From the IMG/VR virus record IMGVR_UViG_2880361019_000008: a stretch of 55,074 nt of DNA; one strand, written 5' to 3'. Of the stretch, positions 1 to 55,074 are shown in pieces. The position numbers were made by a program, and so were the translations under genes. The stretch's first letter is position 1, and the number at the start of each line of letters is the position of its first letter. Under the pieces are notes generated by a model. It made no database searches. It had not been told where the DNA came from and saw only the letters and a list, made by a program, of their open reading frames with translations. Source of the stretch: a virus (lineage: Duplodnaviria; Heunggongvirae; Uroviricota; Caudoviricetes).

Positions 1-8979: not shown

Positions 8980-9750
8980 ATGGAAACTGTATTGCATGCA
9001 CTGAAAGCGATGGGAAAAGCCAATTCTGTTGAACTGGCGGCGCGGCTTGATATCAGCCGTGAAGAAGTTCTTAACGAACTGTGGGAACTCAAAAAAAATG
9101 GCGTTGTTGATAAAACGGGTCACACCTGGTTTCTGGCTGTCGAAGGTGAAGCCGGGGTAACCGAAGGGCAGGCACTACAACCTGAAGCGCCGGATGTGGT
9201 AACCGAAGAGGTCGCTCCAAAAGTTACCGCAGACATGATGGTTGAGTTTATCGGTCAAGATGGTGCTAAAACGTGTGAGGAACTGGCGGGTAAGTTCGGC
9301 GTCAGTACTCGCAAGGTTGCTTCCACGCTGGCGGTGGTAACCGCAACGGGGCGGCTGGCACGCGTTAATCAGAACGGTAAATTTCGTTACTGCATGTCGG
9401 GGGGTAATTTACCAGCAGATCCGAAAGCCGCGCCGGTAACGAAAAATGATGGTAAGGCCTTTCCTCAGCCAGCAGGTGCTGCGTTACCAGTCCGGGAAGC
9501 CGCAACACAGGAAGAAATTAAAACAGAAACTGTGGCGGACATTGTGCAGCCGTTGCCATCGTTTACCGAAACGCAAGCAGATGAGCTGATTTTTCCGTCC
9601 CTGCGCAGGGCAAACCTGGCGCTGCGCAGGGCGAAAAGTGATGTTCAGAAGTGGGAGCGAGTCTGCGCCGCGCTGCGGGAGCTGAACAAGCACCGGGATA
9701 TTGTTCGACAGATTACTGATTCTTCCCGCCGTGTTGTATCGGAAAAGTGA
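8980..9750 (+). CDS. Hypothetical protein with two winged-helix-like regions (DUF1627-like)
   Basis: 256-aa ORF with SD GAGG; common hypothetical protein downstream of replication genes. Confidence 0.55.
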   Translation: METVLHALKAMGKANSVELAARLDISREEVLNELWELKKNGVVDKTGHTWFLAVEGEAGVTEGQALQPEAPDVVTEEVAPKVTADMMVEFIGQDGAKTCEELAGKFGVSTRKVASTLAVVTATGRLARVNQNGKFRYCMSGGNLPADPKAAPVTKNDGKAFPQPAGAALPVREAATQEEIKTETVADIVQPLPSFTETQADELIFPSLRRANLALRRAKSDVQKWERVCAALRELNKHRDIVRQITDSSRRVVSEK

Positions 9751-9765
9751 TTGCCGGAGGCGCTT

Positions 9766-10161
9766 ATGGCGAAACCTTTTACACACGAACAGCGTGAAGA
9801 ACTGAAGGCCCGAATTATCGGGCTGGTACGCAAAAATGAACGCATGACGATATCACAACTGGAGAGAGCGACGGGAGCAGGCTGGCATTCAGTCAGACGT
9901 TGCCTTGTGGATGTACTGGCTTGTGGCGATTTATACATGCCCGGTAAATACGGTGTTTTTACATCAGAACAGGTGTATCGCGTATGGCGTAAGGCAGCGG
10001 AGAAAACAACCGACCAGACATTGATTCGAAAGTTACCAGACGGAGAAATACGCCGCTACGACAGACAACAGAACATAATCTGTGGCGAGTGCCGGAAGAG
10101 TGAAGTTATGCTGCGTGTACTGGCGTTCTATCAGGGCAATTTTCAGGAGGCGGTACTGTGA
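9766..10161 (+). CDS. Hypothetical protein (HTH-like N-terminus, CxxC motif)
   Basis: ATG at 9766 preceded by GGAGG; 131 aa. Confidence 0.5.
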   Translation: MAKPFTHEQREELKARIIGLVRKNERMTISQLERATGAGWHSVRRCLVDVLACGDLYMPGKYGVFTSEQVYRVWRKAAEKTTDQTLIRKLPDGEIRRYDRQQNIICGECRKSEVMLRVLAFYQGNFQEAVL

Positions 10162-10217
10162 GTGAATTAGCTATCAGGCTTCAATTGTCGCTGGCATTCG
10201 CATCAAAGGAGAATGAG

Positions 10218-10802
10218 ATGACCACTTTTACAAAAGAGCAGTTAATCAGTCATGTTAGTGAAAATGTAAAGGCGATGAAATTTGCAGTAAAACAGACAGC
10301 ATTCAAAAATTCTCTCGAGGCAATTGAGTTGGATTTAGCACTGGCCCTTGTTGCTCAGGCTTCGCTGGAAGCAGAGCCCGTGCTTTATATGAATCGATTT
10401 ACTGGAAAGACATTCTCACTGGAAGAGCAACCCGGTGCTGATAAGGAACCGGAAATATACGTGCCGCTATATGCTGCCCCGCCAGACAGCGCCGCCATGC
10501 TTCAGGCTGGAAACTTTCGGGAAAAGAAGGGTTCGTCAACCAATAATTTTCGGGAAATCTCGGAAACGTCAACCAACTATCCGGTAACTCTGGATGGTTG
10601 GATAAGCTGTAGTGAGCGAATGCCGGATGACGGTCAGCACGTAATTATTTTATGTGATGGCGCATTCGTTCTTTATGCGCAATATCGAGACGGTGAGTTT
10701 TTTGATGTAGTCCGTGATGGTGATGAATTTTTCGAAACACAGAGCCGCAATGTAACCGACTGGATGCCGCTACCAGAACCGCCGCAGGAGGTGCGCCAAT
10801 GA
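10218..10802 (+). CDS. Hypothetical phage protein with C-terminal DUF551-like region
   Basis: ATG 10218 preceded by AAGGAG; C-terminal ...DGWISCSERMPDDGQHVIILCDG...VTDWMPLPEPP. Confidence 0.5.
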   Translation: MTTFTKEQLISHVSENVKAMKFAVKQTAFKNSLEAIELDLALALVAQASLEAEPVLYMNRFTGKTFSLEEQPGADKEPEIYVPLYAAPPDSAAMLQAGNFREKKGSSTNNFREISETSTNYPVTLDGWISCSERMPDDGQHVIILCDGAFVLYAQYRDGEFFDVVRDGDEFFETQSRNVTDWMPLPEPPQEVRQ

Positions 10803-10917
10803 TCTGGCCTGAAGCCTTTGCAATTACAGGCGTTGCTATAGCTATTGATTTTTTAGTATATGTTATTTGTCGGTGGGGGTAAAAACGTTCGCCGGGATTC
10901 ACACCAAAGGAGGGAAT

Positions 10918-11022
10918 ATGTCGGATGATATTTCACTGGCAATGGAAGGTGCGCTGGCTGTTATTGCTGTTGTGGGCGTTTACTGCCTGGTTGTGTTTTT
11001 GATGGATCGACTAGGGAACTGA
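10918..11022 (+). CDS. Candidate 34-aa single-pass membrane peptide
   Basis: ATG preceded by strong SD AAGGAGGG; MSDDISLAMEGALAVIAVVGVYCLVVFLMDRLGN; no homologue recognised. Confidence 0.3.
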   Translation: MSDDISLAMEGALAVIAVVGVYCLVVFLMDRLGN

Positions 11023-11210
11023 ATTCATTACGATATGGGAATTCCCATATCGGGTAAAAACGGTTTGCGGTAAAGCGAGAGTTAAGTAGAATTGCTGCGG
11101 GTGCTTGAGGCTGTCTGCCTCGGGCATGACACCGTAAGGCAGACAGAGAAAAGCCCCAGTTAACATTACGCGTCCTGCAAGACGCCTAACATTAATCTGA
11201 GGCCAATTTC

Positions 11211-11423
11211 ATGCTAGACACATGTAGGTTAGCCTCTTACGCGCCGAAAGGCAAGGAGAAGCAGGCTATGAAGCAGCAAAAGGCGATGTTAATCGCCCTG
11301 ATCGTCATCTGTATTACCGTCATAGTGACGGCACTGGTAACGAGGAAAGACCTCTGCGAGGTACGAATCCGAACCGGCCAGACGGAGGTCGTTGTCTTCA
11401 CAGCTTACGAACCTGAGGAGTAA
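11211..11423 (+). CDS. mok: Mok-like overlapping reading frame (in-frame N-terminal extension of hok)
   Basis: 70-aa ORF sharing frame and stop with the hok-like gene, as in chromosomal mok/hok loci. Confidence 0.45.
   Translation: MLDTCRLASYAPKGKEKQAMKQQKAMLIALIVICITVIVTALVTRKDLCEVRIRTGQTEVVVFTAYEPEE
11268..11423 (+). CDS. hok: Hok/Gef-family type I toxin
   Basis: 51-aa MKQQKAMLIALIVICITVIVTALVTRKDLCEVRIRTGQTEVVVFTAYEPEE resembles Hok; SD AGGAG 9 nt upstream. Confidence 0.8.
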   Translation: MKQQKAMLIALIVICITVIVTALVTRKDLCEVRIRTGQTEVVVFTAYEPEE

Positions 11424-11509
11424 GAGACCCGGCGAGGGAGAAATCCCTCGCCACCTCTGATGAATCAGGCATCCTCAACGCACCCGCACTTAACCCGCTT
11501 CGGCGGGTT

Positions 11510-11869
11510 TTGTTTTTTCCTGGCATTCTGGTTTACAATTCGCACGCCAGCCTGAACAACTGGCACCTGCTGCGCCAGCAGAGACAACCGATGGCGCACG
11601 ATACCAAATTATACAATTCTGATGATTCTGCCGTCTTTGCCAGCAGGCGCGGACGGTGTTTTCACGCATTCAAATCTGACTGGTACCAGCATCCCCCATG
11701 CACTGAAGAACAGGCCGAATGGCTCATTCAGTGTTACCGCAGGCGCGGATGCGAGGTTAAAAAAGCCCTTAGCCTCGACTACCGTCACTGGATAATCTCC
11801 GTCAGGCTCCCTTACTCCGAACGGCCACCGCGTCCGTCCCGCACATTCCAGCAACGGATCTGGAGGTAA
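11510..11869 (+). CDS. Hypothetical protein (possible shorter start at 11591)
   Basis: ORF between hok and the ydfU-like genes; no recognised motif. Confidence 0.3.
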   Translation: MFFPGILVYNSHASLNNWHLLRQQRQPMAHDTKLYNSDDSAVFASRRGRCFHAFKSDWYQHPPCTEEQAEWLIQCYRRRGCEVKKALSLDYRHWIISVRLPYSERPPRPSRTFQQRIWR

Positions 11870-11870
11870 T

Positions 11871-12311
11871 GTGCGGGTATTACTTCGACCTGTTCTGGTA
11901 CCGGAACTCGGTCTGGTTATCGTTAAGCCAGGCCGTGAATCAATGTCAGCATTCCATAACGGCAGAATACTGGTGGAGCCGGAACCAAAAAGCATGCGAG
12001 CTCTGCCGTCCGGGGTTGTACCTGCCGTTCACCAGCCGCTGGCGGAAGATAAATCACTACTGCCATTTTTCAGCGATGAGCGGGTGATCCGTGCTGCGGG
12101 TGGCGCTGGTGCACTGTCTGACTGGTTATTACGTCACGTGAAATCCTGCCAGTGGCTACACGGTGATTATCATCACAGCGAAACCGTCATTCACCGTTAC
12201 GGTACCGGCGCGATGGTGTTGTGCTGGCACTGCGACAACCAGCTGCGGGAGCAGACATCTGATTCACTGGATCAACTTGCTCAACAGAATCTGGCCGCCT
12301 TGGATGATTGA
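11871..12311 (+). CDS. YdfU/DUF968-like protein, N-terminal part
   Basis: GTG start immediately after preceding stop; CWHCDNQ motif; ends in ATGATTGA overlap with next ORF. Confidence 0.45.
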   Translation: MRVLLRPVLVPELGLVIVKPGRESMSAFHNGRILVEPEPKSMRALPSGVVPAVHQPLAEDKSLLPFFSDERVIRAAGGAGALSDWLLRHVKSCQWLHGDYHHSETVIHRYGTGAMVLCWHCDNQLREQTSDSLDQLAQQNLAALDD

Positions 12312-12921
12312 CATCATCCGTCACGCAATGAATGGCGCACAGGAGCGTGAATTATCTCTGGCTGAATTATCCTGGTGGGCGGTCCGCAATCAGGTGGCGG
12401 ACGCGCTACCGGAAGCGGTATTACGTCGTTCGCTGGGGTTGCGTGCGGAAAAAATCCGCTCAATGTACCGTGAAAGCGACATCGTGCCGGGAGAGCAGAC
12501 CGCCACCAGCATACTGAAGCAGCGCACAAAAAATATTGCGCTACCGCCTCACACCCACCAGCAACAGAACCCACCACAGGAAAAGACGGTGGTCAGCATT
12601 GCCGTTGATCCGGAGTCTCCGGAATCCTTCATGAAACGACCTAAACGTCGCCGCTGGGTAAATGAGAAATACACACGCTGGGTAAAGACACAGCCGTGTG
12701 CGTGTTGTGGTAAGCCAGCCGACGATCCCCATCACCTGATTGGTCATGGTCAGGGCAGAATGGGAACAAAATCCCACGATATTTTCACACTACCGCTGTG
12801 TCGGGAGCATCACAACGAGCTTCATGCGGATCCGCTGGCGTTCGAAGAAAAGCATGGTTCCCAGGTTGATTTAATTTTTCGTTTTCTTGATCACGCCTTT
12901 GCAACCGGCGTGCTCGGGTAA
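12304..12921 (+). CDS. YdfU/DUF968-like protein, C-terminal part with His-Me finger (HNH-like) motif
   Basis: CACCGKPADDPHHLIGHG....PLCREHHNELH motif; ATG 12304 overlaps upstream stop. Confidence 0.5.
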   Translation: MIDIIRHAMNGAQERELSLAELSWWAVRNQVADALPEAVLRRSLGLRAEKIRSMYRESDIVPGEQTATSILKQRTKNIALPPHTHQQQNPPQEKTVVSIAVDPESPESFMKRPKRRRWVNEKYTRWVKTQPCACCGKPADDPHHLIGHGQGRMGTKSHDIFTLPLCREHHNELHADPLAFEEKHGSQVDLIFRFLDHAFATGVLG

Positions 12922-12933
12922 AAGAGGTTACTG

Positions 12934-13305
12934 ATGCGTATAGAGTTTGTTTTGCCTTATCCGCCGACGGTGAATACTTACTGGCGACGTCGTGGCAGCA
13001 CATATTTTGTATCAAAAGTCGGTGAGTGTTATCGCCGTGATGTGGCGCTTATTGTTCGCCAGCAGCGGCTGAAATTAAGCCTGTCCGGAAGGCTGGCGAT
13101 AAAAATTATTGCAGAGCCACCGGATAAGCGGCGTCGTGACCTGGACAATATCCTGAAGGCACCACTGGATGCGCTGACGCATGCCGGACTACTCATAGAC
13201 GACGAGCAGTTTGATGAAATCAATATTGTGCGCGGTCAGCTCGTTCCTGGTGGGCGGCTGGGCGTGAAGATTTACGAAATCACAGGTGATAACGATGGCG
13301 CGTGA
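12934..13305 (+). CDS. rusA: Holliday junction resolvase RusA
   Basis: 123-aa ORF with RusA-like motifs (Dx[13 protein letters not shown]). Confidence 0.85.
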
Positions 13306-13681
13306 TATTCAGCAGGTTATGGAACGGTGGGGGGCTTGGGCTGCAAACACTCATGAAGATGTATCCTGGGCGTCGATCGCTGCTGGTTTTAAAGGGTTAA
13401 TTCCGTCGAAAGTGAAATCACGTCCTCAGTGTTCTGATGATGATGCAATGATAATTTGTGGCTGTATGGCCCGGTTAAACAAGAAAAATCAGGATTTGCA
13501 CGATTTGCTGGTGGATTATTACGTATATGGAATGACTTTTATGAGTCTGGCACGGAAACTTGGATGTTCGGATACCTGTGTTGGTAAGCGCCTGCAGAAG
13601 GCGGAAGGGGTTATCGATGGCATGTTGATGATGCTTGATATCCGGCTGGAGATGGACAGATATGTAGAACGAATTATGTAG
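13286..13681 (+). CDS. Late-gene antiterminator Q
   Basis: 131-aa ORF downstream of rusA, followed by promoter-like and terminator elements; alternative start at 13295. Confidence 0.7.
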
Positions 13682-13685
13682 GTGC

Positions 13686-13715
13686 TTGACCATATACATT
13701 GTCCGGGGCTATATT
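13686..13715 (+). promoter_or_regulatory. Candidate late promoter (PR' analogue): TTGACC-N18-TATATT
   Basis: -35 and -10 hexamers immediately after Q stop. Confidence 0.35.
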
Positions 13716-13777
13716 CCTCGCGCGTCAGCAAAATCTGGCGTCGGGATTGGAACCCCGGATATTCAACCGCGACAGAC

Positions 13778-13801
13778 ACACGCCGCGAGCGTGTTTTTTA
13801 T
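13778..13801 (+). terminator. Intrinsic terminator (tR' analogue)
   Basis: Hairpin ACACGC-CGCGA-GCGTGT followed by TTTTTT. Confidence 0.55.
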
Positions 13802-13963
13802 TGTCGTAAGCACACGCACATCTGAATAATGGTGGGGCGTATGGGGGAGCTGAAAGGCTCGCCGGTTGGTTGATCCGGTAGTTCCAACCCTGTACGTCTC
13901 ACCACCCAATGATTGGAACCTGACGGTGGTGATAGTTAAATCCATCAACCAGAGGGCGTTATC

Positions 13964-14524
13964 ATGACGACTCAAGTTTCTGTCGAAACTCTTTCCCCGA
14001 TCACACACAACCAGCTCCCAGTTGTCACTACAGAGTTACTGGCCAAACTATATGGCTGTAGCGTCGAGTGTATTCATAGAAATCACCACCGTAATAAAGA
14101 GCGATTTGCAGAAGGGAAGCACTACATAATTGCGAAAGGCGCAGACCTCCAAAATTTGAAAATCTCTTTAAGGGATTTTCAAACGATCGCCCCAAATGTC
14201 CGAAAGCTCATACTCTGGACAGAACGCGGAGCAGCCCGTCACGCCAAAATGCTCGAAACCGATCAGGCGTGGGAAGTATTCGAAAAACTGGAAGACTGTT
14301 ATTTCAACCAAAAACAACCACCAGCGGCACAAAACACATCTATCGAAAATGATGGATGCGCATTACTGATCCACTTCGATAAACACGGTCAGGTTGAGTT
14401 CACGGAAAAGGTACCCGCCGATGCGATGGTATGCACTCTGGAACGGTTTAAATTTTATCTGGAGCAACACGGGTGGATCGTTGCCCGTAAAGAGCAACTG
14501 GTGGAGCGGTTGATGCGGTTTTAA
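13964..14524 (+). CDS. ORF6N/KilA-N-type DNA-binding protein (antirepressor-like)
   Basis: 186-aa ORF in the late leader; no stronger identification possible. Confidence 0.6.
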   Translation: MTTQVSVETLSPITHNQLPVVTTELLAKLYGCSVECIHRNHHRNKERFAEGKHYIIAKGADLQNLKISLRDFQTIAPNVRKLILWTERGAARHAKMLETDQAWEVFEKLEDCYFNQKQPPAAQNTSIENDGCALLIHFDKHGQVEFTEKVPADAMVCTLERFKFYLEQHGWIVARKEQLVERLMRF

Positions 14525-14600
14525 AAATTTTTCCGAAAACTTTACGATCGTAAAAAGTCGAATATCCTGTTAAGAGTGGTTACTACGCCACACAGCTTAA

Positions 14601-14624
14601 ACCCGTCGCCAGGCGGGTTTTTTG
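14601..14624 (+). terminator. Intrinsic terminator
   Basis: ACCCG..CGGGT hairpin containing CGCCAGGCGG core, then T6. Confidence 0.45.
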
Positions 14625-15292
14625 TTATGTGCAGGCCACCCCGGGTGGGTGAAATGTTATTTTCTTCCGTAAGGGCATATCGCCAGGATACAGCGATCAT
14701 TGGTGCATCGGTTTTTGGGCTGCTCCGACTCTGCAGGGCAGCCTTTGTTGTTTTTGATTAAACTCCAGAGTTTTTTATTGAAGGGCGTCACGTTGTAGAT
14801 GGTTATGGGGTACTTTTTATTGTCAAGTATGATGCCGGCGTGAACAGGGGTAAAGGAGCTGTCCGGAGGAAGAAACACATCCGACTGATACCAGATTATT
14901 AACTTTATTTCACACCATATGGCTGAAAATGATATTCCGCTCGATGGCTGTATCACCGTGTCAATCACTATCCAGTTCATGTGTTGTGTCTTTCATTGGA
15001 GGAGGAGCGGAGTGTCAGAAGTATAAGTGGTAATCTGTGATCCATGGCACAGAATGGGCCTTTTTTCTGCGTTGTTTGGCGGTTGTTGAAGGAAAGGGAA
15101 AAGGCATCCAGGAGTAAAATGCTCACTCTGAGGGGCTTACCACAGGAGTTGGTAGCTTGCTGGTGGTTTGTTTGATAACAAAATCTTAAATATTCGCCAG
15201 CTTATTGTTAGCATCCTTAATATTGTGTATTTTCAACAGCGCAGGATGACCCTGTGACGAAGCATTCGTTTGTTCCATCATGAAAGTATTTT

Positions 15293-15322
15293 GCCAGCCT
15301 CCCCAAGTGGCTGGCTTTTTTT
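15293..15322 (+). terminator. Intrinsic terminator
   Basis: GCCAGCC-N9-GGCTGGC hairpin followed by T7. Confidence 0.6.
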
Positions 15323-15331
15323 ATGCCATTA

Positions 15332-15357
15332 ACCGGCCACGCCAGGCGGTTTTTTTA
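15332..15357 (+). terminator. Intrinsic terminator (second of tandem pair; same CGCCAGGCGG core as 14601)
   Basis: GC-rich hairpin followed by T7. Confidence 0.45.
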
Positions 15358-15532
15358 TTGGAGATGAATAACCGTATACTGGATGAACAGTCGACAGATT
15401 TTTTAATAATAAAATCCGAATATACGGTGTCTGCTTATTGTTAGCTGGCTTATATTTTTGTATTTTACTGAACCGCAGGATAAAGCCTGTACCAACGATT
15501 GTATGATGAGTAATTTTAAACCTTGTAATTTA

Positions 15533-15565
15533 CCAGTCAGCATCTGGTGACTGGTTTCTTTTTGG
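15533..15565 (+). terminator. Intrinsic terminator
   Basis: CCAGTCA-N8-TGACTGG hairpin followed by T-rich tract. Confidence 0.6.
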
Positions 15566-15620
15566 GGACTGATTACTCGGTCAGTACGGTCAGTCAGGCA
15601 GAATCCGGACGAATATAAAA

Positions 15621-15699
15621 CCGTCACTAGCTCATCGGGAAAGAGCGAACAACGCCAGAGGTTGTTGTATGGTGCGGGGTTCGAGTCCCCGGTGACGGT
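15621..15699 (+). tRNA. tRNA-like element, probably degenerate (perfect acceptor and T arms, good D arm, irregular anticodon arm; no encoded CCA)
   Basis: 7-bp acceptor stem CCGTCAC/GTGACGG, T arm CGGGG-TTCGAGT-CCCCG, D stem GCTC/GAGC; anticodon region does not fit the canonical 5-bp stem plus 7-nt loop. Confidence 0.4.
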
Positions 15700-15729
15700 C
15701 CGGTTGCAATAATAAATTCATTTCAGACG

Positions 15730-15753
15730 GGCTCGCTACGGCGGGCCTTTTTT
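15730..15753 (+). terminator. Intrinsic terminator just downstream of the tRNA-like element
   Basis: 7-bp stem GGCTCGC/GCGGGCC with TACG tetraloop, then T6. Confidence 0.6.
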
Positions 15754-15961
15754 GTATCCGTGCCAGGCCCGCTGCACATCAACCACAGTGCCTTTTTAAA
15801 ATTGATCGCAGTGTGGCGTTATATGAAATCGAAGAAGTAAAACACGATTCGTGTGAAGCGGAAGATGTGCTGGATGTGGCGGTGGCTATTGCGGAAGCAG
15901 ATGGTGAAATTGAGCCGGAAGAGATCGCCGTTGTTCCGGGCCTTCGTCTGGAGAACCTCCT

Positions 15962-16129
15962 GTGAAGGTAAAACTGCGTCTGGCTGTGGTTGCACTACTG
16001 TTGTTTCTGGTGGTGATGGTGGATTTCACCAGCAGAATCATGTCGGTGCTGGCGGATGGGGTGCTGGTCTGCGGCATTGTGGTATTGCTGTGGCCGGTGA
16101 TAAAAAGAAACAGCCTGCATAATGCTTGA
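15962..16129 (+). CDS. Candidate 55-aa hydrophobic membrane peptide
   Basis: GTG start overlapping the stop of an upstream acidic reading frame (15813..15965); predicted double-TM; SD GGAG about 10 nt upstream. Confidence 0.25.
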   Translation: MKVKLRLAVVALLLFLVVMVDFTSRIMSVLADGVLVCGIVVLLWPVIKRNSLHNA

Positions 16130-16330
16130 TTTTTTTATTTGCTGTTTATTAAAAACACCACTGCATGGTGAATCCCCCTGTGCGGTGGGGCAATCAGCAA
16201 GAAGGAATATGGGGTAACCGCGGATTCAGGTGCTGATACTGAATTCACCGGGAGGCACCCGGCACCATGCTTTGCCACAAAAGTGTTATTTCTGTTTTTC
16301 TCAAACTATCATCGTTATCCCTTTATTTTC

Positions 16331-16357
16331 GGCTGCGCATGGCGCGGCCTTTTTTTT
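16331..16357 (+). terminator. Intrinsic terminator upstream of nanS-p
   Basis: 8-bp GC-rich stem with 3-nt loop followed by T8. Confidence 0.55.
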
Positions 16358-16443
16358 ACGACCAGCCACTGGCAGATGGTCATCCTGTGATTTGATTCCG
16401 GTTCCGGCTTTTTAACTCTGTTCCTCTACACGGGAGAAATTCG

Positions 16444-18294
16444 ATGTCGATTAAACATTATGATGTTGTCAGGGCGGCGTCGCCGTCAGACCTTGCGGAA
16501 AAGCTGACACACAAACTGAAAGAGGGCTGGCAGCCATACGGCGGACCGGTTGCCATTACGCCGTACACACTGATGCAGGCGGTGGCTATTGAAGGAGAGC
16601 CACAGGTCGGCCCTTCATCTGAGCCGGATTGGTACTACGTCATCGTACTGGCCGGGCAGTCCAATGCCATGGCTTACGGTGAAGGGCTTCCGCTGCCGGA
16701 TTCATACGATGCTCCGGATCCGTGCATTAAACAGCTGGCGCGCCGCAGTACAGTGACGCCGGGCGGGACTGCCTGCAGATATAACGATATTATTCCGGCC
16801 GACCACTGCCTGCATGATGTGCAGGATATGAGTACGCTGAATCATCCGAAGGCAGACCTGATCAAAGGGCAGTACGGCTGTGTCGGCCAGGGCTTACATA
16901 TTGCCAAAAAACTGCTTCCGTATATCCCGAATAACGCGGGGATCCTGCTGGTACCATGCTGTCGTGGTGGTTCGGCATTCACCCAGGGCGCGGAGGGGAC
17001 ATTCAGCGAGTCCACGGGGGCCAGTCAGGATTCGGCACGCTGGGGGGTGGGCAAGCCGTTATATCAGGATCTGATTTCCCGCACAAAAGCGGCATTGCAG
17101 AAAAATCCCAAAAACGTTCTGCTGGCCGTCTGCTGGATGCAGGGTGAGTTTGACATGAGCGCCGCCACCCACGCACAGCAACCTGCGCTGTTTACAGCCA
17201 TGCTGACACAGTTTCGTGCTGACCTCTCCGTGTTTAACGCGCAGTGCCATGGTGGCAGTGCTGCAGATGTGCCGTGGATTTGTGGTGACACGACGTATTA
17301 CTGGAAAAATACATACGCTACCCAGTACGACACCGTGTACGGCGGGTATAAAAACAGGGAGAGTGAGGGCGTTTATTTTGTGCCCTTCATGACAGACGGT
17401 AACGGCGTCAATACCGCCACTAACGCGCCGGCAGAAGATCCGGATATTCCGGCATCAGGATATTACGGTGCGGCATCGAGAACGAATGGAAACCAGGTAT
17501 CATCAAACCGCCCGACACATTTCAGTTCATGGGCGCGCAGGAGCATTATTCCGGATCGTCTGGCAACCGCTATTCTGAACGCAGCCGGGCGCACCTCCGC
17601 CTTCATCAGTGGTAAGGCACCGGAAATCAAACCCTCGCCCGGCGGCAACACGCCATCGGGTCCGTCTGCAGATACGTCCGTTCGCACAATCTCCCTGCTG
17701 CCGGCAGCCGGAGAGGCTGCTGCGCAGGGCTGGAGCATTAAGGATGGCGGAATTCAGTTGTCAGATGGTGTATTTAAGATCACCAAGCAGAGCAATAAAA
17801 CCTGGTCCCTGACGTATCCGGTGGATGACGCAATTACCCTGCTGACACAGGGCGGCAGACTGACCTGTAAGTTCCGCCTGTCAGGCGCACTGACCAACAA
17901 TCAGTTCGGGCTGGGGATTTATCTGTATACGGATGCTCCCGTTCCTGATGGTGTGGCGATGACGGGTACCGGTAATCCGTTCCTGATGTCGTACTTCACT
18001 CAGACCACTGACGGCAGAGTGAATCTGATGCATCACAGGAAAGCCGGAAACACGAAGCTGGGGGAGTTCGGCGATTACGGTAACGACTGGCAGACGCTGG
18101 AGCTGGTGTTCACCGCCGGCAGTGCCACGGTTACTCCGAAACTGAATGGAGTGGCTGGCCCGGCATTCCAGGTTATAAAAGACAGTCTGACACTGGGACT
18201 GAATGCGCTGACGCTGACGGATGTTACAAAAAATGCAGCGTATGGCGTTGAGATAGAAAGTCTGATGCTGGAGATAAATGCACCGGCAGCATAA
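16444..18294 (+). CDS. nanS-p: Prophage sialate O-acetylesterase NanS-p (N-terminal DUF1737-like region plus SGNH/SASA esterase domain)
   Basis: 616-aa ORF; GQSNA esterase motif; sits between late leader and lysis genes. Confidence 0.85.
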   Translation: MSIKHYDVVRAASPSDLAEKLTHKLKEGWQPYGGPVAITPYTLMQAVAIEGEPQVGPSSEPDWYYVIVLAGQSNAMAYGEGLPLPDSYDAPDPCIKQLARRSTVTPGGTACRYNDIIPADHCLHDVQDMSTLNHPKADLIKGQYGCVGQGLHIAKKLLPYIPNNAGILLVPCCRGGSAFTQGAEGTFSESTGASQDSARWGVGKPLYQDLISRTKAALQKNPKNVLLAVCWMQGEFDMSAATHAQQPALFTAMLTQFRADLSVFNAQCHGGSAADVPWICGDTTYYWKNTYATQYDTVYGGYKNRESEGVYFVPFMTDGNGVNTATNAPAEDPDIPASGYYGAASRTNGNQVSSNRPTHFSSWARRSIIPDRLATAILNAAGRTSAFISGKAPEIKPSPGGNTPSGPSADTSVRTISLLPAAGEAAAQGWSIKDGGIQLSDGVFKITKQSNKTWSLTYPVDDAITLLTQGGRLTCKFRLSGALTNNQFGLGIYLYTDAPVPDGVAMTGTGNPFLMSYFTQTTDGRVNLMHHRKAGNTKLGEFGDYGNDWQTLELVFTAGSATVTPKLNGVAGPAFQVIKDSLTLGLNALTLTDVTKNAAYGVEIESLMLEINAPAA

Positions 18295-18297
18295 TAA

Positions 18298-18590
18298 AAA
18301 AAGCCAGCGACTGATCTGAAAAAGAAGACGCTGGCTAAAAGGCCTTATATGTTTGTAGAGACTTATTTTTCACAGACAGCAATGATGCCTGTCAATATAT
18401 TATCAATATGCGGATTGTTTCAGTTACAGATGCCTTATTAAGGAAAAAAACAGCCAGCACTGACTTTCGGTGGAGAGGTGCTGGCTCAAAAGGATAGATG
18501 TACTTCACATGTTGCTTCTATATGGCAGTACATTTTCTGACAGACAGTGACGGATGTTGTCAAGATATTGTGTCATTTATAACCTGAATC
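18298..18590. repeat. Two imperfect direct copies of a roughly 140-bp element, each starting with an A-run and a stem-loop (18303-18335; 18453-18485)
   Basis: Stems GCCAGCG/CGCTGGC and GCCAGCAC/GTGCTGGC with compensatory differences; both followed by AAAAGG and GACAGACAG-containing tracts. Confidence 0.4.
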
Positions 18591-18741
18591 AGGGGAGGCC
18601 GGAATGTTATCTGGCATTTTTAGCAGAGCCTGAATGCCATGATCACGGCTCCCGGCGTTGGCCGTCAGTGGGTGACACTGGCGGCTTTTTTGTTTTTCTT
18701 TACTTTCATTTTCTGTCGGCGGTGACGGAGACATACATCAG

Positions 18742-18948
18742 ATGGAAAAAATCACAACAGGTGTGTCATACACCACGTCAGCGGTGGGGACGGGATACTG
18801 GTTACTGCAGCTGCTGGACAAAGTCTCTCCGTCCCAGTGGGTGGCAATAGGTGTGCTGGGGAGTCTGCTGTTTGGCCTGCTGACGTATCTGACAAACCTT
18901 TATTTCAAGATTAAAGAAGATAAGCGTAAGGCTGCGAGAGGTGAATAA
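18742..18948 (+). CDS. S: Holin (class II, Stx-phage S-like)
   Basis: 68-aa [25 protein letters not shown]... with two TM segments; directly upstream of endolysin. Confidence 0.85.
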
Positions 18949-19445
18949 TGTCGCCGTCATTACGCAAGGCTGTTGCAGCTGCTATTGGTGGTGGGGCTGT
19001 TGCCATAGCGTCTGTGCTCATCACTGGTCCAGGTGGTAACGATGGTCTGGAAGGTGTCAGCTACATACCATACAAAGATATCGTTGGCGTATGGACTGTA
19101 TGTCACGGACACACCGGAAAAGACATCATGCCCGGTAAAACGTATACCGAAGCAGAATGCAAAGCCCTCCTGAATAAAGACCTTGCCACGGTCGCCAGAC
19201 AAATAAACCCGTACATCAACGTCGATATACCGGAAACAACGCGCGGCGCTCTTTACTCGTTCGTTTACAACGTGGGCGCTGGCAATTTCAGAACATCGAC
19301 GCTTCTTCGCAAAATAAACCAGGGCGATATCAAAGGCGCATGTGATCAGCTACGGCGCTGGACATACGCTGGCGGTAAGCAATGGAAAGGGCTGATGACT
19401 CGCCGCGAGATTGAGCGTGAAGTCTGTTTGTGGGGGCAACAATGA
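18948..19445 (+). CDS. R: Endolysin (lysozyme family) with N-terminal signal-anchor-release-like Gly/Ala-rich segment
   Basis: 165-aa ORF; start overlaps holin stop. Confidence 0.85.
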
Positions 19446-19936
19446 GCAGGGTAACCGTTATTATCTCCGCTCTGGTTATCTGCATCATCGTCTGCCTGTC
19501 ATGGGCTGTTAATCATTACCGTGATAACGCCATAACCTACAAAGAGCAGCGCGATAAAAAAGTCAGTGAGCTGGAGCTGGCAAATGCAACCATTACTGAT
19601 ATGCAGCAGCGCCAGCGTGATGTTGCTGCACTTGATGCCAGATACTCGAGGGAATTAGCCGATGCGAGAGCTGAAAATGAAACTCTTCGCGCTGACGTTG
19701 CCGCTGGTCACCGCAGCCTGCGGATCAACGCCACCTGTCCAGGTCCCGTGCGTGAAGCCACCGGCACCGCCCGCGTGGATAATGCAACCGGCCCCCAACT
19801 GGCAGACACCGTTACACGGGATTATTTCACCCTCAGAGAGCGGCTGATGACGATGCAGAAGCAACTGGAAGGGGCACAGGACTATATCCGCACTCAGTGT
19901 ACTAAGCAGGCTTTTTATTATCCGGAGGATGTATGA
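19442..19936 (+). CDS. Rz: Spanin inner-membrane subunit Rz
   Basis: ATG overlapping endolysin stop; N-terminal TM then coiled-coil; contains embedded Rz1. Confidence 0.75.
19677..19847 (+). CDS. Rz1: Spanin outer-membrane lipoprotein Rz1 (embedded in Rz in the +1 frame)
   Basis: Lipobox-like LVTAAC and proline-rich [32 protein letters not shown] resembling lambda Rz1. Confidence 0.7.
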
Positions 19937-20157
19937 AGAAATTACAGGTAACGGTAAAACCTTTTCAGGGAACAATTCCGTTCCGTGTTTTGCAACATGG
20001 CCGTGTTCTGCTTGAAGAGGTGTTCAGAGGTAAATGCACTGAATGTTATTCACGAACATATGAAGTGAATGCCACGCATGAAGAATTCACCGTTGAGTGT
20101 GTGATGAATACTGATAAATGCCGAATGGTATCCGCTGAATTACAGCCAGTGTGTTGA
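19933..20157 (+). CDS. Hypothetical small Cys-containing protein downstream of Rz
   Basis: 74-aa ORF overlapping Rz stop. Confidence 0.4.
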
Positions 20158-20362
20158 GCGACCTTATTATCCATGCGCGGTATTGTCGCCGTATTCCTGC
20201 ATTAACAGAGACCGCAGCCCGACAGGGAGACTCCTCTGCGAGAGTGTGCGGGGATAATCAAAAACGATACACACCGGGGTTTACCGCGTAAACGGAGCGC
20301 GGCGTTCTCCCCTCATGGTCGCCCGTCCGGTGCGATGGTGGAAGAAACTGGAATCTGTTCAA

Positions 20363-20393
20363 TAAAAAAACTGCCGTGTTGGAGTCACAGCAG
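20363..20393 (-). terminator. Minus-strand terminator downstream of the ylcI-like gene
   Basis: Hairpin CTGCCGTG..CACAGCAG preceded on plus strand by A7. Confidence 0.4.
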
Positions 20394-20525
20394 TAATGTA
20401 CTGATTGGGTAGAAGATTATTATTGTTATGCTTTATTTTTATTCTATATGGCTGATTATTTCAATTCGGAATTAATACAGCTAATGTCTGTGAGTTTTTA
20501 TAAATTCAGCAATATAAAGAAATAG

Positions 20526-20753
20526 TTATATGAACAGCCATCGCAGAGCATACTGTGTATCATTCTTTTTTATAGTCAACTGACGGGCATATTTTATGTC
20601 TGCTGCCAGCTCCCGGCGGCAAGATTCAATGACCCACGCAGAAAAATTTCCTGAACCTTTCTGGTCAAGAGCGATGTTAATTTGTTCAATCATCTGGTTT
20701 GGAAATCGGATGTTGCGGGTTGTTGTTCTGCGTGTCCGGTTTTTCGATGACAT
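20526..20753 (-). CDS. YlcI-like (DUF3950) small DNA-binding protein
   Basis: 75-aa MSSKNRTRRTTTRNIRFPNQMIEQINIALDQKGSGNFSAWVIE... resembles DLP12 YlcI. Confidence 0.55.
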   Translation of the reverse strand: MSSKNRTRRTTTRNIRFPNQMIEQINIALDQKGSGNFSAWVIESCRRELAADIKYARQLTIKKNDTQYALRWLFI

Positions 20754-20794
20754 TTTCTTTCCTCTGGTGACAAGCTGTATGGCGAGGATTTTAC

Positions 20795-21160
20795 ATGGCT
20801 GTGCTTCGTACGTTACCGGGCAGAATCAAAACTCTGAACACCCGGCGGATAAATGTCCTGAGGGGGGAACAGCGTCGTGTCAGTGGCAGTGCCCGGGTTT
20901 CCCTCAAACGTCGTATCTGGCGGAGGGATGCCGGACACTGTTGTCTCTGTAGACGCGTGGTTGACCTTTGTGACAGTGAACTCGATCACCGCATTGCACT
21001 TCAGTTCGGTGGTGGTAATGAGGAGACGAACCTCTGGACCCTCTGTACTGAATGCCATCGCCAGAAGTCAGCGAGTGAAGCGGCGAGTGGTATGCCTGAT
21101 CCGACGTTGCCTGAGCTTCCTGATGGCACGCTCAGGGCCGACGGAATCACTGGCCTGTGA
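20795..21160 (+). CDS. HNH endonuclease (terminase-associated)
   Basis: Motifs DHRIALQFGG and NLWTLCTECHRQK; immediately upstream of terminase genes. Confidence 0.8.
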   Translation: MAVLRTLPGRIKTLNTRRINVLRGEQRRVSGSARVSLKRRIWRRDAGHCCLCRRVVDLCDSELDHRIALQFGGGNEETNLWTLCTECHRQKSASEAASGMPDPTLPELPDGTLRADGITGL

Positions 21161-21249
21161 CCAGACCCGGGGGGGATCATCCGGCGAAAAAAAACGATCG
21201 CCCCGGACACCGCGCCCCGTCTCATGCAGAGAAAAAATTCCTGTTTCAG

Positions 21250-21309
21250 GCCAGTTAACATGTTAACTGGCTTTTTCAGCAAATGTTAACCAGGCAGCAG
21301 TTAACATTT
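21250..21309. other. Palindrome cluster upstream of terS (candidate cos/terminase recognition region)
   Basis: Perfect 22-bp palindrome GCCAGTTAACATGTTAACTGGC and inverted repeat AAATGTTAAC-N9-GTTAACATTT. Confidence 0.3.
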
Positions 21310-21381
21310 GCGGCATGAGACGCCGGGAAAAATGGGCTGAACCATACCCGGCTGAGTGCGTTATGGACCCGGGAGGAGGCT

Positions 21382-21945
21382 GTGCTGACAACGCAAAAAC
21401 GAAAATTTGCGCTGGCGCTCATGTCCGGGAAAAACAAAACAGCGTCAGCCATTGCCGCCGGTTATTCGGCGAAGACCGCCAGGGTTAAAGGCTCGCAGCT
21501 GGCAAAAGATCCGGAGGTGCTCGCGTTTATAGCCCGTAAACAGTGCGAAACGGTGGAGGTGGATGAGGTTCCTGTTTACCGGCAGAAAAAATCAGAGCAG
21601 GAGGATAAACCCCGTCGCCGTGAGGTGGCTGCAATACCACAGCCGGACGAAAACAATCCGGAGATGCCTCCGCCCGCGGTGATATCTCATGGTATTGAAT
21701 ATATGGAGGATGGTCTTCCCGATCCGGTGAAAGCTATGGGGCAGATCCTGGTGGAAAACCTGAGCATTGACCCGAAACTGGCACTGGATGCGGCCTGGCG
21801 ACTGGCGCAGTTCACACACCATAAAAAAGGCGATGCCGGTAAAAAATCGGCAAAAGGTGATGCCGCGAAAAAAGCGGCTAACCGTTTTGCGGTGCCACCA
21901 CCTCCCCGACTGGTGGTGAATAACCAGAATGAGGAAAGCGGATGA
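21382..21945 (+). CDS. Terminase small subunit
   Basis: 187-aa ORF directly upstream of and overlapping terL start. Confidence 0.8.
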   Translation: MLTTQKRKFALALMSGKNKTASAIAAGYSAKTARVKGSQLAKDPEVLAFIARKQCETVEVDEVPVYRQKKSEQEDKPRRREVAAIPQPDENNPEMPPPAVISHGIEYMEDGLPDPVKAMGQILVENLSIDPKLALDAAWRLAQFTHHKKGDAGKKSAKGDAAKKAANRFAVPPPPRLVVNNQNEESG

Positions 21946-23603
21946 TACCTGTATGGAGCACGGCATGTCCGGACTGGGCAGAGCGCCTGAAAAAGGGGCT
22001 GTCGATTATTCCGGCTCCGATTTATCCGGACCAGGCTGCACATGCACTGGCGATTTTTAAACAACTGCGAATTGTGGATGCACCGGGTAGCCCGACATTC
22101 GGGGAGTCCTGTGCACCGTGGGTGTTTGACCTGGTGGCGGCCCTGTTTGGCTCCTACGATGCGCAGACCGGTGTTCGCCATATCAAGGAAGTGTTTATCC
22201 TTATCCCCAAGAAAAACTCGAAGTCCACGCTGGCCGCGGGGATCATGATGACTGCACTGTTACTGAACTGGCGGCAGGCGGCGGGTTACACGATTCTGGC
22301 CCCGACAGTGGAGGTGGCAGCCAACGCCTTCAACCCTGCCAGGGATATGGTACGACGGGACGATGATCTGGATGACCTCTGTCAGGTGCAGACACATATC
22401 CGGACCATCACCCACAGGGTGACGGACACCACCCTGAAGGTGGTGGCAGCCGATCCGAATACGGTGTCCGATATCAAGTCCGTGGGGACGCTGATTGATG
22501 AACTGTGGCTGTTTGGCAAGCAGTACAAGGCGGAGGACATGTTACGTGAAGCCATTGGCGGGCTGGCTTCACGTCCGGAAGGGTTTGTGGTGTACACAAC
22601 CACCCAGTCAAATGAGCCGCCTGCCGGGGTGTTCAGGCAGAAACTGCAGTACGCCCGGGATGTGCGCGACGGTAAAATTCATGATCCGCATTTTCTGCCG
22701 GTGATTTTTGAGCATCCTCCTGAAATGGTGGAGAGCGGTGAGCACCTGCTGATGGAAAACCTCGCCATGGTTAACCCGAATCTCGGTTATTCGGTGGATG
22801 AGGCCTTTCTGTACCGGGAGTATCGTAAAGCCCGGGAGGCTGGTGAGGAAGCATTTCGTGGCTTCATGTCAAAACACGCCAATGTGGAAATCGGTCTTGC
22901 CCTGCACTCTGACCGCTGGGCGGGCGCGGATTTCTGGGAGCAGCAGGGCAGGCGCGTCAGCCTGGACGATATCCTGCAGCGCGCTGATGTGGTGACGGTG
23001 GGGATTGACGGCGGGGGCCTGGATGATCTGCTGGGAATGTACGTGACTGGCCGTGACAGGGAAACCCGCGAATGGCTGGGCTGGGGCCATGCCTGGGTGC
23101 ATGAAACCGCGGTGGTCAGACGGAAGAGTGAGGCATCCCGGTTTCAGGATTTTGTGGCCTGTGGAGACATGACGATTGTCCGTCGGGTCGGGGATGACAC
23201 GGCGGAAGTGGCGGAGTATGTGCGTCGTATTCATGAGGCTGAGTTACTGGATCATATCGGTATTGACCCGTCAGGTGTGGGGCAGATTCTGGATTCACTG
23301 GCGGAAGCCGGGATCCCCGATGAGAGTGTGGTGGGGATAAGCCAGGGCTGGAAGCTGGGCGGGGCCATCAAAACCACCGAGCGCAAACTGGCTGAAGGGG
23401 TGCTGATTCACGGTGATCAGCCCCTGATGGCCTGGTGTGTCGGTAATGCCCGGGTGGAGCCTAAAGGTAACGCCATTCTTATCACCAAACAGGCCAGCGG
23501 ACGGGGAAAAATTGACCCGCTGATGGCGCTCTTCAATGCGGTGTCCCTGATGTCCCTGAATCCGGAACCGAAAAAGAAAGCGTATGAGGTTTTTTTCATA
23601 TAA
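21942..23603 (+). CDS. Terminase large subunit
   Basis: 553-aa ORF with ATPase and nuclease regions typical of terminase large subunits. Confidence 0.9.
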   Translation: MIPVWSTACPDWAERLKKGLSIIPAPIYPDQAAHALAIFKQLRIVDAPGSPTFGESCAPWVFDLVAALFGSYDAQTGVRHIKEVFILIPKKNSKSTLAAGIMMTALLLNWRQAAGYTILAPTVEVAANAFNPARDMVRRDDDLDDLCQVQTHIRTITHRVTDTTLKVVAADPNTVSDIKSVGTLIDELWLFGKQYKAEDMLREAIGGLASRPEGFVVYTTTQSNEPPAGVFRQKLQYARDVRDGKIHDPHFLPVIFEHPPEMVESGEHLLMENLAMVNPNLGYSVDEAFLYREYRKAREAGEEAFRGFMSKHANVEIGLALHSDRWAGADFWEQQGRRVSLDDILQRADVVTVGIDGGGLDDLLGMYVTGRDRETREWLGWGHAWVHETAVVRRKSEASRFQDFVACGDMTIVRRVGDDTAEVAEYVRRIHEAELLDHIGIDPSGVGQILDSLAEAGIPDESVVGISQGWKLGGAIKTTERKLAEGVLIHGDQPLMAWCVGNARVEPKGNAILITKQASGRGKIDPLMALFNAVSLMSLNPEPKKKAYEVFFI

Positions 23604-23666
23604 CCCTGCTCACCCTGTAACCATCATGAACCGCTGCGGCGGTTTTTTTATTTTCAGGAGGCTGAT

Positions 23667-25604
23667 GTGACTCTTAAACGGGCCTGTTCCCTGCTGACGG
23701 TGAAATCCTTCAGTGAGGATGAACGGGTGATCACCGGGATTGCGTCAACGCCTTCTCCGGATCGGGATGGTGACATCCTGGAGCCGGAGGGGGCGGAGTT
23801 TGGCAGTACGATCCCGTTTCTCTGGCAGCATGACCATTCCCGCCCTGTAGGCCAGTGTACGGTGCGTCGGGTCAGGGAAGGGCTGGAAATCACGGCAATG
23901 CTGGTGAAGCCGGAGCCGGGGATGCCCTCCCAGATGGCAGCCCGGCTGGATGAGGCCTGGGCTGCCATTAAGACCGGGCTGGTCAGGGGGCTTTCTGTGG
24001 GCTTCCGGCCCCATGAATACACTTATCTGGACGGAGGCGGACTGCATTTTCTGCGCTGGGAGCTGATGGAGGTGTCTGCCGTCACCGTGCCCGCGAATGC
24101 GGAATGCACCATCCGGACCATTAAATCTTTCGACCGCCCGTTTTCTGCCGCGTCCGGCAACCGGAGACCGGTGGTGAAAATCGCATCTTCTGCCGGCGCT
24201 TCGGCACAGTCAATAACCTCTTTTCATAAGGAAAAGTCAGCAATGAATACTGGTGAACAGATTAAAAGTTTTGAAAACAAGCGTGCGGCGCTGGCAGCCT
24301 CCCTTGAGGAGATCATGAAAAAAGCCGCAGAGGAAGGCCGCACACTGGATGTGGAAGAGGAAGAGCACTACGACAACACCGCAGCGGAAATCCGTCAGGT
24401 GGATGCGCACCTGAAGCGTCTGCGTGAACTGGAAACCAGTAAGGCCGCCACGGCACAGCCGGTGAAACAGGCCGGTAACGGGAATGTGGCCACGGTGGCT
24501 TCAGCGCCGGTGATCCGTGTTGAGCAGAAACTGGAGAAGGGGATTGGTTTCGCCCGCTTTGCCAAATCACTGGCCGCGGCTAAAGGTGTCCGCTCTGAAG
24601 CCCTGGAAGTGGCCCGTCGTCAGTATCCGGATGACAGCCGTCTGCATCATGTCCTGAAATCGGCGGTGGGGGCAGGGACCACCACGGACCCACAGTGGGC
24701 AGGCAGCCTGTCTGAATATCAGGAATATGCGCAGGACTTTATTGATTACCTGCGTCCGCAGACCATTATCGGGCGATTTGGTCAGGGCGGGATCCCTGCA
24801 CTTCGTCTGGTGCCGTTCAATATCCGCGTGCATGCCCAGGTGTCCGGCGGTGTTGCCGGCTGGGTGGGGGAGGGTAAGGCCAGACCCCTGACGAAGTTTG
24901 ATTTTGAGTCCATCACCTTCAGTCATGCGAAGGTGTCGGCCATTGCGGTACTGACGGAAGAGCTGATCCGCTTTTCCAGTCCGGCAGCTGATGCACTGGT
25001 CCGTAATGCGCTGGCAGAAGCGGTGGTGGCGCGTCTGGACACAGACTTTGTGGACCCGAAAAAAGCTGCAGTGGCAGATGTCTCCCCGGCGTCCATCACC
25101 CATGATGTGAAGGGCACGGCATCAACCGGTAACCCGGATGCGGATGCCGAGGCCGCGTTTGGCCAGTTTGTGACGGCAAATCTGCAGCCCACTGGTGCTG
25201 TCTGGCTGATGTCCAGCACGAATGCCCTGGCGCTGTCCATGCGTAAAAATGCGCTGGGTCAGAAGGAATATCCGGACATGACCCTGCTGGGCGGGACCTT
25301 TCAGGGGCTTCCGGTGATTGTCTCCCAGTATGTGGGTGACCAGCTGGTACTGGTGAATGCACCGGATATTTATCTGGCGGATGACGGCGGTGTGGCAGTG
25401 GATATGTCCCGTGAAGCGTCACTGGAAATGCAGTCTGAGCCGGGCGGCGACAGCACCACACCGTCGCCGGTGGAGCTGGTTTCCATGTTCCAGACCGGCA
25501 GCGTGGCCATCCGTGCGGAGCGCTGGATCAACTGGCGTCGTCGCCGTACTGCGGCGGTGGCTGTGATCACCGGTGTGAACTACGGCAGTGCGTCCGGCGG
25601 CTGA
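23667..25604 (+). CDS. Prohead protease / major capsid protein fusion (HK97 family)
   Basis: N-terminal S78 protease motifs (PFLWQHD, GLSVGF, EVSAVTVPAN) followed by capsid-like C-terminal region. Confidence 0.8.
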   Translation: MTLKRACSLLTVKSFSEDERVITGIASTPSPDRDGDILEPEGAEFGSTIPFLWQHDHSRPVGQCTVRRVREGLEITAMLVKPEPGMPSQMAARLDEAWAAIKTGLVRGLSVGFRPHEYTYLDGGGLHFLRWELMEVSAVTVPANAECTIRTIKSFDRPFSAASGNRRPVVKIASSAGASAQSITSFHKEKSAMNTGEQIKSFENKRAALAASLEEIMKKAAEEGRTLDVEEEEHYDNTAAEIRQVDAHLKRLRELETSKAATAQPVKQAGNGNVATVASAPVIRVEQKLEKGIGFARFAKSLAAAKGVRSEALEVARRQYPDDSRLHHVLKSAVGAGTTTDPQWAGSLSEYQEYAQDFIDYLRPQTIIGRFGQGGIPALRLVPFNIRVHAQVSGGVAGWVGEGKARPLTKFDFESITFSHAKVSAIAVLTEELIRFSSPAADALVRNALAEAVVARLDTDFVDPKKAAVADVSPASITHDVKGTASTGNPDADAEAAFGQFVTANLQPTGAVWLMSSTNALALSMRKNALGQKEYPDMTLLGGTFQGLPVIVSQYVGDQLVLVNAPDIYLADDGGVAVDMSREASLEMQSEPGGDSTTPSPVELVSMFQTGSVAIRAERWINWRRRRTAAVAVITGVNYGSASGG

Positions 25605-25815
25605 GTCTGATGAGGAGGGCGGGAGGTGAGAGCGTCCCGCAGTAACTGATGGCAAAAATCCGATATCTGCAGGGTACACATGATGCCCGGCCCGGGGATA
25701 TCCGGGATGTCGCACAGCCGTGTGCGGAGGTGCTGGTTCGCCTGAGGAAGGCGGAGTACATCACAGCGCGACGTCCGGCGGGTCAGAAAAAGAAACATGA
25801 TGCGGAGCATAGCGA

Positions 25816-27180
25816 ATGTGGAACTTTTTGCGACGAACCCGAAAAAACCAGAAATCAGGACGTGATGTAAAAGAGGTGGGCTGGACCAGCCTGTTTCAGG
25901 CGGTGGCTGAGCCCTTTGCCGGCGCCTGGCAGCAGGGTGTGAAAGCCGATCCGGAAAGTGTCCTCTCCTTTCATGCGGTGTTTTCTTGCATTTCGCTGAT
26001 ATCCCAGGATATCGCCAAAATGCGGCTGCGCCTGATGCAGACGGATACACAGGGGATCCGCCGTGAAAAACGGCAGGGGGATATTGCCCGCCTCTGTCGT
26101 CGTCCCAATGCACAGCAGAATCGTATCCAGTTTTTTGAACTGTGGCTGAACGCCAAACTGCGTCACGGCAATACGGTGGTGCTGAAAATCCGTAACTCCC
26201 GGGGGCAGATCAAAGAACTGCGTATTCTGGACTGGAGCCGGGTTGAACCTCTGGTGGCGGATGACGGCGAGGTGTTCTATCGCATCACGCCGGACCGGAA
26301 CTGCGGGATCACGGAGGCGGTGACGGTGCCTGCCCGGGAAGTGATCCACGACCGGTTTAACTGTTTTTTTCATCCGCTTGTGGGGCTGCCGCCGGTGTAT
26401 GCCGCCGGGCTGGCGGCCACGCAGGGGCATCATATTCAGGAAAATTCGACGTCTTTTTTCAGAAATGGCGGCAGGCCGTCCGGGGTGATTGAGATCCCCG
26501 GCAGTATTACGGAAGAAAAGGCGAAAAAACTGAAGAGCAACTGGGACAGCGGGTATACCGGCGAAAATGCGGGGAAAACGGCCATTCTGAGCAACGGGGC
26601 AAAATACAACCCCACGACGTTTTCACCGGTGGATGCGCAGACGGTGGAACAACTGAAGATGACCGCTGAAATTGTCTGTTCGGTGTTCCGTGTCCCGGCC
26701 TACAAGATTGGCGTTGGCCAGCCACCTTCCAGTGACAACGTGGAGGCGCTGGAGCAGCAGTATTATTCCCAGTGCCTGCAGACGCTGATTGAGTCCATTG
26801 AACTGTTACTGGATGAGGCGCTGGAAACGGGGGAAAACGAGAGTACGGAGTTTGACGTCACCACGCTGCTGAGAATGGACAGCGAACGGCGCATGAAAAC
26901 GCTGGGTGAGTCGGTGAAAAATACGCTTCTCACGCCCAATGAGGCCCGTAAACGTGAGAACCTGCCGCCCCTGGCCGGCGGTGATGCACTGTATCTTCAG
27001 CAGCAGAACTACAGTCTGGAGGCGCTGTCCCGTCGTGATGCCCGTGAAGATCCGTTTGCGTCGTCCGGGAAAAGAGTTTCAGCCCAACTGCCTGACGGCG
27101 CATCTGACGGTAATAAGGCAATCAGTGAAACAGAGCATGGTGCGGTGAAAGCGATGTTGAGGGGGATACTGCGAAAATGA
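25816..27180 (+). CDS. Portal protein (HK97 family)
   Basis: 454-aa ORF in head module; called by size and context. Confidence 0.7.
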   Translation: MWNFLRRTRKNQKSGRDVKEVGWTSLFQAVAEPFAGAWQQGVKADPESVLSFHAVFSCISLISQDIAKMRLRLMQTDTQGIRREKRQGDIARLCRRPNAQQNRIQFFELWLNAKLRHGNTVVLKIRNSRGQIKELRILDWSRVEPLVADDGEVFYRITPDRNCGITEAVTVPAREVIHDRFNCFFHPLVGLPPVYAAGLAATQGHHIQENSTSFFRNGGRPSGVIEIPGSITEEKAKKLKSNWDSGYTGENAGKTAILSNGAKYNPTTFSPVDAQTVEQLKMTAEIVCSVFRVPAYKIGVGQPPSSDNVEALEQQYYSQCLQTLIESIELLLDEALETGENESTEFDVTTLLRMDSERRMKTLGESVKNTLLTPNEARKRENLPPLAGGDALYLQQQNYSLEALSRRDAREDPFASSGKRVSAQLPDGASDGNKAISETEHGAVKAMLRGILRK

Positions 27181-28400
27181 CGGAACGGGAACTGTCCATT
27201 ATTCGTGCACTGGGAGAAGAATTCGCCACGGTGCTGGCGGATTTACAGCGCACATTTGAGGAGAAGATGGCCGCGCAGGCACAAGCGTTTGAAGAGAAAC
27301 TGGCTTCCCTGTCGGCGGTATTACAGAAGCATGTGACGGTGGATGAGGTACATCCGGTTCTGCAGGCGATGGTGGATGACGCTGTGGGGACCATTCCGGT
27401 ACCGCGTGATGGTCGTGATTATGATCCGGATGTACTGCAGCAGGCGGTGAATGATGCGGTTGCGAATATTCCGGTACCGGCGGACGGCAAAAGTATCACC
27501 CCCGATGATGTGCGTCCGATGCTTGAGCAGATGGTGAAAGAGGCCGTAAGCCATATCCCTGTTCCCCGCGATGGTCGTGATTACGATCCGGAAGTACTGA
27601 AGCAGGTGGTGAATGATGCTGTCGGGAGCATTCCTGTACCAGCAGACGGCAAAAGTATCACCCCCGATGATGTGCGTCCGATGCTTGAGCAGATGGTGAA
27701 AGAGGCGGTAAGCCATATTCCTGTTCCGCGTGATGGTCGTGACTACGATCCGGAAGTACTGAAGCAGGCGGTGAATGATGCGGTCGCGAAAATACCGGTG
27801 CCGGCAGACGGTAAAAGTATCACCCCGGATGATGTGCGTCCGATGCTTGAGCAGATGGTGAAGGAGGCGGTAAGCCATATTCCTGTTCCGAGCGACGGTC
27901 GTGACTATGATCCCGATGTTCTGCAGAAGGCGGTTCTGGATGCGGTGAGTGCCCTGCCGGCTCCGCAGGACGGGCGTGATGCTACGGCACTGGAAATACT
28001 CCCCGCCATTGACGATCAAAAATCCTTTCCCCGGGGCACGTATGCCACACACCAGGGCGGACTCTGGCGGGCGTATGAAAAAACGCACGGGATGCGGGGA
28101 TGGGAATGTCTGGTTGACGGGGTGGCGGATATTGACGTCAGCATGACGGGTGAACGGTTGTTCTCTGTGGTGGTCCGGCAGAGCAGTGGCCAGCGTACGG
28201 AAAAAACATTTTCCCTGCCGGTGATGCTCTACCGCGGTGTGTTCAGAGCCGGTGAAACCTACCACCCAGGCGATACAGTGACATGGGGGGGCTCGCTGTG
28301 GCACTGCAACAGTATGACCGGTGATAAACCCGGAGAAGCTCATTCATCAGCCTGGACCCTGGCTGCAAAACGTGGACGGGATGCTGGAGGCGGAAAATGA
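27177..28400 (+). CDS. Virion-associated protein with 47-aa tandem repeats (possible head decoration or fibre protein)
   Basis: Repeat unit IPVPRDGRDYDPEVLKQAVNDAV..IPVPADGKSITPDDVRPMLEQMVKEAVSH, about 3.5 copies. Confidence 0.55.
   Translation: MTERELSIIRALGEEFATVLADLQRTFEEKMAAQAQAFEEKLASLSAVLQKHVTVDEVHPVLQAMVDDAVGTIPVPRDGRDYDPDVLQQAVNDAVANIPVPADGKSITPDDVRPMLEQMVKEAVSHIPVPRDGRDYDPEVLKQVVNDAVGSIPVPADGKSITPDDVRPMLEQMVKEAVSHIPVPRDGRDYDPEVLKQAVNDAVAKIPVPADGKSITPDDVRPMLEQMVKEAVSHIPVPSDGRDYDPDVLQKAVLDAVSALPAPQDGRDATALEILPAIDDQKSFPRGTYATHQGGLWRAYEKTHGMRGWECLVDGVADIDVSMTGERLFSVVVRQSSGQRTEKTFSLPVMLYRGVFRAGETYHPGDTVTWGGSLWHCNSMTGDKPGEAHSSAWTLAAKRGRDAGGGK
27390..27960. repeat. Tandem 141-bp coding repeats (about 3.5 copies)
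   Basis: Near-identical DNA blocks visible between 27400 and 27900. Confidence 0.7.
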
Positions 28401-28723
28401 CGGCATTACTGACACTGGAAGAGATCAAGGCACATCTGCGTGTCGACCATGACGCGGATGATGACATGCTGATGGACAAGGTTCGTCAGGCTACCGCCGT
28501 GCTGCTGGCCTACATTCAGGGCAGTCGGGATAAGGTGATTCGTGAGGACGGTGAACTGATCCCGGGCGAGGCATTAACCCGGATGAAGGGGGCTGCCATG
28601 CGACTGACCGGGATGCTGTACCGGAATCCGGATCTTGCGGAGCGGGAAGAACTGATTCAGGGAGAACTGCCGTTTTCTGTTTCCGTGCTGATTTACGATT
28701 TGCGTTGTCCGACGGTGTTATGA
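28397..28723 (+). CDS. Head-tail connector protein
   Basis: 108-aa ORF in conserved head-tail joining position. Confidence 0.55.
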   Translation: MTALLTLEEIKAHLRVDHDADDDMLMDKVRQATAVLLAYIQGSRDKVIREDGELIPGEALTRMKGAAMRLTGMLYRNPDLAEREELIQGELPFSVSVLIYDLRCPTVL

Positions 28724-28733
28724 GGAGGGAGGA

Positions 28734-29084
28734 ATGGCAATATCTGCAGGTCGTCTGACACAGATGATAAGTGTTCTGAAGCCGGTGTTAACCCGTAATG
28801 CTGCCGGAGAAATGACGGAAAAATGGGTGTCATGCGGGAAAATTCATGCGGATATCCGTGGCAGGAGCAGCCGGGAGCGGATGCAGTCCGGTGCGGAAAT
28901 GGCGCAGGCGGAAATCCGCATCTGGGTGCGCGGTCAGTCCGGCCGGGAAATCACGGCAGCGTCACGACTTCATGTGCTGAGTGGTCCATGGCGTGACCGG
29001 ATCCTGAACGTTGTCGGGCTGCCCGTGCCGGATGCGACCGGCGGGCGTCTGGAAATTCTCTGTCGGCTGGGAGGGGAAAAATGA
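28734..29084 (+). CDS. Head-tail adaptor / head closure protein
   Basis: 116-aa ORF, position and size. Confidence 0.55.
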   Translation: MAISAGRLTQMISVLKPVLTRNAAGEMTEKWVSCGKIHADIRGRSSRERMQSGAEMAQAEIRIWVRGQSGREITAASRLHVLSGPWRDRILNVVGLPVPDATGGRLEILCRLGGEK

Positions 29085-29527
29085 TCGAAACCCTGCTGGA
29101 TTTTTCGGGGCTGGAGGACATCAGCCGCGATTTGCAGCTTCTGAGTGGTGCGGAAAATAACCGGGTGCTGCGTGAGGCAACCCGTGCGGGTGCGAATGTG
29201 CTGAAAGAAGAAGTGGTGTCACGGGCACCGGTACGCAGGGGAAAACTGCGCCGCAATGTGGTGGTCCTTTCCCGGCGCTCCCGCGATGGCGGGATGGAAT
29301 CCGGTGTCCATATCCGTGGTGTTAATCCGGACACCGGTAACAGCGATAACACCATGAAGGCGGATAACCCGCGCAATGCTTTCTACTGGCGGTTTGTGGA
29401 AATGGGGACCGTGAATATGCCACCGCACCCGTTTGTGCGCCCGGCGTTTGATGTGCGCAGTGAACAGGCAGCTCAGGTGGCGATTGCGCGGATGAACCGG
29501 GCCATTGATGAGGTACTGAGACGATGA
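29081..29527 (+). CDS. Tail-component / neck protein (HK97 gp10-like)
   Basis: 148-aa ORF, translationally coupled to neighbours. Confidence 0.55.
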   Translation: MIETLLDFSGLEDISRDLQLLSGAENNRVLREATRAGANVLKEEVVSRAPVRRGKLRRNVVVLSRRSRDGGMESGVHIRGVNPDTGNSDNTMKADNPRNAFYWRFVEMGTVNMPPHPFVRPAFDVRSEQAAQVAIARMNRAIDEVLRR

Positions 29528-29868
29528 CGGAGGCGGATTTGTATCCTTATCTGGCGCATCTTGCCGGCGGGCAGGTGTACCCGTATGTGGTCCCCCTGCT
29601 GGATGGCAGGCCGTCGGTGGCGCTTCCGTGGGTGGTTTTCAGCCTGATTTCATCGGTGTCGGCGGACGTGATGGGCGGGCAGGCGGAGTCCTCAGTGTCG
29701 GTGCAGATAGACGTTTATGCCGGGACTGTGACGCAGGCGCGTCAGATACGTCAGGACGCCCGTGAAGCCATAATGCTGCTGGCCCCGGGATCCGTCAGTG
29801 AAATGCAGGACTATATTCCGGAAAACCGCTGTTACCGTGCAACCCTGGAGTTTCAGGTCACGGTGTGA
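29524..29868 (+). CDS. Tail completion/terminator-like protein
   Basis: 114-aa ORF, position. Confidence 0.5.
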   Translation: MTEADLYPYLAHLAGGQVYPYVVPLLDGRPSVALPWVVFSLISSVSADVMGGQAESSVSVQIDVYAGTVTQARQIRQDAREAIMLLAPGSVSEMQDYIPENRCYRATLEFQVTV

Positions 29869-29896
29869 CTTTTTCTTTTTTCTACAAAACCCATAC

Positions 29897-29917
29897 CCCG
29901 CCGCGTGCGGGTTTTTT
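29897..29917 (+). terminator. Terminator-like hairpin upstream of the major tail gene
   Basis: CCCGC-CGCGT-GCGGG followed by T6. Confidence 0.4.
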
Positions 29918-29933
29918 ATTATCAGGAGGCAGA

Positions 29934-30650
29934 ATGTCTGCTTTGTATGAACGCTCACAGCTGACGCAGGTGATGATTTCATCTGCCCCGGCGACGGCTG
30001 AAACTATGGATAAGGCGGAATATCTGCGCCTGGACTGCACCATCAAGGAAGTGCAGTTCACCGCCGGGCAGAAACAGGATATTGATGTGACCACGCTCTG
30101 CTCCACAGAGCAGGAGAACATCAACGGTCTGGGGGCGTCGTCCGAGATTTCCATGTCGGGTAATTTTTATCTGAATCAGGCCCAGAGCGCCCTGCGTGAT
30201 GCCTATGACAATGACACGGTGTATGCGTTTAAGGTGCAGTTTCCGTCCGGTAAGGGCTTTAAGTTCCTGGCGGAAGTGCGTCAGCACACCTGGTCATCCG
30301 GTACCAACGGCGTGGTGGCTGCAACGTTTTCACTTCGCCTGAAGGGTAAACCGGTGTCCTATGTGGTACCGCTGGCGTTTGTGAAAAATCTGGATAAGAC
30401 ACTTACCGTGAATACCGGTGCGCTGCTGACAATGTCAGTCAGTGTCAACGGGGGAACGCCGCCTTATAAACACGCCTGGAAGAAGGATGGTCAGCCGGTA
30501 GAGGGACAGACTACTGACACTTTCAGTAAAGCCAATACGCAGTCAGGTGATAAGGGGGCTTATACCTGCGAGGTAACGGATTCTGCAGAACAGCCGCAGA
30601 GCATTACCTCTGATGCGTGTACAGTAACGGTTAATGGTGCGGGCGGATAA
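29934..30650 (+). CDS. Major tail protein with C-terminal Ig-like domain
   Basis: ATG preceded by AGGAGG; C-terminal Ig-like segment (..GAYTCEVTDSAEQPQSITSDACTVTV). Confidence 0.7.
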   Translation: MSALYERSQLTQVMISSAPATAETMDKAEYLRLDCTIKEVQFTAGQKQDIDVTTLCSTEQENINGLGASSEISMSGNFYLNQAQSALRDAYDNDTVYAFKVQFPSGKGFKFLAEVRQHTWSSGTNGVVAATFSLRLKGKPVSYVVPLAFVKNLDKTLTVNTGALLTMSVSVNGGTPPYKHAWKKDGQPVEGQTTDTFSKANTQSGDKGAYTCEVTDSAEQPQSITSDACTVTVNGAGG

Positions 30651-30655
30651 GGCTT

Positions 30656-31030
30656 ATGGCAAAAGATCTGAAAACACTGGCGCTGGCCAGACTGTCGGGG
30701 TTCCGTCATAAAACGGTGAAGGTGCCGGAATGGGGAAATGTCAGCGTGGTGCTGCGGGAGCCTTCGGCAGAGGCCTGGTATCTGTGGCAGGAAGTGCTCA
30801 ATGGTGATGGAGAGGATGACGATACCCTGTCGGTGGTGGCGAAAACCCGCCGTAACCTGGAAGCGGATGTGACGCTGTTCTGCGATGTCCTGTGTGATAC
30901 GGACCTGCAACGGGTGTTCACTCCGGACGACCGTGAGCAGGTGCTGGCCGTCTATGGTCCGGTACATGCCCGGTTGCTGCGTCAGGCACTGGAACTGATC
31001 GCTGATGCAGAGTCGGCCAGAAAAAAGTAG
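30656..31030 (+). CDS. G: Tail assembly chaperone (lambda G analogue)
   Basis: 124-aa ORF ending at slippery heptamer A_AAA_AAG. Confidence 0.7.
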   Translation: MAKDLKTLALARLSGFRHKTVKVPEWGNVSVVLREPSAEAWYLWQEVLNGDGEDDDTLSVVAKTRRNLEADVTLFCDVLCDTDLQRVFTPDDREQVLAVYGPVHARLLRQALELIADAESARKK

Positions 31031-31335
31031 CCCGCCCGGAAATTCGCTTTCTGATGCGACTTGCGCTCCGTCTGGGGCGCACCTTATCCGAACTGCGCCA
31101 CAGCCTGAGTGCGAGCGAGGCGATGATGTGGATGGAGTTCGACAGGGTATCCCCGCTGGGTGATGAGCGCGGGGATATCCGTAATGCACAGATCGTGAAA
31201 GCGGTTTTCGGGGCACAGGGGATGAATGTTGCACTGAAGGACGCCATGCTCTGCTGGGGCGAGGATGAGGACAAGCCGGAGGTGGATCCGTTTGCGGCGC
31301 TGGAAGATGCGCTGAGCCTTGCAGCAATGTCATAA
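30656..31335 (+). CDS. Tail assembly chaperone G-T fusion (product of -1 frameshift)
   Basis: -1 frame after 31021-31027 reads KKVARPEIRFLMRLALRLG.. continuous with the 31054..31335 ORF. Confidence 0.6.
31021..31027 (+). promoter_or_regulatory. Programmed -1 ribosomal frameshift slippery site A_AAA_AAG
   Basis: Heptamer in G frame 3 nt before G stop; -1 frame is open into the T-like ORF. Confidence 0.6.
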
Positions 31336-31385
31336 ATAATGATGAAAACCTGCTGTGGCAGTTTTTTTTGCCCGGAGAAAGGTGA

Positions 31386-34300
31386 ATGGCGACGTTACGT
31401 GAACTGATTATCAAAATTTCGGCAAATTCGCAGTCATTCCAGTCGGAGATCCAGCGGGCTTCCCGTATGGGCAGTGAATATTACCGGACCCTGCAGAATG
31501 GCGGGCGTCAGGCCGCTGCGGCAGCCCGGGAGCAGCGACGTGCCCTGGCAGAACTGAACAGCCAGTTGACGGAAATTCGCGGTTCTGCTGTCGGAATGGC
31601 TGGCGCATTTGCCGGTGCCTTTGCCACCGGACACCTGATTTCACTGGCTGATGAGTGGAGTTCCGTGAATGCCCGTCTGAAACAGGCATCACAGTCATCC
31701 GATGAATTTTCGTCATCACAGAAAGTGCTGATGGATATCAGCCAGCGGACAGGCACGGCATTTTCGGATAATGCGGCCCTGTTTGCCCGTTCGGCTGCCT
31801 CGATGCGTGAATATGGTTACAGTGCTGATGATGTGCTGAAGGTGACGGAGGCCATTTCCACGGGGCTGAAAATCTCCGGTGCCAGTACGGCTGAGGCGGG
31901 TTCGGTGATCACCCAGTTCAGCCAGGCGCTGGCACAGGGTGTGTTGCGCGGTGAGGAATTTAATTCGGTCAATGAAAGTGGTGACCGGATCATTCGTGCA
32001 CTGGCTGCAGGCATGGGCGTGGCCCGTAAAGATCTGAAGGCGATGGCGGACGACGGCAAACTGACGGCGGATAAAGTCGTGCCCGCGTTAATCAGCCAGC
32101 TGGGGACATTGCGTGATGAATATGCCGCCATGCCAGAAACGGTCTCTGACGGGATCACAAAGGTGGAAAACGCCTTTATGGCCTGGGTGGGTGGTGCGAA
32201 TGAGGCCAGCGGGGTGACGAAAACGCTCTCCGGCGTGCTGAACGGTGTTGCCGGACAGATTGATAATGTGGCAACAGCCGTGGGGGCACTGGTTGCCGTC
32301 GGGGTTGCCCGGTACTTTGGCAATATGGCCTCCGGAGCGATGTCTGCCACGGCAGGACTTGTGACGGCTGCACGTAATGAAGTTGCACTGGCGGAAGCAC
32401 AGTTCAGGGGAACGCAGATTGCCACGGCGCGGGCAAGAGCAGCCGTGTACCGTGCTCAGCAGGCCGTGGCGGCAGCCCGCGGGACGGAGATGCAGATTGC
32501 AGCAGAGGCCCGTCTGGCGGCCACACAGGAACGCCTGAACAGAAATATTGCTGCCAGAACCGCCGCCCAGAATGCGCTGAACAGTACAACGGCGGTGGGC
32601 TCACGTCTGATGAGCGGTGCGCTGGGACTGGTTGGAGGCGTACCCGGACTGGTGATGCTGGGAGCTGCCGCATGGTACACGCTGTACCAGAATCAGGAAC
32701 AGGCCAGGGAGTCTGCGCGCCAGTATGCACTGACGATAGATGAAATCGCGCATAAAACGCCATCAATGTCTCTGCCTGAAGCCTCAGATAACGAAGGGCG
32801 AACACGGGAGGCGCTGACAGAGCAAAACCGGCTGATTGATGAGCAGGCCAGCCGGGTGAAATCCCTGCAGGAAAAAATCGCCGGGTATCAGTATGTGCTG
32901 GCTAATCCGGGCTGGACGACCGGTAACGGCTTCATGATAAACCATCAGACATCGGTGAAAACTGTAACGGAAGAGCTTGCTCAGGCAACAGAGCAGCTTG
33001 CCGTTGAGCAGTCCCGTCTGGCACAGATGCAGGAAAAAGCGCAGTCCATTCAGGATGTGCTTGCCGGGCTGGAAGACCGTCGTGTGGCGTTAATTCGTCA
33101 GCAGGCGGCAGAGCAGAATAAGGTGTACCAGTCCATGCTGGTTATGAACGGTCAGCATACGGAATTCAACCGTCTGCTGGGGCTGGGGAATGAACTGCTT
33201 CAGCAGCGGCAGGGACTGGTGAATGTGCCGTTACGGCTGCCACAGGCCACTCAGGATGATAAACAGCAGAGTGCCCTGACAAAAACAGAGCGTGAGCTGG
33301 CCCTGTCCAGACTGAAAGGGGAAGAAAAAGAGCGTGTCCGACTGGGGTATGCGGCGGATGACCTCGGTTTTGTGGGTGATCCGTATCAGGAGGCGAGACA
33401 ACGTTATATCAGTAATGCCCTGGAAGCCTGGCGCAATAACGAGGCGAATAAACCCAAATCCCGGGGTGGAAAATCAGAGACGGAAAAAGCGGAAGACAGT
33501 TTTTCCCGGCTGCTGAAGCAGCAGAAAGAGCAACTGGCACTGGCCGGTCAGAACACGGAGCTGGCGAAGCTGAAGTACCAGACAGCGCTGGGTGAACTGA
33601 AAACCCTGTCGGAGATACAGAAGCAGGAGCTGCTGCGTAACGCGGCCCTGATTGACCAGCAAAAAATCCGGGAACAGTTGCGATCCCGGGAAGAGACCCT
33701 GAAGAATGATAATGTGGCTGCGTGTGCATCAAATGAAGCCGAACTGCTGGGGTACGGGCAGGGAGAACGAGCCAGGGAACGCATGCGGGAGTTGCAGCAG
33801 ATCCGCGACAGCTTCCGCCAGAAGGATGCGGACCTTCAGTCTCAGTATCAGACCGGGGATATCAGTGAGGATTTTTACAGACAGGCGCTGGCGCAGAATG
33901 CACAGTATCTGAGTGAACGTCTGAAAGAGCAGGAAGCCTTTTATGCCGAATCGGATGTGCAGCGTGCGGACTGGCAGAAAGGGCTGCTGGAGGGATTCAG
34001 TAACTGGGTGGATAATGCGTCCGATTACGCCTCACAGGCAGCACAGCTTGCGACGGAGGGGATCTCAGGGATGGTGAATAACATCACGGAGATGCTGAAC
34101 GGAAATAAAGTGGAATGGCGCAGCTGGGCCTCATCAGTGCTGCAGGAAATATCAAAAGTTCTTATGAATGCCGCGATTGTCAACGGAATTAAGACGGCGG
34201 CAAACGGTATGTCCGGTGCGGGAGGATTTCTCGGCAGCATTGGTGACTGGCTGGGCGGGGCGGTGGCCAATGCAAAAGGCGGCGTGTATACCTCGGCAAA

Positions 34301-34628
34301 CCTGAGTGCGTACAGCAACAGTATTGTGGATACGCCCACGTACTTTGCCTTTGCAAAAGGGGCCGGGCTGATGGGGGAGGCCGGACCTGAAGCCATTATG
34401 CCTCTGACGCGGGCGGCGGATGGCTCGCTGGGTGTGCGCGCGGTGGGTAGTATGTACGGCAGTGCGGGTCTGGTGTATTCCCCGGTCTACCATATCGCCA
34501 TTCAGAATGACGGGACTAATGGCCAGATAGGGCCGGAGGCGGCAGGCAGCCTTGTGCAACTGATTGACCAGCGGGTGCAGGCGGTGATGCTGTCCATGCG
34601 ACGTGACGGAGGAATGCTGAGTGGCTGA
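31386..34628 (+). CDS. H: Tail tape measure protein
   Basis: 1080-aa largely helical ORF in canonical position. Confidence 0.85.
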   Translation: MATLRELIIKISANSQSFQSEIQRASRMGSEYYRTLQNGGRQAAAAAREQRRALAELNSQLTEIRGSAVGMAGAFAGAFATGHLISLADEWSSVNARLKQASQSSDEFSSSQKVLMDISQRTGTAFSDNAALFARSAASMREYGYSADDVLKVTEAISTGLKISGASTAEAGSVITQFSQALAQGVLRGEEFNSVNESGDRIIRALAAGMGVARKDLKAMADDGKLTADKVVPALISQLGTLRDEYAAMPETVSDGITKVENAFMAWVGGANEASGVTKTLSGVLNGVAGQIDNVATAVGALVAVGVARYFGNMASGAMSATAGLVTAARNEVALAEAQFRGTQIATARARAAVYRAQQAVAAARGTEMQIAAEARLAATQERLNRNIAARTAAQNALNSTTAVGSRLMSGALGLVGGVPGLVMLGAAAWYTLYQNQEQARESARQYALTIDEIAHKTPSMSLPEASDNEGRTREALTEQNRLIDEQASRVKSLQEKIAGYQYVLANPGWTTGNGFMINHQTSVKTVTEELAQATEQLAVEQSRLAQMQEKAQSIQDVLAGLEDRRVALIRQQAAEQNKVYQSMLVMNGQHTEFNRLLGLGNELLQQRQGLVNVPLRLPQATQDDKQQSALTKTERELALSRLKGEEKERVRLGYAADDLGFVGDPYQEARQRYISNALEAWRNNEANKPKSRGGKSETEKAEDSFSRLLKQQKEQLALAGQNTELAKLKYQTALGELKTLSEIQKQELLRNAALIDQQKIREQLRSREETLKNDNVAACASNEAELLGYGQGERARERMRELQQIRDSFRQKDADLQSQYQTGDISEDFYRQALAQNAQYLSERLKEQEAFYAESDVQRADWQKGLLEGFSNWVDNASDYASQAAQLATEGISGMVNNITEMLNGNKVEWRSWASSVLQEISKVLMNAAIVNGIKTAANGMSGAGGFLGSIGDWLGGAVANAKGGVYTSANLSAYSNSIVDTPTYFAFAKGAGLMGEAGPEAIMPLTRAADGSLGVRAVGSMYGSAGLVYSPVYHIAIQNDGTNGQIGPEAAGSLVQLIDQRVQAVMLSMRRDGGMLSG

Positions 34629-34962
34629 GATAAAAACGCTGCATCTGGTCCCGCGTGAAGGGATGCAGGTGAGTGAGAAACCGTCGGTGGCGAGGGTACG
34701 GTTTGGTGACGGTTATGAACAGCGTCGCCCCACAGGGCTGAATCCTCAACTGAAGACGTTTCAGGCGGTGTTCCGGGTGATGGATGAGTCAACCCGGCGC
34801 TGGCTGGATGAATTTTTATCCTGGCATGGTGGTTACCGTGCCTTTTTGTGGCGACCGCCGAAACATAACCGGACGGTGAGGGTGGTGTGCCGGGAGTGGA
34901 GCGTCACGGATAACGCCCGGTACAGTGATTTCAGCTGTACGATTGAGCAGGTGGTGAACTGA
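34621..34962 (+). CDS. M: Minor tail protein M
   Basis: 113-aa ORF following tape measure gene. Confidence 0.8.
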   Translation: MAEIKTLHLVPREGMQVSEKPSVARVRFGDGYEQRRPTGLNPQLKTFQAVFRVMDESTRRWLDEFLSWHGGYRAFLWRPPKHNRTVRVVCREWSVTDNARYSDFSCTIEQVVN

Positions 34963-35660
34963 TGCAGAATATTCATGAAGAAAGCCTGAACGAGTCGGTT
35001 AAATCAGAACAGTCACCGCGGGTGGTGCTCTGGGAAATTGACCTGACGGTGCAGGGCGGTGAGCGCTATTTTTTCTGCAATGAACTGAATGAAAAAGGGG
35101 AGCCGGTCACCTGGCAGGGGCGTGAATATCAGGCGTACCCGATTGACGGCAGCGGCTTTGAGATGAACGGGAAGGGCAGCAGTGCCAGACCGTCGCTGAC
35201 GGTGTCCAATCTGTTTGGCCTTGTCACCGGAATGGCGGAGGACCTGCAGAGCCTGGTGGGGGCCACGGTGGTCCGCCGCCGGGTGTATGCCCGTTTTCTG
35301 GATGCGGTGAATTTTGTGGCGGGCAATCCGGAAGCGGACCCGGAGCAGGAGCTGAGTGACCGCTGGGTGGTGGAGCAGATGTCGCAGCTGACAGCCATGA
35401 CGGCCTCGTTTGTGCTGGCCACACCGACGGAGACGGACGGAGCGCTGTTTCCCGGTCGCATCATGCTGGCGAACACCTGTATGTGGGATTACCGGGGAGA
35501 TGAATGCGGGTATAACGGTCCTGCGGTGGCGGATGAGTTCGACAACCCCACCACGGATATCCGTAAGGACAGATGCAGCAAGTGCATGCGCGGGTGTGAG
35601 ATGCGCGGCATGGTGGCTAATTTTGGCGGTTTCCTTTCCATTAATAAACTTTCGCAGTAA
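34962..35660 (+). CDS. L: Minor tail protein L
   Basis: 232-aa ORF with C-terminal Cys cluster (CSKCMRGCEMRG). Confidence 0.85.
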   Translation: MQNIHEESLNESVKSEQSPRVVLWEIDLTVQGGERYFFCNELNEKGEPVTWQGREYQAYPIDGSGFEMNGKGSSARPSLTVSNLFGLVTGMAEDLQSLVGATVVRRRVYARFLDAVNFVAGNPEADPEQELSDRWVVEQMSQLTAMTASFVLATPTETDGALFPGRIMLANTCMWDYRGDECGYNGPAVADEFDNPTTDIRKDRCSKCMRGCEMRGMVANFGGFLSINKLSQ

Positions 35661-35670
35661 ATCCCGGTTT

Positions 35671-35988
35671 ATGACACAGACTGAATCAGCGATTCTGGCG
35701 CATGCCCGGCGGTGTGCGCCTGCGGAGTCTTGCGGCTTCGTGATAAGCACGCCGGAGGGTGACCGAACGAAGGCTGGTACCAGATACGTATTGCTGGTGA
35801 GGACACGGCACCGGAGGCGGTGTATGCCCGCCTTCACGAACAACTGGGTGAGGGAACGGTCATCCATATTGTGCCGCGACTGGCCGGTGCAGGGAAAGGC
35901 GGACTGCAGATTGTGCTGGGGGCGGCAGCCATCGTGGGCTCTTTCTTCACGGCCGGAGCATCGATGGCAGCCTGGGGTGCAGCGCTGA
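35671..35988 (+). pseudogene. K: Tail assembly protein K remnant: first about 30 codons of K fused out of frame to gene I sequence
   Basis: MTQTESAILAHARRCAPAESCGFVISTPEG matches remembered lambda K N-terminus, then an Arg-rich out-of-frame tail. Confidence 0.65.
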
Positions 35989-36281
35989 GTGCCGGCGGTT
36001 TTTCTGCCACCACGATGCTGTTTTCACTGGGTGCCAGCATGATACTGGGTGGTGTGGCACAGATGCTGGCCCCGAAGCCAAAAACACCGGAATACAGGGC
36101 AACGGATAACGGTAAACAGAACACGTACTTTTCGTCGCTGGATAACATGATTGCCCAGGGGAACCCGATGCCGGTGCCTTACGGTGAAATGCTGGTTGGC
36201 TCCCGGCGAATCTCCCAGGACATCAGCACCCGTGATGAAGGCGGGGGCGGAAAGGTCGTGGTTATCGGGCGGCAGGGGTAA
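35763..36281 (+). pseudogene. I: Tail assembly protein I, 5'-truncated by the K-I deletion
   Basis: Frame reads EGWYQIRIAG...HIVPRLAGAGKGGLQIVLGAAAIVGSFFTAG.., matching the middle and C-terminus of remembered lambda I; frame closed upstream by TGA at 35760. Confidence 0.65.
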
Positions 36282-36296
36282 AAAGAATAAAAAAAT

Positions 36297-36320
36297 CCCG
36301 CAGTGTTGCGGAACTGCGGG
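36297..36320 (-). terminator. Minus-strand intrinsic terminator downstream of sodC
   Basis: Hairpin CCCGCAGT-N8-ACTGCGGG with T-run on minus strand. Confidence 0.5.
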
Positions 36321-36438
36321 AGCGTTACGAAGATTGAGTGTAAGGAATTATTCTTATGTCACGACAAAAACATTAACTCAGAGAGGGAGGATGTGCCGTT
36401 CTTTTCAGGGAGAAAGGATTTATCGTCCTGAGGAATAA

Positions 36439-36462
36439 AGGTAAGGGGCCCGCCCCTTACCT
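36439..36462. terminator. Strong hairpin (possible bidirectional terminator) between I and sodC
   Basis: 10-bp stem AGGTAAGGGG/CCCCTTACCT with 4-nt loop, 7 nt from sodC stop. Confidence 0.45.
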
Positions 36463-36468
36463 GACTGA

Positions 36469-36996
36469 TTATTGAATGATGCCGCAGGCCATTCTCGCAC
36501 CACCACCGCCCAGGGGCTCCGGATGGTCATGATGGTTATCACCGCCAGCATGAAGCATGAGAGAACGCCCTTTAATCTCTTTTAATGAGTTCAGTCTCGG
36601 GGCCAGGACCGGGTAGTTCGCTTTTCCGTCATGCGTCACGAACAGCGCAGGGAGGTCGCCCAGGTGTCCATCCGGAGACCAGGGGCCAAGATGTTTGCCG
36701 GTGTTTTTCGGGTCAAAGTGACCGCCAGCCGATAATGCTGCGACCGGTTTTCCGTCTTTCAGTGCCGGGGCGCAATTTCCTTTTTCGTGCACATGAAAAC
36801 CATGAATGCCTTCAGACAGAGAGTGAAGGGCTGGTGTGAACAGCAGACCGTAGGGGGTCTCCTGAATGGTTATTTTTCCAATGCTGACTTCTTTTCCGTC
36901 AGCACTGACAAGGTTCATTGGGACTTCCTGTTCTGCTGCGTATCCGCATGATGCTGCTGTCAGCATGGCAATGGCAGCAATGATTTTACATTTCAT
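36469..36996 (-). CDS. sodC: Periplasmic Cu/Zn superoxide dismutase (prophage moron)
   Basis: 175-aa frame with signal peptide [21 protein letters not shown] and motifs [21 protein letters not shown]; opposite strand to tail genes. Confidence 0.9.
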
Positions 36997-39662
36997 AAAA
37001 CCCTCATTAATTCCGTTAACAGACTGAGCTTGCTGGTTACAGGGTAACAAACAGCGTTCTGATGATATCGCGCAATAGCTGTGCAATATCCTATCACTGC
37101 GATTAATAATACCAATTGAGAGGAACATTATGGGTAAAGGTGGCGGCAGGGCACACACGCCGGTTGAGGCAAAGGACAATCTTAAGTCCACGCAGCAGAT
37201 GATGAGCGTGATTGATGCCATTGGTGAAGGGCCGATTGAAGGTCCGGTGAAGGGGCTGCAGAGTATCCTGGTGAACAAAACCCCGCTGACGGACACGGAC
37301 GGTAATCCTGTGATACATGGTGTGACCGCGGTCTGGCGCGCCGGGGAGCAGGAGCAGACACCACCTGAAGGCTTTGAGTCCTCCGGGGCGGAAACCGCAC
37401 TGGGCGTGGAAGTGACGAAAGCAAAGCCGGTGACACGCACCATTACGTCCGCGAACATTGACCGCCTGCGGGTCACCTTCGGGGTGCAGTCACTGTTGGA
37501 GACCACCTCAAAGGGCGACCGTAATCCCTCTTCTGTCCGGCTGCTGATTCAGTTGCAGCGTAACGGTAACTGGGTGACGGAAAAGGATGTCACCATTAAC
37601 GGCAAGACCACCTCACAGTACCTGGCGTCGGTGATTCTGGATAATCTGCCTGAGCGGCCCTTTAACATCCGGATGGTCCGGGAGACAGCGGACAGCACCT
37701 CGGACCAGCTGCAGAATAAGACGCTCTGGTCGTCATACACCGAAATCATCGATGTGAAACAGTGCTACCCGAACACGGCGATTGTGGGGCTGCAGGTGGA
37801 TGCGGAGCAGTTTGGCGGTCAGCAGATGACGGTGAACTACCATATCCGAGGTCGCATCATCCAGGTGCCGTCAAACTATGACCCGGAAAAACGCACTTAC
37901 AGCGGCATCTGGGACGGCAGTCTGAAACCGGCATACAGCAACAACCCGGCCTGGTGCCTGTGGGACATGCTGACTCACCCGCGCTATGGCATGGGAAAAC
38001 GTCTGGGGGCGGCGGATGTGGACAAATGGGCGCTGTATGCCATTGCGCAGTACTGCGACCAGACGGTCCCGGATGGTTTCGGGGGCACAGAGCCGCGGAT
38101 GACCTTTAATGCGTACCTGTCACAACAGCGTAAGGCGTGGGACGTTCTCAGTGATTTCTGCTCGGCGATGCGCTGTATGCCGGTATGGAACGGCCAGACG
38201 CTGACGTTCGTTCAGGACCGCCCGTCGGATGTGGTGTGGCCGTACACCAACTGCGATGTGGTGGTGGATGATAACGGCGTGGGGTTTCGCTACAGCTTCA
38301 GCGCCCTGAAGGACCGCCACACGGCGGTGGAGGTGAATTACACCGACCCGCAGAACGGCTGGCAGACCTCCACGGAACTGGTGGAAGACCCGGAAGCCAT
38401 ACTGCGCTACGGGCGCAACCTGCTGAAGATGGATGCGTTCGGTTGCACCAGTCGCGGTCAGGCCCACCGTGCCGGGCTGTGGGTGATAAAGACCGGACTG
38501 CTGGAAACGCAGACGGTGGATTTCACGCTCGGGTCACAGGGGCTGCGTCACACACCCGGTGACATTATTGAAATCTGTGATAACGACTATGCCGGGACCA
38601 TGACCGGCGGACGTATCCTGTCCATCGATGCCGCCAGCCGCACCCTGACACTGGACCGTGAGGTGACCCTGCCGGAGACAGGTGCCACCACGGTGAACCT
38701 GATTAACGGCAGCGGTAAGCCGGTGAGCGTGGCCATCACTGCACACCCCGCGCCGGACCGGATACAGGTCAGCACCCTGCCTGATGGTGTGGAGACATAC
38801 GGTGTATGGGGACTCTCCCTGCCGTCACTGCGTCGTCGCCTGTTCCGCTGTGTCTCCATCCGGGAAAACACGGACGGCACCTTTGCCATCACGGCGGTGC
38901 AGCACGTACCGGAAAAAGAAGCCATCGTGGATAACGGGGCCAGCTTTGAGCCGCAGTCAGGCACCCTGAACAGCGTTATTCCACCGGCAGTGCAGCACCT
39001 GACGGTGGAGGTGAGCGCGGCTGACGGTCAGTATCTGGCACAGGCGAAATGGGACACGCCGCGGGTGGTGAAGGGTGTGCGCTTCAGTCTGCGCCTGACC
39101 AGCGGAAGCGGAGAAGACAGCCGTCTGGTGACCACCGCCATCACTGCGGATACAGAGCATCGTTTCGGTGGTCTGCCGCTCGGGGAATACACCCTGACAG
39201 TCAGGGCAATTAACAGTTATGGCCAGCAGGGCGAACCGGCCACCACCACCTTCCGGATTAACGCGCCAGCAAAACCCGCCACCATTGAACTGACGCCGGG
39301 GTATTTTCAGATAACGGCGGTACCGGTGCTGGCGGTGTATGACCCGACGGTGCAGTTTGAGTTCTGGTTTTCGGAAAAACGCATCACGAACACGGCACAG
39401 GTGGAAAAATCTGCCCGTTATCTGGGGAGCGGCAGTCAGTGGACTGTCCAGGGAAGCCGGATTAAGCCGGGGACGGATTTCTGGTTTTACGTGCGCAGCG
39501 TCAACCTGGTGGGGAAATCTGCGTTTGTGGAAGTCAGCGGGCAGCCCAGCAATGATGGTGAAGGGTATCTGGAATTTTTCCGGAAAAAAATAGGAAAACT
39601 GCATCTGGCTCAGGGGTGTGGGAACTGATAGATAACAGCCAGCTTGCAGATGAGATGGCGGA

Positions 39663-39667
39663 GATGA
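39663..39667. repeat. Target-site duplication GATGA (left copy) of the IS21-family insertion
   Basis: Same pentamer at 44711-44715; removing the IS and one copy restores ...[17 protein letters not shown]... Confidence 0.6.
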
Positions 39668-39860
39668 TGCGTATTTTCATGAAAGGAGATCACTCAATAA
39701 CTTCCATCGAGATCGGGTAATAACATTTGAACAGATCGCTGAATAACATCGATGGAGATCACTTTTGACTCATTTTGTTATTCAGTGATCTCCATCAATG
39801 TTATTGGAACTTCACAGGTGTGTTGATCTGTATCTTTTGCCATTCCGGTAAAGGATACCT

Positions 39861-40716
39861 ATGCCAACAGTTCCAATTTCTATGAGAAAACTTAAAGAAA
39901 TTCTTAGGCTTAAATACGGTGTTGGACTCAGCCATCGACAAATTGGTCGTAGTCTTGCAATCTCCCCTTCCGTTGTATCCAGATATGCTAATCGGGCGGC
40001 TCAACTTGGCATAAAGCAGTGGCCCTTACCTACAGGATGGGATGATACAAAACTAAAACATGCGTTCCTTCAGACCCAGGTTAAGATGAAGAAGCACTCT
40101 CTGCCTGACTGGGCTACAGTACACCGGGAACTGCGTAATAAATGCGTGACGCTGCAGCTACTCTGGGAAGAATACTGTGAGCGTAATCCAGGCGGTTTTT
40201 ACAGCTATAACCATTACTGCCGGATGTACCGTGAATGGCTCAAAACCACTTCACCATCAATGCGTCAGGTACATAAAGCTGGCGAAAAACTTTTCGTTGA
40301 TTACTGTGGACCTACCGTTGGCGTTACCGACCCTGAGACCGGAGAAATAAGAACTGCTCAGGTCATCGTAGCTGTTCTCGGGGCATCAAGTTACACATGG
40401 GCAGAGGCCACCTGGTCTCAGCAGCTTGAAGACTGGGTGATGAGTCATGTTCGCTGCTTCCAGTGGTTGGGTGGCGTTCCTGAACTTGTTGTTCCGGACA
40501 ATCTGAAAAGCGCCACATCCAGGGCATGTAAGTATGATCCTGACGTTAACCCTACCTACCAGCAGATGCTTGAGCATTATAATGTCGCAGTTTTGCCTGC
40601 GCGGCCACGTAAACCGAAAGATAAAGCCAAAGCTGAAGTTGGCGTTCAGGTTGTTGAACGCTGGATCATGGCCCGAATCAGGCATGAGATCTTCTACAGC
40701 CTTGCATCGCTTAATC
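39861..40716 (+). pseudogene. istA: IS21-family transposase IstA, N-terminal fragment (interrupted by IS66-family element)
   Basis: 302-aa ORF with HTH and integrase-core motifs; reading frame continues at 43171. Confidence 0.8.
40709..40716. repeat. Target-site duplication GCTTAATC (left copy) of the IS66-family insertion
   Basis: Identical 8-mer at 43171-43178 flanking GTAAGCG...CGCTTAC ends. Confidence 0.7.
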
Positions 40717-40797
40717 GTAAGCGTCGTCTCAGCACCGTCTGGCAGATCCTGAAATTCCTGAGAGAATAGTGGACACCAAATATGGTGGACGCTATCC

Positions 40798-41202
40798 ATG
40801 AAATCATTAACCGCAGTGCGTAAAAAAAGCCCTAATTATCCCGTTGAGTTCAAAATCAAAATGGTTGAACTCTCGCATCGACCAGAGATCTCCGTAGCGC
40901 AACTCGCTCGTGAGCATGGGATCAACGATAATTTGCTGTTCAAGTGGCGCCAGTACTGGCGCGAAGGAAAACTACGTCCTCCTTCAACAACAGAAAACAA
41001 CGTGCCTGAGCTGCTCCCGATAACACTTGATGCCGAAGATGTTGTCCCTACAACCTCCCCCCGGTCACAACCTGTAGCTGCTGCGACACCTGAATCACTC
41101 AATATCAGCTGTGAAGTGACGTTCCGGCACGGATCACTCCGTCTGAATGGTGCCATCAGCGAAAATATCCTGAACCTGCTGATACGGGAGCTCAAACGTT
41201 GA
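40798..41202 (+). CDS. IS66-family accessory protein (orf1/TnpA)
   Basis: 134-aa ORF, first of three IS66 ORFs. Confidence 0.85.
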   Translation: MKSLTAVRKKSPNYPVEFKIKMVELSHRPEISVAQLAREHGINDNLLFKWRQYWREGKLRPPSTTENNVPELLPITLDAEDVVPTTSPRSQPVAAATPESLNISCEVTFRHGSLRLNGAISENILNLLIRELKR

Positions 41203-41546
41203 TCCCATTACCATCAGGGACAAAGATCTGGCTGGTCGCTGGCATCACCGATATGAGAAACGGCTTCAACGGCCTGGCGGCAAAGGTGCAGACGACGCTG
41301 AAAGACGATCCGATGTCAGGTCACGTTTTTATCTTCCGTGGGCGTAATGGCAGTCAGGTAAAGCTCCTCTGGTCTACCGGCGATGGACTGTGTCTGCTGA
41401 CCAAACGGCTGGAGCGCGGCCGCTTCGCCTGGCCGTCAGCCCGGGATGGCAAAGTGTTCCTCACACCGGCACAGCTGGCGATGCTGCTGGAAGGTATCGA
41501 CTGGCGGCAGCCTAAAAGACTGCTTACGTCCCTGACTATGTTGTAA
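41199..41546 (+). CDS. IS66-family accessory protein (orf2/TnpB)
   Basis: 115-aa ORF overlapping orf1 stop. Confidence 0.85.
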   Translation: MIPLPSGTKIWLVAGITDMRNGFNGLAAKVQTTLKDDPMSGHVFIFRGRNGSQVKLLWSTGDGLCLLTKRLERGRFAWPSARDGKVFLTPAQLAMLLEGIDWRQPKRLLTSLTML

Positions 41547-41594
41547 GCCTCTTTATCCTGGTCGACGCTGAATGAGCCTGGTAATATACCCGGT

Positions 41595-43133
41595 ATGAGC
41601 AGCTCACTTCCTGACGATATCAATGCACTGAAACGTCTCCTTGCCGAACAGGAGGCGCTGAACCGTGCCCTGCAGGAAAAGCTGAACGAGCGTGAACGCG
41701 AAATAGACCATCTGCAGGCACAGCTGGATAAGCTGCGCCGGATGAACTTCGGCAGCCGCTCGGAAAAAGTCTCCCGTCGTATCGCACAGATGGAAGCTGA
41801 CCTGAAGGCACTTCAGAAAGAAAGTGATACCCTTACCGGTCGGGTTGACGACCCGGCCGTGCAGCGCCCGCTGCGTCAAACCCGCACCCGCAAACCGTTC
41901 CCCGAATCACTCCCCCGCGATGAAAAACGGCTGCTGCCGGCAGCGTCATGCTGCCCGGAATGTGGAGGCTCGCTGAGCTATCTGGGTGAGGATGCCGCCG
42001 AACAGCTGGAGCTGATGCGCAGCGCCTTCCGGGTTATCCGGACTGTACGTGAAAAGCATGCCTGTACTCAGTGCGATGCCATCGTGCAGGCCCCCGCGCC
42101 TTCACGGCCCATCGAGCGGGGTATCGCAGGACCGGGGCTGCTGGCCCGCGTGCTGATCTCAAAGTATGCAGAGCACACCCCGCTGTACCGCCAGTCTGAA
42201 ATGTACGGCCGCCAGGGCGTGGAGCTGAGTCGTTCACTGCTGTCGGGCTGGGTGGATGCATGCTGCCGGCTACTGTCACCGCTGGAAGAAGCGCTTCAGG
42301 ACTATGTGCTGACTGACGGTAAGCTCCATGCTGATGACACGCCTGTCCCGGTGCTGTTGCCAGGCAATAAGAAAACGAAGACCGGGCGGTTATGGACCTA
42401 CGTTCGTGACGACCGTAACGCCGGGTCAACGCTGGCGCCGGCGGTGTGGTTCGCTTACAGCCCGGACAGAAAAGGCATCCATCCGCAGACCCATCTTGCG
42501 GGGTTCAGTGGTGTACTGCAGGCGGATGCATACGCCGGGTTCAACGAGCTGTACCGGGATGGCCGGATAACGGAAGCCGCCTGTTGGGCTCACGCCCGCC
42601 GTAAAATCCACGATGTGCACGTTCGCACCCCGTCAGCCCTGACGGAGGAAGCGCTGAAACGGATCGGCGAACTGTACGCCATCGAGGCAGAGATAAGGGG
42701 AATGACGGCGGAGCAGCGCCTTGCCGAACGTCAGTTGAAAACGAAACCGCTGCTGAAATCCCTGGAAAGCTGGCTGCGTGAAAAGATGAAAACCCTGTCG
42801 CGACACTCAGAACTGGCGAAAGCGTTCGCATACGCCCTGAACCAGTGGCCGGCGCTGACGTACTATGCAGATGATGGCTGGGCTGAGGCGGACAATAACA
42901 TCGCTGAAAATGCGTTGCGGATGGTCAGTCTGGGCCGCAAAAACTACCTGTTCTTCGGTTCGGATCATGGAGGAGAGCGGGGAGCGCTGCTGTACAGCCT
43001 GATCGGGACGTGCAAACTGAACGGAGTGGAGCCAGAAAGCTACCTCCGCTATGTCCTTGACGTCATAGCCGACTGGCCGATAAACCGGGTCGGCGAACTG
43101 CTCCCCTGGCGCGTAGCACTGCCGACTGAATAA
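41595..43133 (+). CDS. IS66-family transposase (orf3)
   Basis: 512-aa ORF with N-terminal coiled coil and zinc-ribbon CPECGG. Confidence 0.9.
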
Positions 43134-43170
43134 CACATCCCCGTCAATACGGTTCTTGCTGCACGCTTAC

Positions 43171-43864
43171 GCTTAATCAGCGCATTCGGGAGTTGCTGGA
43201 AAGACTGAATAACAAAATAATGCAGAAGTTGGGTTATTCACGTGCAGAACTCTTCATCCAGCTTGATAAACCCGCACTGAAGCCTCTTCCTGAAGCCAGT
43301 TACAGTTACACCCTGGTGAAGAAAGTCAGAGTTCATGCCGATTACCACGTGGAAATCGACAAACATTACTACTCGGTTCCATGTTCGCTGTTAGGCCAGC
43401 AACTGGAAGCATGGATCTCCGGAGAACTGGTAAGACTCTTCAATCAGGGGCAGGAGGTTGCTGTGCACCCGCGCAAGCGTACTTATGGCTACAGTACCCG
43501 CAACGAGCACATGCCTGAAGCTCATCGACAGCATGCCACCTGGACGCCAGAGCGTCTTCTGGAATGGGCGGGGCACATAGGCAGTGAAACTCATAGTTAT
43601 GTGCTTCATATACTGAACTCTCGTCCACATCCGGAACAAAGCTATCGCTTCTGCCTTGGACTCCTGAACCTTCATAAAAAATACAGTAAAGCCAGACTTA
43701 ATGCAGCATGTGCAAGAGCTCTGAAAACAAAGGTATGGCGTCTGTCAGGTATTAAATCGATCCTGGAAAAAGGTCTGGATAAACAACCTGTTCAGGATCC
43801 AAAACCAGATCTGTTATCCACGATGGAACACGAAAACGTACGCGGCAGTGAGTATTACCACTGA
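43171..43864 (+). pseudogene. istA: IS21-family transposase IstA, C-terminal fragment
   Basis: Frame continuous with N-fragment once the IS66 element and one duplication copy are removed. Confidence 0.75.
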
Positions 43865-43875
43865 TACGGGATCCA

Positions 43876-44625
43876 ATGATGAATCATCTTTACGAACAAC
43901 TGACCGCACTTAAACTCACCGGCTTCCGTGATGCGCTTAAAAAGCAACTTGCTCAGCCGGGCACATACCAGGAGCTGGGCTTCGAAGAACGCCTGTCATT
44001 ACTGACAGCAGAAGAACTAACCTGCCGTGAAAACAGGAAGGCAGAGCGTCTGATCAAACATGCACGGTTCAGACTTAATGCTGAGTTATCAAAGCTGGAT
44101 TATCGTAACAATAGAGGGCTGGACAGGGCCCTCATCCGTTCACTCAGTCAGGGAAACTGGTTAACCCTGAAACAAAATATTTTACTGACCGGGGCCACCG
44201 GCAGCGGTAAAACGTTCCTGGCATGTGCACTTGGTCATAATGCCTGCCGACAGGGATACAAGGTCTACTATTATCGCCTTAAAGCGCTGATGGAACAGTG
44301 CTATCAGGGGCATGCTGATGGAAGATACAGCAAACTTTTGACCAGGCTGAATAATAGCGATCTGCTGCTTCTGGATGACTGGGGGCTGGAACCTCTCTCA
44401 TCAGAACAGCGTAGCGACCTGCTGGAAATAGTGGATCTGATGTACCAACGAGGCTCAATCATCGTAGTGAGCCAGTTGCCGGTGGAAAACTGGTACAAAA
44501 TGATCGGAGACTCCACACATGCGGATGCCATCCTAGATCGACTGGTTCATGGCAGTATCAAGATCGAACTTAAAGGAGAATCAATGCGGAAAATACAATC
44601 TCCGTTGACCGAAGGAGATCAGTGA
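43876..44625 (+). CDS. istB: IS21-family ATP-binding helper protein IstB
   Basis: 249-aa ORF with Walker A GATGSGKT and Walker B LLLLDDWG. Confidence 0.9.
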   Translation: MMNHLYEQLTALKLTGFRDALKKQLAQPGTYQELGFEERLSLLTAEELTCRENRKAERLIKHARFRLNAELSKLDYRNNRGLDRALIRSLSQGNWLTLKQNILLTGATGSGKTFLACALGHNACRQGYKVYYYRLKALMEQCYQGHADGRYSKLLTRLNNSDLLLLDDWGLEPLSSEQRSDLLEIVDLMYQRGSIIVVSQLPVENWYKMIGDSTHADAILDRLVHGSIKIELKGESMRKIQSPLTEGDQ

Positions 44626-44710
44626 AGGTAATTTAAAAACGGTTCTGTGAAAGTGACACGAACCGATCTCCATCGATGTTACTCACCGATCTCCTTCACG
44701 GTAATACGCA

Positions 44711-44715
44711 GATGA
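44711..44715. repeat. Target-site duplication GATGA (right copy) of the IS21-family insertion
   Basis: See left copy at 39663-39667. Confidence 0.6.
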
Positions 44716-45723
44716 AGACCAGCATCACGGAAACCCGCAATGAAATCACACAGACGGTCAGTAAAACACTGGAGAACCAGAGCGCCACCATACAGCAGAT
44801 ACAGCGCGTGCAGAAGGACACAAATGATGACCTGGCTGCGCTGTACATGCTGAAGGTTCAAAAAACGAAAGACGGCATTCCCTATGTGGCCGGGATTGGT
44901 GCAGGGATTGAGGATACTGATGGTCAGCCACTGAGCAACATACTGCTGCTGGCTGACCGTATCGCGATGATAAATCCGGAGAGCAGCAACAGCACGCCGT
45001 TATTTGTGGCGCAGGGGAATCAGCTGTTCATGAACGACGTGTTCCTGAAACGACTGTTTGCGGTGAGCATCACGTCATCCGGCAATCCTCCGGCATTTTC
45101 CCTGACGCCGGACGGGCGACTGACGGCGAAAAATGCGGATATCAGTGGCAGTGTGAATGCGAACTCAGGGACGCTCAACAACGTCACGATTAATGAGAAC
45201 TGTCAGATTAAGGGGAAACTGTCAGCCAACCAGATTGAAGGCGATATAGTCAAAACAGTGGGTAAGGCTTTTCCGCGGGACTCCCGGGCACCGGAGCGGT
45301 GGCCATCAGGGACCATTACCGTCAGGGTTTATGACGATCAGCCGTTTGACCGGCAGATTGTTATTCCGGCGGTGGCATTCAGTGGCGCTAAGCATGAGAG
45401 AGAGAGCATACTGATATTTACTCCTCATGCCGTCTGATAGTGCGGAAAAACGGTGCTGAAATTTATAACCGTACCGCGCTGGATAATACGCTGATTTACA
45501 GTGGCGTTATTGATATGCCTGCCGGTTCACGGTCACATGACGCTGGAGTTTTCGGTATCAGCATGGCTGGTGAATAACTGGTATCCCACAGCAAGTATCA
45601 GCGATTTGCTGGTTGTGGTGATGAAGAAAGCCACCGCAGGCATCAGTATCAGCTGAATTTTATAACCCATATACGGGCGCCAGAAATGGCGCCTTTTTTA
45701 TTGCAGAAAAGCGAGAGGTAATT

Positions 45724-46323
45724 ATGCGTAAACTTTATGCCGCCATTTTGTCCGCAGCCATTTGTCTGGCCGTATCCGGTGCGCCTGCATGGGCGTCTGA
45801 ACATCAGTCTACGCTGAGCGCGGGGTATCTTCATGCCCCGACGAACGTTCCTGGCAGCGATGAACTGAACGGGATTAACGTGAAATACCGTTATGAGTTT
45901 ACGGACACACTGGGGATGGTGACGTCGTTCAGCTATGCAGGAGACAGGAATCGCCAGCTTACCCGTTACAGCGATACCCGCTGGCATGAAGATTCCGTTC
46001 GTAACCGCTGGTTCAGCGTGATGGCGGGGCCGTCTGTGCGCGTGAATGAATGGTTCAGCGCGTATGCGATGGCGGGTGTGGCTTACAGCCGTGTGTCGAC
46101 TTTCTCCGGGGATTATCTCAGCGTAACTGACAACAAGGGGAAAACGCATGATGTGCTGACCGGAAGTGATGACGCTCGCCACAGCAATACCTCTCTGGCG
46201 TGGGGAGCTGGCGTGCAGTTTAACCCGACCGAATCCGTGGCCATTGATGTCGCTTATGAAGGCTCCGGCAGTGGTGACTGGCGCACTGACGGTTTCATCG
46301 TTGGTGTCGGTTATAAATTCTGA
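45724..46323 (+). CDS. lom: Lom/Ail-family outer membrane beta-barrel protein (moron)
   Basis: 199-aa ORF with signal peptide and C-terminal beta-strand ending ..VGVGYKF. Confidence 0.85.
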
Positions 46324-46344
46324 TTAGTAACACAGCGTTATGAC

Positions 46345-46371
46345 AGCCCGCCGGTTCAGGCGGGCTTTTTT
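46345..46371 (+). terminator. Intrinsic terminator after lom
   Basis: AGCCCGCC-GGTTCA-GGCGGGCT followed by T6. Confidence 0.65.
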
Positions 46372-46382
46372 GTGGGGGGAAT

Positions 46383-47696
46383 ATGGCAGTACGGATTTCA
46401 GGTGTACTGAAAGATGGTGCAGGTAAGCCGATACAAAACTGCACCATTCAGCTAAAGGCCAGGCGCAACAGCACCACGGTGGTGGTGAACACAGTGGCCT
46501 CAGAAAACCCGGATGAAGCCGGGAGTTACACAATGGACGTTGAGTACGGTCAGTACAGCGTCATTCTGTTGGTGGAGGGATTCCCGCCGTCACATGCCGG
46601 GACCATCACCGTGTATGAAGATTCTCAACCGGGGACGCTGAATGATTTTCTCGGTGCCATGTCGGAGGATGATGTCCGGCCGGAGGCACTGCGTCGTTTT
46701 GAACAGATGGTGGAAGAGGCAGCGCGTCACGCAGAGGAGGCGAAGAAGAATGCCGGAGAGGCGGAGACATCAGCGAGGAATGCCGGCATATCAGCCAGTC
46801 AGGCAGAAGAGAGCGCTGCAAATGCTGACACTTCAGCAGGGGATGCATCGGAGTCAGCCCGGCAGGCGGCAGAAAGTGCAGCCGCTGCAAAGCAGTCAGA
46901 GGAGGCGTCCTCGTCCTCGGCCTCTGCGGCCGCTCAAAAAGCCAGTGAGTCATCACAAAGTGCAGCAGATGCTGAATTGTCAAAAAAGACGGCAGAAAGT
47001 GCAGCCGGTAATGCAGCCAGGGATGCAACGACCGCAACAGAAAAAGCCCGGGAGTCAGCAGAAAGCGCACAGTCAGCGGAACAAAGCAGGATAGCGGCGG
47101 AAGAAGCCGTAAACCGCATCCCCACAGTGGTGGGACCTCCCGGGCCAAAGGGGGAACCGGGTCCCGCGGGTCCTCAGGGGCCGAAGGGAGATAAAGGAGA
47201 GCGTGGCGACACCGGCCCGGCAGGGGCAACCGGTGAAAGGGGACCGGCAGGTGATGCTGGTCCGGCAGGCCCGCAGGGGCCGAAAGGTGACAGGGGAGAG
47301 CGGGGAGAGACCGGTCTGACGGGAAATGCAGGTCCACAGGGTCCAAAGGGAGATACCGGTGCGGCAGGCCCGGCAGGCCCACAGGGACCGAAAGGAGAAA
47401 CAGGTGCGGCTGGCCCGGTGGGGGCGACCGGACCTCAGGGGCCGAAGGGCGACCCGGGGGAGACGCAAATACGGTTCCGTCTGGGGCCGGGAAACATTAT
47501 TGAGACAAACAGCCATGGCTGGTTCCCGGATACAGATGGCGCACTCATCACCGGACTGACCTTTCTTGACCCCAAAGATGCCACACAGGTTCAGGGGATG
47601 TTTCAGCATTTGCAGGTCAGATTTGGTGACGGGCCGTGGCAGGATGTTAAGGGGCTGGATGAAGTGGGCAGTGATACAGGCAGAACAGGAGAATGA
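46383..47696 (+). CDS. stf: Side tail fibre protein with collagen-like Gly-X-Y repeats
   Basis: 437-aa ORF; Ala/Ser/Glu-rich helical region then about 40 G-X-Y triplets ([20 protein letters not shown]...). Confidence 0.75.
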
Positions 47697-47697
47697 C

Positions 47698-47967
47698 ATG
47701 AACATACTAAAAAAACTTATGCAGCGTCTGTGTGGTTGCGGAAAGCATGATGGCCGTGAACACGGGCAGTCACTTACAGCACAACTGCGACTGGGGCCGG
47801 CAGACATCCTGGAGTCAGATGAGAATGGTATTATCCCGGAGCAGGCCAGGGTAATCACGCAGGTGGTGATACTGGATGCGGATAAAAAGCAGATACAGTG
47901 CGTGGTAAGACCGCTGCAAATTCTGCGTGCTGACGGGACGTGGGAAAATATTGGCGGGATGAAGTAA
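47698..47967 (+). CDS. Hypothetical small protein downstream of tail fibre gene
   Basis: 89-aa ORF; ATG overlaps stf stop; AGGAG upstream. Confidence 0.5.
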   Translation: MNILKKLMQRLCGCGKHDGREHGQSLTAQLRLGPADILESDENGIIPEQARVITQVVILDADKKQIQCVVRPLQILRADGTWENIGGMK

Positions 47968-47985
47968 CCCGACAGCTTCACAAAA

Positions 47986-48008
47986 CCGGAGTCCGGCTCC
48001 GGTTTTTG
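47986..48008 (+). terminator. Intrinsic terminator at the tail-module/cargo boundary
   Basis: CCGGAG-TCCGG-CTCCGG followed by T5. Confidence 0.6.

Positions 48009-55074: not shown

Follow-up and report, generated by a model that had tools for sequence, protein, structure and literature searches.

A sodC-F1 cassette in the I-J slot of a lambdoid prophage of the EHEC type, and the promoter-less module of a putative PasB/EcOnc22-24-family sRNA beside it

The window analyzed here is a stretch of 55,074 nucleotides from a virus of the class Caudoviricetes (IMG/VR virus record IMGVR_UViG_2880361019_000008). In its tail operon, a gene predicted to encode a periplasmic Cu/Zn superoxide dismutase (sodC) lies between tail genes I and J and is oriented opposite to both. 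The sodC gene is intact, the tail genes on both sides of it are broken, and two terminators, called T1 and T2 below, lie downstream of it on the same strand. This locus raises the questions as to what the sodC unit consists of, whether both terminators belong to it, and whether the survival of this gene among broken neighbors means that the prophage has been kept for its sake. The explanation that very probably accounts for the locus as a whole is that a known sodC-F1 moron cassette occupies the slot between I and J, and that T2 is the terminator of an sRNA of the PasB/EcOnc22-24 family, the promoter of which was replaced. The features of the slot are as follows:

36286..36384, minus strand: promoter-less sRNA module assigned to the PasB/EcOnc22-24 family (body at approximately 36322-36378, T2 stem at 36321-36296, U7 tail at 36295-36286)
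36385..37129, no strand assigned: sodC cassette of 745 bp, a unit that is present in some related prophages and absent from others
36431..36462, minus strand: T1, the intrinsic terminator of sodC itself (GC-rich stem of 10 bp at 36462-36439)
36469..36996, minus strand: sodC, sodC-F1 allele, encoding a precursor of 175 amino acids with an ATG start, which matches Sod_Cu and the SodC structures
36937..36996, minus strand: SodC signal peptide, residues 1-20, in which residues 14-17 form the lipobox AASC
36997..37129, minus strand: 5' region of sodC (39.8% GC) with a weak candidate promoter; the plus strand bears the ribosome-binding site of J

The assignment of the product to the SodC family is unambiguous. 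It matches the Pfam family Sod_Cu (PF00080) at an E-value of 3.9e-32 (111.9 bits for a cut-off of 28.9) over positions 3-133 of the 133 positions of the profile, and the solved bacterial SodC structures in the PDB at E-values of approximately 1e-62. Alignment to these structures showed that all the copper ligands (H68, H70, H93, and H149) and all the zinc ligands (H93, H102, H111, and D114) are kept, and that the disulfide pair C75-C171 and the catalytic residue R168 are present. The signal peptide, by analogy, may be cleaved in either of two ways, by SPase I after A20 or by SPase II before C17; dual processing of this kind has been demonstrated experimentally in the case of SodC-F1 (PMC2569942). 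The initial annotation had identified, between I and J and on the opposite strand, a gene for a periplasmic Cu/Zn superoxide dismutase; this identification is borne out by the Pfam match, the structures, the ligands, and the signal peptide alike, and E. coli relatives also have a gene annotated as sodC.

Codon 112 is CTG, which encodes Leu (T at nucleotide 335) and identifies the allele as sodC-F1 as opposed to sodC-F2 (PMC2569942). The comparison with prophage sodC alleles which had been proposed previously led to a precise match: the allele is sodC-F1 by virtue of Leu112, and cassettes showing no differences at all from that of the window occur in several O157:H7 genomes. The window carries a gene already known from prophages of EHEC-type E. 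coli, sodC-F1, and is ordinary in this respect. [quoted passage not shown] Superoxide dismutase activity has been measured on purified SodC-F1, and the SodC-F protein is a very stable dimer, which is partly anchored to lipid via the AASC lipobox (PMC2569942). By its membership of this family, the sodC gene of the window would be active in the lysogen in the log phase and anaerobically, without a need for RpoS; its product would be exported by means of the signal peptide, part of it being lipid-anchored, as a stable dimeric Cu,Zn-superoxide dismutase, and might serve to remove periplasmic superoxide and to raise peroxide resistance.

The breakpoints of the cassette were set by alignment to the sodC-less Stx2c phage JNE090279 and to the O26 RM8426 prophage, which is located at ssrA and is otherwise 98-99.9% identical to the right half of the window. 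On the right, the cassette extends exactly as far as the ATG of J, and it therefore also supplies the ribosome-binding site of J on the plus strand. In relatives without sodC, I and J are separated by approximately 240 bp, and this spacer itself holds an sRNA gene. The GC content of the cassette is 50.5%, as compared with 57-60% in the flanking tail genes, and the GC3 value is 0.51 in the sodC unit and 0.72 in the flanks. The previous description of the locus as a moron arrangement is supported by the absence of the cassette from collinear phages, by this contrast in GC content, and by the presence of a terminator of its own, T1: the cassette fits the definition of a moron in the sense of Juhala and Hendrix, as it consists of extra DNA on the opposite strand with a lower GC content and its own terminator, and as expression in lysogens has been demonstrated for sodC-F1/F2. 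In this EHEC-type lambdoid prophage, transcription of the sodC unit would run counter to that of the tail operon.

This cassette is carried by 547 of the 5,426 complete E. coli genomes, among them EHEC-type strains and others, with at most five copies per genome, and the best copy is at least 99% identical in 542 of 549 records. In an evenly spaced sample of the matches, which includes O157:H7, O145, and O111:H8 strains, most of the copies show no differences, and the sodC sequence of the window does not differ at any position from the copies present in at least 29 other genomes. The cassette also occurs in two Stx2a-converting phages. The intact collinear order L, K, I, sodC (opposite strand), J was found in E. 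coli SMN197SH3, in the Stx2a phage EH2201, and in Sakai Sp10.

A promoter search in the region 36997-37129, which had been suggested as a check, gave a divided answer: a stringent sigma-70 scan detected no promoter there, and a relaxed scan detected one weak candidate, consisting of TTGGTA (37115-37110), a 16-nt spacer, and an extended -10 element TGnTAGGAT with the -10 hexamer at 37093-37088 (8/12 matches). The regulation of the Salmonella sodCI gene by PhoPQ is documented, and a PhoP box was sought upstream of sodC by analogy with that gene; nothing convincing was detected. The 299-bp sodC-F promoter fragment used in the published work would extend 166 bp into J, and it therefore does not localize the sodC promoter.

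On the downstream side, both the strong hairpin just after the sodC stop codon and the second minus-strand terminator that had been described previously were recovered at the correct coordinates. A scan for terminators yielded nine terminator-like sites, as compared with 2.1 expected from shuffled sequences. T1 starts six nucleotides past the stop codon of sodC, and shows a folding energy of -17.4 kcal/mol (z -3.4) and the tail UUUAUUCC. T2, which begins 141 nt past the start of T1 and ends four nucleotides from the stop codon of gene I, has a 9-bp stem with a folding energy of -16.1 kcal/mol (z -3.9), followed by the U7 tail. The transcription of sodC would be expected to stop mainly at T1.

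It might be thought that T1 and T2 form a tandem double terminator, which would belong to a single sodC transcription unit and would have arrived along with sodC: both hairpins are strong, both are on the sodC strand, they are only 141 nt apart, and no promoter is detectable in the interval between them. This reading is nevertheless very unlikely, given what was found in the prophages without sodC. T2 and the approximately 85 nt upstream of it are kept there at roughly 95% identity, the homology between the window and these prophages starts abruptly at 36384/36385, the T2 module has its own promoter in them and corresponds to an sRNA validated by Northern blotting, and the number of genomes in which this module occurs (1,369) is 2.5 times as high as that of the genomes carrying the sodC cassette. 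No residual sodC sequence was seen beside the module in the sodC-less prophages in the alignments compared. The initial annotation, which credited sodC with its own terminators, was therefore right as far as T1 is concerned, since T1 is part of the cassette and is missing in the sodC-less relatives; T2, together with the approximately 85 nt that precede it, is situated beyond the edge of the cassette and occurs in prophages devoid of sodC. In the window, T2 might serve only as a backstop, preventing T1 read-through from continuing antisense into I, K, and L.

The sequence to which T2 belongs appears to be an Hfq-dependent sRNA module of the PasB/EcOnc22-24 family minus its promoter. The PasB RNA of EPEC E2348/69 is an 83-nt, Hfq-dependent, Northern-validated RNA encoded between E2348C_1436 and E2348C_1437 (PMC8550237, Table S6); its locus is situated directly past tail gene I and before J, and the Northern probe for PasB matches the T2 hairpin. 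EcOnc22, EcOnc23, and EcOnc24 of EHEC Sakai constitute one homologous set (PMC4104026, Table S2), of which EcOnc22 gives a band at approximately 85 nt that is destabilized in the delta-hfq strain (PMC4104026). These three RNAs are located in the I-J spacers of Sp15, Sp14, and Sp11, on the strand opposite to the tail genes. The module in the window has the location typical of the family, in the I-J spacer, antisense to the tail genes, and ending beside the stop codon of I. Its terminator, CCCGCAG..CUGCGGGA followed by U7, shares 30 of 33 positions with that of PasB; a conserved motif of the body, UCCUUaCA..AAUCUUC, is also common to the module and to PasB and EcOnc22-24. Outside the terminator, the module is only approximately 70% identical to the PasB of E2348/69, the 5' part of the body having diverged, and the family label therefore rests on the position, the architecture, and the intermediate variants.

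In strain CB6837, the 923-bp I-J spacer contains four tandem units of this module. Each of these units has a TTCACA -35-like element, a recognizable -10 element is present in three of the four, and a variable body of approximately 65 nt is followed by a hairpin and a U-run. In one of the units, the stem shows a compensatory change from a G-C to an A-U pair.

The position of EcOnc22 relative to the module depends on the coordinate system used. The coordinates in PMC4104026 are those of NC_002695.1, and the corresponding positions in NC_002695.2 are roughly 125-145 higher; the offset, which was inferred, was taken to be +128. AsxR (282 bp 3' of stx2B), AgvB1 (the CACAACA motif), and StxS (which ends at tR') served as anchors. 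With this offset, the peaks of EcOnc22-24 fall on the body of the module and on T2; that of EcOnc22 spans the body together with the 5' half of T2 (L004 2143-2203), which fits an RNA of approximately 85 nt. Without correction, EcOnc22 maps near the start of J, and this placement was rejected, as all three anchors show the shift of approximately 128. Kinship between the T2 module and the AgvB/AsxR anti-sRNAs was also considered and rejected: the latter are situated at the PR' moron site, and their terminator is a different one. In an Rfam search of the region 36100-37300, no family reached its gathering score, and the module is not in Rfam. A sub-threshold match to STnc400 over the 3' end of sodC and T1 (23 bits as compared with a threshold of 80, E=0.09) was treated as a chance match, and STnc400 was not found at the gathering threshold in the Gifsy-2, Fels-1, Sp15, or Stx2a-phage loci.

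The left edge of the cassette falls at a precise point of this module. The homology of the window to the sodC-less prophages resumes at 36384, and continues from there through T2 to gene I; it starts one nucleotide past the -10 hexamer of the promoter carried by the sodC-less module. In the O26 prophage, this promoter reads TTCACA-16-AATAAT (10/12 matches), and the module in strain YDC107 has a perfect TATAAT. At the position of the -10 hexamer, the window has the cassette sequence CACATCCTCCC, which is unrelated to the module promoter. The module promoter (TTCACA-N16/17-T/AATAAT) is absent in the window, and no promoter was found in the region 36385-36470. To judge from these alignments, the sodC cassette replaced the promoter of the sRNA module exactly. 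In the window, the sRNA body would therefore be either silent or made only as part of an extended sodC 3' untranslated region.

The latter possibility can be put more broadly. In approximately 10% of the sequenced E. coli genomes, the cassette sits exactly on the promoter of a PasB-family module, which leaves the body and terminator of the sRNA behind T1, so that an sRNA derived from the 3' untranslated region of sodC might be produced if T1 were leaky; we regard this as a rather doubtful proposition. If it were true, a PasB-like RNA would have passed from the control of its own constitutive promoter to that of an oxidative-stress moron. The module would then still be functional in the sodC-carrying prophages, read-through at T1 and processing by RNase E yielding a PasB-like RNA, the production of which would be coupled to sodC transcription; this is likewise rather doubtful. 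It is consistent with the fact that the module is equally well conserved in the copies with and without sodC, its body in the window being identical to the O26 type apart from one T in a T-run, as well as with the imperfect U-tract of T1 (UUUAUUCC) and with the U7 tail of T2, which is typical of Hfq-binding sRNAs. The conservation could simply reflect the recent spread of the cassette, however, copies without any differences being present in many genomes, and no orphan Hfq peak is listed for the module beside sodC in either Sakai Sp10 or Sp4 (Tree et al., PMC4104026), although this negative argument is a weak one because the distance filter applied by Tree et al. dropped the peaks near coding regions on the same strand.

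The juxtaposition of sodC-F and PasB is not mentioned in the cited literature on sodC-F and on prophage sRNAs. The sodC moron has been characterized both genetically and biochemically since 2008, and the window adds no new biology in this respect; the only modestly new point is that the sodC cassette and a promoter-less module of the PasB family lie exactly side by side. The anatomy of the I-J slot is corrected accordingly: it is a recurrent cargo site, which holds either one to four PasB-type sRNA genes or a sodC cassette displacing the sRNA promoter. This matters for the annotation of prophage sRNAs, as surveys for PasB would score the promoter-less copies beside sodC as genes. The locus also provides a simple, testable example of a protein-coding moron capturing or silencing an adjoining sRNA gene.

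The question as to whether the prophage was kept for sodC involves the state of the genes around it. Lesions were called against the collinear intact prophages SMN197SH3, EH2201, and Sakai Sp10, and the following features were recognized:

35671..35765, plus strand: stub of tail gene K (C40 peptidase), 31 codons, left by a 711-bp deletion
35766..36281, plus strand: tail assembly gene I, truncated at the 5' end by the same 711-bp deletion and devoid of codons 1-22 and of a start
37130..39667, plus strand: 5' part of J (tail tip gene), with a -1 frameshift near 39616 and a stop at 39628
39668..44706, plus strand: IS21-family element in J, 5,039 bp, with istA split by a nested IS66-family element, istB intact, and the 5-bp repeat GATGA on both sides
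44707..45653, plus strand: 3' part of J, with a further +2 frameshift at 45396-45397

Through the 711-bp deletion at 35765, K breaks off after codon 31 (the junction being in codon 32) and continues out of frame into codon 23 of I. The contrast between the intact sodC gene and its broken neighbors that was noted at the outset is therefore real: the 175-residue frame is whole, and K, I, and J are all disrupted. No genome among the 5,426 complete ones of E. coli has the K-I junction or the J::IS junction, which suggests that the lesions of the three tail genes are peculiar to this copy and, because they are private, presumably recent. The early region of the prophage is a mosaic, with a match coverage of 75% at most.

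The conclusion that had been drawn from this contrast, namely that the prophage is kept for this cargo rather than as a phage, does not follow from it. Retention of a defective prophage through selection for sodC, with the intact gene as a signature of domestication, would be in line with several of the facts: sodC is not only intact but unchanged from widespread copies, SodC-F aids peroxide resistance in O157:H7 (PMC2569942), and the tail genes have been inactivated at four sites at least. An intact sodC gene is to be expected by chance, however, since the probability that a 528-bp gene will escape lesions falling at random in approximately 45 kb is approximately 0.97 in the case of three lesions and still approximately 0.89 in that of ten. 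Most of the other late ORFs upstream are likewise intact, the same prophage carries nleL, espN, espK, and lom, which are cargo genes with known roles in virulence and plausible targets of selection themselves, and the lesions, being private, are presumably recent. With zero substitutions in sodC, there is no dN/dS or selection signal in this lineage. Selection for sodC is consequently an improbable explanation; the disruption of K, I, and J carries no specific information about sodC, and this case is a caution against taking an intact gene among broken neighbors as evidence of selection.

Among the closest known systems, the sodC-F1/F2 genes of O157:H7 (ECs_1989 in Sakai Sp10) resemble that of the window in terms of the Leu112 allele, the I-sodC-J position, the orientation, and the signal peptide with its lipobox. 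In Sakai Sp10, the tail genes around sodC are intact, whereas K, I, and J are destroyed in the window. The prophage is also a different mosaic from the O157:H7 sodC-F prophages, as its nleL-espN-espK locus is like that of the O26 prophages at ssrA; the O26 prophage at ssrA lacks sodC. The PasB of E2348/69 (PMC8550237) and the EcOnc22/23/24 RNAs of Sakai (PMC4104026) have the same position, terminator, and body motif as the T2 module, but the members of this family have their own TTCACA-N16/17-TATAAT promoter, in place of which the window has the sodC cassette.

Among the Salmonella prophages, sodCIII of Fels-1 (STM0924) occupies the same I-J slot on the opposite strand, and its product shows 60.5% amino acid identity to that of the window. 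It differs in that it is located 53 nt from I, with neither a PasB-like module nor the T1/T2 pair, and in that its DNA is unrelated to that of the window. The sodCI gene of Gifsy-2 (STM1044), encoding a virulence-associated dimeric SodC with 58.8% amino acid identity, is also prophage-borne and placed in the tail operon on the opposite strand, but it lies between a lom-like gene and L instead of between I and J. The chromosomal E. coli SodC (PDB 1ESO) has the same fold and ligands as the SodC of the window and approximately 61% identity in the mature protein; it differs in being monomeric, RpoS-dependent, and not phage-borne (PMC2569942).

An unannotated small RNA gene of the PasB/EcOnc22-24 type was observed in the spacer between the tail genes I and J of many lambdoid prophages. 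The layout of these genes consists of a TTCACA-N16/17-TATAAT promoter, followed by a body of about 65 nt, a CCCGCAG..CUGCGGG hairpin and a U7 tail. The examples below include the module located in the window, from which the promoter is missing.

Small RNA genes of the PasB/EcOnc22-24 type in the I-J spacer
Window 36286-36384, minus strand: body and terminator retained, promoter missing
Comparison locus L005, 14043-14176: small RNA gene
Comparison locus L013, 900-1040: small RNA gene
Comparison locus L016, 662-771: small RNA gene
Escherichia coli CB6837 (L014), 901-1823: four tandem PasB-like units in a 923-bp unannotated spacer

The terminators of the four CB6837 units are conserved and their bodies are variable; this spacer is an array of sRNA genes within the tail operon. 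The coordinates of the Sakai sRNAs in Table S2 of PMC4104026 are those of NC_002695.1, which are about 128 nt below those of the current RefSeq version, NC_002695.2; if this offset is not corrected, AgvB1 falls in a CDS and EcOnc22-24 map to the incorrect end of the spacer between I and J.

A strong intrinsic terminator in the tail sense is present directly 5' of J in the E. coli prophages devoid of sodC, as well as in Fels-1, and read-through at this site should be restricted to Q-antiterminated transcription. The sodC cassette of the window lacks the terminator found at this position in the sodC-less prophages.

Tail-sense intrinsic terminators before J
L005, 14214-14237, plus strand
Sakai Sp15 (L004), 2042-2065, minus strand
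Comparison locus L007, 3374-3393, minus strand

The I-J slot of the Sakai Stx1 prophage Sp15, the counterpart of CP-933V, contains no sodC gene, and sodC is present in that of Sp10 (ECs_1989). [quoted passage not shown] This mismatch with Sakai may come from different prophage names in different strains or from imprecision in the paper.

The tail genes of the window carry one K-I fusion and three lesions in J (two frameshifts and an IS21-family insertion). The junction of the K-I deletion was found in none of 5,426 complete E. coli genomes.

Lesions in the window
35765: 711-bp deletion; out-of-frame junction of codon 32 of K with codon 23 of I
39616: -1 frameshift in J
39668-44706: IS21-family insertion in J, with a GATGA repeat
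40798-43133: IS66-family element nested in the latter
45396-45397: +2 frameshift in the receptor-binding end of J

The type III effector locus comprises nleL, espN and the start of the espK region (48183-50531, 51124-54525 and 54682-55074), and is 99.9% identical to that of O26:H11-type prophages integrated at ssrA. Since the O26 prophage sharing this locus carries no sodC, the window prophage is a mosaic.

A sub-threshold Rfam match to STnc400 (36429-36505, minus strand; 23 bits, E=0.09) spans the 3' end of sodC and T1, the cassette's own terminator; it recurred in neither the Gifsy-2 nor the Fels-1 sodC locus and is probably due to chance. The matches at gathering level are located elsewhere in the prophage, at 4534-4585 (minus strand) and at 11099-11273, 13709-13909 and 16137-16303 (plus strand), and the families are DicF, the sok antitoxin, isrK, the C4 antisense RNA together with the a1/b1 targets of the latter, and STnc100, which Zhu et al. 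(2026) describe as related to PasD.

Follow-up and report, generated by a model that had tools for sequence, protein, structure and literature searches.

A single-base deletion in the tail-tip gene J of a defective Escherichia albertii prophage, separable from a nearby IS insertion

Was the tail-tip gene J of this prophage frameshifted independently of the insertion sequence that interrupts it, and if so, which base was lost? The question was addressed in a window of 55,074 nucleotides (the whole stretch of DNA analysed; all positions refer to it), in which the nested IS21/IS66 insertion begins only 51 nt downstream of the frameshift. The window was placed in CP034212.1 by exact-protein look-up. 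A table in PMC10673567 gives CP034212.1 as the chromosome of Escherichia albertii 2010C-3449, isolated from a human in 2010. The window was collinear with the ssrA-integrated nleL/espN/espK prophage of E. coli O26 RM8426, with 96–98% identity.

The 5′ part of J and the site at which its frame breaks comprised three features.

37130–39628, plus strand: 5′ fragment of J, a lambda-type tail-tip/host-specificity gene (ORF list, NCBIfam profile, nucleotide identity).
39613–39617, plus strand: frameshift site, GGGG followed by a single T, with one base missing between 39616 and 39617 (alignments, exact-match counts, the related contig L023).
39617–39667, plus strand: 17 J codons in the shifted frame, ending at the IS insertion point (translation, alignment with intact J protein).

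The 5′ ORF encoded 832 amino acids and ended at a premature TGA at 39626–39628, its final four codons (CGN plus the stop context) being out of frame. Residues 1–828 matched positions 1–828 of the 1163 in the NCBIfam profile NF049904 (lambda_TipJ) with 1785 bits, and the J piece behind the IS re-entered the profile at position 847. Since the match ended at residue 828 and restarted at 847, the break lay directly after ..LAQG. The 18 profile positions between the two fragments were the codons now in the shifted frame. The preliminary description of this DNA had read the 5′ ORF as ending at this TGA with J coding going on in the −1 frame, and sequence and translations confirmed it.

The 5′ fragment showed 96–98% nucleotide identity with the intact J of O157:H7 and O26. 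The profile cut-off of 1950 bits was reached by neither J fragment (1785 and 383 bits) because the gene is broken; the homology itself was unambiguous. J of this type is a single ORF of about 1130–1160 codons, and the present J was broken after codon 828. Synteny with annotated prophages of O157, O26 and other E. coli placed it in a lambdoid tail module, with the tail assembly gene I before it and lom after it. Exact-protein look-up of the 832-aa and 253-aa J fragments returned the source genome only. Between I and J the prophage carried a cargo gene for a Cu/Zn superoxide dismutase, sodC (36469–36996, minus strand, 175 aa, Pfam Sod_Cu). In E. coli F2_81 (L003), sodC was placed in the same way.

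The window J was compared with 13 intact J genes by DNA alignment and was exactly 1 base short between 39616 and 39617, at the end of a G4 run that inspection of the sequence placed at 39613–39616. All the intact homologues were exactly one base longer at this point, so that the alignment check suggested in the preliminary description bore out its claim that J is frameshifted just upstream of the IS. At the frameshift site the intact genes carried GGGG-T-TG, GGGG-C-TG/TA or GGGG-G-TG, which read in codons as CAG GGG TTG TGG, CAG GGG CTG/CTA TGG or CAG GGG GTG TGG. The lost base was the first base of codon 829, which encodes Leu (TTG, CTG or CTA) or Val (GTG).

The deficit was also seen beyond these 13 genes. 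The best 60 E. coli matches to 38600–39667 were each 1 nt longer, or 4 nt longer with an extra in-frame difference of 3 nt. The closest E. coli relatives of 39200–39667 measured 469 nt, against 468 in the window. Exact matches were searched in a set of 5,426 complete E. coli genomes. The 62-mer with the deletion had no exact match at 2,714 homologous places (675 records, 671 complete E. coli genomes), whereas the repaired 63-mer matched 123 records with T added and 74 records with G added. The deficit was therefore not due to chance. Exact-pattern scans of the GTDB representative genomes and the JGI metagenomes found neither a 38-mer across the frameshift nor a 40-mer across the J::IS junction. 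The window J thus carried an indel relative to its intact orthologues that is not conserved among them, as in a mutational frameshifted pseudogene.

A run of four G could in principle be a programmed or phase-variable slippage site, at which tRNA-Gly would shift by −1 on G GGG and give ..QGVWEL. Read on the sequence, such a slip would keep perfect pairing on GGGG and restore the frame. However, only 17 codons of the restored frame would precede the IS, two further frameshifts and a deletion in K–I (described below) would leave any J product useless, and the classical X XXY YYZ heptamer is absent. The shifted arrangement was conserved in no homologue (0 of the 2,714 places), and programmed frameshifting at G4 was ruled out by this lack of conservation; the chance that this explanation is right is negligible.

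A second homopolymer lies a short distance upstream.

39584–39590, plus strand: A7 run produced by a G→A substitution at 39584 (Glu→Lys), without an indel (13 intact homologues, L023).

A slip in this run had been put forward as the poorer alternative, and it was indeed the poorer one. The 13 intact homologues all carried GGGAAAAAA or divergent sequence at the A7 site. The change from GGGAAAAAA to GGAAAAAAA in the window is the G→A at 39584, and the run lengths otherwise agreed. A slip in A7 was ruled out because the homologues differ by this substitution without a change in length. Among IMG/VR sequences, the 42-mer spanning A7 occurred in L023 alone.

Attention then turned to which base had been lost. 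The preliminary description had proposed the loss of 1 nt in the G run. A true deficit of 1 nt at G4 was established, but G as the lost base was poorly supported and the Leu/T state was favoured. The first base of codon 829 was T in 8, C in 3 and G in 2 of the 13 sampled intact homologues. Both of the nearest local haplotypes (468 nt) carried T, namely O157:H7 7.1_Anguil (1 mismatch) and strain 4276 (4 mismatches). J of the syntenic O26 prophage had TTG at the site. Lambda J has Leu at the aligned position, and the lambda J sequence quoted in the preliminary description proved correct. With T in the nearest haplotypes, TTG in O26 and Leu in lambda, loss of a T is more parsimonious than a slip among the G. 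The lost base was probably one T (GGGG-TT-G to GGGG-T-G), and the ancestral protein would then have read ..AQGLWELIDN.

A real deletion of G would have started from a Val allele, GGGGG-TG, by replication slippage from G5 to G4. Homopolymer slippage rises steeply with run length, and a G5 to G4 slip is mechanistically likelier per site than TT to T. The G5 allele with identical flanking 31-mers was present in 74 E. coli records and also in L003 and L011, and adding a G restores the J reading frame. However, the two sampled G alleles were locally far from the window, with 19 and 37 mismatches over the 468 nt, against 1 and 4 for the T alleles. T or Leu was also the majority state, besides being the state of the O26 prophage and lambda. 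No intact allele carrying the linked A at 39584 was found. Loss of a G is accordingly the unlikelier course, with a real but minor chance. If the deletion is genuine, loss of T would be clearly favoured over loss of G.

The insertion downstream consisted of two elements, one within the other.

39668–44710, plus strand: IS21-family element (istA, istB) with ~2.58 kb of its own sequence (NCBIfam, junctions, inverted repeats).
40717–43170, plus strand: IS66-family element (tnpA, tnpB and transposase, all open), nested in istA (NCBIfam, junctions).

Assignment to the IS21 family called for istA and istB genes encoding a DDE transposase and an AAA+ helper, for terminal inverted repeats with TG as their first bases, and for a short duplication of the target. 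The outer element matched the NCBIfam profiles transpos_IS21 and IS21_help_AAA with 269 and 270 bits, both above the cut-off. Its inverted ends were TGCGTATTTTCATGAAAGGAGATC and GATCTCCTTCACGGTAATACGCA (TGCGTA.../...TACGCA), and it was flanked by a 5-bp target duplication, GATGA, at 39663–39667 and 44711–44715. For the IS66 family, the criteria were the genes tnpA, tnpB and tnpC, ends of the form GTAAGCG... and duplication of 8 bp of target. The inner element matched NCBIfam IS66 TnpA, TnpB and transpos_IS66, had the ends GTAAGCGT and ACGCTTAC, and was flanked by the 8-bp duplication GCTTAATC at 40709–40716 and 43171–43178. After removal of the IS66 element and one copy of its target duplication, istA was an open frame of 513 aa.

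The relation between the frameshift and this insertion was shown by L023, which is IMGVR_UViG_2880361019_000005 and carries a J remnant on its reverse strand at 3540–5140. The IMG/VR scan found the frameshift 38-mer in this contig. L023 differed from the window over 39132–39667 by 1 mismatch and no gap in 536 nt, and both the −1 deletion and the A at 39584 were common to the two. Across the IS target site L023 was unbroken, with no IS and no difference for ~209 nt. It had neither the (GA)5 nor the extra T found further downstream in the window J, and its 3′ part was open as far as the natural stop. Its 5′ end was cut by an IS1 at the equivalent of window position 39132.

L023 is thus a frameshifted allele without the IS, which shows that frameshift and insertion can be separated. 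This separability was observed directly, as were the deletion and its position. The preliminary description had taken the frameshift in J to be independent of the IS, a view upheld by L023, with the deletion and the G→A and no IS at the target site. The frameshift is probably also older than the insertion, as the IS-free allele suggests. L023 may represent another J copy of the same assembly, and its weight as independent confirmation would then be smaller. The J::IS junction and the −1 deletion were each absent from the 5,426 complete E. coli genomes; the absence of the junction is explained by the source being E. albertii.

Further damage was found in J behind the insertion and in the tail genes upstream.

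44716–45656, plus strand: 3′ fragment of J with the natural TGA at 45654–45656 (lambda_TipJ profile positions 847–1075, 383 bits).
45396–45405, plus strand: (GA)5 where intact genes have (GA)4, a +2 frameshift (alignment, sequence; also in L024).
45526–45527, plus strand: TT where intact genes have T, a +1 insertion (alignment).
35759–35765, plus strand: junction of a ~716-bp deletion in the tail genes K and I (~716-bp jump in the collinear alignments with L001, L002 and L006).

The 3′ fragment was 99% identical in nucleotides to the 3′ ends of E. coli J. The (GA)5 frameshift led to the stops TGA TAG at 45435–45440. It was present in the IMG/VR contig L024, from IMG taxon 2721755651, as in the window, but L024 lacked the extra T. 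The +1 T combined with the +2 returns the last 43 codons to the J frame. This extra T was seen nowhere else, and neither it nor the J::IS junction had a match in the IMG/VR scans. J was repaired by adding one base, removing the IS with one copy of its target duplication, removing GA and removing T. Reverting these four lesions gave an ORF of 1158 aa, the length of an intact J.

The ~716-bp deletion took away K downstream of about codon 30 together with the initial ~22 codons of I, and fused K codon ~30 to I codon ~23. A look-up with the I remnant turned up an identical junction in the independent draft contig L018 (JBIDQJ010000103.1, GCA_043679955.1), which was 100% identical to window 35258–37574 over 2.3 kb and ended 445 nt into J, before the frameshift site. 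The earlier account of the damage to J had rightly included the −1 frameshift and the IS; it had missed the two 3′ frameshifts and the K–I deletion.

An assembly consensus error was considered as another source of the missing base, in which case J would not be frameshifted at this point in the living strain. Most errors left in PacBio assemblies are 1-nt indels in short runs, and the exact 832-aa product is recorded for one genome only. The record belongs to the 'PacBio Genome Sequences of Eight E. albertii Strains', given as reference 33 in PMC10673567. However, L023, a second locus whose flanks differ, combines the same deletion with the same rare substitution, and the (GA)5 lesion is likewise common to another contig (L024). 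Typical residual PacBio errors would need a longer context than G4 or TT. Compared with the O26 prophage over ~24 kb, every coding indel fell in J, the others being intergenic or the O26 prophage's own K frameshift. No frameshift was present in 8.6 kb of tail genes, in lom, stf, nleL or espN, or in 5 kb of multi-copy IS sequence. Since the other coding sequence compared was free of frameshifts, the assembly was not generally error-ridden, and a consensus error is very improbable.

The small intergenic indels relative to the O26 prophage were at 45672, 45693, 46326, 50795, 31342 and 31368. The J–lom terminator region contained two of them, and another fell within a run of T separating nleL from espN; all lay outside coding sequence.

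The missing base is very probably a genuine spontaneous 1-nt deletion in an unselected J, one among several lesions of a prophage that is defective but has been kept for the effectors it carries. On this reading, a single base, most probably T, would have been lost from the first position of Leu codon 829. The reading frame would shift, and translation would be expected to stop four codons later. J would have been frameshifted while still free of the IS, and insertion of the IS21-family element would have followed in this lineage. With four inactivating lesions (−1, nested IS21/IS66, +2 and +1), J is a decaying pseudogene, and the frameshift itself is without function. Single-base loss of this sort is a familiar event, and here it reflects ordinary pseudogene decay.

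One feature of the lesions is not predicted by simple, uniform decay. The three small indels were all in J; the tail genes next to it, which should be under no more selection than J, had none. Other J remnants carried two of these indels as well. The window J consisted of a 5′ tract with the −1 deletion, common to L023, and a 3′ tract with (GA)5, common to L024. The confinement of the indels to J and their sharing with other remnants hint at recombinational exchange of dead J segments. The pattern could reflect gene conversion spreading such segments, or selection against J expression in effector-carrying prophages. That the J lesions are alleles exchanged by recombination among J remnants of different prophages or strains is rather improbable, though the shared tracts would fit it. 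Spontaneous deletion and decay remain the preferred explanation.

The type III effector cargo at 48183–55074 was intact and comprised nleL (782 aa), espN (1133 aa) and the start of espK. This cargo was 99.9% identical to that of the O26:H11 ssrA prophage, though the host is E. albertii. Two ORFs of 454 and 407 aa were present at 25816–28400, with an ATGA overlap at 27177–27180. The PGAP annotation of O26 RM8426 treats this pair as a single frameshifted 'phage portal protein'; the pair may be either a real frameshift or two genuine genes.

The correct annotation of J in this E. albertii prophage is a pseudogene with four lesions, and the finding has little importance beyond that. The prophage is best regarded as a fixed and non-inducible element carrying NleL, EspN and EspK, not as a tail-building phage. 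The shared J lesions provide a small marker for recombination or descent of prophage remnants among E. albertii and E. coli strains.

The gene order L, K, I, J, lom, stf around the window J is the same as that around the homologue of lambda gpJ, the central tail fibre and tail-tip host-specificity protein, in the lambdoid prophages of O157:H7 and O26. The repaired window J of 1158 aa was 94–96% identical to J of O157/O26 and 67% identical to lambda J. Unlike lambda gpJ, the window J is a pseudogene (−1 frameshift, IS, +2, +1) and cannot encode a tail tip. The O26 ssrA prophage is also decaying, with its K and portal genes annotated as frameshifted. The −1, IS21/IS66 and +1 lesions in J and the K–I deletion of the window occurred in none of the 5,426 complete E. 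coli genomes. The insertion sequences have the IstA/IstB and TnpA/TnpB/TnpC sets, terminal inverted repeats and 5-bp and 8-bp target duplications of the known IS21 and IS66 families. They differ from these in being nested, with the IS66 element inside istA, so that the IS21 copy has lost its own transposase. The closest known counterparts of the prophage as a whole are the defective, IS-riddled lambdoid prophages with type III effector cargo in EHEC/EPEC and E. albertii.

Follow-up and report, generated by a model that had tools for sequence, protein, structure and literature searches.

A copy of ISEc22 nested within a copy of ISEc12 in gene J of a defective Escherichia albertii prophage

In a lambdoid prophage of Escherichia albertii 2010C-3449 (CP034212.1), the tail tip gene J is split by a copy of the IS21-family element ISEc12, the istA gene of which is itself split by a copy of the IS66-family element ISEc22. 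Both elements are flanked by intact target-site duplications, and probably ISEc12 inserted into J and ISEc22 subsequently into istA. The names ISEc12 and ISEc22 are those that the RefSeq/PGAP annotation gives to identical copies. All coordinates refer to the window, i.e. the entire stretch of 55,074 nucleotides that was analysed, in which the relevant features are:

37130..39667, + strand: 5' part of J (tail tip, host specificity), from gpJ homology
39616..39617, + strand: 1-bp deletion in J, from alignment with the gpJ genes of three related loci (L004, L005 and L007)
39663..39667, no strand: GATGA, left copy of the 5-bp duplication, from sequence
39668..40716, + strand: left part of ISEc12, comprising the terminal repeat region of this side and istA up to one base past codon 285
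40709..40716, no strand: GCTTAATC, left copy of the 8-bp duplication, within istA, from sequence
40717..43170, + strand: ISEc22, complete, 2454 bp, from sequence and NCBIfam
40798-41202, + strand: tnpA of ISEc22, from NCBIfam
41199-41546, + strand: tnpB of ISEc22, from NCBIfam
41595-43133, + strand: tnpC of ISEc22, from NCBIfam
43171..43178, no strand: GCTTAATC, right copy of the 8-bp duplication, from sequence
43179..44710, + strand: right part of ISEc12, comprising the 3' portion of istA (to 43864) and the right terminal repeat region
43879-44625, + strand: istB, intact, an exact match to the IstB of ISEc12
44711..44715, no strand: GATGA, right copy of the 5-bp duplication, from sequence
44716..45656, + strand: 3' part of J, with its natural stop at 45654-45656 and two further frameshifts

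The outer element, ISEc12, extends from 39668 to 44710, which amounts to 5043 bp as a composite and to 2581 bp without ISEc22. It starts with TGCGTATT and finishes with AATACGCA, i.e. it has TG...CA termini, and its imperfect inverted repeats contain GGAGATC-type motifs two or three times per end. These ends, the gene pair istA and istB and the 5-bp duplication assign it to the IS21 family, in which the ends are multi-repeat with a terminal CA and IstA consists of a DDE domain followed by a beta-barrel (PMC10122671). When 39668-40716 is joined to 43179-44710, the resulting 2581 bp match the intact ISEc12 of E. coli 25-07338 without gaps and at 100% identity; taken singly, the left part (1049 bp) and the right part are each 100% identical to the intact ISEc12 in L006. 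The reading frame of istA, which starts at 39861, is thereby restored exactly, as the original prediction had claimed: the rebuilt IstA of 513 aa scores 310.5 bits against the IS21 transposase model NF033546 (cutoff 160) and, like all other proteins of ISEc12 and ISEc22, matches exactly a protein found on at least 1000 contigs. In the interrupted gene, the truncated 302-aa product retains the rve/DDE domain and the C-terminal IstA fragment carries Mu-transpos_C_2 (both Pfam). IstB is recognized by Pfam IstB_IS21 and by NF038214 with 270 bits (cutoff 200).

Eleven independent copies of ISEc12 have the same ends, a length of 2581 bp and 5-bp duplications, at 99.9-100% identity. An alternative placement of the ISEc12 end, based on 8-20 extra matching bases on the left in many matches, was rejected: the 11 copies differ in their flanks and all begin at TGCGTATT, and the apparent similarity of the left flanks is a bias from the ranking of the matches. 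ISEc12 elsewhere, for instance the published insertion into tssM of E. coli ST131 clade C with the 5-bp duplication ACTGC (PMC10711316), shares the 2581-bp sequence, the TG...CA termini, the istA-istB arrangement and the length of the duplication with the copy described here, and likewise knocks out its target gene through simple insertion; the present copy differs in that its istA is interrupted by a second IS, that the host is E. albertii and that the target is J of a prophage.

The inner element, ISEc22, starts with GTAAGCGT and finishes with ACGCTTAC; its inverted repeats read GTAAGCGTCG... at the left end and, as the reverse complement, GTAAGCGTGC... at the right end. Terminal repeats opening with 5'-GTAAGCG are typical of the IS66 family, and ISEc22 combines such repeats with the genes tnpA, tnpB and tnpC and with an 8-bp duplication. 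TnpC scores 467.8 bits against the IS66 transposase model NF033517 (cutoff 180) and TnpB 119.9 bits against the IS66 TnpB model NF033819 (cutoff 50); TnpA exceeds the cutoff of the ISRel24-type model NF047595 (82.8 bits, cutoff 74) and stays below that of NF038385 (98 bits, cutoff 150). The element is 99.9% identical to copies in genomes of other species, and other copies are 2454 or 2455 bp long and have 8-bp duplications, e.g. GGATGCTT and CAACAAAT. Structurally, it does not differ from ISEc22 elsewhere or from IS66-type tnpA-tnpB-tnpC elements (IS66, IS679); only its target, istA of ISEc12, is unusual for ISEc22. The duplicated GCTTAATC occurs twice on the + strand of the 55-kb window, both times flanking ISEc22, and is single-copy in intact ISEc12 (overlap at L006 6711-6719).

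Independent copies thus place the ends of both elements precisely where the original prediction had put them. The prediction was correct in every coordinate, in the families, the boundaries and the target-site duplications of both elements, and in the nesting of the IS66-family element within istA. A minor ambiguity of the boundaries arises from one additional matching base before each right-hand repeat, giving AGATGA for ISEc12 and CGCTTAATC for ISEc22. With a frequency of ~0.0026 per + strand position, GATGA is a common pentamer, so that the 5-bp repeat taken by itself is weak evidence. Chance alone is nevertheless an unlikely explanation, because ISEc12, IstA and the local sequence of J are all reconstituted exactly; this is the deciding evidence.

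The interrupted gene is identified as a gpJ gene by its full-length homology (95-98% DNA identity with annotated gpJ genes) and by its position after L-K-I and before the lom and tail-fibre genes. The product of the 5' part matches the Pfam families FNIII-A_GpJ, Phage-tail_3 and Ig_J, and that of the 3' part matches Phage_Tail_Tip and Ig_GpJ_C. ISEc12 is inserted after residue 846 of the 1158-aa homologue, so that the receptor-binding C-terminal segment is severed from the remainder of the protein. With the insertions excised, the rejoined J sequence is present as one uninterrupted stretch in more than 3000 E. coli records, and the peptide encoded across the junction is identical to that of intact gpJ. 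Removal of the insertions was expected to restore a continuous frame for J; this is true locally, across the junction, but not for the gene as a whole, in which three frameshifts (at 39617, 45396-45405 and 45526/7) persist. (i) At 39617, within the motif CAGGGGTGTGGG at 39611-39622, J has a single T where the intact relatives have TT (GGGGTGTGG versus GGGGTTGTGG); the resulting change of frame lies 50 bp before ISEc12, and the open reading frame from the start of J at 37130 ends at a premature stop (39626-39628), 40 bp upstream of ISEc12. (ii) At 45396-45405, a slip has added GA, giving (GA)5 instead of (GA)4 and leading to a stop at 45435-45437. (iii) An extra T is found at 45526/7. The two frameshifts in the 3' part were located by alignment with four gpJ alleles and L007, together with motif positions.

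The three indels are probably real, and sequencing error is an unlikely explanation: the tail genes that directly precede J, ~7 kb in all, agree in length with those of an E. coli relative, the genes further upstream are unbroken open reading frames, and the IS sequence contains no indels. All three indels are located in short repeats, and an error of long-read assembly is conceivable in principle.

The prophage that carries this J gene contains nleL and espN, two type III secretion effector genes, as well as sodC, and its tail genes are arranged in the order tape measure-M-L-(K'I')-sodC-J-lom-tail fibre. Sequence comparison revealed a deletion of 716 bp across the neighbouring genes K and I. 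Owing to this deletion and the three frameshifts in J, the prophage is defective and could not assemble a tail with or without the insertions. Relatives of the prophage are located at ssrA and have an intact J. Attaching-effacing E. coli likewise harbour lambdoid effector prophages that are defective through IS insertion or deletion, as in the O157 Sakai pool of defective prophages and in the work on IS629. The E. albertii prophage resembles these defective prophages in being lambdoid, in carrying nleL, espN and sodC, and in having its tail genes wrecked by IS, frameshifts and a deletion; it differs in its host and in the IS elements involved.

The two insertions probably came about in the following manner: ISEc12, which encodes IstA as its DDE transposase and IstB as an AAA+ helper, inserted into J of the lambdoid prophage, its staggered cut giving rise to GATGA as a duplication of the family-typical 5 bp. 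ISEc22, which encodes TnpA, TnpB and the DDE transposase TnpC, then entered istA at codon 286 in the same orientation, generating GCTTAATC as a duplication of 8 bp, again typical of the family. Since IstA is now split between its DDE catalytic and beta-barrel domains, this copy of ISEc12 is probably incapable of autonomous movement; IstB and both ends of ISEc12 are intact despite the split of istA. ISEc22 itself is complete and has presumably retained its mobility. The suggestion that both events are relatively recent is reasonable, given that the two parts of ISEc12 are 100% and ISEc22 is 99.9% identical to other copies and that the open reading frames of ISEc22 and istB are intact.

Related arrangements were searched for in several collections. 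Among complete E. coli genomes, no sequence matched a 600-bp query across the J/ISEc12 junction contiguously; four matches in two pieces were rejected as instances of the same event, since they represent a separate insertion ~400 bp away. The German E. coli genomes 25-07338, 25-07233, 25-06685 and LB858871 have a 100% identical ISEc12 in gpJ in the same orientation, but the insertion lies ~400 bp further downstream, is flanked by the duplication GGAGG, has an intact istA and contains no ISEc22; it is independent of the one in E. albertii. Possibly, ISEc12 favours target sites that are rich in purines and GGAG(A)-like, similar to the repeats to which its IstA binds; such a preference could account for two independent insertions into gpJ within 400 bp.

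For the ISEc12/ISEc22 junction, a 600-bp query gave no contiguous match and one match in two pieces among 5426 complete E. coli genomes, and no record at a query coverage of at least 80% among 72,556 plasmids. Exact 28-mers of both junctions were absent from GTDB species representatives, IMG/VR and JGI metagenomes, and an exact look-up of the three chimeric or truncated proteins returned the source contig only. Another 40 E. coli genomes, which seemed to contain 87% of the structure, were rejected, the apparent coverage being due to separate matches that had been joined artificially; among them is a P2-like prophage in which ISEc12 and ISEc22 are adjacent and un-nested. Also among them is E. 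coli C51, where both elements have an intact duplication (CCTGT for ISEc12, GGATGCTT for ISEc22) but the nesting is inverse: ISEc12 resides within tnpC of ISEc22, on a chromosomal island instead of in a tail gene of a prophage. The nested event in J hence appears to be unique to E. albertii 2010C-3449.

The original prediction derived the order of the events from the intact duplications. These imply that neither element was rearranged later, but they do not fix which insertion came first. ISEc12 probably preceded ISEc22; the argument is one of parsimony, since neither the intermediate, i.e. J with ISEc12 and an intact istA at the same site, nor the empty site in a near-identical prophage was found in the collections searched. 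In a different scenario, ISEc22 would have inserted into ISEc12 elsewhere, and IstA supplied in trans by another, intact ISEc12 of the same cell would later have transferred the 5043-bp composite to J, creating GATGA; if so, one IS would have hitch-hiked within the ends of another. Both duplications are equally expected for this reversed order, with which the missing intermediate is likewise in keeping; moreover, the composite retains intact ISEc12 ends and istB, and the abundance of ISEc12, which is multi-copy in Escherichia genomes, makes a helper copy plausible. The literature retrieved on trans-complementation of IS21 IstA consisted of structural papers alone, with no direct statement on it to cite. 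Against the reversed order, the ISEc12/ISEc22 junction was found nowhere else in E. coli genomes, plasmids, GTDB representatives, IMG/VR and JGI metagenomes, and the junction-specific chimeric protein of 302 aa was present on a single contig in a set of 153 billion gene positions. As the reversed order furthermore has to assume a helper copy and the mobilization in trans of an element of double length, it is rather unlikely, and the insertion of ISEc12 into J before that of ISEc22 into istA is the simpler history. That a long-read assembly wrongly joined reads of different ISEc12 and ISEc22 copies is hardly credible as an explanation of the nesting: misjoins classically arise from multi-copy repeats such as these two elements, and the source is a long chromosome in a single contig, but a misjoin would neither yield base-perfect duplications of 5 bp and 8 bp, family-typical at both levels, nor leave an exact ISEc12 and local J after dropping one duplication copy, and compared to other copies no indels occur within the 5 kb of the two elements.

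Both elements are already catalogued, and the importance of the finding beyond annotation is small: J should be annotated as a pseudogene that is broken by ISEc12, which is in turn broken by ISEc22. The four junctions are unique to 2010C-3449 in the collections searched and may therefore serve as lineage markers. More generally, the case is a reminder that intact target-site duplications speak against later rearrangement and are silent on the order of nested insertions. For the prophage, the nested insertions in J are ordinary mobile-element wear in a genome that is broken anyway; it is best treated as defective and immobile, with nleL, espN and sodC stranded in it.

The window holds one insertion sequence inside another within J, the tail-tip (host specificity) gene of a prophage. 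The coordinates originally predicted for both elements and both target-site duplications were all recovered in the window sequence, from which the duplications are read directly.

Components of the nested insertion
39663-39667 and 44711-44715: GATGA, 5-bp duplication
39668-44710: outer block between the GATGA copies, 5043 bp, first bases TGCGTATT, last bases AATACGCA
40709-40716 and 43171-43178: 8-bp duplication GCTTAATC
40717-43170: inner block between the GCTTAATC copies, 2454 bp, first bases GTAAGCGT, last bases ACGCTTAC

The outer termini are imperfect inverted repeats, with several GGAGATC-type repeats close to either end. On the + strand of the whole window, GCTTAATC occurs twice, as the duplication copies themselves. 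GATGA is more frequent than expected (217 matches over the two strands vs 136 +/- 13 in shuffles; ~0.0026 per + strand position) and twice as frequent on the + as on the - strand, probably because most genes lie on the + strand, through codon usage or a strand effect. Because the pentamer is so frequent, the 5-bp repeat alone is weak evidence, and the weight of evidence for the insertions is carried by reconstitution tests.

Joining 39668-40716 to 43179-44710 yields 2581 bp that are 100% identical, gap-free, to the intact ISEc12 of E. coli 25-07338 (NZ_CM147701.1), on which the two halves overlap exactly by the duplicated octamer and one chance base. With the NCBIfam IS21 transposase model (cutoff 160), IstA as rebuilt from 39861-40716 and 43179-43864 (513 aa) reaches 310.5 bits; the ORF downstream of istA reaches 270 bits with the model for the IstB helper ATPase (cutoff 200). 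Each of the two matches exactly a protein named as ISEc12's on at least 1000 contigs. The outer element is thus of the IS21 family and its istA is restored on excision, both as predicted. The assignment of the inner element to the IS66 family is likewise borne out by its three ORFs (TnpA 82.8 bits, cutoff 74; TnpB 119.9, cutoff 50; transposase 467.8, cutoff 180) and by ISEc22 copies elsewhere, which measure 2454/2455 bp with 8-bp duplications; TnpA, TnpB and TnpC each match exactly a protein named as ISEc22's on at least 1000 contigs. The names ISEc12 and ISEc22 are those that RefSeq gives to near-identical copies. Eleven ISEc12 insertions that arose independently and still have both duplication copies intact, located in another IS, gpJ, an antirestriction gene region, an IS3, a P2-type tape measure gene, parB, lom, a portal gene, a PIN-domain gene and an intergenic site, are all 2581 bp long, start with TGCGTATT, end with AATACGCA and carry 5-bp duplications, as does a published insertion in tssM (PMC10711316). 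The agreement of independent ISEc12 and ISEc22 copies in length and duplication size upholds the boundaries and duplications of the original prediction; the refuting result, element boundaries at odds with the stated repeats, did not arise.

The window corresponds to 4,766,284-4,821,357 of CP034212.1. A published strain table (PMC10673567) lists this record as the chromosome of Escherichia albertii 2010C-3449, an stx-negative, plasmid-free ST5390 strain of human origin from 2010. The surrounding 55 kb are a lambdoid prophage whose genes lead from integrase via the head and tail genes, lom and the tail-fibre genes to nleL and espN, and share 96-98% identity with prophages of E. coli O26, O111 and others; a related prophage in O26 RM8426 adjoins ssrA and has an intact J.

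Other features of the prophage
35668-35759 and 35765-36355: K/I remnants flanking a deletion junction
36469-36996, - strand: sodC (Cu/Zn superoxide dismutase), cargo gene between I and J
48183-50531 and 51124-54525, + strand: nleL and espN, encoding type III secretion effectors, on the 3' side of the tail-fibre genes

The effector genes are 99.8% identical to their counterparts in O26/O111 E. coli prophages. The sodC gene appears intact (175 aa, Pfam Sod_Cu), and some other lambdoid prophages of E. coli also have sodC between I and J.

Over 3000 E. coli records contain the J sequence joined across the excision as one contiguous stretch, and the 19-residue peptide spanning the junction is identical to intact gpJ. 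The predicted restoration of J therefore holds for the local frame and peptide, but not for the whole gene, owing to three small frameshifts. One T is lost at 39617 (GGGGTGTGG vs GGGGTTGTGG in every intact relative examined), and the ORF from start codon 37130 stops at 39626-39628, 40 bp before ISEc12; within the 3' fragment, (GA)4 is expanded to (GA)5 at 45396-45405, leading to a stop at 45435-45437, and an extra T at 45526/7 regains the original frame, which reads on to the natural stop at 45654-45656. Judged from the sequence, these lesions are probably real, since the adjoining ~7 kb of upstream tail genes, from major tail to L, match the O26 relative in length, the head genes beyond them are unbroken ORFs and the 5 kb of IS sequence contain zero indels. 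The insertion cuts J after residue 846 of ~1158 and detaches the C-terminal receptor-binding region. A second, independent lesion of the tail module is a 716-bp deletion (junction at 35760-35764; measured against E. coli SMN197SH3, among others), which removed most of K (C40 peptidase) together with ~65 nt from the start of I. The J lesions and the K-I deletion thus render the prophage tail-defective several times over.

IstB is the AAA+ target-capture helper of IstA, and the short duplication arises when staggered strand transfer is repaired; transposition in the IS66 family relies on TnpC together with TnpA and TnpB and yields 8-bp duplications. IstA is a DDE transposase that binds ends made up of multiple repeats and cuts at the terminal CA (PMC10122671). 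ISEc22, itself complete, entered istA at codon 286, leaving the DDE (rve) domain in a 302-aa truncated product and the beta-barrel domain (Mu-transpos_C_2) in a 214-aa fragment. Since IstA is split between these domains, this ISEc12 copy would no longer be mobile on its own, despite intact ends and istB.

The original prediction took the intact duplications to imply that ISEc12 inserted first, but they are equally expected under the reverse order; what they do exclude is later recombination between IS copies. ISEc22 could first have hit an ISEc12 elsewhere, the composite then being moved into J by IstA in trans, which accounts for both duplications equally well; parsimony and the absence of the composite everywhere else searched make this route improbable. 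Among 5426 complete E. coli genomes, none has a contiguous J/ISEc12 or ISEc12/ISEc22 junction, an absence that follows from the E. albertii source; the latter junction was not found in 72,556 plasmids, nor 28-mers of either in GTDB representative genomes, IMG/VR or JGI metagenomes, and intermediates of either order were not found in the same genome, plasmid and metagenome collections. By exact-protein look-up, the three junction-specific chimeric proteins occur on CP034212.1 only. On these grounds, ISEc12 probably entered J first and ISEc22 second. To call the insertions recent is fair, as identity to copies in another species is 100% for the ISEc12 halves and 99.9% for ISEc22.

ISEc12 and ISEc22 hit each other in both directions: E. 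coli C51 (NZ_CP127306.1, 3001-8041) shows the reverse nesting, with an intact ISEc12 inside tnpC of ISEc22 and the duplications CCTGT for ISEc12 and GGATGCTT for ISEc22. E. coli 25-07338 carries, at 5671-8251, an ISEc12 of 100% identity that inserted independently into gpJ, oriented as in the window and ~400 bp further downstream; its duplication is GGAGG, and four German human E. coli isolates share this insertion. Many ISEc12 sites have a purine-rich GGAG/GGAGA-like sequence directly left of the element (atggcggagatga in the window, atggcggagag at comparison locus L013; left flanks compared: window 39643-39667, 25-07338, L002, L013, L015-L017 and L019). Such flanks are similar to the GGAGATC repeats of ISEc12 itself and may point to a target preference, the sample being biased through ranking by similarity to the window flank. 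At 3001-5581 of two P2-like prophage loci (L002, E. coli AR_0162; L003, E. coli 51008369SK1), ISEc12 lacks a matching 5-bp duplication (left gagg, right gccgg or aaggc) and ISEc22 lies a short distance away, which suggests IS-mediated deletion or rearrangement.

The nested insertion is thus confirmed and its original interpretation partly supported. Both elements are already catalogued and their nesting occurs elsewhere, so that nothing here is new in kind; effector prophages inactivated by IS are commonplace in this pathogen group. The immobilised prophage still carries its virulence cargo, nleL and espN.
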